The position numbers were made by a program, and so were the translations under genes. The notes beneath the pieces were generated by a model. That model saw nothing but the letters and a program-made list of their open reading frames with translations. It was not told the DNA's origin and searched no databases. 64,000 nt of DNA from Octopus vulgaris (lineage: Eukaryota). Positions 1 through 64,000 of the stretch are shown in pieces. Numbering within the stretch: the stretch's first letter is position 1; each line of letters starts with the position of its first letter. The DNA is taken from positions 63,550,001 through 63,614,000 of the forward strand of contig OX597825.1 in assembly GCA_951406725.2 (NCBI GenBank), read 5' to 3'.

Positions 1-180
1 CGATAGCACGCCGAATAAGACGCTTAGCGGCATTTCGTCCATCTTTACGTTCTAAGTTCAAATTCCACTTTCCTTCCTTTCGGAGTCGAAATAATGGATA
101 CCACTCGTGTGCCGGTTTCATTGCAATCACATTCGCCCTCCACTCAGACACTGCTGGCCTTGTGCTAAAATATCGAACCA
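1..180 (+). mobile_element. Degenerate tRNA-derived SINE (family A), cut by window edge
   Basis: gcttagcggcatttcgtc...ttacgttctaagttcaaattcc...tcctttcggagtcg matches, in reverse complement, the copies at 2985-3213, 11742-11978 and 15645-15878. Confidence 0.6.
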
Positions 181-605
181 TTGTTTCATAACTCTTACAT
201 CGTTGTCTTCCTCTTTATTGTAGTTTTTGATACTTATAATAGATTGAGCGCTGAAAAAAGCAAACAAAAAAAAACGCACACATATCCGGCAGGAACTGTT
301 CTGATTTTATGTAAGGCAGAGTGCAGCGTATCTACGTTATTCAAAGCATCCGCTCACATTCAAGAGCCGCTTTGCAATGGGGTATGATATGAGAGATAGG
401 TAGCGGTGCTATGTCGAGTAAATCGAGAAGTTACCAAGTTGTTTTCTCCGTTTCGAATTCTTAATATCGTGAACTCCGCAGAAATGTAATCTCTGTCCTT
501 GTTATTCTTTTAGTTGGTAGTTTTAATTTGGATGTTATTCTTAAAATCCTTTTATACCGGTCTTGCCAATTGATGTCTGTTATTAACCAAAACAGTTAAA
601 TAAAA

Positions 606-682
606 AAATAATAATAATAACAGCAACAATAATAATGATGATGATGTTGATGATGATGATAATAATAATAATGATGATGATG

Positions 683-713
<31 letters not shown>

Positions 714-763
714 TAATAAAAAACAACAACAACAATAACAACAACAACAACAACAACAACAAC

Positions 764-828
<65 letters not shown>

Positions 829-830
829 TA
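606..830. repeat. Compound (AAT)n/(GAT)n/(AAC)n microsatellite
   Basis: Directly visible trinucleotide runs; source of the spurious poly-L/I/N ORFs. Confidence 0.95.
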
Positions 831-1362
831 GTGGCTCTCATGGCTTCTGATCTTAACTGATTGGAAGTGTTATGTACATTGATTTGTCTTGGTATAAAAG
901 ATGGGCTACAGCAAATATTCTGCTCAATACCACAGATTTGCTTGTCAGTTGTTTGAACTTAACCAGTTGAGCATGTCCCTTAGTGGCTGACGATATGTGC
1001 ATCTCTGATCATGAGCAGAAGTAGTGGGGGAGCATCATAGCCATGTGTTGAGAGGGATTCTTTGCGGTTTGAATAATTCACCTCTGGAAACATGGGTGGT
1101 TCTTTCAACATCCTTAAACGACCCTTATTCAGGGACCTTTTGAGCGGGATGGGCTACTAAACCTGAAGAAAATTCTAACTGGGCCCCACCCCTGAAAGGT
1201 CATGAGCTGTTTATCTTGATATGAGATCATCATGTCACGCACATATGGTTGTGATGCATGTGCCTGGTGTACCCTTATCAGACGGGTAGTCATGATGGGT
1301 ATATTGGGCTTCGTATATTTTACCCAAGTGTCACTTTGATGGCATGAACTGCTCTCTCACTC
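831..1362 (+). mobile_element. ~530-bp non-coding insert between (AAT)n arrays; likely 3' UTR or non-autonomous derivative of a TAA-targeting non-LTR element
   Basis: GC-richer block with (AAT)n on both sides, ending ...ctctctcactc(aat)n; no ORF; same target context as the Dong-like fragment at 5870-6615. Confidence 0.45.
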
Positions 1363-1441
<79 letters not shown>

Positions 1442-1628
1442 GAAAGCAACATCCATTCATGAATTTATTTATTTGTTAATTTTTTTAAATACATATTTTA
1501 CCTATGAATTTGTGTGTGTAATCTGGGAATGCATACAATGAGCTTCTCTGCCCTAGGTGTACGGAAAATACTCGGCGAGAAATGGAAGAAAATTTGAAGA
1601 AGGAAAAAAACAATAATAATAATGATAG

Positions 1629-1665
<37 letters not shown>

Positions 1666-2210
1666 AATATAGATGATGATGATGATGATAATAATAATAG
1701 TAACAAAAACAACAACCTATGCTATAATGAAGGAAGCTGCTTATTAATTAGGTTTCTAACAATTACTAAAAATACTAACAGAGTTGGTCATCTGGAAATA
1801 CTTTCATAAATGCCTGTTCTAAGAAATTTCCTAAACTTTCGATTTCTAAAGTTTAATGAACTTTTTGAACTCCAATTTTTGAACACAAATTTAAATATTC
1901 ACTGCGTCCAGTTCATCTCAAATTATAAATATTCATTGCATTCACTGCGGAGTACTCCATTTCATTTGTAAAGTCTCTCATTTTCTCTTTTAAGTTTTAA
2001 TTCGCTATTAGTGTATACGTACTGTAGAAGCATAATATATATTGAATGATTCTATTTTTAAATACCCGTATAATTTTTGAACGCGGGATAGCTGTGAGAA
2101 GAGCCTAGAAAGTCGGGTAATTATTATTAGAAGACGAGGAGGAAAACAAAAAAGTTACCAAGTACTCGGAACATGAACCTTGTTCAGTTTCCAAACACAA
2201 CTTCAACAAT

Positions 2211-2250
<40 letters not shown>

Positions 2251-2809
2251 AATAAACACTCGCGCACACACATAGATACACATACACATAAATGAAAGGA
2301 AAAGTATGTGTGTGTATGCCTGTGCGTTTGTACGTACGTGCGTGCTTGCGCGTGTGTGTGTATGTGGTGTGTGTGTGATATGTGTATGTGCTGTTCAGTG
2401 ACTAAACTTTGTACCCACATCACTTTTGTGAAGTCTTGTCAGTGAACAAGTCGCGGTTTGAAAGTGACAAAAATATTTTGACACAAATGAAGTTTTAATG
2501 TTGAAGGGAAACCCACGCTATTTGTGTGTTATTGAATGGCTTAAAATATATTCCACACTGCAAATGTTTTTGTTTCAGAACACGATCTCAGGTCATGTCA
2601 CTTTCTATGCAAGTGCATATCCGTAATATATTTTTCAAATCAATGTGGGTAAATGTCAGCAATGACTTTTTCAGGCTCTCCAATATTTTAATTTCTAAAC
2701 AGAAACCAATCGGGGGCAGGGAGTGGGGTTGTAAAAAATTCATAATTTCTCAAATTTTCTTTTTTATATGATATAAATGTATTTATGGGGGGGATATTTA
2801 TTTTTTTAT

Positions 2810-2975
2810 TGCCCACAGGGGGCTAAACATAGTGGGGACAAACAACGACAGACAAAGGGATTAGGCCGATTACATCGATCCCACTACGCAACTGGTACTT
2901 AATTTATCAAACCCGAAAGGATGAAAGGCAAAGTCGTCGTCGGCGGAATTTGAAGTCAGATCGTAAGGACAGAAG
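2810..2975 (-). mobile_element. SINE family A, 5'-truncated copy in tandem with the next copy
   Basis: cccacagggggctaaacatagtggggacaaac...cccgaaaggatgaaaggcaaagtcg repeated immediately downstream. Confidence 0.8.
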
Positions 2976-2984
2976 AAATATCTA

Positions 2985-3213
2985 TTTATTTACTACCCAC
3001 ACGGGGCTAAACACAGAGAAGACAAACAAGGACAGACAAACGGATTAAGTCGATTATATCGACCCCAGTACGTAACTGGTACTTATTTAATCGACCCCGA
3101 AAGGATGAAAGGCAAAGTCGACTTCGGCGGAATTTGAACTCAGAACGTAACGTCAGACGAAATACCGCTCAGCACTTCTCCCGGCGTGCTAACGTTTCTG
3201 CCAGCTGGCCGCC
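2985..3213 (-). mobile_element. tRNA-derived SINE family A, full length
   Basis: Minus-strand head ggcggccagctggcagaaacgttagcac (A-box-like), gagttcaaattcc (B-box), core cctttcatcctttcggggtcga; many copies in the window. Confidence 0.85.
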
Positions 3214-3489
3214 TTACAGCATCAGTGATAATGATAATACAACTACGGAAGTAGTGGAAACAGCAGCAGCGGCAGGGTAGCTGTCAACAATAGTAGTATC
3301 AAAAGCGGGGGTAAAAGCAAATGCAACAACAACAAAAATAACGATCTGACAAGGTAAATGTTGAGGTCGAGAAAAAGGGCATTCAACCGTTTGCTGGGAT
3401 GACATTGAAATGAACTCAGTATTTTTTGCTCTCTCAACATCCCAATTATGCACAACTGACACGGGCGAAACAGATTGTAAACGTGAATA

Positions 3490-3854
3490 GTGTGGAGGCG
3501 CAATTGCCCAGTGGTTAGGGCAGCGGACTCGCGGTCATAGGATCGCGGTTTCGATTCCCAGACCGGGTTCCACACCTAAAGCTCCACGAGGCCCCGGCAG
3601 GGGATGGTGGTGATCCCTGCTGTACTCTTTCTTCACAACTTTCTCTCACTCTTACTTCCTGTTTCTGTTGTACCTGTATTTCAAAGGGCCGGCCTTGTCA
3701 CTCTCTGTGTCACGCTTAATATCCCCGAGAACTACGTTAAGTGTACACGTGTCTGTGGAGTGCTCAGCCACTTACACGTTAATTTCACGAGCAGGCTGTT
3801 CCGTTGATTCGGATCAACCGGAACCCTCGTCGTCGTAACCGACGGAGTGCTTCC
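3490..3854 (+). mobile_element. tRNA-derived SINE family B, with 11-bp TSD
   Basis: Head ggaggcgcaattgcccagtggttagggcagcggactcgcggtc...ggtttcgattccc (A/B boxes); TSD aaacgtgaata at 3479-3489 and 3855-3865; resembles octopus OR-type SINEs (unverified). Confidence 0.85.
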
Positions 3855-3869
3855 AAACGTGAATAAGAG

Positions 3870-5654
3870 AAAAGACACAGCTGCTGACGGCAGTGAGGAT
3901 TGACCAGTGACTGATTTTTCATCACAATGTACAAAGATAGTTTTATTACAGATTGGATGATAGACTTTCGATAAGCTTTGGGTGGAAGAAGCAAAACCTG
4001 GCAACATAGGTACAATTGATTTACTTCTCAAATTAGAAAGGATGCGTGCTTTCAGCGGCTTTTGAATATGACTTCAATTGGGACGGATGGTAGACCAGAG
4101 GTTGTTGTGAACTTTTCGCCTTCCTCGATTGGCTGACACAATTAGGGGCTGGAGTTCATGGAAGACTGATAGTAGCTGACGAAATAAGGGAATCGATGTT
4201 TCACTGCATGAGGGAGAAGTCGCTGAATGTAGGTGTTCTGTCTAACGAACTTTAGCTTCATATGCTGGACCTCTACGATGACCTCTTGGCAGATGTCTTC
4301 TGCAACAGATAATAAAACATAAAAACACATACACACAAAAGGACATATTATTATTATCATTATTATTATTGTTATCATTATCATTATCATCATCATCATC
4401 ATCATCACCATTATTATTATTATTATTATTATGGAGAAAATTGATCAGTTCTGCAAGTTTGGAATATCTTCAGTCATAGGTCCGGTGTGTACAGGATGAA
4501 GTGGCGAAACGACGTTTGCGATTCTTAGATATTATGTTGTTCTGCTTGTTTAGATTGCATATTCTCACTCAATTATATGTTTCAACTATATTATCCTTGC
4601 TCAGCTCTTATAACGTATTGCGAACAAATTCTAGTTGTGGCCAGAAGGTAGGTATTGTGATGAGTTTGAGAAATGATCCAAACAAGTGACAGTAGATTTT
4701 AAAATTTCAGATTCATAACTCTCTTAAACACAGAGTTCAAGGTTTGAGCCAAGAATTTTAGTGCTTGTCGTCGATGAGGCCCAGATATGCGCCACATCAA
4801 GTCCATGGATCGACGACAAGATCTGCATTTATCTAATACATCATGATAATTGTGAATGAAGTATTTGCCATATGCTTGACACTGGTCTGTTTAGATCAGC
4901 TGAACGTTTTAAACAGCTGGTTTCGGCCCCGTTCTCAGAGGTGGATTGCTGCAATATACCGCGAAATGTTTTAGTGGTTAGAATAAATGGCCACTGCTTG
5001 GATTCTTTGTGTATCATGTGATCAACTGATTAAAGATGTTCCTTCTATCAACTTACGTACTTACTGTTTCAGAAAATGAAGGCATCGAGGAACAACCAGC
5101 TAAAACTAGAATATGGAAGATTCATGTTTGCTTTTGCAGATGTACTCAATGTAATTGTGTCGGATATCCAACTCACTATGGTGGTCGGCACTACCATAAG
5201 ATGTTACGAGGTTGTGACCAGAGAAAAATATAACAAGGGGTTGATGGGTTTGCAGCTCCTCACATGGCAAGGTACTTCCTTGCTATTGGTCAGTGTTGTA
5301 GGACATTTGAAGGATGGACCGATTAAATTACTTAGGGCACGGTACAGCCAGGATATCCAGTTGGTCACGAAGTGGGAAGAAGTGTCTATTAGAGCGGGTA
5401 GTCTTCCCCACCCCGAAAAATCTGAAGGAAGAGCAGGAGAAGCGATTGTCTACATCAGTTCCAATGGCCTGCTTGTTGTGCCTTGTCTCGCTTCATGGCT
5501 GTCTAATTTAGAGCTCTTGTATTTTCCTTATGCTAAAGTGGACGCATCCCGCTGGCCTGACGGTCCATTTAACGTCGGTATCCACTGCCTAGAAGACTGG
5601 GTATGCCGTAGCCAACAATGCACTGCGATTATGGAATTTATAGTCTTTCCTTGA
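3870..5654 (+). pseudogene. Decayed L1/Tx1-clade LINE ORF2 (reverse transcriptase region), interrupted at ~4310-4644
   Basis: Manual translation gives ordered degenerate motifs: EIRESMFHCMREKS...LYDDLLADVFCN (~4180-4308), RFITLLNTEFKV*AK (RPITLLNTD-type, ~4710-4753), LVVDEAQIC, AGFGPV..GWIAAIY, VRINGH, FAFADVLNVIVS (YADD equivalent), YEVVT, GLQLLTWQG, DGPIKLL, WEEV; many stops and frameshifts. Confidence 0.75.
4326..4644 (+). repeat. Inverted duplicate of 8294-8626 inserted in the Tx1-like LINE
   Basis: 4434-4644 is the reverse complement of 8294-8504 with about 8 mismatches counted by eye; the adjacent compound ATT/ATC microsatellite is shared too. Confidence 0.9.
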
Positions 5655-5869
5655 GTGAGAACATGTGTGGTCGCCCTTTCTTACAGGTCATGTTTTCTTT
5701 ATTTAGGCTTTCAAATGAACTGCAGTCTTAGATCAAGCGTAGTACTATTTTCTGTATGTTATATATACTTGTTAGTCCTGGTGTTTGTGTTACGTATTTG
5801 TCTCAATGTTTTATTATTATCATCATCATCATCGTCATCATCATTATTATTATTATTATTATTATTATT

Positions 5870-6614
5870 CAGTAGTTTTATTTTTATTTTTATAGCGTGC
5901 TTTCACTTCACTACCGAGCGCAGCTCTTTGTGCCTTGGGTATGTGCTGTGATTTGTTGTGATGCTCTGATGGTTATTGTATGGAAAGTGTTCTGCGTAGG
6001 ATGTGTGCAGTGCCTAGTAGTGCAATTTTCTGTATGTTATATGTGTTTGTAAGTCCTGGTGTTTTTGTTATGTATTTGTCTGAATATTTTTTTATCATGC
6101 CTAATGCACCTACTATGATAGGAATTGTTTCTGCTTTCAGATTCCACATTCTAGTTACCTCTATTTCCAGGTCTTTGTATTTTGAGAGTTTCTCCATTTC
6201 TTTTAGAGACACGTTGTCATCTGCCGGTACTGATACATCAATTAGAAAGCATTTTTTTCTTCATGGTCTCTGACAACTATATCTGGTCTGTTGGCCTTAA
6301 TTTCTCTATCTGTGTGTATCGGCATATCCCAGAGTATGGTTGCTTTCTCGTTTTCTGTGACCTTTTCTGGTGTGTGCCTATACCATCTTTTTTCTGTTGT
6401 TATTCCATAATGTTGGCATAGCTTCCAATGTATGTAAGTTCCAACTCTGTCATGTCTGTGAATATATTCCTTCTTAGCCAGGACTGGGCAGCTAGAGATA
6501 ATATGATTTATTGTTTCTTGTCCATCTCCACATATTCTGCAGTTACTTGTAATATTTCTTTTCATTACATGTCTTTGGTAATTTCTGGTGGGGAGGCTTT
6601 GGTCTTGTGCTGCA

Positions 6615-6615
<1 letters not shown>
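5870..6615 (-). mobile_element. 5'-truncated R4/Dong-clade non-LTR retrotransposon (CCHC knuckle + REL endonuclease + 3' UTR)
   Basis: ORFs 6242-6565 and 5973-6212: CRICGDGQETINHIISSC (CCHC), RHD, NRPDIV, LIDVSVP, EKLSKYKDL, IVGALG; one frameshift in a poly-T near 6250; (TTA)n on both sides. Confidence 0.9.
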
Positions 6616-6695
<80 letters not shown>

Positions 6696-6882
6696 GATTA
6701 GATAACGATGGCACTCATCTTTTAACTTTGACTCTATATCTTCAGGAGGAGTTACCTCAATCCTTTCTATATTAACCAAACTGAAGTTGATTGAAAAATG
6801 TATCTTTTGAACCAGTTGAAGACAGACAAGATGTCAAAATATCGTTCACTAGATAACAATGGTACTCTTTCAATTTTGACTC

Positions 6883-6927
<45 letters not shown>

Positions 6928-6934
6928 TATGTGG

Positions 6935-7125
6935 TGAGCAGGTAAAATCATTAGCACAACGGATAAATTGCTTCGCACAATTTTCTTTGCTTCTACGTTC
7001 TCCACGTCCTGAGTTTAAATGTTGCTGTGGTGGACTTTGCTTTTGATTCCTTCATGATCAATAAAAAGGTACCAGATGGGCAGTCTCTTCTAAATTGCTG
7101 GCCTTTTACCAACAGTTGAAACCAT
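6935..7125 (+). mobile_element. Highly degenerate SINE family A copy
   Basis: ggtgagcaggtaaaatcattagcac...gagtttaaatgttgctgtggtggactttgcttttgattcc aligns loosely to family A. Confidence 0.5.
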
Positions 7126-7214
7126 TAATGTATTTTAAGTTTACCCCCTTTTATGATAACTATTTAAACGTTTACTTAGCATACATGACAAGTTAAACTC
7201 TCTGTTTGTATATG

Positions 7215-7293
<79 letters not shown>

Positions 7294-7353
7294 TACATAT
7301 ATACATATATATGTATGTAATTATATTTACATATATATGCACATATGTAAATA

Positions 7354-7393
<40 letters not shown>

Positions 7394-8293
7394 GTATATA
7401 TATATATATATAGACAGATATAGATATATATATAGATATATGTATATGTGTGTGTCTGTGATAGACCATATACACCAACGTGCAATATAACAAGATGGCC
7501 TACTTCTATTCAATGTTTGCGACGCTAGATGCCAAGGTTTGATTCGCTTCACTGACTGCGGTTCTCTTTCATCAAATTGGTTTGTTTAATGTCTCTTATT
7601 ATTTGCGTTGAAGTCTTAACCATTAATTCATTCCTAGACTCATGTTATAGTTGTAAAATATAATAGAATAATTGAATTTGCAAGATTATTTGTTTTGCTG
7701 TAATATTCAATAAGTAAAATGCTTTATCTGAACCGATAGAAGTTGTGTAAGCCAGTGAAAAAAATGTAGAACATAATATACTTTTAAAACAATAGACTAT
7801 AGTAATAAAAAACAATCTTTTTTTGTTTTCAGACTTTTACTATTATACTTTCATTTGTGTTTTTATTACATAGAAACAACTTTCGAGCTGTTGACTAGTT
7901 AGAGTGTAATATGTTTTCGAACAAAAATATTTAGATATCAACATGATAGATACAACGTGTAGATATTGAATATTCAAGTGATAGCGTGTAGGCGTAGTTA
8001 TATTAGACATACCACAGATAAGACTGAGAGATAAGGAAGTTCCTTTTCAATGACAAACTTCCGGGTTCGATTCACTGTGTAATGTCTTACATCATATCTA
8101 GCTTTCCTGCGTATTTTCCATCTGATGAACGGATTACCACGCTCGCTGAATTATCTTGACAAATATGTTTTAATCTAATCGGAACCTATGATTTACTACA
8201 AAATGAACATCTATTTTCCAGATTTGCCATTGGCTCAGTTGAGATGTTCTACTACCTCTTACAATGATGCAGTGCCATATAACTAAAAACTGG

Positions 8294-8505
8294 CTGGCCA
8301 CAACTAGAATTTGTTCGCAATACCGTATAAGAGCTGAGCAGGGATAATATAGTTGAAACATATAATTGAGTGAGAATATGCAATCTAAACAAGCAGAACA
8401 ACAGAATATATAAGAATCGCAAACGTCGTTTCGACACTTCATCCTGTACACACCGGACCTATGACTGAAGATATTCCAAACATGCAGAACTGATCAACTT
8501 TCTCG

Positions 8506-8544
<39 letters not shown>

Positions 8545-8626
8545 GTGATGATGATGATGATGATGATAATGATAATGATAACAATCATAATAATGATAAT
8601 AATAATATGTCCTTGTGTGTGTATGT
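8294..8626 (-). repeat. Second copy (inverted) of the 4326-4644 segment
   Basis: Reverse-complement identity; also seen as near-identical ORFs 4501..4689(+) and 8252..8437(-). Confidence 0.9.
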
Positions 8627-8632
8627 ATATGC

Positions 8633-8668
<36 letters not shown>

Positions 8669-10175
8669 CACACACACACATGTATATATATATATATGAT
8701 TATTATATACATTGCGGTAATATATCAATATATTATTTAACAATGATTTGAGGAAGAACAGGCTGCTATTTTTTACAGTTCAGGAACCACATGAAAGTTG
8801 TCTTCTCCTGTTGATTCAGAGCCAACCATTCAAGTATAGCACTTACTTTGTAAGATTATTTGAGTGTTACGGCAAAATTTAACGTTAGGTAATACTATCA
8901 ACAACAACAAAAAAGAAAAAGAAAAGAAATTAAAAAATGTGATTTAAATGTTTGAAGCAAGTATGTACCGTTTCGGCACGTTCTCTAACTGTAAAATAGA
9001 CCGTAGATGGTAATATATTGCTGGATAAAAACAAAACACAGACATTGAGAATTCAGCTCTTGAAAGTCAAATGAAATAATTGTCTGTAAAAGAGCCAATT
9101 TAAAATGAGGCAGCAGCTGAGAGAAACAAAATAATCGAGAAATAAATGTCCAAACAGAAACAACATAGAATATTAAATAGTAGATATTAAAAATGTTCCT
9201 ATTTTCCTCTATTTCTATATCTTTGTAGTTTCATCAATAAGTAATTTTTAATCATGAAGGTGATTTAATTACGTCTTTCAAATTGTAGAATTTTGGCAGT
9301 ATGCTGAAACACTTAAGATTGTATTTTACAGCTGGTTCTACAGAATTTTATGGTTTTAAAAGTGCTAAGCGAAGCAATATATATATATGAGTAGCAAGAA
9401 TAGCAATGAAAAACACTTAATGTTTCACTACACTGCATCGAGATTAAATATTCTACTTAAATAGCGCACATTATACCCCCCACAAACATAAATTCATATA
9501 CAATATATACATACATGTACACATACACAAATATATGTTTATCAGATAGGTGTATGCGCATATTGTACGTATCTATATGTATGTGTGTTTCTGTGTATGT
9601 ACATGTATGTGCATATTTTGCAATAAACACTTAGGTATGTGTACGTTATTAGAAAGCAAATTAGTACTTTTATAGTGAATTAAATGATAGAGTTTGATAA
9701 TGTGTAAATTGAAGAAAAACATAAGAAATATATTTAAAAAAAAGTATTATCAAAATCTTTTCAAATATCTTCGTGATTAATAAAACATAAGCACCGAATC
9801 TTTATCAAAGGAACTTTATAAAATACATATATAGCAATATGAAAGAGAGAAAAAAATGGCGATAATTTCTCTTGCCTTTAATGAAACATAATTACAGAGC
9901 TAATCTAGATATTCAGCTCGGCTTCATACCAGCATGCTGAGAAAAATTCAGTAAACGCTACCGTAATTGGAGTCATTCCCATATGCAAATTAATTACTTA
10001 TATTTGCCTACTATATGTCGATCAACCATATGGTGTATATTTTATCAGTGATACATTTTTTCACTCTTTCAACTTGCATGTAGTGTATGAGTATTTGTGT
10101 ATTTTTTTGTGGGGTTATGCTTGTTTGTTTTTCTCTCTGCATACATTTGTATGCATATATACACACACACAAACA

Positions 10176-10256
<81 letters not shown>

Positions 10257-10257
10257 G

Positions 10258-10290
<33 letters not shown>

Positions 10291-10570
10291 ATGTATATAT
10301 ATATATATATATATATATAAGTGGAAAAAAAGTTGAGGTAGAAAATGCTGAAATGATTTTATAAAAATACATCTCAGTACCGGTTTCAGTCATTGAGACT
10401 TTTTCAACTGTAAGTATGGAAAACAATTTAATTTTGGAAAAAATTAAAAGAAAAGTTTTGTAAAATAATATTCCAAGAGTGTTCAAATATAAGTAGCATT
10501 TTCCTTGTATCTGTCTCTCTTGTTTACTCTTGTGAGTTCGAGATCATTGGGAATTCTAGGTAGGGTAGAA

Positions 10571-10692
10571 GGAGAAGCAGAAGAAGAAGAAGAAGAAGAA
10601 GAAGAAGAAGAAGAAGAAGAAGGGGAGGAGGAGAAGGAGAAGAAGAAGACGAAGAAGAAGGCGAGGAGGAGGTGGAGAAGGAGAAGAAGAAG
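10571..10692. repeat. (GAA)n/(GAG)n purine microsatellite
   Basis: Direct inspection. Confidence 0.9.
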
Positions 10693-10740
10693 AATGCGGG
10701 AGTGCCATGATATATATATATATATATATATATTATGTAT

Positions 10741-11195
10741 GTATTAGCAAAATTTAGGTTAGTTAAAAATATGTTTGTGACATAATTCAACTGCTAAAAG
10801 GCAAATAAATTGCAGTTACCTGTTTCTAGTTTATTGACGTTTGTTAAATGGGATGTACATAAGAAAGACAACTCTGAACAAAAAACTTATAAGGCAATAG
10901 TTTTATGAAACTTCAGTCAACATTTTGACTGATTTGCAATAGTAGATCGCTCGATCGAGAAAAATACCGAAATGTTAATGCCATGCAATGTTTTTGACAT
11001 AAAGCAAAGATGAGGCTTGTTAAAATATGTTCGTAACAAATTCACCTGATAGATAATGACACTCAACAAACCAGGAGTTTTCACAACTTTTACCATAAGA
11101 GAGATATTTTCTTTATACTGACTGCAGTGTATTTGCCTTTTAGAAGTTGAAATATATCACAAACACATTTTAACTAACCTAAATTTTGCTTATGC
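10741..11195. mobile_element. MITE-like element with ~75-bp imperfect terminal inverted repeats
   Basis: agcaaaatttaggttagttaaaaatatgtttgtga...ttcaactgctaaaaggcaaata (left) vs tatttgccttttagaagttgaa...tcacaaacacattttaactaacctaaattttgct (right); no coding capacity, no clear TSD. Confidence 0.65.
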
Positions 11196-11741
11196 CTAAA
11201 CACTGCCTAGTGGTAACATTTCGTTATACAAGTGCGCGCGGACAGACACAGAGACACACACACACTCACACACACACACACACACATATACATATAAATA
11301 TATATATATATATATATACATATATAAATTTTACTTTTACAAAATGAAATATGAGAAATAATTCAGAGTGGATGGTGGCATATGTACAAAGACCAGGCTG
11401 CAATGAGAGAATCAAGAAATATCAATGACGTTTTGGCCCACACTGTTAGCTATGCACTTTTCTCAATATCCATTGTCCATTCAAACACCACATCAAATGG
11501 GGTAAAATCTTAACTTCTTCCATCAACAAGTGATAACTGTAGCTTAATATGGGCTCTCGTATATGCCCGCTATACCTATGGTGAAACATATTTGCGTTAT
11601 CTCTCAAATTCTTGAATCATTATATTATTACTTCTCAGTCTGCCATCTTCTAGGTGGGATATAAGAGATTAAGCTAACAATACGCTCCATCCTAATTCAG
11701 ATGGAATCGCTGATCACAGTCATTTTCGCGTTTAAGATACC

Positions 11742-11978
11742 AATTTCTTTATTACCCACGAGGGGCTAAACATAGAGGGGACAAACAAAGACAGACATAG
11801 GTATCAAGTCGATTATATCGACCCCAGTGCGTAACTGGTACTTAATTTATCGACCCCGAAAGGATGAAAGGTAAAGTCGACCTCGGCGGAATTTGAACTC
11901 ACAACGTAACGGCAGACAAAATACCGCTAAGCATTTCGCCCGGCGTGCTAACGCTTCTGCCAGCTCACCGCCTTCTTC
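11742..11978 (-). mobile_element. SINE family A, full length, 17-bp TSD
   Basis: TSD ttcgcgtttaagatacc at 11725-11741 and 11979-11995; intact head and core. Confidence 0.92.
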
Positions 11979-13846
11979 TTCGCGTTTAAGATACCTTCTT
12001 AAAATATTCATAAGTTAAACTTTTGTTTTCGTGCACCTAATTCAGGTTATATTCTGAAGCAGTCAGAAATGTTAGTGTTATATCTGGCCCTGCCACGATC
12101 TCCGTAAACGGCTTCAAATATTAGAAACATGTGTGTTTTCTTTACACCTTCATTAGATAGTTTTCTTCTTAATTGTGTCTCTTAGTGTGATGTAGACTCA
12201 CTTTGGATATTAAACCTTAAAATTCCAGTTACTTCTTTACTACTTTTGCAAATACTCCATGGAGTTCTGCCATTATTTCAGACAATATACTGAAAACCTT
12301 TAGACCTTTGAATCCTAAGCTATTCCACACTTTCTAGCTCTAGATATTGAAGTTGGAACCATTGCACAATGCAACAATGGAACATTAGCAATACGCTTAA
12401 GAACTTTCCTTGGTAATGTAGTGGTTTTCTCTTGTCTGTTCTATCCTATGAAAGAAAAATGTCATCAGTAGCGTTGATATGTGAATCGTATGACGCTCGG
12501 CGAGCAAACACCTCTTCCAACAATACGGCTTTAGTTACTAGAAGGTTAAAAGCATAGATTTTCTACGGTGCTACACTCGTCTTTTGCTATAGAAATCTAT
12601 TTAAAAAGAATTATGTAAAATGTGTTTAAGCTATTTGCTAAACATAAATGATATTATAGCATAAAAACAATGTTAATACAGGTGATATACACTCATGAAC
12701 GAACAGAACTAAACATCCCTTCGATCACCCGTGCCTTATAGAAGTAGTGATATGTGATGGAGGACCAAGCTTTGCTACACAGAAACACAACATAGAACGT
12801 AAACACATTGTAAGAAGTGAAGTTAGGCATAAAAAAAGAGAAATAAGACAGCATCATCGAGTTAAGTCGTTTACATTAAAAATTAAATAATATGCATTAA
12901 TGCTTTTAAAACGTGTAACATACATAAGCCAAGAAAAGGCTACCATTAGTACTTCCAGTAATTAATTAATCATTAGATCAAAATATTGTACGATCAGTAT
13001 ACACTTCCAAAAGCCCTGGCATTTCAATTATGCTTTAAAAGAAATCAAATTTTGCTGTCTTGGAAAATAACGGCTAAAATGTCAGACACAAAAACACACA
13101 CACCCAATTGGACAGTGATAGAAGCAGAGCAGTAGACCCACATACATGTGTAAACATGAGCAATACTTAAAATATACACCGGTTGCGATAGAAAAAAGTC
13201 AGACACAGTAACATAGAATTCTAGACAAATATGCCCATACAAAACGTATAAACCCCTGCACAGACTAAATATCAAACAATCAAATATCTAAATCAACAAC
13301 CATGTTCTACAGATAATGCAAATATACATAAATCGCCAAATAGAATAAAGAGAACTCAAATGGAAAATCTTTTGAAAATACCTGAAATACGCAACCATAC
13401 ATCAGGTTTGTGCTTAGAAACAACCGGAGTATAGTAATAATAAGAGATTGCTATATAAACGTTATTTGAAAAACTGTATTTTAATATGGTATTACGAGGA
13501 CAGACTGGGGAATTGAAATGACTGCTTCGAGACAAAATAAAGCGAACAATTGCATCGTCTGGTAAATATTTTCAAAGTTTCCAGCACCCAGATGAATTAC
13601 TGCAAATTTTACAATAAATATAGCGCTTTAGACTAAAGAGATATTTGTTCTTTCGTGAAAATCTCTTGGGTTCTCAATTGCAAAACAACAGATTTGAGTA
13701 AGAAAATACAAGATTTGAAAGATGTGAAAAAGAAAAAAAACTGACATTTTAGAAAATGACTAAATACAAAGATAGTGAAAAACGATGACAGATTCGCACA
13801 CACAAAAATGTATGTGTTTATATATGTACACGCATAAGTATGTACG

Positions 13847-13944
<98 letters not shown>

Positions 13945-14111
13945 TGTATATATATATGTATATATATATAAATATATTTATGTATGTATATATATATATA
14001 TATACTTTTCTAAATGCATATAAATACCTCATATAAATGAGTGTATAAAATGCTTATATACTTAAATATGGATGTATGTTTATATGTGTATATATATGTA
14101 TATATATATAC

Positions 14112-14144
<33 letters not shown>

Positions 14145-15644
14145 GAGGGAGAGAAAGAGAGAGATGTGTGCATATGTATGTATATATCAATATATATGAA
14201 CATATATATATACATATATATTCATACATATGTGTGCGTACATACAGTCACACGTACACATATAATGTTACTGGAAGCAGAGGAGAGAGAGAGGGAGAAG
14301 TAAGATGAGACATACGTTAATAGAATATAGAGAATGTTTACTGGGAGCTTGTGAGTCAGTGAAAAGGTAAGATATGTTGGTCTTAGACAAATAGGACAAA
14401 TAGATATACACAGAAACAAACACAAGTATATGATACAAAAAGATATGTTGGCGTGCACGAGTTGGTATGTGAATATTCCTATACACATACTTACATACAT
14501 GTATATGCATTTATATTTATATATATAGAAGGAAAAACGACAGAAAGATGATATGAAGGAGATGGAGATTATGTTAGAGAACAAAAGGCACGTGGAAATG
14601 TAGCAGATTAGTGGAAAGGAATGAGAGACAATTTTATTATGTGAAATATATAAAATATCAATCAAAATTTTGTATATTTCCAGAAAGAGGGGGAGCAACA
14701 GAGAGAGAGAGACAGACAGAGGGAGAGAGAGAAAGAGAAACAGAGAGAGAAATATATAGATATATGGATAGATATAGATAGATATTTTCATTTACATGTT
14801 TAAAAGACCTTAGGATTTTTGATCATGGTAGGGTATAGCTACAACTGTGACTGCTTAGGAAGATATTCCTAATCTCTTTCGCGGGTAATTGAACTTCTCT
14901 CTTCCGTATGACTTCCGAAATTAATAACTACTACACTGCCGCCGAGAAACGATTGTATGTATAGGTACTTATATACATGATACACATACATACAAACAAA
15001 AACACAATCACATACATACGTATTCACGTACATATTACGTACAGGCGCGAAATGTAAAATTTAATATGTAGTTTTTTTTTCCAATTGGATATGTTTAGTT
15101 ATATATTTCTATACATCGATCATTTAGAATAAAATTTATTCTTTTCATTAAACAACGTTCTGCCTTACTGTTGGTCGCACCGAGAACTATTCCAATAGAA
15201 TTCCTTAATGCAATCAGTGATGCAATTCTATGGATATTCATAGATAAATAAGCTATTGGAGATTTTAAGGGAAAATATATATTCCACTGAAAAATGTGCC
15301 AAATTGTTGAAAATTTTATTCTTCAAGAAGAAAATCGATATTATAAACTCGGTGACTTTTAGCCCAGTCTGTTATTCATATCGATTTCTCACATTGGCAC
15401 CGAGTCACATATTGATTGAATAAGGATTTAGATTTGTGAATCAACTTCAATACATTCCAGGTTTTAAATTATTGACACAAAAAGAATGCTAAGACGGTAT
15501 GGAATGCATTTGATTTCAAAACATATATTATAGACATTTACATACGCTACGGTATATTACAGTATGACCTTGAACCTGTGTATAATACTTGTGTAACATT
15601 TAGGAACAAAACAGCGATTTTTATGGGAGTGTATCAGTTGATAC

Positions 15645-15878
15645 ACCTATTTCTTTATTACCCACAAGGGGCTAAACACAGAGGGGACAAACAAGGACAG
15701 ACATAGGTATTAAGTCGATTACATCGACCCCAGTGCGTAACTGGTACTTAATTTATCGACACCGAAAGGATGAAAGGCAAAGTCAACCTCGGCGGAATTT
15801 GAACTCACAACGTAACGCAGACGAAATACCGCTAAGCATTTCGCCCGGCTTGCTAACGTTTCTGCCAGCTCGCCGCCT
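15645..15878 (-). mobile_element. SINE family A, full length
   Basis: Near-identical to 11742-11978; short putative TSD ttgatac (15638-15644 / 15879-15885). Confidence 0.9.
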
Positions 15879-15944
15879 TTGATACCATTGACCCTCGACA
15901 TTATACTGATACTCTGTATATATTAACCCTAGGTGAAGTAATGA

Positions 15945-16155
15945 TTTCAAATTTTGGCACAGGCGAGCAATTTTAGGGCAGTGGATAAGTCGTTGGCATC
16001 GACCCCAGTATTCAACTGGTACTTATTTTATCCACCCCCAGAAGAATGAAAAGCAAAGTCGACCTTAGCGGAATTTAAACTCAGAACATTAGCACGGACG
16101 AAATGATTAGCATCATTTCGTCCGGCATGCTGAAGGTTCTGCCAACTCGCCGCAT
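15945..16155 (-). mobile_element. SINE family A variant (different 3' end), older copy
   Basis: gaccccagtattcaactggtacttattttatc...gcaaagtcgaccttagcggaatttaaactcagaac...gccaactcgccgc. Confidence 0.75.
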
Positions 16156-18764
16156 TGAATAATGAGAACGAAAAAACTGACTTTCTGGTCTCAAACCACT
16201 CTGAAATTCTGCAATCCTAAGCCTTTATTTAACTGTATCGACCTTAGATACAATGTCAGCTGATTTATTGGGGAGGCGGATTGTTTCTATTATATACATG
16301 AGTAATGGAATATTACATCCTTCTATCTAATGACAAAGCTGAGTTGGTGAAACTTAAACTCAGAAAGCAAAGTGCCACAACAAATGCCGAACGATTTTAC
16401 CAACGCTGTAACAATTCTAATGATCCATTACCCTTAATTTGTAAATAGTAAAGTCTTCTAAAATTTCATATTTAACATTATTATTCCTTTGGACACTGTA
16501 TTTTTTAGTAATATGTACTACATAACAGTTAAGAACGTTAATCCCCGCCTTCATTTGTTTCAGTATCTTTTGTTGATTTTAATATCCCCAAAGATTTAGA
16601 TTCATAGGTTAGGCGCAGTGTGGGTTTCTGTCTGAATATAAAAGATAATACAACGAATAGCTATCTATTATCGTAATCAACTACAGAGTAAATTATAATT
16701 AATAATTACTTTCTACTACACCAAGTGATTGACGCTATTATGTAATTCTATAGAGGTTTGACAAAATAATTAGTTTATTAATTTTCAGGACAACTAAATA
16801 GTAATTAAAGAAATTATTTCTATTCATAAATGTGTAGGATTGGTTCCGTAAATTAGATTCCTGGTCAATACTAATAATATATAATCTATACACTTGATTA
16901 CATTGTCTGCAAGTATTTTATTCATTTAGCTGCTTTTTCAACTCATTGCAGTAACTCGCAGCTGAACCGCCAACCTCTCGAATAAAGAGTCTGTTAAAGT
17001 CCTCCAGTGTCCAAAGTAAAACGGATATGGAACCGTTAGAAAGCTGATTGTAGGATAACATACTTCGTTTGCAAAACGTCAAAATTGGATATTGAAACAT
17101 CTTGCAGTAATTCAATGCTGGACAACGTAAATAAATTTAATGAGATAAAAGACACATTGTAGTTTAAATCTCTTGAGAGTATACATTATATTTTAATGCC
17201 ACCATACTAATGATATATATCATCTTGCGTATCATAAGATTTATTAGATATTTTTATCGTCGATATAAAATTCAAATTGTATATTAATTTTCCAATTTAT
17301 ATTTAACCAAATATTTTTTTTGTCTTTTGAATTTACATAGGTTCGCTTACGTTCTGAAACGATTGTAGATAATTGATTTGAAAATAACTTTTATATAGAA
17401 TAACTATTTTGAACGATGTTGTTTTCGGTTACAATATTTGAGCATATCAGTCAGTGCTTTACTGTACTGATGATAGTAGAGTAACAAGTGGGTGTCGATG
17501 CAATTGGGAAGCTATAAATATTACACGTTACTTTTGTTTTATTATTGAAGCATCGCATCAGCAAATCGGTGTTCTCATCGATATTAGTTTTTTTCGCCAA
17601 ACTATATTTGTAGTACATCTACGCAAATGCAGTTCCTACCATTTTTCAAGAAGCACTATGCACTTTTAATGCTTGTAATAGGTGAAATTTCAATTTCCAG
17701 AATAAAGGTTTGCAGTATTTTCTAAATATCTACTGTTTTTCTAAACAGTCGTAGAAAAGAGATATGAAATTATTGCTTATTGTAATTGTGGACAAGACAA
17801 ACAGAAGTCACACTTGTGAGTTATAGTCAGGACGAGATAAAAATGTGCAGACATGAAATGAACTAATGATCCGTTTACTTACTCTTTGCTGTGAGTAGCT
17901 TCTGTTTCTGCATAAAGAATTATTTTCAAAGCAGTGATTCTTTATCTAATATTAATAATGCATTCTAAGGGGTTTTCACAGAACAAACCACCAAATATTC
18001 TATTCGTGTCAAATCAAAAACACATATGTTGATTTTACTGTGCCGTCGCTGCGTATGCATTGTGATAAATTCAGCCATATCTATGGCAGTTAGCTTGATA
18101 AGGCTGTTCAAGATGGCAACAGAAAGGTAGCCGAAGTCTGATTCATACTGCTAAATTTAGTGATAGCGTTAATGATACTGGGTTAGTCAAAGCATCTTTT
18201 TTATTTGCTGAGTCAGGAGTAAAAGGAAGAGTGCACGAGTTTCGTAGACCCAACTTCGAAACTGGTTGAGATTGATTTTGTTATGTTCTTTGAATCTGTT
18301 ACAGGCCAAAACTTACACAACTGAGAGAAGTATCAGAGATTCGATGATCTAAGGAAGAGTTGTTGGAGATAGCGGTTAGTGCAGAGGAAGGCGATTCGGT
18401 CGCTACAAATGTAACGAGAGGTGGAGAGACAAATGGGATTGAGGTACCTAACTGCGCCAGCCAGATCACCGGAGCAGTGGCTATTATGTAAGCTGCAGGA
18501 AAAAGTGATGAAACAATACATCTGTGCATCAGAGGGTTACGCGTGTATGTTAGTAACGGGAATGACCCTTCTCTAGATACGATCCAAATGGACATTAAAT
18601 TACAGCATTTTCCCTCACACAAGCACTTGACTCCATTTTTCACCACTTTTGTCCCCGGAAGATTCACAACTGCTGCTGATAAAGAATGAAGTATCTTCTG
18701 GATTTATTTTTATCAAGATATTCTGTGAAAGTCAGTGCTAATTTACATTTTATAGAATCGCTAG

Positions 18765-19258
<494 letters not shown>

Positions 19259-19523
19259 CTGTCTCTAGGCAAATGTGCAATAACTATGAAGGCACATAAA
19301 AGCATACAAATAATGAAATATAGTTTTAATAAAATGTTTATTGGATATACATGTTCAATGGATATAAAGACTACGAACTTTTAAGATTTGTTAGCAGAGT
19401 GAAATTCAATAAGAATTCATATAATTCATGTAACTACACGCACGTCATACTACATATTGTCGTGGTAGTTTTCGTTATAGTCATCGTCCGGGCCGTTGCT
19501 GATTAACCCATATCGGTCTAGAC

Positions 19524-20171
19524 CAGTGGCTCATAACTACCTTTTGCATATGAACCCCTTTGATTCCTATTTTACTCTGAGGTGGGGCCCCTCAAGTCGA
19601 TTCGGTGTCAAAATCTCCTATTATACATTTATGACTAAATAGTATTAGGAACTGTCCTTAAATCCCTAAAATCCTTAAATATGTTTCAGCCCGAAAGCTG
19701 CGGCCATGCTGGGGCACCACCGGTGAATGAGCTACACTAGTATGTGAAACCACCTCTGATACGTGGCACTTGGTCAACAAGGGTGATCGACGCCGCTGCC
19801 CGCATCTGTGTTTCCTGCCGAGAAGTAGGTTCATCTGGAATCCCTGACAAGAAGAGATCCAGTTTAGTTTTAAAGAAACCCACATACACACCATGCAGGT
19901 CTCTCAGGCATTTAGGAAGGATATTGAAGAGATGTGGTCCCCTGAAACCAAAGCTGTTGCAGTATATGGTCCTGTATTTTGAAATATGATGTTGGGATCT
20001 TTGGCACCATGCAGTGTCGCCCCGTTCTGCTGATAGGGTAACTTTCAATGCCAAAATTGTATTTTAGAATGATGATTAAATATTTTGTGTAATGCAGAAA
20101 TATAAGCAGTTTATTCCCTAAATCTTGTATGGACCACCAACGGCCATATGGACCTCACTTGGGAACAACTG
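19524..20171. mobile_element. hAT (Charlie-like) non-autonomous element hosting a nested LINE fragment
   Basis: Termini cagtggctcataac / ttgggaacaactg resemble CAGTGGTTCCCAA; 8-bp flanks gtctagac / gtatagat fit an NTCTAGAN-type TSD. Confidence 0.7.
19680..20056 (-). mobile_element. CR1/L2-group LINE 3' end (ORF2 C-terminus + 3' UTR), 5'-truncated
   Basis: ORF 19737-20054: RTIYCNSFGFRGPHLFNILPKCLRDL...FKTKLDLFLSGIPDEP, typical post-RT C-terminus; tail ggtgccccagcatggccgcagc...gctgaaac. Confidence 0.8.
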
Positions 20172-20363
20172 GTATAGATTGAGTAAATCGAAGGTCAAAA
20201 CTATACCAGCTGAAATGAACCCGTTTTTTCGCTTTTGTTTTCTTTCAAGTAATTTTACATCAGACTACTTTATCAAAATATAGCTCGGTATACAAATTAC
20301 AACTTATTACCTTTGGGTAAACTGTAGGAAAAATAAGCCCCCATCAATCTCTGATTTTGTAAC

Positions 20364-20700
20364 AAGCAAAATAGCTAGTTAGAAAAATCTCAATAGGAGA
20401 TGAAGTTGTAACCATACTATATCAATATAGCGGGGGTTAAAACAGTAGAAACGTCGAACAGCCATATTGATGTTGCGATAAATATTACTTCTTAGTACTT
20501 TTATCTTTTATTAAGATTTTTCTAACTAGTTACTTTGCTTATATTTATAAACATATCTGTTTACAAGTAAATGTAGGGATAAGCAAGTGACACACACGTC
20601 AATGTATAAAGTATATTAAGTATATGGAATACAAAAATAATGTATATATGTTTACATACGGAAAAGTCGGTCTTACACAGAATAGAAAAGATATTGTGTA
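20364..20700. repeat. Fold-back repeat (family FA, 20364-20540) followed by a fragment of family FB
   Basis: Inverted arms aagcaaaatagctagttagaaaaatctcaata / tattaagatttttctaactagttactttgctt; homologous to 26221-26375; 20550-20700 homologous to 26752-26870 and to the reverse complement of 27200-27350. Confidence 0.75.
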
Positions 20701-20939
20701 AACTGTAGGATGTTGATTTCAATATTTGGCCGTTGAGTTCTTTTACAGTTTCGATGGATCATAAAATTATAGTGTGAAATCGTCGAAAAAGTAAACCTGT
20801 AGTGTTGGTTGGCAATAAAACAAATTAAAAGCAATAACTTAGATTACACCTGAAAACGTTCGTATTCGAAGATGAAATGACTCAGAACAAAGAGACGATG
20901 GTGAATACAAGGAAGAAAGAAATTGAGGAACTGAGAGAA

Positions 20940-21005
<66 letters not shown>

Positions 21006-21189
21006 GAAGGTAAAGCGAAAGAATGAGAAAGTAGTTGAGGTGGTGGGGCGCTATTGTATTGTAATCCTTATGGATTAATGACATTGTATTTGCATTTTTA
21101 ATCGCTGACGCAGATAGCCAGAGCCTTGGGTTGGAGAATTTTGATGGTGTAAGTAACTGGTAAGAGTAATACTTCTTCTGAGGATAATG

Positions 21190-21442
21190 GCGATGATTTG
21201 AATGGTGATGACGGTGGTGATTATTTGGTTTGTAATGATGACAGTGTTGATCATGACGAGGGGTTTAGCAGTGAGGATTATGATGACAGTAACTGTTATA
21301 ATGACGAGGATCATAATAACGAACGCAATAATGATGATGATGATGATGAGGAGGAGGAGGAGGAGGAGGACGGAGAGGATAATGATGATATTGATTATGA
21401 TGATAATGATAATGATGATGATGATGATGAAGATGGTGATGG

Positions 21443-21500
<58 letters not shown>

Positions 21501-21660
21501 GATGCTGCTGCTGATGATGATGAGGATGATGAGGATAATGATGAGGATGATGAGGATGATGAGGATGAGGATAAGGATGAGGATGAAGAGGAGGAGGGAA
21601 AGGAGAAGCTTGAGTCTAACGATGATGATCTCTATGAAGATATTAACGAATTAAGATTCT
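21190..21660. repeat. Degenerate (GAT)n/(GAG)n trinucleotide array
   Basis: Direct inspection; gives a poly-D/E ORF. Confidence 0.9.
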
Positions 21661-21954
21661 AGATTCATCGATGATTATATTAATATACTGGAGATAATAT
21701 AATGAGGATAAAGATAAAGATACAGATAAAGATGAGGAGGAAGAGAAGAGAAGAAGGATGAAGAAGCGATATATCAGAGGTGGTGATGATTAACATAATG
21801 ATGATCAAGAAAATTATCCAAATGTAGAAGATTATAGCGTATAAGTGAATTAGGAGGAAGAAGATAAGGAAGCCGGTATAGGAAATGGAGATGAGGGTAA
21901 AATATTAGGTCGACTACGATGACTAGATTGACGATAATAACGCTGCTACCACTG

Positions 21955-21966
21955 AGGTGGTGGTGG

Positions 21967-22014
<48 letters not shown>

Positions 22015-22111
22015 CGATGATGATGATGAAGATGATGATGATGATGATTATTATTATGTTGATGATGATGATTTTGAAGATGATGATTATGATGATGAAG
22101 ATGTTGATGAA

Positions 22112-22144
<33 letters not shown>

Positions 22145-22219
22145 GATGATGATGATGATGGTGATGATGACAATGATGAAGATGATGATGATTATGATGA
22201 TGATGAAGATGATGATGAA

Positions 22220-22262
<43 letters not shown>

Positions 22263-22540
22263 GTGATGATGACAATAATGAAGATAATGATGATGGTGAT
22301 GATGACAATGATGAAGATGATGATGACGATGACGATGACGATGATGATGATGATGATGATTATGATGATGATGATGATGAAGATGATGATGATGATGATG
22401 ACGATGATGATGACGATGATGACGACGATGATGATGACGATGATGATGAAGATATGTTTATGATGTTGATAGGGGTGGTGATGATGATGATAATGATAAT
22501 GATGATGACGATGACGATAATGTCGATGATGATGATGCAG
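21955..22540. repeat. Long (GAT)n microsatellite with interruptions (~580 bp)
   Basis: Direct inspection. Confidence 0.95.
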
Positions 22541-22927
22541 CACTCACGCAAAATAGCCCGAGCACATACAGCAATTCCATTTAGCGAACAATAAAACTGC
22601 ATTGCAACGGTCTTTGATGAGTAATAAATGCATAACACAGGAAGAATAGGTTATAATTCCAGAGAAACTGAGCAATTAGTGATTAACTTCGTGGCTTAGA
22701 ATGTGGAAGATAATCTGCTATTATATTGCAGGTGGTAACATTGATTGGTGCCTGAAATCTGGTCTGGCGTTGTGATAGTTTTAATGAGGAGTGATTTTTG
22801 TGGAAGAATTAAGGAAACTAGAAACAAATCATGTGATATATATATATAAATATACATACATACACACACACACATATATACATACATATATATGTATATA
22901 TATATATATGTATGTCTGTGTGTGTCA

Positions 22928-23060
22928 CACGGTTCCGAGTTTAGTCCCACTGCGTGGCACCTTGGACTATAGCCTCGAACTGACCAAAGCCTTGTGAGTG
23001 GATTTGGTAGACGGAAACTGTAAGAAGCCTGTCGTATATATATATATATATATATATATA
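22928..23060 (+). mobile_element. Partial SINE family C
   Basis: ggttccgagtttagtcccactgcgtggcaccttgg...ccaaagccttgtgagtggatttggtagacggaaactg matches 38391-38797. Confidence 0.8.
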
Positions 23061-23087
23061 TGGGTGTGTGTGATTGTGTATAGAAGA

Positions 23088-23852
23088 ATATATTAATAAA
23101 AAGAATTCCAACCTTGTCTGATTTTCACGTTTTATTTACAATCTTATAATGATATATTATAAGATAATATATTATAATTGAATAAAATAAAATGAAATAG
23201 TAGAATGTTAAATATTCATTCTGATTGAACTAGTACTTTCATGCATTGAATTCTGCAATCTTCGGGTTCATGTAGTAGTGTTGACAGTCATGCTTCACAA
23301 TTTTTGACTGTAGCAAGATGAGTGATTCTGTGCTATAAATACAGCTGGGTAGGCTCCAGAGTGCTAGGTTTTGCAAACTGTATTCTGACCAATCAGTGTG
23401 TAGTATCACTCAATTACTTAAGCTGATTGGTTGGTTGAGCTGATTGGTTTAGGCATCACGCTTTGTTGGACAGGTCAAGAGTCCTGTATCTTGACCCTGG
23501 CCGAAGCAGCAATTGTTGGGTTATTTTTAGAAATGTTGTAAATATCCTTTGTCAGAGATTTTTATATTTTTATATTTCAATTGTCATCATCATCATTGTC
23601 AGCACCTTAATTATTGTTGCTAGTGGTGATGGTGGTGGCAATAGAACTTTTAAACCCTAAATAAGATAATTTTCCTGCTATCTTCGTCTTGATCACCTTT
23701 AGTATTGTTGTTGTTGTTAGTGGTCATGGTCGTAGCAGTGGAAGTAATACCTCTAAGTATTATTATTATTGCTTATTTAGCTTGGGTTCGAATTTATCAA
23801 TAAAATTCTTTTCTCTGATTTTCCTCTCGATTTCACTTGGGCTGTGTAATTT
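23088..23852 (-). repeat. Left inverted pseudo-LTR (reverse complement of 25429-26193)
   Basis: Positions pair as p + p' = 49281; identical 65-aa ORFs at 23463..23660(+) and 25621..25818(-); no mismatch seen. Confidence 0.95.
23226..23270 (-). ncRNA. Minimal type-I hammerhead ribozyme (antisense copy in left pLTR)
   Basis: Exact reverse complement of 26011-26055. Confidence 0.7.
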
Positions 23853-25515
23853 TGAACCAAAACCCAGCAACTTCTACGGCTTACCAAAAATACACAAATC
23901 AAAAAACATTCAACAGGCAGTAAAAGAACAAGAAAGTGAGTACATAAAATTATTACATCCAAAAGACCTAAAACTTAGACCTATTATAGCTGGTCCAGCA
24001 TGCCCTACACACCGTCTAAGCAATGTTATTGACATTGTTTTGAAACCACTATGTACTTACATACCAAGTTTCATCAGGGATGACATCGACTTCCTGTCCC
24101 ATCTTCCCAAAACAACAGAAACAAAATCAGTTTTACTAAGTTTTGATGTGGTAAGCCTCTACACCAATATTCCACACGATTTAGGAATAAAGGCGATTAA
24201 ATACTGGTTAGAAAAACATAGAGAAGTGATTCCCAGCAGATTCACAGTGCCATTTATATTAGACACAGTCAAACTTATTCTAGAAAATAACACATTCTTC
24301 TTCAATGGAAAGAATTACATCCAAATTAGAGGCACGGCGATGGGAACGAGGTTTGCTCCCGTTTACGCCAACTCTGTAATGGGATACTTAGAAGAACAAC
24401 TCTACCAAGAGGTGGAGGTAAACTATGGCACTGGATTTAGAAAGTATATTGAAAAGGCATGGAAGAGATACCTAGACGACTGTTTCATAATCTGGACAGA
24501 ATCTCTAAATACTCTGGAAGAGTTCAATATCCTCCTGAACAACCTACACCCATCTCTCAAATTTACAAAGGAGATGAGTAGTACCAAATTACCATTCCTG
24601 GATATAATGGTAATTAAAAAAGACACCACCATCACCACAGATATATACTATAAACACACAGACACACATCAATACCTAAATTTTAAGTCGTGCCATCCAC
24701 CACATACAAAACGTAACATCCCATACTGCCTAGCCAGAAGAATTTGTACTATTGTAGAAGATGCAAATATCAGGAACAAACGCCTAATAGAACTAAGAGA
24801 ATTTTTGCTCAAACAAAAATACCCATCTCTACTTATAGAAAATGGCATACAGCGGGCTATAAAAATACCTATACAACAACTTAGGACAACCCAAGGAAGA
24901 GGAAAACAAGAACAAGTCATACCATTCATAGTGACACACAACCCATGTCACCAGAATATCTTCAACATTGCCAAAGCAAACCTACCAATCATTGCCCAAA
25001 GTAATGAATTAAAAGACATAATCAAGGATCGAGCTATGGTGCTTAGTAAAAGACAGCCTAAAAACTTGAAAACATTACTAACAAAGGCAAAATTTGACCT
25101 CAGCAACAAAGACCAAACATTCACGGTATCTAAATGCAATGATAGCCGATGTGGCACATGCCAATTCATACATACCGGTCAATATATAAACACAAAAACC
25201 GGGAAAATATTCACAAACGCGAATATGAACTGCAAAAGCAGAAATTTAATTTACTGCATCAAATGCCCAAATTGTGAAGAAATATATGTAGGTCAGACGG
25301 GAAACGCACTATTAGAACGCTCACGTGTACACCGGCAACAGATTAGAGACCCAGAGGTCCGTCAGATACCTTTGAGTAACCACCTAGCAACATGTGGTCG
25401 GAAAATATATATAATATTTCCATTCTACAAATTACACAGCCCAAGTGAAATCGAGAGGAAAATCAGAGAAAAGAATTTTATTGATAAATTCGAACCCAAG
25501 CTAAATAAGCAATAA
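23851..25515 (+). CDS. PLE polyprotein fragment: reverse transcriptase, Cys-rich linker and GIY-YIG endonuclease (N-terminus lost)
   Basis: Within ORF 23689..25515: FYGLPKIHK, LRPIIAG, SFDVVSLYTNIP, GTAMGTRFAP, RYLDDCF, LPFLDI, YYKHT, linker CNDSRCGTC, NLIYCIKCPNCEEIYVGQT...R..H...HL...E; no stops. The first ~54 codons are antisense pLTR read-through from a TTG; the first in-frame ATG is in GTAMG. Confidence 0.93.
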   Translation, partial: FEPKPSNFYGLPKIHKSKNIQQAVKEQESEYIKLLHPKDLKLRPIIAGPACPTHRLSNVIDIVLKPLCTYIPSFIRDDIDFLSHLPKTTETKSVLLSFDVVSLYTNIPHDLGIKAIKYWLEKHREVIPSRFTVPFILDTVKLILENNTFFFNGKNYIQIRGTAMGTRFAPVYANSVMGYLEEQLYQEVEVNYGTGFRKYIEKAWKRYLDDCFIIWTESLNTLEEFNILLNNLHPSLKFTKEMSSTKLPFLDIMVIKKDTTITTDIYYKHTDTHQYLNFKSCHPPHTKRNIPYCLARRICTIVEDANIRNKRLIELREFLLKQKYPSLLIENGIQRAIKIPIQQLRTTQGRGKQEQVIPFIVTHNPCHQNIFNIAKANLPIIAQSNELKDIIKDRAMVLSKRQPKNLKTLLTKAKFDLSNKDQTFTVSKCNDSRCGTCQFIHTGQYINTKTGKIFTNANMNCKSRNLIYCIKCPNCEEIYVGQTGNALLERSRVHRQQIRDPEVRQIPLSNHLATCGRKIYIIFPFYKLHSPSEIERKIREKNFIDKFEPKLNKQ

Positions 25516-25833
25516 TAATAATACTTAGAGGTATTACTTCCACTGCTACGACCATGACCACTAACAACAACAACAATACTAAAGGTGATCAAGACGAAGA
25601 TAGCAGGAAAATTATCTTATTTAGGGTTTAAAAGTTCTATTGCCACCACCATCACCACTAGCAACAATAATTAAGGTGCTGACAATGATGATGATGACAA
25701 TTGAAATATAAAAATATAAAAATCTCTGACAAAGGATATTTACAACATTTCTAAAAATAACCCAACAATTGCTGCTTCGGCCAGGGTCAAGATACAGGAC
25801 TCTTGACCTGTCCAACAAAGCGTGATGCCTAAA

Positions 25834-25947
25834 CCAATCAGCTCAACCAACCAATCAGCTTAAGTAATTGAGTGATACTACACACTGATTGGTCAGAATA
25901 CAGTTTGCAAAACCTAGCACTCTGGAGCCTACCCAGCTGTATTTATA
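25834..25947 (+). promoter_or_regulatory. Putative pLTR promoter: three CCAAT boxes and a TATA-like element
   Basis: CCAAT at 25834 and 25851, ATTGG at 25888, TATTTATA at 25940-25947 (TATAAATA on the other strand), about 65 nt upstream of the hammerhead; mirrored at 23334-23447. Confidence 0.5.
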
Positions 25948-26010
25948 GCACAGAATCACTCATCTTGCTACAGTCAAAAATTGTGAAGCATGACTGTCAA
26001 CACTACTACA

Positions 26011-26055
26011 TGAACCCGAAGATTGCAGAATTCAATGCATGAAAGTACTAGTTCA
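26011..26055 (+). ncRNA. Minimal type-I hammerhead ribozyme in PLE pLTR
   Basis: TGAAC-CCGAAGA-T.TGCA(GAATTCAA)TGCA.T-GAAA-GTAC-TA-GTTCA: stem I TGAAC/GTTCA, core with U4C, stem II, GAAA, palindromic GTAC, predicted cleavage after 26050. PLE pLTRs are known to carry minimal HHRs. Confidence 0.72.
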
Positions 26056-26187
26056 ATCAGAATGAATATTTAACATTCTACTATTTCATTTTATTTTATT
26101 CAATTATAATATATTATCTTATAATATATCATTATAAGATTGTAAATAAAACGTGAAAATCAGACAAGGTTGGAATTCTTTTTATTA

Positions 26188-26220
<33 letters not shown>

Positions 26221-26375
26221 AAGTAATATTTATCGCCACATCAATATGGCTGGGGTTAAAACAGTAGTAACCTCGAACAGCCATAGTGATGTGGCGATAA
26301 ACATTACTTCTTAGTATAGTTAGTACTTTCATCTCTTATTGAGATTTGTCTAACTAGTTACTTTACTTATATTTA
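26221..26375. repeat. Fold-back repeat family FA, second copy
   Basis: aagtaatatttatcgccacatcaatatggctg / cagccatagtgatgtggcgataaacattactt hairpin; loop gggttaaaacagtag shared with ~20430-20460. Confidence 0.8.
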
Positions 26376-26751
26376 TATATATGTTATGTATGTGTATGTG
26401 TATGTATCATTGTATCTACGAGTTCGTATGTATTAACAAACTTTCAAATGTTCAAGTGTGTTTTACCGTAATGAAACTATATGAAATGTGATCCCGAGCC
26501 AAACATTTAATATAAATAAAGATAAATACTACGTATCGTCTTCTATGGTATTTTTCTCGTTGAAAAAAAGTACTACCTACTTATCTACCTGTCCTATTCT
26601 TCCCCCTCTCTCGCTATATGTCTACCAACTGCTCTTTCTGTTTATTTATATATAAATATTATATAGTACATAGGTAAGAATCAGATGTCCTCCGTGTAGA
26701 ATACACTTAATAGTGCTTAAGTGATTTAAACTTGAGCAGGTATATACGAAT

Positions 26752-27350
26752 ATGTAGGGATAAGCAAGTTAAAGTGATCAAAATTGAAAATATATTAAAT
26801 TCATGAAATACAAAAATCTGTATTCGTATATATACGAAAAGGTCCGATTTACACAGAATAGGAAGGATATCGAGAATTAAAGGGATTGCAGAAAAGTATT
26901 ACAAATCCAACAGCTGTTTCCGAGGGTTTGATGGTCCAAAATAATGTTTATAGATTTATTTCCTCGTCGGATGACACCAGCCTCCGTCTTCAAGGAAGCG
27001 ATCTTACATTTGAGGTGTTGAAAGAAACTTTGAACTTGTTTGAAATTCTTTCTCTCAGCATCTCAAATGTAAGGGCCTTGAAGACGGAGAACCTACTCAC
27101 CCGACGATGGAATCAGTCTGTGAGCATTAATTTGGACCACCGAGCTCCCAGAAACAGCCGTTGGATTTGTAATACTTTTCTTCAACCCACTTATTTCTGG
27201 ATATCTTTTCTGTTCTGTGTAAGACAGACTAACCGCATATAAACATATATACATTTTTGTTTGTATTTCATCTATTTAATATACTTTATATATTGACCTG
27301 TGTAACTTGCTTATCCCTACATTTTCTTGTAAACAGATGTGTTTATAAAT
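26752..27350. mobile_element. Diverged fold-back element FB (arms ~26752-27015 / 27061-27322) with hammerhead-like motifs; probable old PLE pLTR pair
   Basis: atgtagggataagcaagtt...gaaaagtattacaaatccaacagctgtttc...ctccgtcttcaagg mirrored by ccttgaagacggag...gaaacagccgttggatttgtaatacttttc...aacttgcttatccctacat. Confidence 0.65.
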
Positions 27351-27870
27351 ACCCTGTTGATGTTGAGATTCCAATGAAGGAACCTTGGATGTAGCATGGT
27401 AACAAGCTCTTTCTCTATTGGCAAGAAATCTTTAAATAAAACTGAATAATGAATTACATACATACATACGTACATTCATGCGAAGCGACAAGGCGTAGAT
27501 TTGGCGTGGAAAATTAGTTATCGGGAATACAATGTATACACTCTCCGACTTTGAAGTCACAACTATAAGCCTTGTTAAATACGTAGCCAATTTGTAAGTG
27601 ATTTCATTGAGAGAGCCTTTGATTCAAGATCGCATTGATTTTCGACCGAAGCTTGACTTTACAAGGTAGATAGTTACTACAAGCATGATCGCTGGTCTCA
27701 ATATCAACAACAACAACAACACACTTAAAGAACAGAACAAAAACAACATAGCTAAAGAAAAACAGATTCGTTGTAGCAGTACTTATAGAAGAAACCCTAA
27801 CTACAAAACACAATTTTCTTGTAGTTCTGGACTGATTAAGGGTATTTATTTGTTGTAAAATGGGAAAAAA

Positions 27871-27998
27871 CAAAATTCCACTGTTGGATGGATGAATAGA
27901 TTAAAGACATACTGGGACGATCTGCATCCAGAATTAAAATATTTCAATACGAAACAATTACGCCAACAAGCATATTTTGTTGAATATAAGAAGTTAGT
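27871..27998 (+). pseudogene. Short coding-like remnant resembling the N-terminal region of R4/Dong-type ORFs
   Basis: Manual translation NSTVGWMNRLKTYWDDLHPELKYFNTKQLRQQAYFVEYKKL; in-frame stop just upstream; resemblance judged from memory only. Confidence 0.3.
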
Positions 27999-28047
27999 GA
28001 GTGTAAATTTATTCAAAATTAGTCTGAAATTAACTTCCTTATCAATA

Positions 28048-28447
28048 GGCGCAGGAGTGGCTGTGTGTTAAGTAGCTTGCTTACCAACCTCATGGTTCCG
28101 GGTTCAATCCCACAGCGTGGCAACTTGGGCAAGTGTCTTCTACTGTAGCCTCGGGCCGACCATTTTCCTTGTGAGCGGATCTGACAGACGGAAACTGAAA
28201 AAAGCCCGTCGTATATATGTATATATATATATGTATGTGTGTGTGTTCGTGTGTCTGTGTTTGTCTCTCAACATCGCATGACAGCCGTGGCTGGCGTGTT
28301 GCCGTCCCAGTAACGTAGCGGTTCGGCAAAACAGGCCGATAGAATAAGTACTAGGCTTACAAAGAATAAGTCCTGAGGTCAAATTGCTCGACGAAAGGAG
28401 GTGCTCCAAATGACTGAAACAAGTAAAAGAGTAAAAGAGTAAAAGAA
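28048..28447 (+). mobile_element. tRNA-derived SINE family C, full length (internal TA/TG microsatellite, LINE-like tail)
   Basis: Head ggcgcaggagtggctgtgtg...ggttcaatccc (B-box), CORE-like cttgggcaagtgtcttct, tail ggtgctcca...tgactgaaacaagtaaaaga(gtaaaaga)n. Confidence 0.88.
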
Positions 28448-31400
28448 TGAGCAAAATGCAAACGTTGTTTGAATACATCATTTTAGTACAGTTTGTGACA
28501 TTGTTACAAATACCATATTGCTTGCCGTGTCTGTCTTCTACGACAAGCATCCATCGTTGTAGTAGAGGTTTGGGTTACATATCGTTGAAAATATGCCCTT
28601 TAAAATATTTTCAAGTAAAAGCAACTTTGACTTTGAGGTACTCTCTCGTAGAAAGAATATACTCTACCAAAGTAAAAGAAAGACCAACATACACAAGATT
28701 AAAAGCTCTTAATAAAATATAAGAGGGATCTTTACCCCAATGTAATGAACACTAATTCAGATAGAATAACGCCTGTTTATATGCCCTCTTTACTACTGCA
28801 AAGCAGGACATGAGTTGTCAAAATTTATAAAACTTTTCAGACATTTACCAGTTAAATCTATACACATGCCTAGAAATGCAACTATATGCATGACAATGCA
28901 TGCATAAAACAAGACTGGAATTTGCACATGCTGCAACTCAAAATACCGCCAATATAAACACAAATATGCACAAATACTCTGCCCATGCTGTAGAAATTCC
29001 ATTGATGGAGCTTTGGATCTAAGTTAGTAACCGATTTCTTCTCCATTGGCAAGAAACCTCGAAATATAACTGAATAATAACACACATACATGAAACAAGC
29101 ATGCATGAATACATATTTCAAATATATAGAGAGAGGACACAGATAAACATTAATATAATAATCAGTGAATAAGTGCTTGATGTGATAATTTAATTTTATC
29201 CTAGGAATATGTAGAAAATTCATTCACTCATCATTCAACGTATATATAATATTATGGCTTCTGATTTAGACACAAGTTTAGCAATTATAAGGACAGAGTG
29301 TTAGTCAATGCCATCACCCTCTGTAATTGATTGGTATTCTATTTTATCGTTCTTGAAGGAATAACAGGAAAAAGTTTGTAAAATATGACACTTATATAAA
29401 GCTGGTGTAGGAAATTATGACCATAACGGCTTTGACTATACAATTGGTCACATAGTTATAGTTTTCTTTTAAGTTCACCAGAAGCGATTTGGACATGTTG
29501 CGACGGTTTCAAGAATATACAGTAATTTGATTAGATCTTAGTGTGTTTATCACTGTCTCAATCCTCTTTTCTATATATTAGATATCGATATAGAATCATA
29601 ATTGCAAATACTTGTTCAGTATCGTTTTGTATGGTAGATTCCAGATAAAATTCAAGAGTTATACTTTGTTCTCGGACTCATATTAATAGAATGTGCAATA
29701 GTTATAGTGTTGGTGCTTTTTTATTTATCTGATTCTCTGTACATCTGCTATGGCTAAGCAAATTGTTTGTGATCAACAGAATCGTTATTGCTTCAAAGAG
29801 GAGAGTTATCTATAAGTTCCCTTTATCTGCTAGAAATAGCAAGACTATCTTATCCATTAGATCGCACCCTACTAGCATAAAGCATTAAGGACATTGGGAA
29901 ATATTTTTTCCCTTTGCCTTGAAAGCAGTGCTGGTGCTCATTGTTTTCAAAAGCCTATCATATACATCGACACGTTTAAAGCTCTCCGTGAATACTTGCT
30001 AAACGACGGCTGTATCCTATGAAAGGAATATGTTAGAAGGGAATTACAGAAAGCTATCTTACTTCAAGAGAAGATTGCAGCATGTTGACTAGCATGAGAG
30101 CCACAAACCATTCTGCTGCACATCTCTTTATACTATATACGCTAAATACATGAATCCGATTCAGATTTTTGTAGATATTTGTAGCACAATACCATATCAA
30201 GCACTTATCCACATATATCACTTAAGCTCTTATGCACATTGATTTCAATTGGCGTGAGTGTTCTTTTATATATGTATGTCTGTTCGCTAGCATATATGCG
30301 TGTAACTATGTTTGTTTAGTTGCATAAGTGTGTATGAATTAAGATAAACTCTGTCATATACGCGGAACAAGATAAGCGATGAAAAAGAATGGAGTAGCTG
30401 AGTGGAATGATACGCACTTGAAGGGTACCTTTTCTATCAACACTACAACTTTAGTTATTGTTCCTCCAGTTAAAGTATGCCTTAGTATTATTATTATTAT
30501 TACTTTTGATTGATATGATTAGAAGATTCCAAGTTCAAACCTAATGTTGACAAGAATCAGAATGAGAATAATTGTGGAAGAAAAAAACAATCTTTTAATT
30601 ATAGGTTTAACTGATTATGTAATTGTAAAAATAGTCTAAAATGTCCCTTAGCTAACCAATTCTTAAGGCAATACATAGTTTATAAATGTTGAGTAACAAC
30701 AGGTGAATGTACGTACTGTTAAATATGTACTTGCGCATCGGATTTATATCTATATTATAGATTGAAATTTCTTCGATTAAATTTAGGATAAAACTTCACT
30801 TCTTTATGTAAATGTCTCGAGCCTCTAAGCGAGGAATATTAGGTACGATAGGTAGTCTATAAAAGGTAGTGCACCTCTATATAATGAAGTAAAACTAAAA
30901 TACAAGTTATTTCTCCAGGGGGCACTTCATATAGTTACTTCCAAATCTAACATATTAACCCCAAACTTTCATTAGTATTAGCATGTACACATTCGCTTAG
31001 AAGGCTCTTTAAAGCTTTCTTTAGTCTACCTTAATGCAATACTGCATTAATACCCATTTTATTAAGATACACAGATTTGTGTACCTTAATGCAATAGATT
31101 GGGTCATCCTTACCTGGTCCGTTATAATTACTACATGTAACATACCTATTTTCATTTAGTAAATACATTATCTTAATGTTCTAAATATCATTTTACTATC
31201 ATTGTTGTTGTTTTTGTGGTTATCAGTATTTTATTTTTCAAGAGTTCTGTAATTAGATAGCTTAATTATTTTTAATTATTTTAGAAATAAAACATCTTAA
31301 ATTTTCTTATTAAGTATATTTTTGATGTTGTATTTATGTTAATTTATCTTATTAATGTTAGATTTAATTTAATTTTTAGACATTTATTCGTTCAAGGAAA

Positions 31401-31826
31401 ATAAACTTTCGTTAAATAGAGTAGCCCGATCAGAATTCTAATTAACTAAACCTGACTGTTTCTACTCATAGTTTTGATTTAGAATAAACGCTGATCAATC
31501 AACATTTTCATCATAAACGAAATAAATTATCTTTTGTTTAGCTTTGTTTTACATATCTGAACTACATATTTCAAATGGTCAGTAATAGCTTAAATGAGGC
31601 AAGGATTTTGCCAGAAATATTCTTCAAGCTCATGGGTGGGATTGTTTAAACTATCTTGGTACAATTCTGTCATGTGATAAATACAACTATTTAGGGTGCC
31701 TGCTTAAAAACCTTCCTACGTTTATGCTAATTAAATATTGTCAGTTTTACTGTTCACTTTCTCCCTTAAAATATTTTCTGTTTGAAACTGTGTGGTATAG
31801 TTTTTATAGATATAGAACTCAATTAA

Positions 31827-31866
<40 letters not shown>

Positions 31867-32014
31867 GGAATTTTAATTGAGAAAAGACGGAATCAACTGA
31901 CATGTACATTTAATGCATCGCAGAATTTTGGAATTTGGCAATCTATCCGAAAACATGCCTGAGCCGATTAAATAATGCATAATTCTCTGTACCTTTGAAT
32001 CCATGTATATATGT

Positions 32015-32135
32015 GTTCCCAAACACATAGTTCTGATCATAGTGTCATGGCGTAGCACAGGAAACAACACTCTCGGGTTGGCCAAAGTTTTGTGAGTGAA
32101 TTTTGTAGACAAAAACTGAAAAACACCGTCGTATA
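32015..32135 (+). mobile_element. Degenerate partial SINE family C
   Basis: ctcgggttggccaaagttttgtgagtgaattttgtagacaaaaactgaaaaacaccgtcgtatata. Confidence 0.6.
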
Positions 32136-32299
32136 TATATGTATATATATATATATATAGATATATATATATATATATTTATATATACATGTAAGTGTAT
32201 GTGCGTGTGTGTGCGCGTGTATGTGTATGTGGTGTGTGTGAGGTTGAGTAAAATGTAAGCAACGTTTTGAAAAAATGAAATTAATCACAGTATATTTGG

Positions 32300-32660
32300 A
32301 AAAATGCGGAAATTGTATTTATTAAATTAAGTACCATTTCAATTAAGACACTTTTGCCAACGAGTTACAAGCTTGTTTATTCCGGTGACATAAAAAAAAA
32401 TCTGTAGTTTTAGAACACTTTCAGCTTCGGTTTGATGTTTGAACTCCTTCTCTCGCAGGAATCTATCAAGTTGCTTGAAAAAGTGGTAGTCGGTAGGAGA
32501 AATGTCTTGGGAATACGATGGATAGGGAATACCTTCATAGACAAGTTCCCTCAAATTCCGTAGCGTCATTAGTGAAACGTGTGGTCGAGCATTGTCATGG
32601 AAAAATGGCCAGTTTGTGACGGAGGAGTAGCAGTTTACCTTTCATGTTGACATTTTCATG
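32300..32660 (-). pseudogene. Mariner (D,D34D-type) transposase C-terminal remnant
   Basis: FHDNARPHV followed by ORF 32339-32569 YPSYSQDISPTDYHFFKQLDRFL...FYVTGINKLVTRWQKC (YSPDLAPxDYHxF motif). Confidence 0.85.
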
Positions 32661-34054
32661 GCAATGTTTCACCACCAAAACAGTCACCATAACCTTCTAT
32701 ATAATACAAAAATGGGACAAGAACGCAAAACATCCAGACAGACTATACAAAGAAAACACGGACTGATCGTTCGGAGTTTTCTTTCTTCAGTCCAGTTCCA
32801 GATTATCTTTGCAATTTTGGCTGGTTATACTCGAGATTGCTCCAATCTGGCCAACCCCAAGGAAAACCTAAACTAAGAGCACTAGAGTCCTTGGATTGTT
32901 ATATATATATATATATATATCATTTGCTTTTGCAACCTGCTCAAACACAAATGTTTACCTGACCTTCATTGTCCCCTAATAAATTATAAAGTATTATTGA
33001 TTATGAAAACCCGTAACTTATTTCAGATAATATATAAGTGTTTTCTACATATAATTTTCAGAGGAAGCATTAAACATTTCAGGGAATAGTTTTCGGAAAA
33101 TGTAATATACGTAATGCTTTGCATAAAACAGTAAAAATAATATAGAAATATAACTTCTGCAAAATGGTTTCTTATCAAAGAGTATTTTCTTTATATTTCA
33201 TCAAATATTATTTGTTTCCCTAAATACACCGTGCATAAAATTGGCAACAATTTTAATCAGAACAACTACGTATTAATGAGATTGAATTTTGTGGTGTCAT
33301 AAACCTATGATGAATTTTTACAATGAGAGCAGGTTAATATTCTAAATGATATAAGATGCATATGGATATAATTACCCACATAAATCAGTAATATTTGGAC
33401 GGATAAAAAGCTATAAAAAAGAACTAGCAGAACGGATGTTCAAAATGAAATGCAATCTGGCAAGCTTTTAAAAATTGATTATATAACAAACGGAAAATAA
33501 CAACAGCCCTTTTTGTGAATTAATTGAATGTGATAAAAAGATAACTATAACCATTACAGGAAAAAAGAACGGAATGTATAATATTTCGCATGATAGAACT
33601 CATAAACGAAAGTGTGGTAATTGTGTGTCCGATGTAAAATATTCCCAAGGTTTACAGCTATTATGTTTACAGATGATTTTCTGTATTGTGTTATATATTA
33701 ATTCGTAGTCTTTTTATTTATTGTTTAACAGGATTACTGTTGATCTTTTTTTCTTATGTTAGTGGGGAATATTTAAATTTCGTATTGTCATTTTAATATA
33801 TAATCTGTGATTTTCTTTTTTTTTTATGCATATGAATAATGTATAATTTCATCTGCATTACGATCTTAGTGTTTGATCTTGCATTCGCCATCTTCCAGCA
33901 TTGCTTTACAAGGGTAGACATATTTTGCTTCCCATATATTCCTATGGAAGCAGAGACTAAATTACATTTTTAACTTGGAAATGTAACTTCCTGTAAAGGA
34001 ATATTGAGATAGGATTCACTCGCACCACCGCTACTTCTACAATTACTACTGCAA

Positions 34055-34166
<112 letters not shown>

Positions 34167-34269
34167 CCCTTACCCATCAATGGTTAATGTCTTCTGGCTT
34201 TGAAATCAGAAGGTTTTATCATAGATAGAAGGTTTTATCAATAGACATAAGGTTTTATCATAGAAACTT

Positions 34270-34872
34270 ACGATCAATGTCTGCCTACAAGGAGCTTCCA
34301 GGCCACTATATATAAGACATACAACCGTAGCCCAACACGACCTGTACGTAAGCAATAAAATGATACCATATATAATGTTGTTTCTACGTGCAGCCTTCTT
34401 GCACTACAGAAAATTTCAACAGGCATAATAGAACAATACAGTATATTCACTTGGTAATTTGCAAAAACTTGGACCCGCCGCATGATAAAAACTGGTGGGA
34501 ACACAAATCGCCTCCAATGCTTGAAAATGACCACATCTCATTCCACTGGAACTTTACCGTTCAAACTGACAGAAAGATAGATACAAATAGGCCAGACATT
34601 ATATTGAACACTTCAGACAAAAATTTTGCCTCCTCATTGAATTGACTGTCCCAGTCGACATAAATGTATCTGTCAAGACCTACCAAAACTGAGCAATTGG
34701 CAAATATGGAACCTCAACACTAAAACAATACCTGTTGTCATAGGTACCTTAGGAATGATAGCTAAAGGAGCTTATTGCTACTTCGCTCGGATACCAGGAA
34801 ATCCAAAAGTGGCAGAAATTAAAAAAAAATTGCTCATGGGAACTGCTCACATCCTACGTAATATACCGTCTA
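34270..34872 (+). pseudogene. Decayed R4/Dong-clade 3' fragment (REL endonuclease region)
   Basis: DQCLPTR, RHNRTIQYIH..IC, WWEHKSPPMLEND..FHWNFTVQTDRKIDTNRPDIIL, IPVVIGTLGMI, LMGTAHILR; homologous to 5973-6565; lies just downstream of (TAA)n. Confidence 0.82.
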
Positions 34873-36873
34873 TTACGACAAAAGCATATGGCTACTCCAA
34901 GATTTTGTCGCCAGCCAAACAAGAAATATTAATGTACTCCTCTACACAGATGCAATTTTTTAAATTCACATTTACTCTTCGTAAGATTGAGCGAAGTGCT
35001 TACCATTCTTTACACTGATATTCTTCCATCATGTATTAACTGAGGAACTGCATCCATCATACAAATTTCGCCACCATAATCGCCATACAAATAAGGAATG
35101 TACCCTCTTCTATGCCAGATGATGACAAAGATCGACCTACATGGTTGACATGGAGGATAATCTCATGCATCTTGCACGTGAGGACTGTTGTTCACCATAA
35201 ACCTAATGCTTGGCAATGCATGGACAATGAAAGATTGCGTGCTGGATGTAATTAACCTACACATATTTCAGTGAAGCTCAGTTACTCTCTGTTCTAAAGA
35301 ATCTATGTAAAATTTATATGGAAATCGAAGGACCCCTTTTAGCAATGCGATTCCCATGAACTTTTTAGAATTGTTGTTACAGAATAGAGCTGAAATAACT
35401 TAGATCGTATGCATGTATAGCCATGCAGCATTCTCTTTCTGTTAAGTAAAATGGAGGATATTATCAACAGAGATTTATTTTTCAAGAGCACGATGAAATT
35501 GATATACTACTACAAACAGTTTCCATAGAACTAGAGTGGCTGCTTCCAATCATCTGATTTAATGGAAGATTTGTTTGAGAGCTGGATATCTGCGTAGTGT
35601 ACATGTGGTGTGTAGTAGTGATAAGACATTGGTACATAACAGAGATGATAGAAGAAAGGGTGTAAGTTATTACACTTTATGAATTAATATGATTTTGAGA
35701 ATAATGCGAATGATAAATATGCTTCAGTCCAAAGAACTAGAGTTACTGTCAAAATTATAGAACGTTATCTAAAACAGCATAGCCATTATGAAATAATCAG
35801 TTACCTGCACAAATCCATTTTGAAATTTGTATTAATATAACTTTGTATTATAAAATATATAGTGAAAACGCGTGTTGATTTTCATCAAATTTGGCACGGT
35901 TAAATGCATGCCGTTTCAGACATAGTGTAGTTATCGGTTGATACGCAGACTTAATGATCACAGCATATAACATATACATTAATCATCTACATGTAAGAAA
36001 ATGATTCAGTCCTGTTCGTACATAATATTCCCGTTATAACCAGAATGCTCTTTGAAGGATTACGACCACAAATTGATTTTTAGAACAATGTTGCAAATAC
36101 AACATTTTGGTTCAAATAAGCTTAGATCACACATATATATATATCCTAAAGGGATTTACATAATTTATCTTTTGCACATTGACAAATGAACATTAACAGA
36201 TTATTTATGATGTATATTGACTGACTGAAAGTATAGTCATATGTACATTGGGTGTGTGTGTGTGTGTCTGTTTGTATGTGTATCTATGTGTGTGTCTGAA
36301 TGTCTGTGAGTTGGTTTATCCATTCATATACATATAAATATTGTGTGGGTGGGTGTTGTGTTGTGTGCGTGAATGTATATATGGTTATATTTTATGCATA
36401 TTGACCCCTAGAACTTTCTTTTTGATGAAAGATTGTAAGCGGCTATTCGTAAACTTTAACATTTCTTTCAACCCTGATTAATTCTTTCGATTTATCACAC
36501 GTTTGAATTCGAGGTATTTTGAATCTAACGCCATGAGACCGATTGCTTCCCTCCTTGGCCATACCGGAAATTGTTCTAACGGTCTTGTGTGAGGCGACAA
36601 AATTGCTTCGAGACAACTTTTCTTCGACGGAAAAATTTCATATTTATGTTACTTACTTTTTTGAAATGTTATTTAATTATGAGTCTCTGACATGTTTTGT
36701 TAGAGATGTTTCGTCAGAGATCTATTTTGCAGCCCGGAAATATTTCTGATTATTTGTAAAGGCCGGAGAAAATTTATATTGAACCCTCTCTAGACTACAT
36801 TTGAGTAAGAACATCTATACATACTCTATTCAGTTCGCGTGTAGCTTATTGTAGATGTGTGCCTGTATATATA

Positions 36874-36918
<45 letters not shown>

Positions 36919-37400
36919 TATATTATGTATGTGTGTGTGTGTGTATGTGTGTGTGTGTGTGTGTGTGTGCCTGTATGTGCGTGTGTATTTGTATGTGTGT
37001 GAGTATAATATTCACTGGTTAATAAGCTTATAACATTCTTTCCAAGGTTCTTAATTGGTTATTGGTTACCAGATGCTATTTTCGTGGCCTGAAGTTTATT
37101 GGGGTGGTTTGTTGTTGTGACTGTTTGAGTTGATGAATGAAAAGATATGTCTTAGGCTGAGTGTAGAGGTAACTGAACAGCACACACGAACATTTAAGAC
37201 AAAATTTTTATTATTGCACATAATGACAAACTGTCCCTGTAAGTCAAACGGCCAGACATTTTACATATATATATATATATATATATATCTTGACACAGGA
37301 TAGAAATTGTAACAGTATGTATGAGCATCCACGCAACTCCATATTTTAATTATATCCTGTTTGCTACTTTACCTAAGTAGGGAATATAGCATAGCATTGT

Positions 37401-37460
37401 GATAGACAAAGAACATGCTGCTTCTATGCTGGAGTGAACGCAGCATGTTCTTTGCCTATC
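37401..37460. repeat. 21-bp-arm hairpin (one mismatch), 18-nt loop
   Basis: gatagacaaagaacatgctgc / gcagcatgttctttgcctatc. Confidence 0.8.
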
Positions 37461-37739
37461 TCCTTAAAATGTTGGCGAGTTTAGGTATAATTATACTAAT
37501 GTGTCCATCTGTTCTAATTTAATTAAATTCTATGTCTTTGTGCAGCTGAGGATTGCTCTGCATTTTAAATTGATATAATGACTGCTTTGTTGTTCAATTA
37601 ACTGGAGTTGCATGAAACGATAGTACTGCATTACCTCTGGAAATCCTTGTTGTTTATTTTGATTTTAATCAACTTACTTTGGAATTGTATCGATAATACC
37701 ATACTAAATTCTGGTGCCTCAACTTAAGTGCCATATTCA

Positions 37740-37892
<153 letters not shown>

Positions 37893-38390
37893 TTTACTTT
37901 TCAGTGTGTCAGTAGACATTCGGAAATGAAAACATTGTTGTAAGCATTAAGACATAATTTTATTGAAACTACGTTCCATGTTTCAACACACCAGGAGGTG
38001 TACTACTGAAGACAAACTTGCTTTTCTGTAGAAGCCAACGAAGGAACACCGTATGTTTGATAGATGAAACAGAAATTTGCAAATTTACGTTAGCGGTATT
38101 TCTTTACTTTCTGAGTTCCGCCGGGTTGGATATAATCGACTGGCCCCTTCCCCAAAATTTCGGGCCTTGTGCCTTGACTAGAAAAGAATTGTGGACGGAA
38201 TTAATAAAGTCTACCGCCGGTAACAACTCATTTATCTGAAAACTTTTATTTCTATTTTCTTCTGTATTTGAAAGAATAAATATTCTTTATATATCATAGA
38301 ATAATTCAGGCACCTGTGTAGGTTATTCAATAATTTTTCTGTTTGTTTGCGTTCACTGATGTCACGTTATGCATTTTGACTAACATATTA

Positions 38391-38797
38391 GGCGTAGGAG
38401 TGGCTGTGTGATAAGTAGCTTGTTTACCAACCACATGGTTCCGGGTTCAGTCCCACTGTGTGGCACCTTGGGCAAGTGTCTTCTACTATAGCCTCGGGCT
38501 GACCAAAGCCTTGTGAGTGGATTTGGTAGACGGAAACTGAAAGAAGCTCGTCGTATATATGTATATATATATATACGTGTGTTTGTTAATCTGTGTTTGT
38601 CCCCCTAGCATTGCTTGACAACCGATCCTGGTGTGTTTATGTCCCCGTTACTTAGCGTTTCGGCAAAAGAGACCGATAGAATAAGTACTGGGCTTACAAA
38701 AGAATAAATCCCGGGGTCGAGTTGCTCGATTAAAGGCGGTGCTCCAGCATTGACGCAGTCAAATGACTGAAACAAGTTAAAGAGAAAAGAGAGAAAG
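38391..38797 (+). mobile_element. SINE family C, full length
   Basis: Same head, core and tail as 28048-28447; tail ggcggtgctccagcattgacgcagtcaaatgactgaaacaag. Confidence 0.9.
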
Positions 38798-39246
38798 ACA
38801 ATATTACTTGCGTATCTCAAATGATTTTCAAACATTTCTCTTACGCACCTGCATGTATGTACGTTTGGGCAGTTGAATATATGATTATTTGTGTATGTAT
38901 TTTTATTAGTTATGAATGCTGAGTTCCGGCTTCTGAATTCTCTTAAAGTGACAATGGCTAACATGGAACAAAACAAGTATCTGTTTCAATGGTGCATAGT
39001 ATTTTCGGATATTCCATCATGTATTCAGGCAATATTTGCAATTAGACATGTCTCTAATTTATTCATTTATGAACAGCAGCAATAATTTTAATATATTTAC
39101 TAGCAGCAAAATGGTTCTCTGTTCTGTAGAATATTTAATTTGAAAATGATTAATGCAATGAAATTAGAAAGAATCCCTTAAAAATCATTTCCTCTGTGAA
39201 ATACATTTATTGATGTTCGCTTTAATTATTTATCTTTCTTTACAGC

Positions 39247-39299
<53 letters not shown>

Positions 39300-40629
39300 G
39301 TGTTTGTGTGTGTATGTATGTATATATATATATATATATATAGATATATATATTAAAGCATTTAACACTTCCTCCTACATTATTGATGCACAACAGCTGT
39401 GAGCTCATTGGCTTCCACTGCGGAATTCATAGTTATCTGATGAAATCATGGAATGAGTTGCGTTTGGAAATAAGGCGAACAACACTAATTGTATCACCCA
39501 GATTGACTGATTAACCGACTTCAATCTGATAAAAAAAATTTTCCGTTTAGGCAGAGAGAGAATCGTTGTCAAAGGGCATTTTGGTATGAAATAGTGGGCT
39601 GAAGCATAAATGCCTACCCACTATGTTAAACATTACGATGAACGTAACGTAACTACGTAAAAGAAACTGCATGATATTCAAATAATATTTGCAAGGGTTT
39701 TTAGTTATATTACTGAACACGGTCTATATAATTTGTTGCTCAGGATGTGAAATAAATCAGTACAATATTAACAGGCCGATATTATTTGTCAGTGATTAAT
39801 TTACTGCTCTTAATTGTCAAAATTAATATTCATGCTTGATATATGGATAGAATTTCACAAACAATAACTTTAGATAAATTATACGATAATTAATAATTAC
39901 GAGAAATTTTTAATGTTTTACTCTTTCGACATCTTAAAAAAATTAATTAGACCAGAAGTATTTACGTCTGCACGATCATATAAATAACAATTCAGCATAG
40001 TTTCCTTCTCTTCTGCTGAATGCCATATAATGATTTAGAGTTTCAATAATTTGATAATTTGTGCTCTTTTATTACTTTCGAATCGACGAAAGGTCACTAT
40101 ATTGATCAACTGATTTTAATATGAGAAGTTGTGTATGTGATAAAGGTATTCATCTTTTTCCATCTCGCTGTATGCTAACATTTACTTGAATTTATGCGTC
40201 TTATACTTATGTTTTGTTTAAGATTTAAAAATTAGCAAATGTAAATAATATTATATGTTGCGTGGAGGTGAGAATATTGATGTCGCATGCAAAATATATC
40301 CTTCTACAAAGAGTGGTAAATATAAATTAAGAAACACTGTGTCTGGTTTATATCTACCTTAAAAATAAAAATAAAATCATTTCTATTTCTCTCGACTGAA
40401 GAGATTTTTGCGAATCCTCTTCACAACAGTAAGAGGAAGTATTTAAAGTTCAGAACTATACTGACGTAGATTACCATTGCATCTCTCAGATTGTAATATT
40501 TTTAATGACGTTTAGATATTGCTACGTGGAAATTTCTCACTAACTATTCTTGTTTCACATTTAACATCTTCTACAGGTCTGTTGGTGATTTTATCCCAAT
40601 TCACTACTTATACATTTAATATCTCATTA

Positions 40630-41453
40630 TACAGGATGTCTGGATTAAAAATGATGCATTTTTATATCTGTTTTACCAGGATTACCTTAATGATGAACAG
40701 TCAACGATGTTGGGAAACCTAAATATTAAAGTAGTTGTTGAGAAAAAGTTAGCTGACATGGAGAACGGGTAGCCACTCGAAAGTTGGCGGAGAGTTATTT
40801 GTATCTTGGAGATTTGTGCCAGCTGTCAAATGCTGACTTCATGACAGCGGCTCAGTGAACTATGAATATTGTAAATACTTTGGGAGGTGGCGTGGACAGA
40901 TGTGATGCAGACTATGAGGTTGTGACCAGCAGGACACAGCAGACATTCTATCTGAGTCCGCACACAAGATTTCATTCAATAGCTAATAAACAGTGCCTTA
41001 GGCTCAACTCACACGGCTATATGAAGCTGCTGGAGACTATGGTTCCTGGTTGGGGAGTGTGGTTGCTGATAGAATGTGGCAGGAAGAATCAAGAATGGGT
41101 GTCGGTGAATTTCTACTTCGCCCCACGTATTTCATTCCTCCAAATTCCACCGATTTTAATACCATGGATTAATGTCTGTGGAGTATGGATGGAAAAGACA
41201 ATAATCGCTTTACCAGCAGCACCAATGCCTACGTCAAGGAGCTTTCAAATATCTTCTCAGCAACACAGTGAGGTACGCATGCGTTAGGCTTCGGAACTCT
41301 CTGAGACCGCGTTAAAACCTGAGTAAATTGTTATCTCATCCATAATGTCGTTGATATATATTTTTGTATTAAATAATTTTATTTTTAGATGGGATATTGT
41401 GTTTCGTTTTCCGTTTAGGTAAACTCTCAAATTTAACCAGAACACACTGCATA
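40630..41453 (+). mobile_element. Decayed, internally deleted Tc1/mariner-superfamily (maT/DD37D-like) transposon
   Basis: LRLNSHGYMKLLETMV, KNQEWVSVNFY and, after a frameshift, PPNSTDFNTMD*CLW (WPPNSPDxNPxDY motif); degenerate TIRs tacaggatgtctggattaaa / tttaaccagaacacactgcata. Confidence 0.55.
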
Positions 41454-41707
41454 CAAAAAGTTTCACGTTACGCTCATGAATGCCCATATATTTTGGTACT
41501 TAACGATTTATCGAAACAGAATTTCCTTATAACGCACTATGAAAACTTTGAAAGTATTAATTGAAGAGTTTATTTCTTGTATGTTTGTTATACAAAAACA
41601 GTTATACAGATTTCTGTGCAAATTACTCTTGATGGAAGTCAATATGTTGACATATTATCTTACATACTGCTCGAGCTGAAACAGAACTATAGATACATAC
41701 CGGCAGT

Positions 41708-41851
41708 CCTCCTCCTCCTCCTCCTCCTCCTCCTCCTCCTCCTCTACATTCTACTTCCTCTTCATCTTCTTGTTCTTGTTCTTGTTCTTCTTATTTTTCT
41801 TGTTCTTCTTCTTCTTTATTTCATTATTATTATTATTAATATTATTATTAA

Positions 41852-41896
<45 letters not shown>

Positions 41897-41962
41897 TATT
41901 ATAATAATAATAATAATAATAATAATATTAATAATAATAATAATAATGATAATATTATTACT
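41708..41962. repeat. Compound (CCT)n/(CTT)n/(ATT)n/(AAT)n microsatellite
   Basis: Direct inspection. Confidence 0.9.
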
Positions 41963-41980
41963 GTATGATTATTTCTTGAG

Positions 41981-42110
41981 GGCGGCGAGCTGGCACAATC
42001 ATTAGCATGCTGGAGACAAGTCTTAGAGGCATCTTTTTTCCGGATTTACGTTCGGAGTTAAAAAACTACCAATACCGACTTTGCCTTTTGTCCTTTCAGG
42101 GTCAATGAAT
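41981..42110 (+). mobile_element. Degenerate SINE family A 5' part
   Basis: ggcggcgagctggcacaatcattagcatgc...gactttgccttttgtcctttcagggtcaat. Confidence 0.65.
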
Positions 42111-42831
42111 TTCTGCTGTTGTTGATGTCATAGCCCGAACATTTCCTTGTAAAATTTCCGGCATTGGAAGCCCGATTTCTCCCGCAAACATTGCATATGA
42201 TATCAACAGCAGCAGCAAAAGCAAGATATCAAATCCAAAATATCTATTTCAGCACACAAAGCAATAATATCTAAACTGGTGCACATGTTAGTTGTTGCGA
42301 TATGTTTTTGTTAGAAAATAAGGTAAACTTGAGGATGCATGAATTTTTGCCCTAATAACCTAGGGTATAATAGAAAAGCATTTTCCAGAGTCAACATATA
42401 TATTTTATACACATTGTTGCAATATTCTTAATCGCTGCATTTTAAATTTTTTGTTGTTTGTAGGATTGGCCATTTGCTAAAAAAAGAAACACAAAACCAA
42501 ACGCTATAACTAATATTAGCTTGGTTGTAGAGGATAGTCAGCTTCTTGTTATTGTCGTTGTTTACTTTCAGTTATCAGAATTGATAAGATGAGGAAGATG
42601 ATCATAAAAAAAGGAATAGGATAATAACCAAAGTTTGTTCTTATCTTGGGTAGATCTAGGTAGGTAATGCTGAATCATTATATTGGAGAAAAAGTATCCA
42701 ATAAAAATTTCTGAAAAAAACAAAATCATCTGGTACTGAAGTATATATTTTAATATTAATCTAACCAGAACTATAAAAACAAATCATGCATAATTTCTCG
42801 AACACACAATAACTCTATCCATTTTATACTT

Positions 42832-42908
<77 letters not shown>

Positions 42909-43160
42909 TATGTGTGTGTGTGTGTATATATATATAAATATATATATATGAATACGTATATATATATTTTATATCGTATGATTATAGATATTCATACATA
43001 TACACACTAATATAAATACACAAAAACGCTCACGTACGCATAAGCATCAACACACACCACACGCACACATATACATAACATGAGTTAGATATGGGAGAGA
43101 TTTGATTTCCCTATGACACAAATAGTTTTCTTTCCAATCGATATACTCCGATTACATAAA

Positions 43161-43231
<71 letters not shown>

Positions 43232-43349
43232 GGCGACATATATACATATATAAAGCTATATACACTTCTCTCTCCCTGCGTTATATTTATATAATATATG
43301 TATATATAATATATAAATATATATGTATGTAATCTATAAAATTATTTTT

Positions 43350-43790
43350 CTTTCAGTCTTTCATTCTTTAATTCATTTCAACTATGAAGCCACGGTCATG
43401 CTGGAGCACCTCCACAGTTTACACCGTTACCTCTGATTATCCTTCAGCTGATTTTCTCAGTCTGGGTGGGGATTCAAAATCCCCATCCTGTATGTGCTTT
43501 TATCACAGCTGTTGGTCCCTTTGGTATATGAAGGAGTCTGATTTTGCTGCTCTCGTTTGTAGCTCGAGCAAGGCCGTCGGCTCATCCGATATTGTGGAGA
43601 AGAGAATACTTCGCCGTCCACAATATGTCGAATTCTTAATTCGTGTGGCAGGGCATTGAAGAGCTGTTGGCCTTTGAAATGTAGGCTGTGGCAGTACCTT
43701 GTCCTGAATTTAGATGGATGGTGCATTTGGAACAATACAATGACGTCCAGTTCCGGCATTTGTATAAGATTCAATGTGGAAATTATGTAC
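43350..43790 (-). mobile_element. Decayed CR1/L2-group LINE 3' end, related to 19680-20056
   Basis: PSKFRTRYCHSLHFKGQQLFNALP and, in a shifted frame, SDEPT..RAAKSDS; tail ggaggtgctccagcatgaccgtgg. Confidence 0.72.
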
Positions 43791-44064
43791 TAACCCTTCT
43801 AGAGTTTTCCATTATACATTATATATATATACATATTGTATATGTCTATATATCTATGTATGTATGTTACATATATAACTGTGTAATGCAGGAAGGATAA
43901 ACAGAGTGGGCGAACAGAATACTGAAATACTGAGTGAATAAACGTGATACTGGTATACGGACCCAAGAAGAAATAGATAAATGAAATATATATATATATA
44001 TATATATATATGTTTGAGTGTGTGTGTTTATATATACACGCATGGACAGATTGGTAATTATATA

Positions 44065-44525
44065 AATACGGAGAAAACGCCCCCCGTCCAATGGACGGTG
44101 CTGAGTTGTCAGACATTTAAAGCGAATTTTCTCAAAACTACTTGTCCGATTGTCCCATAGGCCTCTCCTTTGAGGAACACTGATTTAACCGAAATTTGAG
44201 CAAAAGAAGAAATAAAGATAGACTTTTTTCTATTCCAAAGAAAAACGATTTCAATCACGCAAATATGCAACCGAAGAGTTTAAAGTATCAGTAAGTACAT
44301 CACCACAGCTTATGTACTTGCGCATACAAATGCACGTTCCCACGGCTTTATCGATCGCATTCTCACCTGGAATCGATTTTTGCACTTTTTTCAAGACTTA
44401 CACACGCCTTGATACCGTCGGTATCTACATATCAAATTTGAGCGCAATGAGATGGCGGATGCCCGAGATCCTAGAAAACACACACACAGACACAGACAGA
44501 CAGAACGGATTTTATATAATAGATG
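44065..44525 (+). mobile_element. Probable non-autonomous Helitron-like element
   Basis: 3' part atcaaatttgagcgcaatgagatggcggatgcccgagatcctag-(CA)n/(CAGA)n-gattttatataatagat has the architecture of metazoan non-autonomous Helitron-type repeats; 5' boundary uncertain. Confidence 0.4.
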
Positions 44526-45559
44526 TAAGTATATGTATATATGTGTGTGTACTTGAGTGCATGTTTTTGTTTGCGTAATATGTGTTTGTACTATGATACG
44601 GTACAATCCTCATTCATTGTGACTTTACCTTTCTCTAATATGTTGTGCGAAGAATACTCTGGACGAAAAATTCAACTGGTCTCGAGAATATACGTGGGAC
44701 ATAGACTTTTAATCCTCAAACAATCAGCTTTTGCATTTTGAGTTAAGGAAAAATAAATAATTTCTCGTTAGAGACACATACCTATAAACACAGAGATGTG
44801 TACATACATACTTATATACAAAAATAACTGTGTGTGTGTGTATTTATATTTGTGCGTGTCAGTGTGTGGGTACATAAATATATACACAGAAATCACTCCA
44901 TAGATACGCACACACACATATATATAGAAAGAGAGAGAGAGTGATGGGGATATGACAGAGGTAAACAGGTAGACAGAGAGAAGGTGTTAATATATCGTAA
45001 GGGTAGGGCTGGTAACATAAAGAAAATTGAATGTTTTATACAATGATTAAGAGTGCAGGATGATGACAGGTGACAATAACATGATCTATACGAAAATTTG
45101 ATGGGCAGTAAAGTAGTTGATTATAAATGGTACTAATGAAAGCTTCTTATAAAATGTACCTAATTTTACGTTAAATCTGAAGAGAAAAACCGATGAGCCG
45201 TGATTCATACTGATAAACAGTTAACAATAGACCTGATCAACCATATGGAAATGACTATGCTTTTATAAGAATTCGAATGAATGAATAAATTGCTTTGAAA
45301 CAGAAGTTTATGAGGAGTCTATTTCCAGATTAAATGCGCCGAGAAAATAATTGAGTAGCGTGTTATTCTTCATAGCAATCAGCTTATTACTGATCCTTTT
45401 ATGTCAGATGGCCGTATGGTATACCATGTGTTTAATATGATACTAATGAGAATATTTTTCAGATTTTTAAGACTATGCTAATATATGCGTGACTTAAAAG
45501 TTGTTAGTCTTGAAACCCTGGGTTACTGCACAACCTGGTCCTGAATTTATATGGAGTTT

Positions 45560-45780
45560 ATGGTACCTTCGGTACAATACAATGGCGTCCATTTCTTGCA
45601 TTTGTATAATATTCAGTGCCAAGCTACACCTGCGTATCTGGATATAAATGGAATGGCATGCTGCTTTATCTATGGATGAGCTCTAAGAACCATCCAGTTC
45701 AAACCACAATTTGACTGGTTGATTTTGATGAGTTCGATCAGTAACGTAGAATACGTCTAGGTTTGCGTGTTATAGCAAAT
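45560..45780 (-). pseudogene. Very old hAT-like transposase remnant (TTF zinc-finger-like region), copy 1
   Basis: ~130 bp diverged match to 48833-48955; minus strand reads NW..S*SSSIDKAACH with a frameshift. Confidence 0.3.
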
Positions 45781-46925
45781 TAATGATATTTATATTTGCG
45801 GTGATAGATATTTTCTGGTTGATAATTTTGAAGATATTAATGTGGTGGATTTCACATGCAAATATATTTGTACTTTGTGGTGTATAAAGTCACCCAATCA
45901 CGTGTCTACTGCATAAACCAATGTCTATTGTTCCATTTGGTAATCAATTAAGTAGAAACCAACATCGCATGCTTTTACACTGTCAGACAGTTCCGCATTA
46001 ACATTATATGAGATCGTTGTTTCAAGAGATAGTAGTTGAATTTCCATCATTATGTTGACAATTTTCATTAGTTGTTTTCAACTTTCTGAATATTCTTTAT
46101 TCCCCGAGGTGATTTCAATTTTTTGTTGAACCCAGTAATTTTATCTTTGGAATCTACTGCATTCAGTTGTCTCACATTGCTTATTTTCATATTTCTACAT
46201 GAAAGGGAGTGGATAAAGTAGCCTTGCTACAGTTTAGCTGTCACCATACCTATATAACATCTACGCCCACGGTTAGGGTTCTGTCGTGTGGAGGTGAATT
46301 TTGCTTTACATAAAATACATTAATTATGCATAACAATAACATATAAGCGTTTGCATTCTACATGTACAGTTTCTTTCTGTTATTAGATTTGTTTTGGGTG
46401 TTATTCAGATGTTTATATAAGTAATACAACTACAACTCGTTTAAGATTGTTTTGTACGGAATATATTTCTGCAGTGCTTGTTGATTTGTTTGACGATATT
46501 AAAGCGAGGAAGTTTTAGCAATATGTAATTTAAACTTAGGAAAAATGAGATGGGAATAAAATAATTCAGTAGCCTCTCTTTTTCTCATTGAATATCAAGT
46601 GATTGAGCTGATATGTAAACATACTTTTCGGTCCATAACCTGCTCTTGTTTTATTGCAGTAGGTTTTAGATTACTTTATTCAATGCCAAGTTTTATATTC
46701 TACTGATAATATTTATCAAATTCTCAAAACTATGTCAATTTATCAGATTTTTAAAACTATGTTAATATATGAGAAATTTTCGTATATAGTCAGTTCTGTA
46801 GTTGAGTCGATAATAACAAATTAATGACACTTATATTAGCGTAAGCAGTTATTTCGTGGCTGGTAATTTCGAACATATTAATATGGTGCTTTTATATGCA
46901 ACTATCTCTTCCCATCGTGGTGTAT

Positions 46926-47019
<94 letters not shown>

Positions 47020-47369
47020 TCAACCAATTACGAGTGTATAAGCCAATATTCATTGTCACATTTTGTAATCACTTATGTAAAACCAAATAGATTGTATTCA
47101 TTTACACTGTCAAAATTTTCATATTACGTCGAATGAGATCGCGGAATAATTTATTTTTAACCAAGGCAGAATGATTATCGACAAGTAGTAACTTTCAAGC
47201 ACATATGATGATATATCAATCTCAAAAGTTCTGGGCAGCTGAAGTGTAGACGTTTCGAAACAAAGAAGCAAAGTTTTGACAGTAGGATAGGAGCTATGTT
47301 TCTGATAACGTCATTTTTATCAGAAGAATGCAAGTTATAAAGTATTATTTCAACTGTTATATATATTCC

Positions 47370-47653
47370 GGAGGCGCAGTGGCCTAGTGGTTAGGGCAGC
47401 GGACTCGCGGTCGCAGGAGTGTTTTTTGTTGTGAGTGTTTATTGAGCGAAAACACCTAAAAGCTCCACGAGGCTCCGGCAGGGGGTGGTGATCCCTGCTG
47501 TACTCTTTCACCACTCTTTCTCCCACTTTCTTCTGTTAGCCTGCTCGCTTAGCCAGCGGGGTGGCGTCATTCGAAGGCTAAAACAATGAGAACGCATTGT
47601 GACCAGCGATGTGTAACAACATCTGATGGTCTGGTCGGTCACGTGATCACGTG
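47370..47653 (+). mobile_element. SINE family B variant (same head, different 3' half), 11-bp TSD
   Basis: Head ggaggcgcagtggcctagtggttagggcagcggactcgcggtc and cacctaaaagctccacgagg..ccggcagggg shared with 3490-3854; TSD atatatattcc 47359-47369 / 47654-47664. Confidence 0.87.
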
Positions 47654-48061
47654 ATATATATTCCACTCTTTACTTATCGTTTCATAATTTTATTCGTGGA
47701 AACAGATATACCGGCCATATATGGAGCGAGAGTGGGAGAGACAGGGAGCGAGAGGAAAGAGAATGATATACATATATGACAAAAATTATACATTTCTTCA
47801 CCCATACGTACATAAATGCACACGCTGTTAAATACAGAAAAATACGCTCACGGGCACATTCATCTACATACACATACAATACAAATAAGTTAAAATATAG
47901 ATGATAGGAATTCAAATTCGTTACAGGTTTTCTATGAAATGATCATTAAAGTTGTCAGTCAGTGGCCCCTCTGTATTTAACAAGCGTTTGGGTTATAAAT
48001 ATTTATCTTCTGTTTTTTTTTTATACAAACAAATGCACATTTACAAACACATATGTATATA

Positions 48062-48119
<58 letters not shown>

Positions 48120-48126
48120 TATAAAT

Positions 48127-48370
48127 GCGCCCTTTTAAAGCCTAGCCAGGTTCATGGGCCCGGTTTCTCGGTTTCAATGGCGCACGTGTTCCCCAGCTGG
48201 ACAGGATGCCAGTCCATCGTAGCGTTACTCATTTTTGCCAGTTGAGTAGACTAGAGCAATGTGAAATGAAGTGTTTTGCTCAAGAAAACAACGCGTCGCC
48301 CGGTCCAGAAATCGAAACCACAATCTTACGATCATGATGCTGACACCCTAACCACCAAGCCACGCACCTC
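48127..48370 (-). mobile_element. tRNA-derived SINE family D
   Basis: Minus strand: ggaggtgcgtggcttggtggttagggtg...ggtttcgatttc (A/B boxes), CORE-like cttgagcaaaacacttcatttcacattgctc, then gatggactggcatcctgtccag. Confidence 0.8.
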
Positions 48371-48479
48371 CCCCTACATATAATTTCTAAATCCTTATAT
48401 TAAAGCGTTGTATCAAACACCTTAACGATTTTGCTACTTTAGAATCTAACACGTTTTGGTTGTTTACTTATTCTATTTT

Positions 48480-48960
48480 GTTTGCATCACTTTTGAATCA
48501 TTAGATTCTTTGTTATGTTCAATCTACGTGTAATATGTCAGCAGTTTTATTGTGCTGTGTGTACGAGCAGCATCTAATTTTCAATGCTGATTTAAGAGAC
48601 TGAAGAGATTCTTACATTAAAGCTTAAATGTGTCACCGATCACTTAGCGTACAACATGTGACGGAAGTGACATTGTAAGCTTCACTGATGGTTATAAAAT
48701 TTAGGAATAAGTATTAGCAAAATTATATGTACGAAGCTCTTTTAAGTGTATATATTAGGTTACTCTTGTTTTAGCTAAATACACGTATATACTGTGGCAG
48801 CAGCCATGCTATCCGTGCATATCTGAATACACATGGCATGCTGCTTTATTGAGGGATGGGTCATAAGAAATAATCCAGTTCAAAATAGAATTTGGTTGGC
48901 TGATTATGATATCTACGATCTGTTATATAAATTCGGTTTATGTTTGCGTGTTCGGTTAAC
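48480..48960 (-). pseudogene. Very old, deleted hAT-like transposase remnant, copy 2
   Basis: Minus strand NWIISYDPSLNKAACH, then Y..IL..SVKLTMSLP (resembles the start of the hAT dimerisation domain); many stops. Confidence 0.3.
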
Positions 48961-50489
48961 GTTCATCTCCATCCTGCAAATGTTGAAACATGATGCGTTA
49001 TTCTTAAATCAATCTGTGAGAGATTGCTCAGATTATAACTTCGTGTTTCTCCCCCTCCTTCCTATGGCATCAAGATAAACAACATTTTTGGGATTTGCTT
49101 TTGTCAGTTATGCATTGAAAGAAAAGACATTAAATTACTCGCTTCTGAAAAAAATAAAAATGAATCAACAGAACAAATCATGAATAGAAACTAGTTTGGT
49201 CAAGGGATGGTCAGTAATTCAATTGTTTGTGATAGATATAATCAACTCTATATACAAATTTCTATTCACAAGATAAATAAGTATTCATGTTTGTCGTTGG
49301 TTTGATTTACCCAAATTTCATATGATTGGGAACAATGCCTTCAACGCATTCATTATTTCCACTTCTCAATTTTGTATAACGAAGATAAATCTATTTCTCT
49401 TATTATACCACCATCGAATGGTAGCGAAAACCATCTCCAAAAACAATCTTTGCTCTAAAGAAGAAAATATATGAAACAGAATTATGGAAACACAACAGAG
49501 TCTATATTGTTTAGAAAGTTGAATTGAAGCTTAAATATCCACAAACATGTTATGCTTGATTTCAGTAAGAGAGAAAAAAAAATCGCAGAAGAAAAGAAAC
49601 TCTAGGGAAACTGATCAAAACCTAAAATAGAAAAAAAAAGAGGTTATATTCTTATTGCCAATAAATTTTAAGTAACTTTGATCTTTTATCCGAAATGTCT
49701 TTCTCTTTAGGGACCTTTCGACTCAGTAATATTTGAATTATTGTACAAGATATTTCTGATCATTCGCTTTCTTTTCTTCTCGAGTGTAAAAAAACTAAAA
49801 TAAAAAAATCACAACCATTTCATTTAACCAAGATGAATGTAATCTTCAGGGAAAAAATGAAAACAAATTTTTCTTATATATAACTTTTTAAAGTGGATGA
49901 ACATTATAGTGGTATAAAGACGAGAAAAACTGATAATTATAATAATTTTTTCTTTATTTGGCATAATGGCAACATAAATAATAATATGTATAAGATAAAA
50001 AAGAAACTAAAATTATATTGCAATATTTGTTGAAGCATTCATAAAATATTATCTCAAGAACAAAAATTATTTTTTATTAAGCTGTAGGAAATCTTGCTGA
50101 TGAGTAGATGTCAAAGTGTCGACGCATCTATCAGACGATCTTTCATCAATCTGTCTGTTTGTTCAGATTCCTATATTCATTCTAGTTCTTTCCTTTTTAT
50201 TTCTTATAAGCAAATATGTATATAAACACAGGCCGCCTTCCCCCTTACACACACACACATGTATAGGCGAGTGTCTTTGTGCCTGTATCGGTTACTAGAC
50301 AAAAAGGGTACTCAATACCTTAGTAGAGATTATTTTGATCGAGTCAATATCTAGCTACTCGGTGTTTTATCTATTAGAGCACAGTTTTTCTGGCAAGTTA
50401 TACTTTAGATAAATACATTTCACAACACGAATATATGCGTACAATTATGTGTGTGTATGTGCGTGTGTGCGTATGTATGTATGTTTATT

Positions 50490-50520
<31 letters not shown>

Positions 50521-50681
50521 GCATCTAGCTGTCTATATATGTTTGTATATCTACCTATCTATCTGTATATATATATATATTCAACAATATAAGGAATGGC
50601 CCTAATAGGCCATTCGACTCACTAGAAAGGGCAGCCAAACTCAAACCGCTAAATAGTTGTAATTCTGAAATTGAAAGAGAA

Positions 50682-50746
<65 letters not shown>

Positions 50747-50888
50747 GATTTAAGAGATAGAACCTCCATAAAGTAAGTAAATTAATACTGAATGATATAT
50801 TAATTTAAATATATTATTATTAACGTTGTACTAACAATTTCTACACATTAAAACGATATATATATATACATATATATATATATATGTA

Positions 50889-50927
<39 letters not shown>

Positions 50928-51247
50928 ACGTGTGTGTATGTGTGTGTGTGTGTCCGTATGTGTGTGTTTATGTATGTATATACGCGAACACTTATGACGG
51001 GTATATTTTAGTTTCCGTCTAACTAGTCTATTCGCAAAGCGTTGGTCTACTTCGCACGATAGTTCAAAATAGAACTGAACAGGGAACACAGCTATTCCTG
51101 TGCCTACAAACACAGACACAGGCACAAACACACACACACACACAAAGACACATATACACGCTCGCGAACACACGTGCACACTCACGCCTACACACACACT
51201 TATATGTATGTACGTACGTATACAAATGTAAACATGCATATGCGTGT

Positions 51248-51302
<55 letters not shown>

Positions 51303-51909
51303 AAGAGAGAATGAGAAAGAGAATTTAGGTATATATGTGTCTTTATGAAAGATAGAGACGGAAATAGTTTGATATGGAAAAGGAGAGAAATTCTGTGTCA
51401 ACAAGCACACCTAATATAGCCTGAATTCAGCAGTTGTGTAAACAGGAGTATGAGGCATGAAATATTGTGTTTGAATCCATAGAAAAGGTACTTTGATTAA
51501 TAAATGTCCAGGAATAAAGGGTATAGTGTTGTAAATTTATAGAACAGCATTTCTACTCTATATCTCACAAAAGGGAGCGAACTCTGCCGGAGATGCATAA
51601 TAATTGGAGAATAAAGATAAAGAGACGTATAAATTTTATCACCTTCCAGTTTTACTGGGGAAGGTGTAAAAATATCCATTAATATTTGATGGTAATATAC
51701 GGATAATTTTGCAGCACAGAAATATTAATAAATCATACATGACAAATAAATAGAATAATATTAAATAATTGAAAACAATCTACACTCGAAAAGATTGATA
51801 TTCTATAATATAGAATCTATAACACATTTGCTAAAACGATTTCCATTTCCTTTCATCTTAGATGTCTTCAGTCTTATTAGACTTATTATTATTATTATTA
51901 TTATTATTA

Positions 51910-51986
<77 letters not shown>

Positions 51987-52384
51987 TGTAGTAGTAGTAG
52001 TATAGTTTTGTTGTTGTTGTTGTTATCATAATTGCTGTGTTGTTAATACTATCATAATCATCATCATTATTATTCATATTTTTGTATCGTATCATAATAA
52101 CCTCTTTCATTCATGTAATTCCGCTTACGTTTGTTTACAGATGTTCAAAATTATTTAATAGTTTCTTGTTTCGAAATATAAATCTAGGATGCGATGATTG
52201 TGTTGAACACAATGTTGTCGTAAACGGGAGAATTTATTCTCCTAAGACATACACTACAACCTCTAGCATATTTTGCATTTAAATCTCCCAATAACATTTA
52301 AGAATAAATATGCTAACACTCATTTCAGATCTCACTGTAGACAGTGCAAATAACGGTTATTATAATGAATTTTTAGGAAACGTA

Positions 52385-52625
52385 TTTTACTCGTTTCACT
52401 CATTTGTCTGCGGCCTTGCTGGAGCAACGGGCTTTAGTCGAAGAACTGGACCCAAGAATTATTGTATGTAAAGCTAGTGTATATTCTATCGGAATTTTTT
52501 GCCGATCTGATAGATTACGGGGACATAAACACATCAGCAACGGTTTTCAAGCGATAGCGGGGGGGACAAACACATATACTTGCGCACATAGATGTAAATG
52601 CACACACACTCATATATATAGGCGA
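52385..52625 (-). mobile_element. Degenerate 3' half of SINE family C
   Basis: ttttactcgtttcactcatttgtctgcggccttgctggagca...attctatcgg...ttacggggacataaacacatcagca. Confidence 0.7.
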
Positions 52626-52767
52626 GTTTAATTAGAGGTTATAAAAACCGTCTAAAGGATATTTGTAGCCAATAAATTACTGGTGTATTACCTACATGTG
52701 ACTATGATTATTAGTATTAATGCTCGTAAATGATAAGTAAGGAAAGCAATAAACCGAAGTTTATCTA

Positions 52768-53590
52768 TATTTAAGAAAAAATAACAAAATGAAGATAAAA
52801 GTCATAATTGATAAACATCAATTAGTATTTACTGATTATAAAACGACGATATCTCATCTTACAGCTGTTTCTGTTCGCGTTTATTTTGGACATAATCATG
52901 CTTAATTACTACAATAATAATACTTATTGTAAATATTTATACCAAATTAAATAGTGGAAATTCACCAGAGCGGAGCAATAAAGAAAAGGAAATAAAAATA
53001 TAGGGAAAAAGAGAAAATAAGGATATACCAATAAATGCTACGTACTATCCTTATGAAAATCTTTCGACCGACTGAACAAAATAAATAGTGATACAACTTG
53101 AAAAGTTATAATACTTAGTGGTACGGGTCTTTCTACGGAGGAGGAAGGCTACTGCCGGCGTAAGTTAGATATAGAATAACTGTAGGAGTATTTTTGCTAG
53201 GTCATAAGCTAAAAAGTAAAAAAGTGAAAAGACCGGGAGTTACAGAACTTAAAAATGATAACAGTTAAGAGTAATTTATTTATCGGTAATTTCCTAATTG
53301 ATAATCATAATTAAATTAAATGAGAGGCCATTCAAATTGTAAAATCATTTTCTTTCTTTCCTGTTTCTTTTTTATTTTTTCCGCTCTGATGAAGTTGCAC
53401 TATTTAAGTTGGTATAATTATCTACTATGATAATAATTATTATTATTCTAATAATTAAGCCTGAGTGAGCCCCCAATAGCACGGACAGAAACAGGTGTAA
53501 GATGAGATATTGTCTTTCTATAATCAATAAATAATAATTAATGTTTATCAGTTATCAAGTTTATCTCAATTTTCTTATTTCTTCTTATAT
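52768..53590. mobile_element. Diverged fold-back element (arms ~52768-52995 / 53350-53590) with hammerhead-like motifs
   Basis: atatctcatcttacagctgtttctgt mirrored by acagaaacaggtgtaagatgagatat; ttcaccagagcgga mirrored by tccgctctgatgaa; right arm ends next to (TA)n. Confidence 0.65.
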
Positions 53591-53612
53591 ATATATATAT
53601 TTTCTTATTTCT

Positions 53613-53674
<62 letters not shown>

Positions 53675-53676
<2 letters not shown>

Positions 53677-53835
53677 CGGTCTCTTTCAGTTTCTATCTAT
53701 CAAATCCACTCAGAAGGCTTTGGTCTCAACCCGATGCTATAGTAGAAGACACTCGCCTGAGGTGCCACGCAGTAGGACTGAATCCGGAAGCATATGGTTG
53801 GGAAGCAAGCATTTTAACACGCAGCAACACCTTAC
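53675..53835 (-). mobile_element. Degenerate 5' half of SINE family C
   Basis: ctttcagtttctatctatcaaatccactcagaaggctttgg...agtagaagacactcgcctgaggtgccacgcagtaggactgaatccggaa. Confidence 0.75.
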
Positions 53836-54395
53836 CCTATATATTTATTAAGCATGAATAACAGTTGAAAAATCACTCTTGCCGTAAACTAGAACTCTGA
53901 TTCCAAACCTTAACTTACACCACTATTCTAAAAGCATATTAACACTCACTTCACTAGATCCAGTCTTTCAAATATATGAAACGAATAGTTGACCTTATTT
54001 CAAACGTTTATACCTAACAAGAAATCAACATACTTTATACATCAATGTTTGCTCCAGCAACTGAACTAAGGCCACGCAGAATCAGCATCTTAGTAGGTTT
54101 AATCCATCAAATCGATGCCAGAACTTATACGAAGCCTAGTATCTTGCCTATCCCTCGTTTGCCTGAACGTGAAACAAAGTGGCGCAAGAAATCCCATATT
54201 GGTCATCAAGAAGCAGCCAGGAAGTACAAACACACATACACTTACACATCAAAATGTGTGTGAATGTATATATATATATTTTTTTTTACATACAAAATTT
54301 AAAGGACTGACCACTTAATATTCTAGACCACAGGTTTTAATTGATTAATATCAATTTCTACCTTTATTCAATTTTATATATATATATATATATAT

Positions 54396-54465
54396 ACGCA
54401 TATTTGCCATTTGAATATGGCTAACCCCTAAGGGTGGATGCTATATTCAAATGGCAAATATGCGT
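54396..54465. repeat. Hairpin with 23-bp perfect arms inside a ~120-bp insert in (TA)n
   Basis: acgcatatttgccatttgaatat (54396-54418) / atattcaaatggcaaatatgcgt (54443-54465). Confidence 0.88.
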
Positions 54466-54515
54466 CACGATGTGTTACCGCTACTGTTTATAACTCGCTC
54501 TGAGATTTATCATTG

Positions 54516-54590
<75 letters not shown>

Positions 54591-54747
54591 CACACAAGGG
54601 GTCTCTGATGTGCATTGGTGACACTTCGGAGAGAGCACCATTTGCTGTGACAGCCTGACTTCTGCCCTTCAGGAAATTATGCGCCGCCTATGTATAGATA
54701 AAAAATAAAGAGCGCATTGCTTTACGTGAATATTTTCAGCAGTCACA

Positions 54748-55153
54748 TTCTTTCTTTTATTCTTTTACATGTTTCAGTCATTTGACTGCAGCCATGCTGG
54801 TGCACCGCCTTTAGTCGAGCAAATCGAATTCCTGGACTTATTCTTTGTAAGCCTAGTACTTATTCTATCGATCTGTTTTGCCGAAGCGCTAAGTTACGCG
54901 GATGTGAACACACCAGCATCGGTTGTCAAGCGATGTTGGGGGAACAAACATAGACACAGAAACACATACACATACATATACACATAAATACGACGGGCTT
55001 CTCTCAGTTTCCATCAACCAAATCCACTCATAAGGCTTTGGACAGCCCGAGACTATAGTAGACGACACTAGCCCAAGGTGCTACGCAATGGGACTGAATC
55101 CGGAACAATGTTGTTGGTAAGCAAGCTACTTACCAAACAGCCACTCCTACGCC
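54748..55153 (-). mobile_element. SINE family C, full length
   Basis: Reverse complement of the 38391-38797 architecture; tail region gtttcagtcatttgactgcagccatgctggtgcaccgcc. Confidence 0.88.
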
Positions 55154-56135
55154 TATACACTTCTGGAAATATTATACATAGTACCGCAACGCACTCCTTA
55201 GTTTTCACACACACACATATGTACACGAAGCCTTTCTCAGTTGTATATTATTAATTTTCCTACGGTTATGATGTTTACTGAAAGAGAATTTCTTTCTAAT
55301 ATGAACATTTTTGTAAGTACGGGAGCAAAAACCTCGGCATTTATACTCAGCTTGCACCGTGCATCGAAGTTTGTGCGCTTAAACTCAATTTGTAGGGAAG
55401 CCAAGTGATAAAAATTACATAGATATTTATTTATCAGCAGTAGTTTTGGAAAATCTCATCTTTCTTCCGTACGATATTGTAATGTAAAAATTGAGGGACT
55501 TAAACATGTATACTGCATGCATTTATGACTATGCCAATTTCCTTGAAATATTTGATGTATCAGTTAATTACATTCTACTCGCACCTGGCACAATCAAAAA
55601 CTGAAATCTCGCTTCTATTAAATCATAATTGCTACTCGTAAAATTGCAGGGAACTTTATTTAAAATTCCCTATCTACTTGTAGAAAACAACTTTTCATTA
55701 GCACCATAAAAAGATGTGCGCATCTCAATCTTCACTTCTAGTTTTTGATGTTAATGTCTCTCTTGCTATTGTTTTCGTTAATATAACATAATTTATACAA
55801 TTTGGCGTTTTTATCACACATTTGATGATATTATATACACATACACACAAATTTATATAATTTATATATATATATATATTTATATACGTATGTATATTTA
55901 CACATATACATATATGTATACATATATACATATACATATATGTATACATATATACATATACATATGTATATTTACACATATACATATATGTATATATATA
56001 TATGTATATATATGTATGTGCAAGTGTGTATATATATAGAAACTTTATTATTTCTAAATCTCTCAACGAGTGACATACACTAACAGCACTTGAATGTAAA
56101 GATCATTTGCCTACATAATTTGACAATCCTAGTTG

Positions 56136-56306
56136 GGATGAATGTTGCTGTTGTTTTAGCCCCAGGAATCGTAGTCCACAGTGAGCTGGCTATTCGACAC
56201 ACATCTGCGTCCTTATATGCTTGAACATTTACGGACACAGATGTGTGGCGTATAGCCAGCTGGAGACGATGTTTCCTGGGGTTTAAACAACAATAGCATT
56301 CATCCA
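56136..56306. repeat. Imperfect fold-back (~75-bp arms)
   Basis: ggatgaatgttg..ttgttttagccccagga..agctggctat..cacacatctgcgtcc / ggacacagatgtgtg..atagccagct..tcctggggtttaaacaac..agcattcatcc. Confidence 0.8.
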
Positions 56307-56748
56307 ATCCGATACTGTCACATTATATTGGCGAATAATCTTCATATGTGTGTGTGTGTGTTTTGGTGTGTGTGTGTATGTATATATATATAGAGAGATA
56401 GATAGATAGATAGATAGATTCCGAGAGAGAGAGTGTATGTGTGTGTGTCTGCGTGTATGTGCTTGTTAGTACACTTATACATGGAGGGAGTTGAATTACT
56501 ATACATGCGATGAACACATTTTCCATGTATCAAATTTTGATTACAAGTGTTTGGTTGAAAAAATCTCGTGTAAAGACAGTTACTGAAAATGCCAGGTGAT
56601 AGAAACGAGTGACGTCATTTTTCCAACGTTCACTGGATGAATAGTTTAAGATAAAACATTTGTTTTTAATAAGCATATCGTCTCTGAAAACATGCAGCTC
56701 GTTTCAAAAGAAAGTTGAGTGTGAAAATCATCGATACAACGTTCTATG

Positions 56749-56868
<120 letters not shown>

Positions 56869-58842
56869 GTCTCTCTGTCTGTCCATTAGATTCGATCTCA
56901 ACACACAAATGCTACCCGTTTCACTGATACTGAATGAACGATGGGCAAAGACGGCATCAGCGGCTTTAAATTTCTAAATGAATGCTGGGAAAATGGCGCT
57001 AATAATTTTATCCGGTGTGCTGAAAACATCTACCAGGTCACAGCATTAAAATGAAGCAGCAATAACATTCTATTTGGGCGTAAGTGCAGCAATTTTTAAA
57101 GAAGAGTACATCAATAACAATATCTAAATGGTGATTTATTATATTTTTCCTATGCGGGGGCTGTCGGTTATTCTACCTTAAGCTTTCTCTTAAGTTATAT
57201 TATTTATTTAGGCTTTCCTCTGAGTAAGGGAAAATATAATGATTTATCGTCACTTATACTAAAATGTTATCATTGTATCTTTAACCCTAACTACAGTTGT
57301 AACGTCATATAGACATATACGCATGGAACGCTAACTCAACGACCATGAATGTTGAATATTTTAATAGTGTCCTTTAAACCGCTATAAGAAACATAAAGCA
57401 AAGATTACAGAAATGCATATTTATCTATGCTCAGCTGAAAAACAAACGTGAAGAGAAACATTTTCTTTTTAATTATTTATTTATATAATTATAACATTTT
57501 ATATTTATTTACAAGAAGAAAGATAACTTAGTCGTGAAGAAAAACGACTTTAAATTCCGTAACTAATTTCTTTTTCTATCTAATACGTTAACCAGCAAAT
57601 CAAAATAGATTTGTAATTAACGTAGACATGGCATAAAAATTTACCGATGTCTTCAAAAGAGTGAGTGTCGTGGAGTTGAATGACTACCGAACGAACACTA
57701 AAGTCTCTCCTCAAATCCAGGGTTTTTATAACTGCTCAACCTGATCAAAAAGAATCGAAATTCAGGACAAACATTCTTCTAGAATCCTTATACGAGCAGT
57801 TACACTAATCAATGGGAAAAGAACGAAAATGACAATTCCTAGGCAAAGACATTACGTCATATTGCCAATTCACGCCACATTTCAAAATGACTAAAATGGC
57901 TATTGCTACAATATCAATCCCGGAAGAAAAATGTCGCGCGCAATCATATTTGAAATGAATAAGATCAAATATATTGCGCGTGGCAAGTAAATATCTGTTC
58001 TATTTCTTCCCCTTTTTGTTACCTAAAAGACCAAACTTTAACCTACGGAATCCACTAATTGAAAAGCTTAAATTAATCGAGTCAAAATATTTCAACTAAA
58101 GAATTATAAATTCTGATAGTATGCGTATTGAAAGCTGTATGTTTTAAGTAAAATGTCCCTTCGAATTTGATTGATGACAATAAACGATTTCTTAGTGAGT
58201 GTTATTGTCTAACTGTGAGGAAAGAATGAAATATGTCGAAGTAGCGACGCAATTCTCTGTTGTTCCTCGACTTGATAGAAAGAGCTATCAAATACCCCTT
58301 GAATGTCGTCTGAAGTATCTTTAAATTTAGTAAGAATACATTGGAAAAGTTGTTGTCCAAGAGAGGCTTTAAAACGAGTTGATGAATGTGAAAATGCTTT
58401 CATTAACTATTATCTCCATCAAAAATCACTTACGGATACAAAACAACAGTTGCCTACATTCAATCTCTACTGACATATTGCCATTGTTTAGTAGAAGTTT
58501 GAAAAGCAGTACCTCTTGTTTCTGAACATGGGACGTTACCACATAGCTATATGTTAATAGAAAGCAATCAGAAATGCGTCCGTTACACCTCAAGTTTAAT
58601 GACATATTCTCAATATCTCCATTTTAATGGCAACATATAAACTAGATCATTGTAATTGATTCCTTACTAACTGTCCAGCTCTTTTCCATTTTCTTCCACT
58701 GCCCCTCTGTCTCACTTTCTATCTTTTTCTGTCTGTCTGTTGTCTGACTGACTGTCTGTCTGTCTCTCTCACTCTTCCTCTCTCTTTCTCTTTACCTCGG
58801 CATATATAATTATATATATACATGTTTGTATGTATATATATT

Positions 58843-58912
<70 letters not shown>

Positions 58913-59047
58913 CATACATACCTGTATACATACATACATGCAAACACTCGCGCTCATACACACATGCATATATATATATATATATATCTGGCCGCAGCTC
59001 TGAGCTGAAACAAGAAAAACGAAATACACATACACGTACATCCATAT

Positions 59048-59079
<32 letters not shown>

Positions 59080-59696
59080 GCATATATATACATAAATATA
59101 CACACAAATGTAAATATATTTTATTTGCTTCTACTCTTTCCCTCTTCTGCTCACCTATTATAAACACAATATCATAAACATTCTATTACTTGAAAGTCCA
59201 TTAAATATTCGATTTATATTACAAGATCATTCTCATAATATAAACAAATGGAGTTTATCCAGGACCTCAGTTAAAATATTTATATATCAGCTATTACTGT
59301 CTAAATATTAATATCAAAGCAAATAAACCTATAAATTGGAAATAATCCATCCCATTACATTTATTTCGTCCCAGTATCTCTGAAAATAATTTTCAGGGCG
59401 TTGTTCATATGTACACATCTATTAGCATTTATTACTACCTATAGAGTATTGTCGGGGAATCTACAGATATGCGAGTTCGTAGGATACAATATGTTGAAAT
59501 ATTTCCCCGATCATAGTTCAAATCCTTAACTCTACACGTATATATTTCGCTTTTGGATTTCATTTGCAAGATTCTTTATGTGATTTCGTGTGTTGCAACA
59601 TAATCTGTTGTGTATGGGGAGAGTCGTTTTCTTTTTGTGCCTTATAATTTAACACACTCACCGGTAAAATTTCCACTTATTTCTTATTTTATTTTC

Positions 59697-59735
59697 CTAA
59701 AAAATTTTCGTTGCGTCTTGCAACCTTTTCAATAG
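59697..59735 (-). ncRNA. Candidate minimal hammerhead ribozyme with U3:A8 core variant
   Basis: Minus strand CTA-TTGAAAA-G-GTTGC(AAGAC)GCAAC-GAAA-ATTT-TT-TAG; perfect 5-bp stem II but only a 3-bp stem I and one extra G. Confidence 0.4.
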
Positions 59736-60319
59736 TTTTGACTCTCTTCACAGTTATCTTTCCTCGTATTGGGGTAGATGTCTATTTGTAAAGACGTCAT
59801 GAAGTAAGAACAGTGCGTCTAACCTCTCTTTTCTATATAAAACAGCCTTTGGGAACCGCTTGTGTTCTCTTGCACGAAATGGAAGCGTGCCGAAGGAGGT
59901 ATTTTGTGAATATTCTTTATAGTAAAGCTGGAAGCTTTACTATAAAGCGTTTATTGGAAGCGTTCAAATAGAGGCCTGTTTACCGACGTATAGTACAAAA
60001 CAACGCAACCAAAAATATATTTACTTTTAGAAAAATGCTTTAAAATTCTTACACGCACACCCACACTTACCATAAACACTTGTTACTTTTATCTCCAATT
60101 GTTTCTAGGGCAAGTGCGTACGGAAATGATTTTTATTAAACATTGGCACAGTCATCTTTCACATAGGACACTAAATTATTCCAACTTCTGACCATACTGG
60201 ATTCACTGGACAACTATTAGTTATTGAAGATAAATTTGTATTCGTAATGGTCACTCCGAGCTAATTATTAATGTTTCATGTACGAATAATATCTGAAATT
60301 TCACAGTTTAAAATACTCA

Positions 60320-60690
60320 TTTCAAATTTTAGCACAGAGCCAGCATTTAGGGAGGAGGGAGTAAGTCGATTACATCGACCCTAGTACTCAACTGATACTT
60401 ACTTTATCTACCCCGAAACGATGAAGGGGAAATCGACCTCACCAGAATTCGAACTCAGATCGTGTTAGTGATTTTGTCTGCTCACCGCCTTACAGCTTAA
60501 GATTATTGGTTTCAGATGTCGGGAGTTGGGGCTATTCGATTACATCGTCACTAGTGTTCGACTGGTTCTTGTTTTATTAACCCCGAAGTCATGAAAGAGA
60601 AAGTCGGCTTTGTTGGAATTTGAACTCAGAACCTGCAGACTGACGAAATGCTGCTAAACATTTCATTCATCGTGCTAACGATTCTACAAG
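60320..60690 (-). mobile_element. Two tandem degenerate SINE family A copies
   Basis: gtcgattacatcgaccctagtactcaactgatact...ccccgaaacgatgaagg, and a second ttcgattacatcg...ccccgaagtcatgaaagagaaagtcgg...ggaatttgaactcagaac. Confidence 0.7.
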
Positions 60691-61882
60691 CACTGAAAGT
60701 TCTGAGATGAATATTGTGTAAATATTCTAATTTTACTAGGAAATATGGAGTGAGAGAGGTGCATTTAATTTCAGGGGCATGAAATAATTTGGGATTGTAA
60801 GAGTAGTATATTTTGTACTATTTAGCAATGAAACAGACTAAATGTTGGTGTAGCTTGACTTTAATTATCCAACGGGATAATGATAGATGTAAGACATTTT
60901 TACAAAACACATGCCTATTGTTTGACTCGTTTAAAGTTAGGAAATGCAAAATTTTATATTATATGAAACGAATGAAACAAAAATGATACCAAAGCGAACA
61001 GAGAAGAGCCAAAGAGAGGAAAGGGTAAAACCTGCCAACTTTAAGGAAGTATGAAATCTTCGAAGCGTTGAAAATCCATAACCGATGAGTGTACCTTTTC
61101 CATGCTTTGACAATTAATGCTAAGGTGCAAAGTTGATCAATGGGCATCATTCTGAAGCTTCCAAGATATGTAGATGTGCGCTAGCCTGACGGCAGTTATT
61201 TTCAGCTCTGATTTTAAAATGCCGGGCTTCTGTTTGGAGCTGGGTAGTTTATCTCGTGACCAAATAGGACCTGCTCGACCATAGAAATATGTACCGTAAG
61301 GTAGTCGCAAGCTTTCTACTTCTGAGCGCATTTGATAGCTGTAGGAAACATAGAAGTACAGACAGAAGGAAAAATATATGGGGAGAGATTTATAATGCGA
61401 AAAAAGAATTATACCCAGTGCTTGGTAGACTTTTTATCATTTACTCCCAAAATGTTTAAGGGAAAAAGCTGTCACCGGTGAGAATTGAAAGCAAAACGCA
61501 GAAAGCTAACAGATTACAATAAAACACTCTAGCCAACACTTAAAAGACACTAGCAGTTAGCCAGTGATTGGTACAATTTTGAATTAAACGCTCAGTTTAT
61601 CAAAACAGGAAATATGAGAGTGGGTCAGAAGGCCGGGTGGTGGTAAATGGTACTCGTGGATGGGAATTTGTTAGGATTTCAGAGGATATCAACAGATACT
61701 GAAACCAATATTGGGGTTTTCATGGAAATGCACCGGAAATTAACTATGTTAATGTTTTCCTTAAACAGAGGCCGGACGGAGGCGGCAAAGGAGACAAAAG
61801 CTGGAAATACAGAGGACTGATGTGTAAGAAGCGTATAAAGATGAGAGAAGAATATGGCAAATAAATGCAAGACAACAGAGTG

Positions 61883-61924
61883 GTAGTAGTAGTAGTAGTA
61901 GCAGCAGCAGCAGCAGCAGTAGTG

Positions 61925-61961
<37 letters not shown>

Positions 61962-61992
61962 CAGTAGTAGAAGTAGCAATAGAAGTAGTAGA
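61883..61992. repeat. (GTA)n/(GCA)n microsatellite
   Basis: Direct inspection. Confidence 0.9.
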
Positions 61993-62765
61993 AAAAGAAG
62001 AAGGAAAAAAGGACAGTAAGAAGAAAGCTTTAAAAAAGATAAAGTAGATGGGAACGAAAAAACGCCTCGCAAGATGCCGAATATGAAGTGTAGGTATTGA
62101 ATGATGAAGTAAATGATGACTACTTTCTTAGGGTGAAAGAAAAGAAGCGAAGAAAAGCGATGAGATTTGAGAAAGGAAAAGAGAGAGAGAGAGAGGAATC
62201 CTTTAGTTAAGAGGAAGGTAAGTGCTACTGAAATGCCATTAGCTTGTCATCAAAGTAATATTAAATCATAGAAACGAGTTATTTGCAATTGTTAAGCATT
62301 TGCTAATCACGGTTGTCGTAATTGTCTCCGACGTTGATTGTTAAACGCCGTCCATTGTAAAAGGGCAGAATGTTAATTGCAAAGCTATTTCCTCGTCTCG
62401 GCACTATTCACATTACGATACACACACACACTTCCACACACATACATACATATATATATATGTGTGTGTGTGTGTGTATGTGCCTATCTGTGTCTGCCTC
62501 TGTGCGTGTGTGCGTATGTGTTTCTGTGTGTGTATTATCGTGACATAGAATAAAACAATGCACAATCGTTTTCGAAACCTTAGGTGCATTCTTCTTCACT
62601 CTGACGTAAATTGCTAGTGACATTTTCGCTGGATTTTACTTAAGTATTTCCTATGGCAGATTAATATTGCGCCCTACTTGATGTAAGTTTATCTATGTGT
62701 TTGCAAGTAAGTATATATATATATTTATATATATATATATATATTTATTTATATATATATATATT

Positions 62766-62859
<94 letters not shown>

Positions 62860-62997
62860 TACATACACGCATACATACATCTCTGTGCGCGTTTGATGGT
62901 CAGAGTGTGTTTATGAGCCGCTAGATTAATATAGTGTATCACGTTTCTATCATTTTGCTCTGTTAGGCATATATATACACACACACACACACACAAA

Positions 62998-63029
<32 letters not shown>

Positions 63030-64000
63030 TGTATATGTGTGTGTGTGTTTGTGCGTGTGTGTATATATATACATATGTATATATGTATGTATTCATATGT
63101 ATACGTATGTAACTATATAACTACTTATATACCTACAAATATTGTGTATATGCTCGTATTTAAATCTTCTACTATGTATCTTCCATGTTTAGATTATCGT
63201 GCATTGGATGTTTAGTTATCATTAACTTAATTTCTAAATCCAACGACGTCATGATCTCAAACACATTTAAACCAAAGTTTTAGTCGCTCGCCCATTACTT
63301 TACAAACATTAAGAAGAGTAAAAAGAACTTTGCTGCTTCCTACATCTAGACTGTAATAGAAAATGCAACACTAAACCATCTTTAATGGAATAGTTTCTCA
63401 AACTAAATCTTGTGGAGCTGTAGGTCTTGCAATACTTCTTAAGAGAAAACTGCCATATCCTATTTTGTTAAATCTCCATTGCACAGAAGACCGTTGAGGA
63501 AAGAATCCAAACCTCATGTTTGGAGTCTGTATATAAATTTATTCGGCCTACCGTTTTCCAAACGCTAATAACTGCCGATAAATGCGTGCTTACACATTGT
63601 TTTTGATATTTGATTCTTTAATCCTTTAGCACATAAGAAAATCACATCCAGCCCATATATTCTACCTGTTTTGTGTTCAAATCAGTTAGATCTGGCATTT
63701 CTCGCCTACTGTACAATGAGATGCTAAAATAAACAATCACCTCTTCGAAATCTCAGTGTTCCAAAATAATGCGTCATTGATTCAAACCAATGTGAATACA
63801 CAGGCGTACATTTTACAGAGCAATCTGAATACTAAAGGTTTTAATGTTTCTTATGCTTAACTCAGATCACATACGCCGTTGGTGACGTCTATGAATATAT
63901 CAATAACCTATCATTGTTGTTTTAAATTTTCTTCATTAGGTTTTCTTGCCTGAGTTGTCTCGCCCATGTTTCATTGAAATGTAGTATTGTGTTGTTTTAT

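What the first reader, a model, noticed from the sequence alone, without database searches (positions are those of the whole stretch)
26011..26055. Variant-core minimal hammerhead ribozyme in the pLTR, present in both orientations
Seen: stem I TGAAC/GTTCA, core CCGAAGA (U4C relative to CUGANGA), stem II TGCA/TGCA with a U.U apposition at 10.1-11.1, GAAA, palindromic GTAC, then UA. The identical motif lies on the minus strand at 23226-23270. Known: PLE-associated minimal type-I HHRs have almost no stem III and are proposed to cleave as dimers through the palindromic loop. Inference: sense transcripts are cut after 26050 and antisense transcripts at the mirror site. The non-canonical core would be missed by strict descriptor searches.
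Basis: partly seen in the sequence, partly recalled or inferred. Interest (0 to 1): 0.75.

Follow-up and report, generated by a model that had tools for sequence, protein, structure and literature searches.

The report
Weakened-core hammerhead in a booming retroelement
This is a hammerhead ribozyme motif at the end of a Penelope-like jumping gene whose newest wave of about 1,200 near-identical copies changed one core letter; many copies were written from uncut RNA, so the ribozyme likely cuts only rarely and is likely not needed for the element to spread.

Summary
The motif is real at 26011-26055 and identical at 23226-23270 on the minus strand. It is a minimal type-I hammerhead in the pseudo-LTR of a young 4271-bp Neptune-like Penelope element. 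The mirror copy is simply the inverted arm of one insertion. U4C is recent: the genome holds 1187 CCGA-core copies, 585 older CUGA-core copies and 6 G5A decay controls. A sister family keeps CUGA with compensatory stem changes. The ribozyme lies about 40 nt after a likely start site where 523 pattern matches begin. Only 4 of 19 nearby non-foldback 5' junctions begin at the cut site, one fused bluntly to 28S rRNA. So most templates were uncut at this site. This agrees with in vitro work on an anole PLE (PMC11167929). U4C is known from a viroid (cited in PMC3088659). Routine cleavage of both strands at this locus is unlikely: each arm offers one monomer. The scan noted other PLE hammerheads, including core-decayed ones, elsewhere in this genome, but no look-alike of this sequence. 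Cleavage is untested.

The parts
26011..26055 (+). Minimal type-I hammerhead: stem I 26011-15/26051-55; core C3 C4 G5 A6 A7 G8 A9 at 26016-22 (U4C at 26017); U10.1 26023 facing U11.1 26040; stem II 26024-27/26036-39; G12 A13 A14 A15.1 at 26041-44; palindrome AGUACU 26044-49; A17 26050; predicted cut 26050/26051
   Evidence: sequence, descriptor scan, pair counts across families, dimer fold
23226..23270 (-). Identical hammerhead in the inverted arm; predicted cut between 23231 and 23230
   Evidence: 45 of 45 identical
23848..26193 (+). Sense arm: 5'-truncated PLE (3' part of ORF2, 3' UTR, pLTR), ending without the tail
   Evidence: blastn to the intact tandem unit in L031, 99.83% over 2346 nt
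23036..23852 (-). Inverted arm: end of ORF2, 3' UTR, pLTR and the roughly 46-nt tail
   Evidence: 99.6% over 817 nt; inverted repeat I1
23848..23852 (.). Inversion junction; the two arms overlap by 5 nt
   Evidence: alignment ends; sequence
23848..25515 (+). N-terminally truncated ORF2: reverse transcriptase, C-x4-C-x2-C linker, GIY-YIG endonuclease (open frame from 23665; the part before 23848 is antisense arm)
   Evidence: ORF list; Pfam RVT_1 E 2.3e-6 (just under the curated cut-off) and GIY-YIG E 3.4e-5; full 775-aa frame in L031
25834..25947 (+). Likely Pol II promoter: CCAAT 25834 and 25851, ATTGG 25888, TATA-like TATTTATA 25940-47
   Evidence: read from the sequence; function inferred
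25970..25972 (+). Likely transcription start site (mirror position about 23311 on the minus strand)
   Evidence: 523 pattern matches with a 5' junction in 25968-25980; many loci align from 25969-25976; 4 of the first 100 listed non-foldback rows have an untemplated G, as expected from a cap (read by eye)
26189..26213 (.). (TA)n target, right side; left (TA)n about 23035-23060

Best explanation
This is the minimal hammerhead motif in the pseudo-LTR of a young Neptune-like Penelope retroelement whose newest subfamily changed core U4 to C; it likely cuts only rarely, likely as a dimer or with the element's protein, and cutting is likely not needed for the element to spread. Steps. (1) Shown: intact 4271-bp units with two overlapping ORFs lie in head-to-tail tandems, and the window holds one truncated two-armed insertion in (TA)n, which is why the motif is on both strands. 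(2) Inferred: the pLTR promoter starts a capped RNA at about 25970, so the ribozyme sits at nt 42-86 of the leader, about 210 nt before ORF1, and a second copy closes the transcript one unit later. (3) Predicted: two copies pair through AGUACU into a double hammerhead. (4) Shown by genomic 5' ends: hundreds of cDNAs read through the intact ribozyme to the start site, so those templates were uncut there. (5) Inferred from weak evidence: a small share of RNA is cut at 26050/26051 and can be copied or joined to other RNA. (6) Inferred: U4C, which lowers but does not abolish cleavage in a viroid, was tolerated and rode along with the successful master copy.
For: Counts in G000 (exact patterns, both strands): CCGA core 1187; CUGA core 585; G5A, the opposite-strand CpG-decay product, 6; U4A or U4G 5. 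CUGA copies are therefore not mainly decayed CCGA. Median pairwise divergence over 115 nt is 0.009 among 17 CCGA loci and 0.098 among 32 CUGA loci; CCGA rows nest inside CUGA rows, though most forks are unstarred. The best 40 of 913 candidates were 100% identical over 181 nt. A sister family, about 38% divergent there, keeps CUGAUGA, the U.U, GAAA and GUACUA, with G-C to A-U in stem I (16 vs 17 of 37 rows) and A-U to G-C in stem II; 90% of cells pair, against 21-38% when partners are slid. In public contigs CCGA dominates 4 of 4 runs of organism A, CUGA dominates 2 of 2 runs of organism B (one study), and organism C is mixed. Junctions: 523 matches at the start-site window against 35 and 29 at windows around the cut site. 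Of 19 non-foldback junctions in 26042-26057, 4 begin at 26051 (P about 0.03; 0.12 if only the 3 blunt ones count). L120 joins 189 nt of sense LSU rRNA to 26051 with no microhomology. PMC11167929 (parts 1-2 of 4 read): the anole PLE hammerhead cuts only with protein, catalytic mutants do not affect insertion, and unprocessed RNA is the main substrate. PMC3088659 (section 8 and passages): natural U4C lowers activity in vitro yet supports viroid infectivity, and U10.1.U11.1 occurs naturally.
Against: No cleavage assay and no raw RNA reads were available; the runs are contigs guessed to be RNA, which cannot show ends. The covariation is essentially two events between two families, both can arise by CpG-type transitions, and the core columns were fixed by my search patterns. 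The excess of junctions at the cut site is weak: 3 junctions fall at 26054. Cut-site junctions do not differ significantly from other junctions in subfamily marker (3 of 4 vs 7 of 15 old type, P 0.58). Junction counts see only RNA that became a template: efficiently cut RNA that is degraded, or re-ligated into circles, would leave no scar, and seamless arrays of more than two units fit circles as well as read-through. Junctions were classified by eye.
Confidence: 0.6

Rival explanations
1. The ribozyme is an essential, efficient processing switch in vivo. Dimer or protein-assisted cleavage of both copies releases unit-length RNA that is ligated into a circle, and rolling-circle copying makes the seamless tandem arrays. 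U4C is functionally silent in this context.
For: Seamless arrays of more than two units: L031 covers 2.5 units plus pLTR at 100% identity between units, L032 2.1 units. The unit closes on itself in contigs of X1 and spans one 4291-nt contig in X4. The motif is kept across families that are about 38% divergent there. RtcB circularises hammerhead-cut retrozyme RNA (PMC7229834 passages).
Against: 523 start-site junction matches show that intact leaders are common templates. Cyclic contigs and arrays are equally explained by read-through of tandem loci or by DNA. In the anole PLE, catalytic mutants still insert.
Confidence: 0.15
2. U4C together with U.U at 10.1-11.1 killed catalysis in the young subfamily, and the motif is a dead relic there or is kept for another job such as a structure or protein-binding site in the leader.
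For: Two non-canonical features stack in a class whose canonical members already cut poorly (PMC4209133 parts 1-2 of 4). Of the 4 non-foldback cut-site junctions, 3 carry the older marker, including the rRNA chimera.
Against: U4C stays active in a viroid (secondary citation). L136 has the youngest marker (99.3% identical) and starts bluntly at 26051. The marker skew is not significant.
Confidence: 0.15
3. The ribozyme is a self-limiting brake: cutting removes the capped 81-nt leader and silences the mRNA. U4C loosened the brake and caused the recent burst.
For: The cut site lies between the likely cap site and ORF1. The C4 subfamily is the largest and youngest. Organism B carries a nearly identical element with U4: 5 substitutions and 6 gap letters in 764 nt.
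Against: One lineage, one event, with other linked changes, so hitch-hiking cannot be excluded. CUGA-core copies also reach the start site often (15 of 32 loci align from 25969-25977; sample chosen for an intact motif), so the canonical ribozyme was not a tight brake either. A search for a second young CCGA family found only scattered singletons.
Confidence: 0.1

Closest known systems
Minimal type-I hammerheads of metazoan PLEs (Cervera and de la Pena 2014, PMC4209133; parts 1-2 of 4 read, supplement file 2 searched by terms, file 1 not searchable)
   Same: In the pLTR, short stem I (5 bp), almost no stem III with a palindromic loop, predicted dimer, and pairs of motifs on opposite strands from truncated insertions, which that paper already describes.
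   Different: Core is CCGAAGA, not CUGANGA. Stem II opens with U.U rather than the conserved G10.1-C11.1. That paper's named core variant is U3-A8. 'CCGA' occurs twice in supplement file 2, both outside a core; figures held as pictures were not seen.
PAc Poseidon element of the anole (Frangieh et al. 2024, PMC11167929; parts 1-2 of 4 read)
   Same: Tandem organisation, AT-rich targets, two element ends that differ by a tail, and an uncut RNA as the main template.
   Different: PAc has one ORF that starts inside the ribozyme. This element has ORF1 and ORF2 overlapping in the -1 frame, a C-x4-C-x2-C linker, the ribozyme about 210 nt before ORF1, and a variant core.
Neptune/Nematis-type EN+ PLEs (Craig et al. 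2021, PMC8557442; introduction and passages read)
   Same: C-terminal GIY-YIG with the CX2-5CxxC linker, (TA)n bias, partial tandems, inverted truncated copy, tail at one end only; the figure 1 legend mentions an ORF1 separated by a frameshift.
   Different: No RT tree against reference clades was built, so Neptune versus Nematis is not settled.
Natural U4C viroid hammerhead (Ambros and Flores 1998; not held, seen only as cited in PMC3088659)
   Same: Same core change; reported to lower activity in vitro but to remain sufficient in vivo.
   Different: That viroid ribozyme is an extended monomer with tertiary contacts (recalled). Here the change sits on a minimal, dimer-type scaffold and is fixed in over a thousand genomic copies.
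Small PLE-associated hammerhead variants that cleave as dimers (Lunse, Weinberg and Breaker; not held, seen only as cited in PMC6765202)
   Same: Short palindromic stem III and a dimer model.
   Different: I could not see whether their large variant set already includes U4C.

Membership tests
Minimal type-I hammerhead of PLEs | Located in the pLTR of a PLE | tested here: met
Minimal type-I hammerhead of PLEs | Stems I and II form and are conserved with compensatory changes | tested here: met
   90% of cells paired, G-C/A-U swap in stem I and A-U/G-C in stem II; few independent events; pair probabilities 0.4-0.9 in leader context
Minimal type-I hammerhead of PLEs | Core C3-U4-G5-A6-N7-G8-A9 | tested here: not met
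   C4 in this copy and 1187 exact matches; met in 585 older copies and the sister family
Minimal type-I hammerhead of PLEs | G12-A13-A14, A15.1-U16.1 and an NUH cleavage triplet | tested here: met
   GAAA, A.U, triplet CUA at 26048-50
Minimal type-I hammerhead of PLEs | G10.1-C11.1 closing pair of stem II | tested here: not met
   U.U; the 5' U is invariant in 38 of 38 rows and the 3' U at least 90%; a natural precedent is stated in PMC3088659
Minimal type-I hammerhead of PLEs | Palindromic residual stem III that allows a double hammerhead | tested here: met
   AGUACU; the dimer MFE is the double-hammerhead fold; computed only
Minimal type-I hammerhead of PLEs | Site-specific self-cleavage 3' of H17 | not testable with these tools
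   Indirect only: 4 of 19 junctions at 26051 and one blunt rRNA chimera
Rfam hammerhead families | Match to a covariance model | tested here: not met
   no hammerhead family among 76 matches at E<=10
Neptune-type EN+ PLE | RT followed by C-terminal GIY-YIG | tested here: met
Neptune-type EN+ PLE | CX2-5CxxC linker upstream of GIY-YIG | tested here: met
   C-x4-C-x2-C read in the ORF2 translation; shared with Nematis
Neptune-type EN+ PLE | RT phylogeny places it with Neptune | not tested
   no reference PLE RT set was fetched

The most novel reading that the evidence does not exclude
This genome records a natural ribozyme-tuning experiment. A single U4C change in the leader hammerhead loosened a self-decapping brake and launched a burst of about 1,200 copies. 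Rare insertions that start at the scissile bond, including a seamless 28S rRNA-ribozyme product chimera, are fossil evidence that PLE hammerheads cut and are ligated in the germline.
Probability: 0.12. Interest if true: 0.7.

Novelty: new variant of a known kind. Interest (0 to 1): 0.36.

Why it matters
What PLE hammerheads do is an open question: Craig et al. call their function unclear, and Frangieh et al. found cleavage dispensable in vitro. This family offers a matched pair: the same 45-nt motif with U4 or C4 in elements 1-10% apart, with dated copy numbers. Its thousands of insertion ends show in vivo that uncut leaders are common templates. That makes the question directly testable with two short RNAs. 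It also shows that strict CUGANGA descriptors and Rfam would miss the most active PLE copies in such a genome. The class, the mirror arrangement and the U4C change each have precedent.

Tried and rejected
Rfam scan found no hammerhead model. 'Both orientations' as a separate antisense device: rejected, since it is the inverted arm of one insertion. CUGA copies as CpG-decayed CCGA: rejected, since the matching G5A decay is 6 against 1187 and CUGA travels with other older markers; 3 of the first 100 listed CUGA rows carry the young loop and may be such decay. Strong pile-up of 5' ends at the cut site: not found, at most about threefold over neighbours. Dropped before that count: 5 foldbacks explained by the GTTCA/TGAAY hairpin, L121 (ambiguous) and all rows that were internal substitutions or deletions; 64 matches, 61 distinct loci, all examined. 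RNA end mapping: no RNA holder is on record and only contigs were served, so no evidence on ends or levels. No GT-AG intron joint was listed in the 8 of 23 runs laid, which is no proof of absence. A second young CCGAUGA family: my pattern gave 129 scattered matches against 54 control and no repeated family among the 100 listed; the pattern may not fit that element. Literature: searches 'hammerhead+Penelope' (45 papers), 'hammerhead+U4C' (1), 'hammerhead+CCGA+uridine turn' (1, irrelevant on reading passages), 'Penelope+hammerhead+octopus' (5) and (listing only) showed no U4C PLE hammerhead. Lunse et al. and Ambros and Flores were not held, and the Lunse variant set may already contain U4C. Supplements of the bioRxiv retrozyme preprint were not seen (passages only).

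Full report
Observation. A relaxed descriptor gives these two hits only, against 1 hit in 200 simulated windows. Stems I and II are the monomer's MFE fold, though no more stable than shuffles. Rfam shows no hammerhead family at E<=10.

Context. Both copies lie in a 774-nt inverted repeat around a 616-aa open frame with RT and GIY-YIG domains. The best 40 of 913 genomic candidates were 100% identical over 181 nt, several spaced 4271 bp apart. L031 holds seamless 4271-bp tandem units with a 454-aa and a 775-aa frame overlapping in -1, with a run of T at the overlap. The window copy is a sense arm 23848-26193 plus an inverted arm 23036-23852 that carries the tail. The arms meet in a 5-nt overlap and sit in (TA)n. 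Craig et al. describe this layout for PLEs, and the C-x4-C-x2-C linker points to Neptune or Nematis. The second orientation is therefore a by-product of insertion.

Age of U4C. Exact patterns give 1187 CCGA-core and 585 CUGA-core copies. CCGA contains a CpG, so CUGA could be decay, but the opposite-strand decay product occurs only 6 times and U4A or U4G 5 times. Among 55 family-A loci, the 17 CCGA copies differ by a median 0.9%, the 32 CUGA copies by 9.8%, and CCGA rows nest within CUGA rows on a weakly supported tree. A sister family (329 matches against 61 control for the looser pattern), three of whose loci carry ORF2-like DNA at 75-79% identity, has CUGAUGA in nearly all listed rows. In public contigs, CCGA carries most of the depth in 4 of 4 runs of organism A, CUGA nearly all in 2 of 2 runs of organism B, and organism C has both (kind of run guessed or unknown). 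U4C is thus a recent, subfamily-specific change.

Structure. On 38 sequences (37 distinct), 90% of cells pair, against 21-38% for slid controls. Stem I swaps G-C and A-U between families and stem II swaps A-U and G-C. These are few events, they can arise by CpG-type transitions, and the core columns were fixed by the patterns; the stems and the U.U were not. Two copies fold best as a double hammerhead with an intermolecular AGUACU helix, -17.0 against -10.6 kcal/mol.

Is the RNA cut? CCAAT boxes and a TATA-like box precede 25970. A pattern that demands foreign sequence just upstream finds 523 matches with 5' junctions in 25968-25980; head-to-head foldbacks count on both strands, and 4 of the first 100 rows show an untemplated G as from a cap (read by eye). 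These copies contain the whole ribozyme, so their templates were uncut at the 5' site. Patterns of the same design around the cut site give 35 and 29 matches. All 61 distinct loci were read. Nineteen are non-foldback 5' junctions across 26042-26057, and 4 begin at 26051 (P about 0.03, or 0.12 for the 3 blunt ones; 3 fall at 26054). Five foldbacks at the site are explained by a local hairpin and were set aside. One junction stands out: L120 has 189 nt of sense LSU rRNA joined to 26051 with no shared base. Ligation or a template jump at a cut end would give this, but it is one case, and it carries the older marker. Contigs in X1, X4 and X16 bridge the cut site with the CCGA sequence; contigs cannot show ends.

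Mechanism. Most likely the motif is a weak ribozyme that needs a dimer or the element's protein, placed in the leader between cap and ORF1; most insertion uses uncut RNA, and U4C was tolerated. This matches the anole PLE, where the ribozyme cut only with protein, mutants still inserted, and no RNA-seq reads ended at the site. It also matches the low activity of minimal PLE hammerheads and the viroid U4C precedent as cited by Perreault et al.. At this locus each arm yields one ribozyme per transcript and read-through RNA would form a long duplex, so routine cutting here is unlikely (inference). Rivals are an efficient cut-and-circularise cycle that leaves no scar (seamless arrays), a dead relic, and a brake loosened by U4C.

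Novelty. The class is known, the mirror arrangement is known, and U4C is known from a viroid. In the searches named under Tried and rejected I found no report of U4C fixed in an expanding PLE subfamily, but the largest published variant set was not available to me. Earlier notes of this scan describe other hammerhead-bearing PLE families in this genome, one spreading after core changes; I did not test them beyond. Verdict: a real, new variant of a known kind, with moderate value as a matched test system.

Noticed in passing
L120:1318-1506 (G000:C1:173742918-173743106): A 189-nt sense fragment of LSU rRNA fused without microhomology to the element exactly at the predicted hammerhead cut site, inserted in (TA)n.
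   Followed up: yes
L031 minus strand, about 3940-3930 (unit nt about 1505-1513): ORF1 and ORF2 overlap in the -1 frame around a T TTT TTT run, a candidate ribosomal frameshift site; no strong downstream structure in a simple fold.
   Followed up: partly
window 25970-25980 equivalent, many G000 loci: Head-to-head pLTR pairs joined at the start site as a near-perfect palindrome with one central mismatch, about 40 of the first 100 rows; suggests two cDNAs annealing at their 3' ends.
   Followed up: no
window 25990-26065: Three short upstream ORFs (7, 10 and 8 codons) chained over the ribozyme, the first and second overlapping by ATGA and the second and third likewise; may be chance.
   Followed up: no
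window 22990-23069, 28167-28246, 32087-32166: A three-copy repeat ending in (TA)n; the PLE inserted into the (TA)n tail of the first copy (D9). Not identified.
   Followed up: no
window 18920-19163 and 26740-27334: Long inverted repeats (108 nt at 98%; nested 133 and 75 nt at about 80%), MITE-like; 20421-20694 resembles 26240-26870.
   Followed up: no
window 21150-22600: Long GAT/GAG trinucleotide tracts that give poly-Asp open frames; most likely microsatellite.
   Followed up: no
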